Below are positions 1 to 9,775 of a stretch of 9,775 nucleotides of DNA, piece after piece. Numbering within the stretch: the stretch's first letter is position 1; each line of letters starts with the position of its first letter. Source of the stretch: a virus (lineage: Duplodnaviria > Heunggongvirae > Uroviricota > Caudoviricetes); the IMG/VR virus record IMGVR_UViG_2609459822_000006; one strand, 5' to 3'. A program made the position numbers and the translations under genes. Below the pieces are notes generated by a model. That model was not told where the DNA came from. It made no database searches and saw nothing but the letters and a program-made list of their open reading frames with translations.

Positions 1-289
1 CTTCCGTCATGGCACCGAGAAAATCATTCAGCGTACCTGGTCTGGAACCTTCATAGACGGTAATGGTTCCGGCATGTGAAGGCGGAAAACCTTCAACCAG
101 CAGGATAACGCTGTACTGGCCATACTCAACGTCCATGCTGTAACGCCCGGCTTCATCCGGATTTTCAGAGGCCACCGTGTTCACCAGTACAGTGGTGCTG
201 TTACGCTTTGCCTTCAGTTGAATAGTGCAGTTCTGTATTGGTTTTCCCGCACCATCTTTCAGCACACCTGAGATTTTTACTGCTGCCAT
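1..289 (-). CDS. stf: side tail fibre protein Stf, N-terminal part (partial; continues past the window start)
   Basis: Reverse complement from the ATG at 289-287 reads MAAVKISGVLKDGAGKPIQNCTIQLKAKRNSTTVLVNTVASENPDEAGRYSMDVEYGQYSVILLVEGFPPSHAGTITVYEG..., which matches the lambda Stf N-terminus as I recall it. It lies downstream of lom as in lambda. No stop within the window, so it is absent from the ORF track. Confidence 0.8.
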   Translation of the reverse strand, partial: MAAVKISGVLKDGAGKPIQNCTIQLKAKRNSTTVLVNTVASENPDEAGRYSMDVEYGQYSVILLVEGFPPSHAGTITVYEGSRPGTLNDFLGAMTE

Positions 290-300
290 ATCCACTCCAC

Positions 301-327
301 AAAAAAGCCCGCCTGAACCGACGGGCT
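301..327 (-). terminator. putative rho-independent terminator downstream of lom
   Basis: Inverted repeat agcccg (306-311) / cgggct (322-327) with a 10-nt loop. On the minus strand the hairpin is followed by a U-run (plus-strand aaaaa at 301-305). It sits between the lom stop (354) and the stf start (289). Confidence 0.5.
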
Positions 328-353
328 GTCATAACACTGTGTTACCTGGCTAA

Positions 354-953
354 TCAGAATTTATAACCGACACCCACGATGAAACCGTCAGTGCGCCAGT
401 CGCCACTGCCGGAACCTTCATAAGCAAGGTCAATGGCCACGGATTCGGTCGGGTTAAACTGCACGCCAGCCCCCCACGCCAGAGACGTGTTGCTGTGGCG
501 ACCGCCATCACTTCCGGTCAGCACATCGTGCGTTTTCCCCTTGTTGTCAGTTACGCGGAGATAATCCCCGGAGAACGTCGAAACACGGCTGTAAGCCACA
601 CCCGTCATCGCATAAGCACTGAACCATTCATTCACGCGTACAGACGGCCCCGCCATCACGCTGAACCAGCGGTTACGCACTGAATCTTCATGCCAGCGGG
701 TATCGCTGTAACGGGTAATCTGGCGATTCTTGTCTCCTGCATAGCTGAATGACGTCACCAGCCCCAGCGTGTCCGTAAATTCATAACGGTATTTCACGTT
801 AATGCCCTTCAGGTCATCGTTGCCGGGCATATCAGTATGGGACTGAAGATACCCGCCGCTTAGTGTGGACTGATGCTCTGCTGCACTCGCTGGCGTACCA
901 GCGGCGACCAGCCAGACTACTGCAGACAGAATAACAGCACATAATTTACGCAT
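354..953 (-). CDS. lom: Lom, Ail/Lom-family outer-membrane beta-barrel protein
   Basis: 199-aa ORF with a Sec-type signal peptide ([25 protein letters not shown], AxA cleavage motif) and a C-terminal aromatic residue (…VGYKF) typical of outer-membrane beta-barrels. Sequence matches lambda Lom from memory. GAGAGG Shine-Dalgarno lies 5-8 nt upstream of the ATG. Position between J and stf is as in lambda. Confidence 0.93.
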
Positions 954-977
954 AATTACCTCTCGCTTTTCTGCAAT

Positions 978-1001
978 AAAAAAGGCGCCATTTCTGGCGC
1001 C
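978..1001 (-). terminator. putative rho-independent terminator downstream of J
   Basis: Perfect 7-bp stem ggcgcca (984-990) / tggcgcc (995-1001) with a 4-nt loop tttc. On the minus strand it is followed by a U6 run (plus-strand aaaaaa at 978-983). It lies between the J stop (1021-1023) and the lom start (953). Confidence 0.6.
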
Positions 1002-1020
1002 CGTATTTGGGTTATAAAAT

Positions 1021-1770
1021 TCAACTGATACTGATACCGGCTGTTGATTTCTTCATCACGACAACAAGAAGGTCGCTGATACTGGTCGTTGGCGTCCAGT
1101 TATTAGCACCATATGAAGAAACATTGAAAGTCAGGGTGACATGACCGTGTCCGGCAGGCATATCAATGACGGATGAAAATACCCTGCTGACATCCGTCGC
1201 GGGTTGCTGAAAGATTTCCTGTCCGTTCTTCAGCACCTGCAGCTTACAGGTTGAATACCAGTATGACTGTTGGTTGTTGCTGTTGAAGTTTTCATGCTTA
1301 CCACCGCGAAACAGAACGGGTGGGATTACTATCTGACGGTCAAAAGCCTGATCATCGTACACAGTGACCGTTATTGTACCGCTGGCATAACTGCCATTTC
1401 TCGGAAAGGCTTTTCCCACCGTTTTGACAATATCACCTTCAATCTGGTTGGCAGACAGTTTTCCCAGAATCCGACAGTTCTGGTTAATCGTGACATTATT
1501 GAGCGTCCCGGAGTTCGCATTCACGTTACCGCTGATATCGGCATTTTTCGCCGTCAGCCGCCCGTCCGGTGTCAGGGAAAATACCGGAGGATTGCCGCCG
1601 CTGGTAATGGTGGGAGCCGTCAGATACTTCAGGAACACTTCGTTCATGAATATCTGGTTGCCCTGCGCCACAAACATCGGCGTTTCATTCCCGTTTGCCG
1701 GGTCAATAAACGCGATACGGTTAGCGGCAACCAGGAACTGGCTCAGTTTGCCTTCCTCTGTATCCTCCAT
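1021..1770 (-). CDS. J: tail tip host-specificity protein J, C-terminal fragment (gene interrupted by a frameshift)
   Basis: The 249-aa track ORF starts [41 protein letters not shown]..., matching the lambda J C-terminal region. This frame stays open upstream to 1851 and its J homology (…[28 protein letters not shown]…) begins near 1833, so the track's ATG at 1770 is not a real start. Confidence 0.85.
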
Positions 1771-4442
1771 GCTGAGGCCAAGCCCCGCGACATAATGCCT
1801 GCCGTCTTCGGTCTGCTCAATTTTGACGCCCCACTCTGGTCTTCCAGTTTCTTATTGACGGTCTGCGTGATTTCATTGCTGACATCCGTAATGGACGTCC
1901 TGATTTCAGCCAGGTCAGGCGCAAGCTGACCGTTATCAATCTGCGTCCACAGCTCCTGAGCCAGATGGGTTTTCCCTATCTCTCCTTTGAAAAAATCCAG
2001 ATAGCCGGATGCATCATCACTCGGCTGGCCAACAGCCTCCACAAATGCCGATTTGCCAACGGTGTTCACACTGCGGATGTAAAAATAATAATCACGGCCC
2101 GGTTTGATATTGATACTGGCGGCTATCCAGTACAGCGCCGTGCCAAGATAGCGGGCTGTGGTTTCAACCTGCCTGATATCGGTAATCCGCGTTTCCGAGA
2201 ACCAGAACTCAAACTGTACCGTCGGATCATAAACGGCAAGATGCGGCGTGGCGGTGATCTGAAAATAGCCCGGAGTCAGCTCAATCCGCGACGGCGCTGA
2301 CGGTGCTGCAATCCGGAACGATACCGACGCCGGATCGCCCTGCTGTCCCCACGCATTTACCGCCCGGACTGTCAGCCTGTAGTTTCCCAGCGCCAGTTGC
2401 GTGAATCGGTATGTGGTTTCCGTCGTCCGGGCCGTGCTGACCAGCCGCTCACTGCCGTCATCCGCTGCCACGGTCAGGCGAAGCATAAAGCTCACACCCT
2501 TCACCACCTTCGGCGTATCCCAGCGCGCCAGTACCTGATATTCCCCGCTGTCTGCGGTGACTTCGGCAGTCAGGTGCTGCACCGCTGGCGGCGTGACACC
2601 ATTCACCGTGCCGCTCTGGTCGCCGTCAAAGTGCGCCCCGTTATCCACGATGGCCTCTTTCTCCGGTACATGCTGCACGGCGGTGATGGCATACGTGCCG
2701 TCGTCGTTCTCACGGATACTCACGCAGCGGAACAGGCGCTGGCGCAGCGTCGGCAGCTTAAGCCCCCACACGCTGTATTCAGCAACACCGTCAGGAACCC
2801 GGCTCACTTTTACCTTCACGCCGTCGGTGACGGACTGAACCTCCACGCTGACCGGACTCCCCTGCCCGTCAACCAGGCTTATCAGCGTGGTGCCGGAGGC
2901 TGGCAGCGTGATTTCACGGTCGAGCGTCAGTGTCCGCATCTGGCTGTTCCCCGCCAGCACGCGCCCGCCGATGCTGATGCCCGCATAGTCATCATCGCAG
3001 ATTTCAATGACATCGCCCGGTACATGGCGAAGCCCTTCTGCGCCCACGCTGAAGTCCACGGTCTGCGTTTCCAGCAGCTCCGTTTTAATCAGCCACAGCC
3101 CGGCGCGGTGCGCCTGCCCCCGGCTGGTACAGCCAAAGGCATCCATCTTCGTGACGTTACGACCGTAACGGAGAATGGCCTGCGTATCTTCAACAAGCTC
3201 TGTCGCCGTCTCCCAGCCGTTATTCGGGTCAATCCAGTTCACCTCAACGGCATTATGGCGGTCCTTCAGGGCGCTGAAGCTGTAGCGGAACGGCGCGCCA
3301 TCATCCGGCATCACCACATTACTGCGGTTATAGGTCCACACCTTATCCGACGGTCGGTCCTGCACGAACGTCAGCGTCTGCCCGTTCCATACCGGCATAC
3401 AGCGCATCGCCGAGCAGAAATCACTGAGCACATCCCACGCCTTACGCTGTGTGGTCAGGTACGCATTACAGGTGATGCGCGGCTCCGTGCCGCCAAAACC
3501 GTCCGGCACCGACTGCTCGCAATGCTGGCCGATGACATACAGCGCCCATTTGTCCACATCCGCCGCACCAAGACGTTTCCCCATGCCGTAGCGCGGATGG
3601 GTCAGCATATCCCACAGACACCAGGCCATGTTGTTGCTGTATGCTGGCTTAAACGTTCCGTCCCAGATACCGCTGTATTGCCGCGTCTGCGGGTTATAGT
3701 TCGACGGCACCTGCAGAATGCGTCCGCGAAGATGATAATTACGGCTCACCTGCTGGCTGCCGAACTGTTCCGAGTCCACCTGCACGCCGACCAGTGCCGT
3801 GTTCGGGTAGCACTGTTTCACATCGATGATTTCAGTGTATGACGACCAGAGCGTTTTGTTCTGCAGCTGGTCTGTGGTGCTGTCCGGCGTCATCCTGCGC
3901 ATCCGGATATTAAACGGGCGCGGCGGCAGGTTACCCACCACCACCGAGGCCAGATACTGCGAGGTGGTTTTGCCCTTAATGGTGATGTCTTTTTCCGTCA
4001 CCCAGCCACCGTTACGCTGTATCTGAACCAGCAGGCGGACTTCCGACGGATTCCGGTCCCCCTTTGAGGTGGTTTCCACCAGTGCCTGCACACCGAAGGT
4101 AAAGCGCAGACGGTCGATGTTTGCAGACGTGATGGTCCGGGTGATCGGCGTGTCGTATTTCACTTCCGTACCCAGCACCGTCTCGGATCCGGAGGATTCA
4201 AATCCCTCCGGCGGTGTCTGCTCCTGTTCACCTGCCCGGAACACCACCGTGACACCGGCGATGTTGGTATTCCCCTCACTGTCCAGCACCGGTGTACTGT
4301 TCAGCAGCACGCTTTTTAATCCATCCACCGGACCTTCAATCGGCCCTTCGCTGATGGCATCAATCACACTCAGTAACTGCGTGGATTTCAGGTTGTCCTT
4401 CGCTTCGCGCGGGGTATGCCCCTTACTGCTGCCTTTACCCAT
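1743..4442 (-). CDS. J: tail tip host-specificity protein J, N-terminal 899-aa fragment (gene interrupted by a frameshift)
   Basis: Starts [44 protein letters not shown]…, near-identical to lambda J over most of its length. The frame leaves J homology near 1833 and ends at a stop at 1743-1745 after a short out-of-frame tail (…[27 protein letters not shown]). The J locus 1021..4442 is 3422 nt, not a multiple of 3. Confidence 0.9.
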
Positions 4443-4464
4443 TCCTCACGCTCCAGAAACGACA

Positions 4465-4484
4465 AAACCGCCCTGAGGCGGTTT
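4465..4484 (-). other. stem-loop in the I–J intergenic region (possible leaky terminator or mRNA structural element)
   Basis: Perfect 8-bp inverted repeat aaaccgcc (4465-4472) / ggcggttt (4477-4484) with a 4-nt loop. On the minus strand it is followed by a U-rich stretch (uugucguuuc) and lies about 20 nt upstream of the J Shine-Dalgarno/ATG. Confidence 0.3.
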
Positions 4485-4502
4485 CACATAAAATATTTTG
4501 CA

Positions 4503-5174
4503 TCATCGACCAATCACCACAACCTGACCACCGTCCCCTTCATCTGCCGTGCTGATCTCCTGAGATACCACACGTGACCCCACGCGCATTTCACCATACA
4601 GAACAGGCATAACATTGCCCTGGGCAACCATGTTATCCAGTGAGGAGAAATAGGTGTTCTGCTTACCGTTATCCGTTGTCTGTGTGCGGGGAGTTCTGGC
4701 TTTCGGTGCCAGCATCTGAGCCACACCGCCGAGCACCATACTGGCACCGAGAGAAAACAGGATGCCGGTCATACCACCGGCCCCAATGGCTGCCCCCCAT
4801 GCTGCAAGGGTGGCTCCGGCGGTAAAGAATGATCCGGCAATGGCGGCTGCCCCCAGGACAATCTGGAATACGCCACCTGACTTGGCCCCGGCGACTCTAG
4901 GAACGATATGAATCACAGCGCCATCAGGCAGAGTCTCATGTAACTGCGCCGTTAACCCGGACGTGCTGACGTCCCGCCCGGCAATCCGTACCTGATACCA
5001 GCCGTCGCTCAGTTTCTGACGAAACGCAGGGAGCTGTGTGGCCAGCGCCCGGATGGCTTCGGCCCCCGTTTTCACACGAAGGTCGATGCGGCGACCAAAT
5101 CGTTGTAAATCCCCGTAAAGGCAGATGCGTGCCATGCCCGGTGACGCCAGAGGGAGTGTGTGCGTCGCTGCCAT
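4503..5174 (-). CDS. I: tail assembly protein I
   Basis: 223-aa ORF, the same length as lambda gpI, with a matching sequence from memory and a glycine/alanine-rich hydrophobic C-terminal half. Its 5' end overlaps the 3' end of K by 103 nt, as I recall for lambda. GAGAGG Shine-Dalgarno upstream. Confidence 0.92.
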   Translation of the reverse strand: MAATHTLPLASPGMARICLYGDLQRFGRRIDLRVKTGAEAIRALATQLPAFRQKLSDGWYQVRIAGRDVSTSGLTAQLHETLPDGAVIHIVPRVAGAKSGGVFQIVLGAAAIAGSFFTAGATLAAWGAAIGAGGMTGILFSLGASMVLGGVAQMLAPKARTPRTQTTDNGKQNTYFSSLDNMVAQGNVMPVLYGEMRVGSRVVSQEISTADEGDGGQVVVIGR

Positions 5175-5815
5175 TTGTCGGTATACCTCTCTCGTTTGCT
5201 CAGTTGTTCAGGAATATGGTGCAGCAGCTCGCCGTCGCCACAGTAAATTGCGGCGTGATTCGGCACCGATGAACCAAAACAGCACAGCAGCACATCGCCC
5301 GGCTGTGCCGCTGACAACGGCACCTGATACAGCCCCGTCGCCTCCAGATTATCCAGATAGAGATTCTGGCCGTTACGCCACCAGTCATCCTCACGATGAA
5401 AGTCCGGCATCTCAATCCCCGCCAGATGATAAGCATCCCGGAACAGGGTGTAACAGTCCGTCACACCGTGCTCAAAGCGCCGCCCGGTAAGATGCGGCAC
5501 ACAGCGGAACTTATGAATCGCCCCCCGGCAGACCAGCCACCACGGCAAATCACTCTGCACCTGCAGCCGCCGGTCGGCTTCACTCAGCCAGGGCAGACCA
5601 CCGGGATGGCTGTGCACCAGCGCGACTATCTCACCCTGCATTTCTGCCTGCAGCCAGTCTTCCGGCGACATCCGGAAATACGCCTCAGGCTCACCGGAGA
5701 TATTCACGCAGGGAAAATATCTTTCCCCCTCCGGCGTTCTCACCACGAAGCCGCACGACTCCGCTGGCGCACATCGCCGGGCGTGCGCCAGAATCGCTGA
5801 TTCTGTCTCTGTCAT
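5072..5815 (-). CDS. K: tail assembly protein K (MPN/JAMM domain plus NlpC/P60-like domain)
   Basis: 247-aa continuous ORF. JAMM-type motif HSHPGGLPWLSEAD (HxH-x7-S-xx-D) in the N-terminal half; a Cys (GVTDCYTLF) and His (NHAAIY) in the C-terminal half are consistent with an NlpC/P60 peptidase fold. The classical lambda annotation starts at the internal Met (MSPEDWLQ…, ATG at 5671-5669, giving 199 aa); which start is used cannot be settled from sequence. Confidence 0.9.
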   Translation of the reverse strand: MTETESAILAHARRCAPAESCGFVVRTPEGERYFPCVNISGEPEAYFRMSPEDWLQAEMQGEIVALVHSHPGGLPWLSEADRRLQVQSDLPWWLVCRGAIHKFRCVPHLTGRRFEHGVTDCYTLFRDAYHLAGIEMPDFHREDDWWRNGQNLYLDNLEATGLYQVPLSAAQPGDVLLCCFGSSVPNHAAIYCGDGELLHHIPEQLSKRERYTDKWQRRTHSLWRHRAWHASAFTGIYNDLVAASTFV

Positions 5816-5820
5816 GGGAT

Positions 5821-6519
5821 TTACTGCGAAAGTTTGTTAATGGAAAGGAAGCCGCCAAAGTTGCCGACGTTATTGCGAAACTTACAGCCGCTCAGGCATT
5901 TGCTGCATTTATCCTTCGTGATATCGGACGTCGGCTGGTCATATTCATCCGCGACAGCCGGACCGTGATAACCGCACTCATCACCGCGATAGGTCCAGGT
6001 GCAGGTGTTGGCCAGCATGATACGTCCCGGAAAAACAGCGCCATCCGTTTCCGTCGGCGTGGACAGTACAAAGGAGGCACTGACCGCGCTCAGTTCGCTG
6101 CACTGCTCGATGCGCCAGCGGCTGATCACCTCCTGCTCCGGATCGGCGTCGCTGTTTCCGTTGACGAAGTTCACCGCATCCAGAAAACGGGCGTAAACCT
6201 TACGCCTGACCACCGTTCCGCCGACCAGACTCTGCAGGTCTTCCGCCATCCCGGTGACCATACCGTACAGGTTAGAAACCGTCAGCGTGGGGCGCGTACT
6301 GGTGCCTTTGCCATTCAGTTCAAAACCGCTCCCCTGAATGGGATACGGCTGATACTGTCGCCCCTGCCAGGTGACCGGCTCACCTTTTTCGTTCTGCTCA
6401 TTACAGAAAAAATAACGTTCTCCACCGACCTCTGTCAGGTCGATTTCCCAGAGCACCAAGCTGGCCGACTGCTCCGCACGGGTGCATTCATTCAGTGTTT
6501 CCTGCCGGATATCCTGCAT
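5821..6519 (-). CDS. L: tail tip protein L
   Basis: 232-aa ORF, the same length as lambda gpL with a matching sequence from memory. Cys-rich C-terminus (…CTWTYRGDECGYHG…CSKCLSGCKF) consistent with the reported Fe-S cluster site of gpL. Its start overlaps the M stop (TGATG). Confidence 0.93.
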   Translation of the reverse strand: MQDIRQETLNECTRAEQSASLVLWEIDLTEVGGERYFFCNEQNEKGEPVTWQGRQYQPYPIQGSGFELNGKGTSTRPTLTVSNLYGMVTGMAEDLQSLVGGTVVRRKVYARFLDAVNFVNGNSDADPEQEVISRWRIEQCSELSAVSASFVLSTPTETDGAVFPGRIMLANTCTWTYRGDECGYHGPAVADEYDQPTSDITKDKCSKCLSGCKFRNNVGNFGGFLSINKLSQ

Positions 6520-6848
6520 CAGTTCACCACCTGTTCAAACTCTGCGCTGAACTCAACACGCAGCATACTGACCCGCGACGACCATTTTGCGCAGGTCACC
6601 TTTATCTGCCGCCACTCATAAGGCGGCGTCCACAGAAAGGATTTCCAGCCTCCGTGCTCTGCCAGAAACGACTCCAGTACCATGGCCTCCCAACGGGGGA
6701 CAGAAAGCGTCACGCTGTACGTTTTCAGGTTGGCATTCAGCCCGGCAGGCGCTCGCTGGGAATAGCCATCACCAAAGCGCACCTTCCTGACGGAAGGAGC
6801 CGAAGCCACATCCATACCGGGTTTCACTTTCCAGCGGAAGGTTTTCAT
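6519..6848 (-). CDS. M: tail tip protein M
   Basis: 109-aa ORF MKTFRWKVKPGMDVAS…, matching lambda gpM in length and sequence from memory. Its ATG overlaps the H stop (ATGA). Confidence 0.93.
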   Translation of the reverse strand: MKTFRWKVKPGMDVASAPSVRKVRFGDGYSQRAPAGLNANLKTYSVTLSVPRWEAMVLESFLAEHGGWKSFLWTPPYEWRQIKVTCAKWSSRVSMLRVEFSAEFEQVVN

Positions 6849-8833
6849 CGTCCACCTCCGGAGAACAGACCACCATCACGCATCTGCCCGGTCACAACAT
6901 CCATTGCCGCCTTACGGGCCATGTCATACACCGCCTTCAGAGCAGCCGGACCTATCTGCCCGTTCGTGCCGTCGTTATTAATCACCACATGGTTATTCTG
7001 CTCAAACTTCCCGGACGCCTGCGACCGGCTGTCAGCCAGACTGCCCGGTGTACCGACATAACCACCGGTGGCATAGCCGCGCATCAGCCGGTAGAGATTC
7101 CCCACGCCAATCCGGCTGGTTGCCTCCTTCGTGAAGACAAATTCACCACGGTGAACAATCCCCGCTGGCTCATATTTGCCGCCGGTTCCTGTGAATCCTC
7201 CGGTTGCAAAATGGAATTTCGCCGCAGCGGCCTGAATGGCTGTACCGCCTGACGCGGATGCGCCGCCACCAACAGCCCCGCCAATGGCGCTGCCGATACT
7301 CCCGACAATCCCCACCATTGCCTGCTTAAGCAGAATTTCTGTCATCATGGACAGCACGGATCGGGTGAAGCTGCGCCAGTTTTGTTCACTGCCGGTCAGC
7401 ATCGCCGCCATATTCTGTGCAATACCATCAAAGGTCTGCGTGGCTGCACTTTTAACCTGCGACATACTGTCCGTGGCGCTCTCTTCCCACTCACTCCAGC
7501 CGGACTTCAGGCCTGCCATCCAGTTCCCGCGAAGCTGGTCTTCAGCCGCCCAGGTCTTTTTCTGCTCTGACATGACGTTATTCAGCGCCAGCGGATTATC
7601 GCCATACTGTTCCTTCAGGCGCTGTTCCGTGGCTTCCCGTTCTGCCTGCCGGTCAGTCAGCCCCCGGCTTTTCGCATCAATGGCGGCCCGTTTTGCCCGT
7701 TGCTGCTGTGCGAATTTATCCGCCTGCTGCGCCAGCGCGTTCAGGCGCTCCTGATAGGTGACCTTGTCGCCAAGTGCAGCCAGCTGGCGTTTGTACTCCA
7801 GCGTCTCATCTTTATGCGCCAGCAGGGATTTCTCCTGTGCAGACAGCTGGCGACGTTGCGCCGCCTCCTCCAGTACCGCGAACTGACTCTCCGCCTTCCA
7901 CAAATCCCGGCGCTGCTGGCTGATTTTCTCATTCGCTCCGGCATGCTTCTCCAGCGTCCGGAGTTCTGCCTGAAGCGTCAGCAGGGCAGCATGAGCACTG
8001 TCTTCCTGACGATCGCCCGCAGACACCTTCACGCCGGACTGTTTCGGCTTTTTCAGCGTCGCTTCATAATCCTTTTTCGCCGCCGCCATCAGCGTGTTGT
8101 AATCCGCCTGCAGGATTTTCCCGTCTTTCAGTGCCTTGTTCAGTTCTTCCTGACGGGCGGTATATTTCTCCAGCGGCGTCTGCAGCCGTTCGTAAGCCTT
8201 CTGCGCCTCTTCGGTATATTTCAGCCGTGACGCTTCGGTATCGCTCTGCTGCTGCGCATTTTTGTCCTGTTGAGTCTGCTGCTCAGCCTTCTTTCGGGCG
8301 GCTTCAAGCGCAAGACGGGCCTTTTCACGATCATCCCAGTAACGCGCCCGCGCTTCATCGTTAACAAAATAATCATCCTTGCGCAGATTCCAGATGTCGT
8401 CTGCTTTCTTAAACGCAGCCTCTGCCTTAATCAGCATCTCCTGCGCGGTATCAGGACGACCAATATCCAGCACCGCATCCCACATGGATTTGAATGCCCG
8501 CGCTGTCCTGTCTGCCCAGGTCTCCAGCGTGCCCATGTTCTCTTTCAGGCGGCGGGTCTGGTCATCAAACCCTTTCGTTGCGGCCTCGTTCGCCGCCTGC
8601 AATGCCCCGGTTTCATCGCCGGAACGCTGCAACTGAGCAACATACGCAATCTGCTCCGCCGTCACGTTATGGAACTGGCTTGCCATCGCCGTCAGCCCCG
8701 ACGTCGGGTCAGTGGTCAGCTTCCCGAAGGCTTCAGCGACCTTGTCCACCTCCACGCCGGATACAGAGGAGAAACGCGCCACACTCTGGCTGATGGACGC
8801 AATCTGATCACCACCACGCACACCGGCATTCAC
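6845..8833 (-). CDS. H: tail tape measure protein H, C-terminal fragment (gene interrupted by a frameshift)
   Basis: Translation …NAGVRGGDQIASISQSVARFSS…GGLFSGGGR matches lambda gpH. The track start at 8833 is a GTG picked by the ORF caller, not a real start; the frame is open upstream to 8869 and H homology in this frame begins at the codon at 8842-8840 (SALVNAG…). Confidence 0.9.
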   Translation of the reverse strand: MNAGVRGGDQIASISQSVARFSSVSGVEVDKVAEAFGKLTTDPTSGLTAMASQFHNVTAEQIAYVAQLQRSGDETGALQAANEAATKGFDDQTRRLKENMGTLETWADRTARAFKSMWDAVLDIGRPDTAQEMLIKAEAAFKKADDIWNLRKDDYFVNDEARARYWDDREKARLALEAARKKAEQQTQQDKNAQQQSDTEASRLKYTEEAQKAYERLQTPLEKYTARQEELNKALKDGKILQADYNTLMAAAKKDYEATLKKPKQSGVKVSAGDRQEDSAHAALLTLQAELRTLEKHAGANEKISQQRRDLWKAESQFAVLEEAAQRRQLSAQEKSLLAHKDETLEYKRQLAALGDKVTYQERLNALAQQADKFAQQQRAKRAAIDAKSRGLTDRQAEREATEQRLKEQYGDNPLALNNVMSEQKKTWAAEDQLRGNWMAGLKSGWSEWEESATDSMSQVKSAATQTFDGIAQNMAAMLTGSEQNWRSFTRSVLSMMTEILLKQAMVGIVGSIGSAIGGAVGGGASASGGTAIQAAAAKFHFATGGFTGTGGKYEPAGIVHRGEFVFTKEATSRIGVGNLYRLMRGYATGGYVGTPGSLADSRSQASGKFEQNNHVVINNDGTNGQIGPAALKAVYDMARKAAMDVVTGQMRDGGLFSGGGR

Positions 8834-9407
8834 CAGTGCGCTGCAGTGACTCGCTGGTCTGGTTAAACGTCAGCCCTGCGGCCTGTCCGGCTCTGGAGAG
8901 CGTCAGCATGCGATCGGCAGTCAGTCCGGACTGATTACCGGAAAGAACCAGGGTTTTATTAAACGCTGAAAGCGTGGAATCTCCCTGGTACCAGGCGTAC
9001 ACCAGCGCACCGGTCGCCACCGCCAGCGAGGTGGCCCCCACCATCGGCAGGGTGATCGCACCGGCAAGCCCCCTGAACATGGGGATCATCCCGCCGAAGG
9101 AGTCCTTCACCTGACCGCCCTGTTGCAGCAGGATCAGCCAGGGATTCTGACCACCTGCAAGCTGCGTGGCCACGTCGGTGAACTGTGCAGGCAGCATACG
9201 CATGGCAGCTTTATACTGCCCGACGGAAATCCCCGCTTTCTGTGCAGCCAGCGCCTGTCGGCTCAGCGACTGTTCAACGACTGCCGCTGTTTTTTTCGCA
9301 TCACTTTCCGTACCGGAAAAATGACGCCTGACTCTGGCCATCTGCTCGTCAAATCTGGCCGCATCCAGACTTAAATCAACGACCAGATCGCCTACCGGTT
9401 CAGCCAT
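8808..9407 (-). CDS. H: tail tape measure protein H, N-terminal fragment (gene interrupted by a frameshift)
   Basis: MAEPVGDLVVDLSLDAARFDEQMARVRRHFSGTESDAKK… matches the lambda gpH N-terminus from memory. AGGAGG Shine-Dalgarno lies 7 nt upstream of the ATG. The frame ends …QTSESLQRTGECRCAWW*, leaving H homology right after QTSESL. The H locus 6845..9407 is 2563 nt, one more than a multiple of 3. Confidence 0.9.
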   Translation of the reverse strand: MAEPVGDLVVDLSLDAARFDEQMARVRRHFSGTESDAKKTAAVVEQSLSRQALAAQKAGISVGQYKAAMRMLPAQFTDVATQLAGGQNPWLILLQQGGQVKDSFGGMIPMFRGLAGAITLPMVGATSLAVATGALVYAWYQGDSTLSAFNKTLVLSGNQSGLTADRMLTLSRAGQAAGLTFNQTSESLQRTGECRCAWW

Positions 9408-9775
9408 ACCGGACTCCTCCTGCGATCCCTTCTGATACTGTCATCAGCATTACGTCATCCTCCGTCATGTCCGCCACATACGGGGAAGCGGGGATAACTT
9501 CATTCCCGTCCGGGCCAAAACGAACGCCTCCGGCAAGCCCTGCCGCTTTCTGCATCAGCACATCATCTTCAGGCTCTTCGTCAGCCTCGCGCCGGTTCAG
9601 CAGACTGAAATCCAGCGGATGCATATCCGGATCGCTGAAAAACAGGCTGAGCACGGTGTACGTCAGCCCGGAAAAATGCATATCCAGCAGAACATCATGA
9701 AAATAATGGGTACTGTAAAAGCGGTGCCAGTCGGCATACTCCGTGGATGACATCCCGGCAAGCATGGCGCGCCAG
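9400..9775 (-). CDS. T: T portion of the G-T tail assembly chaperone (partial; frame open to the window edge)
   Basis: ORF immediately upstream of H whose stop overlaps the H start (ATGGCTGA), in the position of lambda T. The frame is open to 9775. In lambda, T is made only as a G-T fusion by a -1 programmed frameshift whose slip site would lie beyond this window, so the ATG at 9765 is probably not a real start. Identity is by position and general similarity; I do not recall the gpT sequence well. Confidence 0.75.
   Translation of the reverse strand, partial: WRAMLAGMSSTEYADWHRFYSTHYFHDVLLDMHFSGLTYTVLSLFFSDPDMHPLDFSLLNRREADEEPEDDVLMQKAAGLAGGVRFGPDGNEVIPASPYVADMTEDDVMLMTVSEGIAGGVRYG

Follow-up and report, generated by a model that had tools for sequence, protein, structure and literature searches.

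The lambda-type tail tip gene J of this prophage raises the question of whether its C-terminal end, which departs from that of lambda, points to a different receptor, and whether the frameshift that interrupts the gene marks a recombination junction, as a sequence-only reading had proposed. The window, by which is meant the whole 9,775-bp stretch of DNA that was analysed, is contig JHDK01000050.1 of assembly GCA_000601355.1, and the proteins of this contig bear the name Escherichia coli 1-110-08_S4_C1. Isolate 1_110_08_S4_C1, a gut E. coli, comes from a study of Tanzanian children (PMC6222053) that describes it as ST38, phylogroup D, O86:H18, with a genome of 5.50 Mb in 159 contigs drafted from 100-bp HiSeq reads with MaSuRCA 2.3.2, and that lists SRS568248 for its reads. 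The siblings from the same child in the accessible rows of the table are ST10 or ST155 (PMC6222053). As far as these rows go, they are therefore different clones and provide no independent assembly of S4_C1.

On its minus strand the window carries a lambda-type tail module in which H, M, L, K, I, J and lom stand, in this order, between a partial T and the first part of stf. Identity to the lambda homologues is 96-99% for T, H, M, L, K and I and just 46.5% for Lom. Apart from this contig, the K protein of the window occurs on a single short contig that belongs to an unrelated run. Such tail modules are multi-copy in most E. coli genomes, occupying a median of 2 places and a maximum of 15. In the module J is preceded by T, H, M, L, K and I and followed by lom and stf, and positions 1021-2010 are the 3' third of J, the tail tip attachment or host specificity protein, of a lambda-like prophage of E. 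coli 1_110_08_S4_C1. The features of J and its surroundings, in window coordinates, are as follows.

4442..1743, minus strand: first J open reading frame (ORF1), 899 aa; residues 1-870 are genuine J, from the hub through the FNIII/Ig domains into the first part of the alpha-helical shaft.
1832..2121, minus strand: phage-21/UPEC 26-1-type patch in a KKa019-type J, with the long type of alpha-helical shaft; the left edge is placed only approximately and may extend to ~2191.
1832..1834, minus strand: hybrid joint, at which 21-type '...GACCAGAGTG' meets KKa019-type 'GTGGGGCGTC...', the two sharing GTG only (1834-1832).
1770..1021, minus strand: second J open reading frame (ORF2), 249 aa; the called start is ATG 1770, and the frame is already open from the joint.
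1471..1833, minus strand: central straight fibre (beta-prism), lambda-like, in the frame of ORF2; PF09327.
1021..1470, minus strand: receptor-binding domain of the phage-21 type, the last 149 aa plus the stop codon; PF12421.
975..1002, minus strand: terminator-like hairpin and T run directly after the J stop codon; a terminator of phage 21 is annotated at the same place.

The domain content of the two reading frames is that of J. ORF1 matches PF24801, PF13550, PF24421 and PF24489 (E 1e-39 to 1e-42) and ORF2 matches PF09327 (E 2e-18) and PF12421, Ig_GpJ_C (E 1e-38), all with scores above the curated cut-offs, and the series runs from FNIII-A_GpJ and Phage-tail_3 through two Ig_J domains and the tail tip fibre to the C-terminal Ig_GpJ_C. 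A single frame of ~1130-1160 codons is not found, J being split into ORFs of 899 aa and 249 aa that overlap by 28 nt. Residues 871-899 of ORF1 (GASKLSRPK...RKAN) are out-of-frame read-through to the TGA at 1745..1743 and not J sequence. As recorded, J is a pseudogene or an assembly error.

J was aligned with the J proteins of lambda and phage 21 and with those of the prophages of UPEC 26-1, MRSN346647/KKa019, Lambda_4C10 and 23AR0806; the KKa019/MRSN346647 allele is referred to here as KKa-type. The first ~800 residues had been described as near-identical to lambda, and residues 1-800 are indeed 96.9% identical to lambda J and 99.0% to KKa019/MRSN346647 J. The KGEIGK segment and the final ~150 residues had been described as unlike lambda, and the alignments agree. 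Residues 801-866 (...NKKL) agree with UPEC 26-1 J at 100% identity and with phage 21 J at 97%; against lambda, the first 36 of these residues align at 61% identity, and nothing aligns past about residue 836. Residues 1-100 of ORF2 match KKa019 at 100% identity and lambda at 91.9%. Over the last 149 residues, identity to lambda drops to 48.3% in 143 aligned residues, so the high likeness that would have overturned the earlier description is absent; the same residues are 99.3% identical (148/149) to phage 21 and 100% identical to KKa019/MRSN346647 and to the intact J genes of many E. coli prophages. The peptides quoted in that description are all present in J.

The nucleotide sequence follows the same alternation. 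Sliding identity to lambda is 0.9-1.0 down to window ~2040, 0.25-0.4 over 1980-1835, 0.9-0.95 over 1803-1560 and 0.43-0.62 over 1500-1021, and identity to phage 21 over window 1443-1021 is 0.96-1.00. A divergent shaft, a lambda-like beta-prism fibre and a divergent receptor-binding domain thus alternate with respect to lambda, and the tail tip is a mosaic, as had been suspected. One part of the earlier description needs correction. The KGEIGK block had been grouped with the receptor-binding end, but it is alpha-helical shaft and not receptor-binding domain, the shaft being placed at this block by the domain order of lambda gpJ (PMC11101478). The alpha-helical shaft is 28 residues longer in the 21-type allele than in lambda.

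Each of the relatives resembles the window in some parts of J and differs in others. The J of KKa019/MRSN346647 (WP_019843055.1, 1132 aa, 'phage attachment tail tip protein J') is 100% identical over its last 249 residues, the prophages that encode it have the same flanking genes as the window (I upstream; lom and stf downstream), and window 1..1834 differs from the KKa019 prophage by 1 nucleotide. This J is intact and has a short lambda-type shaft, whereas in the window the shaft contains a ~290-nt patch of the 21 type that ends in the frameshifting joint. The J of phage 21 (UMO75436.1, central tail fiber, 1160 aa) and that of UPEC 26-1 (WP_065726070.1) share with the window 97-100% identity in the shaft segment and 99.3% in the receptor-binding domain, but their beta-prism fibre is of a different type, with 83-85% amino-acid and ~60-65% nucleotide identity directly after the joint. 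These two genes have 61 more shaft nucleotides than the window, are intact and are not followed by lom. Lambda gpJ (NP_040600.1; PDB 8iyk, 8xcj, 8xck) is the same gene in the same position with the same domain order and a ~92% identical beta-prism fibre, and differs in the shaft, unalignable past ~residue 836, and in the receptor-binding domain.

By these comparisons, J alleles combine at least three exchangeable modules, namely shaft, fibre and binding domain. Lambda J has a short shaft, a lambda-type fibre and a lambda-type binding domain; phage 21 and UPEC 26-1 J have a long shaft, a 21-type fibre and a 21-type binding domain; KKa019, MRSN346647 and Lambda_4C10 J have a short shaft, a lambda-like fibre and a 21-type binding domain. 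The J of the window has a truncated long shaft, a lambda-like fibre and a 21-type binding domain.

The frameshift had been placed at a boundary between divergent and conserved blocks, and it falls exactly where divergent sequence gives way to lambda-like sequence, at window 1834-1832. From 1832 to at least 2121 the window is 21-type, with 0-1 differences from phage 21/UPEC 26-1, and the bin 1801-2000 holds 95 differences from KKa019. Beyond ~2121, J is again ~99% KKa019-like, with scattered lambda-like variants. Compared with the 21-type allele the joined sequence is short by 61 nt, and compared with the KKa019-type allele it has 23 extra nt; this length mismatch puts the fibre and the binding domain out of frame.

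The joint is confined to this contig in every collection searched. None of 5,426 complete E. coli genomes has a match that covers a 121-nt probe across it, no exact match to it was found in GTDB species representatives, IMG/VR or JGI metagenomes, and the 899-aa J product is on record for this contig only. The simple loss of 61 nt from an allele that already combined a long shaft with a KKa-type fibre was considered and rejected, no such allele being sampled among complete genomes: a synthetic probe for the intact form gave no record covered to at least 80% among complete E. coli genomes. With no sampled parent, the window is a hybrid of two allele types rather than a deletion derivative of a sampled allele. 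Occurrence of the same lesion elsewhere was likewise rejected. One long ENA contig also carries the 249-aa ORF as a gene of its own, but the lesion there is an unrelated +1 C in a KKa-type J, and the remaining matches to this ORF are genes ending at contig ends.

The window has a second lesion, in the tape-measure gene H, where an extra base (+1 nt) at 8844 splits the gene into ORFs of 199 aa and 662 aa. The surrounding patch is about the same size as the J patch and is itself a mosaic with four allele-type switches, from KKa-type to SK1144-type (9160-8859), to KKa-like with the extra base (8858-8836), to SK1144-type (8835-8808) and back to KKa-type. The best match of a 241-nt stretch of H in any complete genome is just 94.6%, and the 199-aa H fragment is found on this contig only. 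In the microregion of the extra base the two H alleles are locally offset by 2 nt, so that a crossover between them would give 0 or +2 and not the observed +1.

Misassembly of two co-resident prophages is the probable origin of the joint in J and in our judgement more likely than a real illegitimate recombination, which we regard as a serious but lesser possibility. Two co-resident lambdoid prophage copies would have been merged in the short-read draft consensus, and the ~290-nt 21-type patch would have been linked to the KKa019-type backbone by an overlap of just 3 nt. The frameshift would then not be biological, and the real prophage would have an ordinary intact J. Misassembly is preferred because the contig carries two disabling joints unique to it, each in a ~300-nt patch of the other allele, and is elsewhere almost identical to intact prophages; because it is a short, isolated contig made up of multi-copy prophage sequence; and because it derives from a super-read/overlap assembly of 100-bp reads. 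Since the joint is found on one short draft contig alone, it may be a product of the assembler rather than of the cell. A joint on a 3-nt overlap is not a normal product of k-mer/overlap assemblers, an observation that runs counter to an artefact.

On the view that the joint is real, part of a resident KKa019-type J would have been replaced by a 21-type J segment brought in by an infecting phage or supplied by a second prophage, a course of events to which we give somewhat less than even weight. The replacement could have had homology at one end (window ~2120-2190) and the 3-nt microhomology at the other, as in homology-facilitated illegitimate recombination. Its outcome might have been a frameshifted J, an H damaged by a similar imprecise conversion and a tail-defective prophage. 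The GTG microhomology is a classic signature of illegitimate recombination that is hard to obtain from assembler overlaps, and the 21-type patch is a single unbroken tract; yet the joint has no second occurrence in complete E. coli genomes, GTDB representatives, IMG/VR or JGI metagenomes, and its source is a short-read draft contig. A genome as large as 5.50 Mb is likely to be polylysogenic, and complete genomes do show pseudogenised tail genes, stf fragments for example, true pseudogenes being frequent among prophage tail genes. In this contig, however, two independent disabling lesions lie in ~300-nt patches unique to it, in sequence otherwise close to intact prophages, and the +1 in H is not crossover-like. 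The recombination junction proposed from the sequence therefore holds in that the joint lies between two allele types; as a biological event it is less secure, the joint being unique to a short-read draft contig and perhaps made by the assembler.

The receptor-binding domain is shared with many intact genes. Its 450-nt region occurs at 95% nucleotide identity or more in ~1,083 complete-genome E. coli records, at 100% in some, and the same allele is present in phage 21, mEp460_4F5, ev017, 1H12, 4A7, Lambda_4C10 and several ECOR-derived phages. It is an ordinary, already known and widespread allele, carried by roughly a fifth of complete E. coli genomes, and because the domain is identical to this allele it is no new variant.

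Structural data bear on the receptor of this allele through a related domain. The best PDB match of ORF2 is 'A8 gpJ 713' (9wca/9wcb, E 8e-142), and lambda J is a weaker match (E 3e-91). A8 gpJ is 86.7% identical to the window over the last 249 residues and 82.6% identical over the receptor-binding domain, in which 26/149 residues differ, and the two domains are of the same family and architecture. Entry 9wcb also holds three chains of outer membrane porin C (OmpC) and is therefore evidently a gpJ-OmpC complex. A8 is a chimeric gpJ in which a natural J C-terminus is fused to lambda J; the chimeras were screened on a strain that lacks lamB, and OmpC in place of LamB is the receptor reported for A8 (10.1101/2022.09.30.509847). 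A8 is reported to recognise the OmpC of both MG1655 and EDL933, and a sister chimera, 1A2, the EDL933 allele only (10.1101/2022.09.30.509847); these two related chimeras already differ in the OmpC allele that they accept. The A8 binding domain is 100% identical to several J domains of Stx1a-converting phages. Identity to the A8 domain is 82% for the 21 type, 78% for the Stx2-1717 type, 44% for the 434 type and 42% for the lambda type, so the 21-type domain falls in the A8 clade, well apart from the lambda (42-48%) and 434 (44%) types.

Lambda gpJ binds LamB through loops L1-L4 of its receptor-binding domain (PMC11101478). The domain of the window does not belong to this LamB-binding type, with its 48.3% identity, its weaker PDB match to lambda J and an extra loop; this long loop, of 22 residues, is identical in A8 and the window and missing from lambda. 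An intact J of the 21 type would quite likely bind an OmpC-type porin, not LamB, and then undergo a lambda-like rearrangement of shaft and fibre, a reading adopted because of the homology to A8 gpJ, which was deposited with OmpC and reported to use it. The three C-terminal domains would dock on the porin trimer, and docking would presumably trigger the rearrangement of shaft and fibre as described for lambda. An identity of 82.6% to the A8 domain is too low to guarantee the same specificity. The suggestion that this J targets a different receptor accordingly gains plausibility from A8, by an indirect route, through homology to another allele.

It is unlikely that the 21-type receptor-binding domain still uses LamB and that the receptor is unchanged. 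Although quite different J proteins use LamB, for example those of mEpimmI phages (PMC11893012), the present domain is 48% identical to that of lambda and 83% to that of A8, which was selected on a lamB deletion and deposited with OmpC; and although the 26/149 residues that differ from A8 could sit in contact loops, and the literature searched gave no receptor assignment for phage 21, the long loop is common to A8 and the window and absent from lambda. Phages related to 21 may have featured in LamB studies, a point that carries no weight here.

A programmed ribosomal frameshift that joins the two J ORFs in translation is very improbable and was rejected, for although the ORFs overlap by 28 nt with the downstream frame open from the joint, and lambda-type tails do have a programmed frameshift in G/T, no slippery heptamer of the form X XXY YYZ occurs in 1900-1700, which leaves recoding without explanatory power, J is in one frame in lambda, phage 21, KKa019, MRSN346647, UPEC 26-1, 4C10 and 23AR0806, and the shift coincides with the 61-nt length difference at the allele switch.

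The locus as a whole is probably best explained by a modular J with an OmpC-type receptor, in a gene that was broken through the merging of prophage copies. The exchange of J C-terminal modules among lambdoid phages and the retargeting of lambda from LamB to OmpC are already established, and the sole unique feature here is the frameshifting joint, which stems either from an error of assembly or from a pseudogenising event private to this prophage. Where short-read draft contigs consist of multi-copy tail genes of prophages, a frameshift that coincides with an allele switch should accordingly be checked against the reads before it is given a biological reading. If the joint is real, it would be a small, clean case of illegitimate inter-prophage recombination. 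A genuine and very recent exchange between two lambdoid prophages, or of one prophage with a superinfecting phage, in gut E. coli ST38, with the transplantation of a ~290-nt shaft module, can be put forward only tentatively; if true, it would offer a snapshot of tail-tip module shuffling and of prophages turning tail-defective.

The non-lambda sequence of the window extends past the tail-tip gene J, and the elements at and beyond its 3' end, with the fibre peptide discussed below, are as follows.

306-327, minus strand: terminator-like hairpin with a T run, immediately 3' of lom
354-953, minus strand: lom, encoding an Ail/Lom-family beta-barrel, downstream of J
983-1002, minus strand: terminator-like hairpin with a T run, immediately 3' of J
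1647-1749: HepS-trigger peptide in the J beta-prism fibre (residues 8-50 of ORF2, the 249-aa second frame of the split J), matched by PDB 9oik

The window Lom is only 46.5% identical to lambda Lom, so that the non-lambda block spans the J receptor-binding domain through lom. An annotated terminator of phage 21 corresponds to the hairpin that follows J in the window. Phage 21 and E. coli UPEC 26-1, whose prophage has a phage-21-type J, are both without lom at the position downstream of J.

A frameshifted J that also gives ORFs of 899 and 249 aa is found at 1351-4750 of L010, a long contig from an unrelated long-read assembly (ENA ERZ27273242, contig_1178_polypolish). This J is the allele of the E. 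coli KKa019/MRSN346647 prophages (KKa-type) with one extra C (GTCGCG to GTCCGCG), explained either by an error in polishing or by the gene being a pseudogene of separate origin. This lesion is distinct from the joint of the window, and the identical ORF sizes are a coincidence.

Upstream of J, two further tail genes carry sequence that is rare or private to this contig.

5072-5815, minus strand: K, 247 aa, with JAB/MPN and NlpC/P60 domains
9407..8808 and 8833..6845, minus strand: tape-measure gene H as two ORFs, frameshifted by one extra base at 8844

The K annotation in the lambda record covers only the last 199 codons, in contrast to the 247 aa called here, and the exact K protein is very rare, occurring in this contig and one short Logan contig. 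The H insertion falls within a private mosaic patch (8808-9160) with four switches between KKa019-type and SK1144-type sequence; the top match to 8780-9020 among complete genomes reaches just 94.6%, and the sole record of the 199-aa H fragment is this contig. The contig starts inside the N-terminal domain of stf (1-289) and ends inside T (9400-9775). Contigs cut out of a prophage tail module at both ends in this way typically arise where an assembly breaks at repeats common to prophages.

In lambda J, residues 902-933 trigger HepS, the abortive-infection nuclease of Gifsy-1, with F924 equivalent to F41 of ORF2. The HepS-triggering peptide is kept in the beta-prism fibre of the window J, ORF2 residues 8-50 aligning with the 'J tail tip' of PDB 9oik. 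A J of this kind, if intact, would presumably act as a HepS trigger. In a comparison with the phage collection, engineered A8 gpJ (PDB 9wca/9wcb), the closest solved relative of the window domain, has a receptor-binding domain 100% identical to that of J in EHEC Stx1a-converting phages, and the A8-type OmpC-binding domain is thus naturally present in these phages.

Follow-up and report, generated by a model that had tools for sequence, protein, structure and literature searches.

The frameshift that splits the tape measure gene H of a lambdoid prophage in a draft Escherichia coli genome most likely arose from a chimeric consensus of paralogous prophages, that is, as an assembly artefact; we put the probability of this reading at about 60%. 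The extra base behind it repeats a SNP column at a point where the sequence switches between paralog alleles, which points to a chimeric or collapsed consensus and not to a read error. At best, the H locus is an ordinary dead prophage gene.

The stretch analyzed here (the window) is the entire contig JHDK01000050.1 (9,775 bp) of the assembly GCA_000601355.1, which represents E. coli strain 1-110-08_S4_C1 (ST38; read sample SRS568248, Table S1 of PMC6222053). This 2014 draft of 5.50 Mb in 159 contigs is based on HiSeq 100-bp reads and was assembled with MaSuRCA 2.3.2, which builds super-reads before a Celera overlap-consensus step. The gene order of the contig, T-H-M-L-K-I-J-lom-stf, is that of lambda and of E. 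coli prophages, with intact M, L, K, I and lom genes. In each of the finished genomes closest over the tail module, there are two or three lambdoid tail modules, paralogs of one another; we refer to the types found in the genomes most similar across the module as A, B and C. For instance, KKa019 contains A and B, and WP5-S18-ESBL-07 contains A, B and C together. The parents A, B and C used in the following are proxies from other strains, and it is from the genomes of these strains that we infer the presence of all three copies in the source strain itself. At both ends of the contig, A and B differ little or not at all, with 117 nt of perfect A/B identity at the T end, and the contig is thus repeat-bounded. 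A replicate assembly was sought from a clonal sibling, but the colonies S4_C2 and S4_C3 belong to a different clone, ST10.

The H locus is 96.4% identical to lambda H at the nucleotide level across 100% of its length. It shares with lambda gpH (NP_040595.1, 853 aa) the position between T and M in a tail module of lambda order (G/T chaperone genes on one side, M-L-K-I-J on the other), the Pfam families (precomputed matches to TMP_2, PF06791, and Tape_meas_lam_C, PF09718, on the two called products) and, once one base is removed, the length. Lambda gpH is uninterrupted, whereas H in the contig is broken after residue 188, and its residues 136–200 derive from allele types C and B. Instead of a single ORF of about 853 codons, as found for the H homologs of all relatives, the locus holds two (Table 1): the N-terminal one ends in ...LTFNQTSESLQRTGECRCAWW and a stop codon, and the C-terminal frame reads ...SALVNAGVRGGDQIASISQ... 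on to the normal gpH C-terminus. Deletion of one base at the lesion restores an uninterrupted 853-aa ORF, the product of which differs from lambda gpH at 24 of 853 residues and from the KKa019 protein at 12. The sequence-only reading had described a single-base frameshift in a locus of lambda length plus one base, and both statements hold: the sole net indel relative to lambda and KKa019 is one extra base at 8843/8844, and the remaining gaps, at 8960–8967, sum to zero within a divergent patch.

Table 1. Coordinates of the genes, allele tracts and junctions in the window
Feature	Position	Strand	Details
gpJ tail-tip locus	1021..4442	-	3422 nt; ORFs of 899 aa and 249 aa
GTG microhomology at the B-to-A join that breaks the J frame	1832..1834	-	From alignment
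B-type patch (1159-aa-type J) in A-type J	1835..2191	-	111 consecutive B-specific sites
Genes M, L, K, I	4503..6848	-	Intact; A/B patchwork at the DNA level
gpH-type tail tape measure locus	6845..9407	-	2563 nt; lambda H, 2562 nt
C-terminal H frame	6845..8833	-	662-aa ORF from GTG 8833; deposited as a 658-aa CDS from GTG 8821
N-terminal H fragment	8808..9407	-	199 aa: 188 gpH residues and 11 out-of-frame residues, then TGA
B/C-type tract	8808..8831	-	10 sites; happens to hold the TGA that ends the shifted H frame
Very short A-type tract directly 3' of the H lesion	8836..8842	-	At most 12 nt; four A-specific sites
H lesion	8843..8844	-	Doublet G(8844)C(8843), single base in every relative; from alignments
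C-type (SK1144-type) patch in otherwise A-type H	8880..9001	-	About 30 consecutive C-specific sites

The N-terminal H product (EYE09093.1) is recorded in its exact form only on the source contig, as is, among about 15 billion proteins, the exact 658-aa C-terminal product; the repaired 853-aa protein is absent by exact sequence from about 15 billion proteins. A large homology search returned only representatives of 90%-identity clusters, among which the allele is not separable. In other drafts, many ‘partial’ tape measure fragments stop at residues 188–210, right at the lesion; this sample is biased by length clustering and offers a hint only.

At the lesion, lambda reads TCACTCAGC and the contig TCACTGCAGC. 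Relative to lambda, where the sequence is GAGTCACTCAGCGCACTGGTT and the Leu codon is CTC, the extra base is the G at 8844; relative to alleles with CTG, it is the C at 8843. Removal of either base yields the same repaired protein. The earlier proposal of an extra C at about 8843 is therefore correct with respect to the CTG-bearing alleles and incorrect with respect to lambda, the sequence of which had been given, wrongly, as ctgagc. In this SNP column, C is the base of type A and of lambda and G that of types B and C; the contig holds both (GC), within TCACTGCAGCGC, flanked by C-type and B-type alleles and outside any homopolymer. The 25-mer bearing the insertion has no match in GTDB representative genomes or IMG/VR, and the lesion sequence has none of 95% or better in 5,426 finished E. 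coli genomes. A gapped pattern matched neither the insertion nor the repaired progenitor allele in JGI metagenomes, and the finished E. coli genomes likewise lack the intact progenitor allele (…TCACTSAGCGCACTGGTGAATGCC…).

The lesion lies within a patchwork of alleles that extends along the contig. In H, the C-type patch upstream of the lesion is identical to SK1144 over its whole stretch, and the minute A-type tract next to the extra base is bordered by B/C-type sites at 8844 and 8831. With parent C included, all variable sites in the first 907 nt of H match a parent, the extra base excepted. Outside the H patch, the first 7.4 kb of the contig contain 314 A-type, 86 B-type and just 3 private sites, with 49 switches between parents; by comparison, 84 private sites are seen in the lambda control, and L006, a natural relative, shows 399 A-type sites to 1 B-type site. 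About 13 of the parent switches are each resolved within <21 nt, and the best parent shifts even at the neighboring bases 8681, 8680 and 8679. In the 5,426 finished genomes, the best matches reach 97.6% for H, 99.2% for the N-terminus of J and 98.0% for M–I, the last being pure A, and none equals the patchwork of the contig. The pure A tail module, by contrast, is identical in dozens of finished genomes. The chimeric M protein is recorded only on the source contig, and neither the H nor the J junction, nor the patchwork, is present in any other public assembly searched. Two sets of candidates for a closer parent were rejected: L006, a 3.8-Mb long-read contig that shares the 249-aa C-terminal fragment of J, is pure A-type and has a different J indel of its own, and L015 and L017–L025, which share the K or I protein of the contig, do not exceed prophage A in identity.

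A second lesion of the contig also lies at an allele boundary. A frameshift in J had been noted before, and it is real, yet not a simple one: two J allele types are joined there out of frame. These types are 3399 or 3480 nt long, and the locus of the contig, 23 nt longer than A, lacks 61 nt of B-type sequence at the junction, which reads CCAGAGTGGGGCGTC. Within the B-type patch, positions 1838–2030 are 100% identical to the J of the second prophage in KKa019 and about 45 other finished genomes. The junction itself pairs non-homologous positions, its k-mers are absent from both proxy parents, and it is spanned in one piece by no finished genome; likewise, the N-terminal J fragment is recorded only on the source contig. 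The J of prophage C was considered as a route to assembly-graph branch points at this junction and dismissed, as it is unrelated in that segment. Both lesions of the contig thus sit on parent switches, from B/C-type to A-type in H and from B to A in J.

To account for these lesions, the sequence-only reading had named systematic sequencing error or a decaying, tail-defective prophage, which broadly brackets the explanations still alive, although each of the two needs to be changed. A base-calling or systematic sequencing error is unlikely, given Illumina data, a site without homopolymer and an extra base that duplicates a SNP column at an allele switch. We consider it most probable that two or three near-identical lambdoid tail modules were merged from 100-bp reads into one chimeric or collapsed consensus contig. 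Such a consensus would track type A wherever divergence between the copies prevents merging and would take up B- and C-type alleles where they are 94–99% alike. Nucleotide 564 of H would be a G/C SNP between the copies, situated exactly where the consensus changes parent, and both alleles of this SNP would have been placed in adjacent columns rather than in one, yielding CTG plus C and the +1 frameshift. The real genome would then contain intact tape measure genes, and we infer that it was the consensus step, not the DNA, that created the junctions.

This reading is supported by the alternation of parent alleles with few private sites and no match elsewhere, as well as by the repeat-bounded contig, the MaSuRCA/Celera assembler and the flawless repaired H. 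Judged from sequence alone, the contig resembles the collapsed repeats and merged haplotypes of short-read overlap-consensus assemblies in being repeat-bounded, with alternating alleles, few private sites and an indel at a variant column where both alleles are kept. A pure de Bruijn path chimera does not suffice as the sole mechanism, with about 13 switches resolved within <21 nt and lesion k-mers that are absent from the proxy parents; because of these fine switches, an artefact would require column-wise mixing in the consensus. The J junction fits less well. Merged copies do not typically yield a join between non-homologous positions through a microhomology of 3 nt. Nor do k-mer and overlap assemblers, as a rule, make up joins of this kind, and this one may therefore exist in the reads. 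The well-documented existence of real short mosaics between co-resident lambdoid prophages also counts against an artefact (De Paepe et al., 2014; PMC3945230).

The strongest competitor, which we regard as a real possibility and the clearly less probable one, is that the lesions are genuine: prophage A would have exchanged many short segments with the co-resident prophages B and C, through homeologous recombination or template switching, for which phage Rad52-like recombinases are a possible driver, and two imprecise junctions would have broken H (by +1) and J (by an out-of-frame join at GTG). Both the initiation and the measurement of the tail need a full-length tape measure protein, and adsorption to the host needs intact J; with both genes broken, the prophage would thus be tail-defective. 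A real H lesion would be a side effect of exchange between co-resident prophages and not of slow erosion. The decay by accumulated mutations proposed earlier is not seen: H is clean minus one base, its neighbors M, L, K, I and lom are undamaged, and the contig contains no further erosion, such as extra stops, indels or damaged neighboring genes, besides the J junction.

Natural mosaicism offers a precedent for such exchanges. Mosaics among temperate and defective lambdoid prophages are common, have median lengths of 404–494 bp and arise even if what they yield is non-viable (De Paepe et al., 2014; PMC3945230). As in the mosaics attributed to Rad52-like recombinases in that study, the contig combines co-resident lambdoid donor types, has two large patches of up to a few hundred nucleotides (about 150 nt in H and 356 nt in J, the same order as the published ones) and one J border in short identity. 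The J patch is entered through 43 nt of identity and left through the 3-nt microhomology, borders that are more like homology-facilitated illegitimate recombination than an assembler join, and the occurrence of two lesions in one module, each at the edge of a patch, is consistent with a single recombination episode. Against this stand the scale and the uniqueness of the pattern. About 50 parent switches would be needed, with tracts of 12 nt or less and essentially no private substitutions, far more numerous and finer than in the published mosaics with their medians of 400–500 bp (PMC3945230), and the junctions of the contig break the frame and are shared with no other genome. The lesions are absent from every other assembly, despite heavy sampling of relatives of the tail module, and two alleles of one SNP side by side are not a normal outcome of recombination. 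We think it a real possibility, though less likely than not, that the junctions record a burst of homeologous exchange or template switching, with about 50 fine-scale switches within 8 kb, among three co-resident prophages in one commensal ST38 cell line, and that its imprecise joints, the SNP doublet kept in H and the GTG join in J, killed the tail module.

An isolated event apart from the patchwork, whether a spontaneous 1-nt insertion into a rare but otherwise natural H allele or a random error of base calling or consensus, is highly improbable. Single-base indels are the commonest way in which prophage genes are inactivated, and the repaired H allele is otherwise intact. Yet the extra base exactly matches the other allele of the SNP next to it and coincides with a parent switch, as does the second lesion, in J; with switch intervals covering about 25% of the sequence, both lesions would fall within them by chance with a probability of about 0.06, even before the exact boundary base is required. 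Moreover, Illumina consensus indel errors are rare at non-homopolymer sites such as this one, and the intact form of the H allele is missing among about 15 billion proteins.

Finally, we reject a programmed +1 ribosomal frameshift, or other recoding, that would yield full-length gpH: lambda-type tail operons do use programmed frameshifting in the tail-assembly gene region, yet the −1 frameshift of lambda G/GT, which is conserved and has a slippery sequence, lies in another gene upstream of the contig, whereas the H insertion is found in no other sequence of the collections searched, which comprised 5,426 finished genomes, the GTDB representatives, IMG/VR and the JGI metagenomes. In every relative, H is a single ORF, and inspection of the 60-nt +1 overlap (8869–8808) revealed no shift-prone codon combined with a stop codon or a rare codon and with a stimulator at an appropriate distance.

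For the study of prophages, these results mean that frameshifted tail genes in short-read drafts of E. coli with multiple lambdoid prophages should not be read as prophage decay, or as the mark of a defective prophage, without confirmation at the level of reads or by long reads. In the present case, the deposited proteins EYE09092.1, EYE09093.1, EYE09086.1 and EYE09087.1 spread the split genes into protein databases. If the lesions are real after all, they would provide a small example of how recombination between co-resident prophages inactivates a tail module, an idea that is already accepted, and a burst of switches as dense as the one outlined above would capture error-prone recombination between prophages at work as one path to prophage domestication.

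The tape measure gene H of the window is split by one extra base, as the sequence-only reading had proposed. The open reading frames and alignments to lambda and to KKa019, the finished E. coli genome with the closest prophage, agree on this, as they do on a locus of lambda's length plus one base. The single net indel lies at 8843/8844, within one base of the position first suggested; the lambda sequence first given for this site, ctgagc, did not hold, as lambda reads GAGTCACTCAGCGC and the window GAGTCACTGCAGCGC. Upon removal of the base, a clean 853-aa ORF results, with 24 differences from gpH, the lambda tape measure product. The extra base also creates a CTGCAG (PstI-type) site (8841–8846), which is found in none of the compared alleles and is probably incidental.

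Coordinates of the tail module, its split genes and the allele tracts around the extra base
Feature	Position	Strand	Description
Tail module, lambda order		minus	T (partial), H, M, L, K, I, J, lom, stf start
H locus	6845-9407	minus	2563 nt; 96.4% identical to lambda H (2562 nt)
N-terminal H ORF	8808-9407	minus	199 aa, ending ...LTFNQTSESLQRTGECRCAWW*
C-terminal H ORF	6845-8833	minus	662 aa; remainder of gpH, ...SALVNAGVRGGDQIASISQ...
J locus	1021-4442	minus	junction at 1832-1835
Tract	9001-8880	minus	C type
Tract	8858-8853	minus	A/B type
Site	8844	minus	B/C type
Tract	8842-8836	minus	A type
Tract	8831-8808	minus	B/C type
Tract	8807 onward	minus	A type

The lesion was sought widely. The 25-mer with the insertion has no match in GTDB representative genomes or IMG/VR, a gapped pattern that can also catch a repaired allele has none in JGI metagenomes, and none of the finished E. 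coli genomes has a match of 95% or more to the 82 nt that surround the lesion. Likewise, the window's contig is the single one on record with the H fragments of 199 and 658 aa, and a repaired allele of 853 aa is not among some 15 billion proteins. Many ‘partial’ N-terminal tape measure fragments from other E. coli drafts (P0002–P0014) stop at residues 188–210, at or just past ...TSESL, the site of the window's frameshift; in a fragment sample biased by length-based cluster selection, this suggests a habitual contig break where tape measure alleles diverge. Protein P0020, a 1307-aa ‘tape measure protein [Trichophyton mentagrophytes]’ 97% identical to the window's H, also has major-tail (V), G and T domains and looks like lambda-type DNA that contaminated a fungal assembly and was fused into one gene model. 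‘Campylobacter phage CJLB-4’ (MW057783.1; 48,361 bp), with lambda-style gene names and an H match equal to lambda's (96.4%, 4222 bits), probably represents lambda, or lambda contamination, deposited under the name of a different host, and one ‘Xanthomonas’ record appears likewise among the H matches.

The window is the entire contig JHDK01000050.1 (9,775 bp) of the draft GCA_000601355.1, from E. coli 1-110-08_S4_C1. This isolate (ST38, phylogroup D, O86:H18) was obtained in a study on children in Tanzania and was assembled from HiSeq 100-bp reads with MaSuRCA 2.3.2 into 159 contigs totaling 5.50 Mb (PMC6222053). As the other two colonies of the same stool are ST10, the clone is represented by one assembly, without a replicate.

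The finished genomes that best match the tail module hold more than one such lambdoid module. KKa019 carries a type A prophage at 2.35 Mb (H 853 aa, J 1132 aa) and a type B prophage at the bio locus (tape measure protein 859 aa, J 1159 aa), and the finished genome WP5-S18-ESBL-07 carries both types and a third, C. When every informative site in the first 7.4 kb, with the H patch left out, was classified by type, the window showed 314 A-type, 86 B-type and just 3 private sites, with 49 switches. Lambda, classified likewise, has 84 private sites, and the natural relative L006, from a long-read assembly, has 399 A-type sites versus 1 B-type site. With type C included, at least one parent is matched at all variable sites of H up to nt 907, except for the extra base. 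At this column, type A has a C and types B and C a G, while the window has G and then C; the amino acid differences of H from KKa019 concentrate around it, at residues 136–200. Pure type A is identical in dozens of finished genomes, and the window's best matches among finished genomes are all pure A, at 97.6% for H, 98.0% for M–I and 99.2% for the J N-terminus. In the gene-position index, no other contig encodes the window's M protein, an A/B chimera; the K protein is shared with a single Logan contig, whose DNA is only 97.9% identical. Loci sharing the window's I protein were considered as closer parents and ruled out, being no nearer than A.

K itself (5072–5815, site ~5681) starts 5 nt past L and encodes 247 aa with Prok-JAB and NLPC_P60 domains, a form common to the window, KKa019 and most E. 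coli prophages. The lambda reference has one base fewer (L001, 11087–11234) and an annotated 199-aa K after a 149-nt gap; since L006 and L025, another compared locus, share this short form, it is a natural variant and not a lambda sequencing error.

The J frame, which the first reading took to carry a second frameshift, is indeed broken, by an inter-allele junction and not by a point indel. J is A-type until about 2235, passes into B-type via 43 nt of identity and is then 100% B-type over a 356-nt patch (2191–1835), a sequence that KKa019 and about 45 more genomes carry unchanged in J of their second prophage. It returns to A at a microhomology, GTG (1834–1832); 61 nt of donor B are omitted at this join, the locus exceeds backbone A by 23 nt, and the reading frame is broken. 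No finished genome spans this junction. J is also split (899 + 249 aa) in L006, a pure A-type prophage from an independent long-read metagenome assembly (ENA ERZ27273242 contig_1178_polypolish), there by a single extra C relative to the window at about 9981, a different cause and possibly a long-read indel error.

The simplest single cause of all these features would be a short-read overlap-consensus assembly in which two or three paralogous tail modules were collapsed, or chimerically joined, into one consensus. When near-identical copies are merged, the consensus turns into an allele mosaic with indel errors at variant columns. Such a consensus would account for a repeat-bounded contig (both ends fall in stretches identical or nearly identical between A and B), for some 50 switches between parents and a near absence of private sites, for tracts of only a few bases, and for two frame-breaking lesions that both sit at switches, one keeping both SNP alleles. 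It would also account for an H that is flawless apart from the extra base, and for a patchwork and lesions missing from all other assemblies searched. We put its probability at about 0.6 and no higher, because the J junction, a 3-nt microhomology at non-homologous positions, gives k-mers found in neither parent, and because about 13 switches are spaced less than 21 nt apart. This spacing rules out a k-mer path chimera; the artefact would instead presuppose a putative step of column-wise mixing in the consensus, or of forced merging of contigs.

Genuine homeologous exchange between co-resident prophages, with imprecise joints, is credible, though less probable than the artefact: lambdoid prophages that share a host commonly do form short mosaics with each other, even where the outcome is non-viable (PMC3945230). 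A point insertion with no link to the patchwork, or a random read error, is very unlikely, as the extra base coincides exactly with a SNP at a switch. Programmed frameshifting is ruled out by an arrangement conserved in none of the collections searched and a 60-nt frame overlap without a shift-prone motif. The initial choice between sequencing error and a decaying prophage roughly brackets the explanations, but needs reframing.

Under either reading, consensus artefact or genuine exchange, the finding is an ordinary one. In lambda, the tail has neither an initiator nor a length ruler without full-length gpH, and adsorption is absent without J. Consequently, if the lesions are real, the prophage would be tail-defective.
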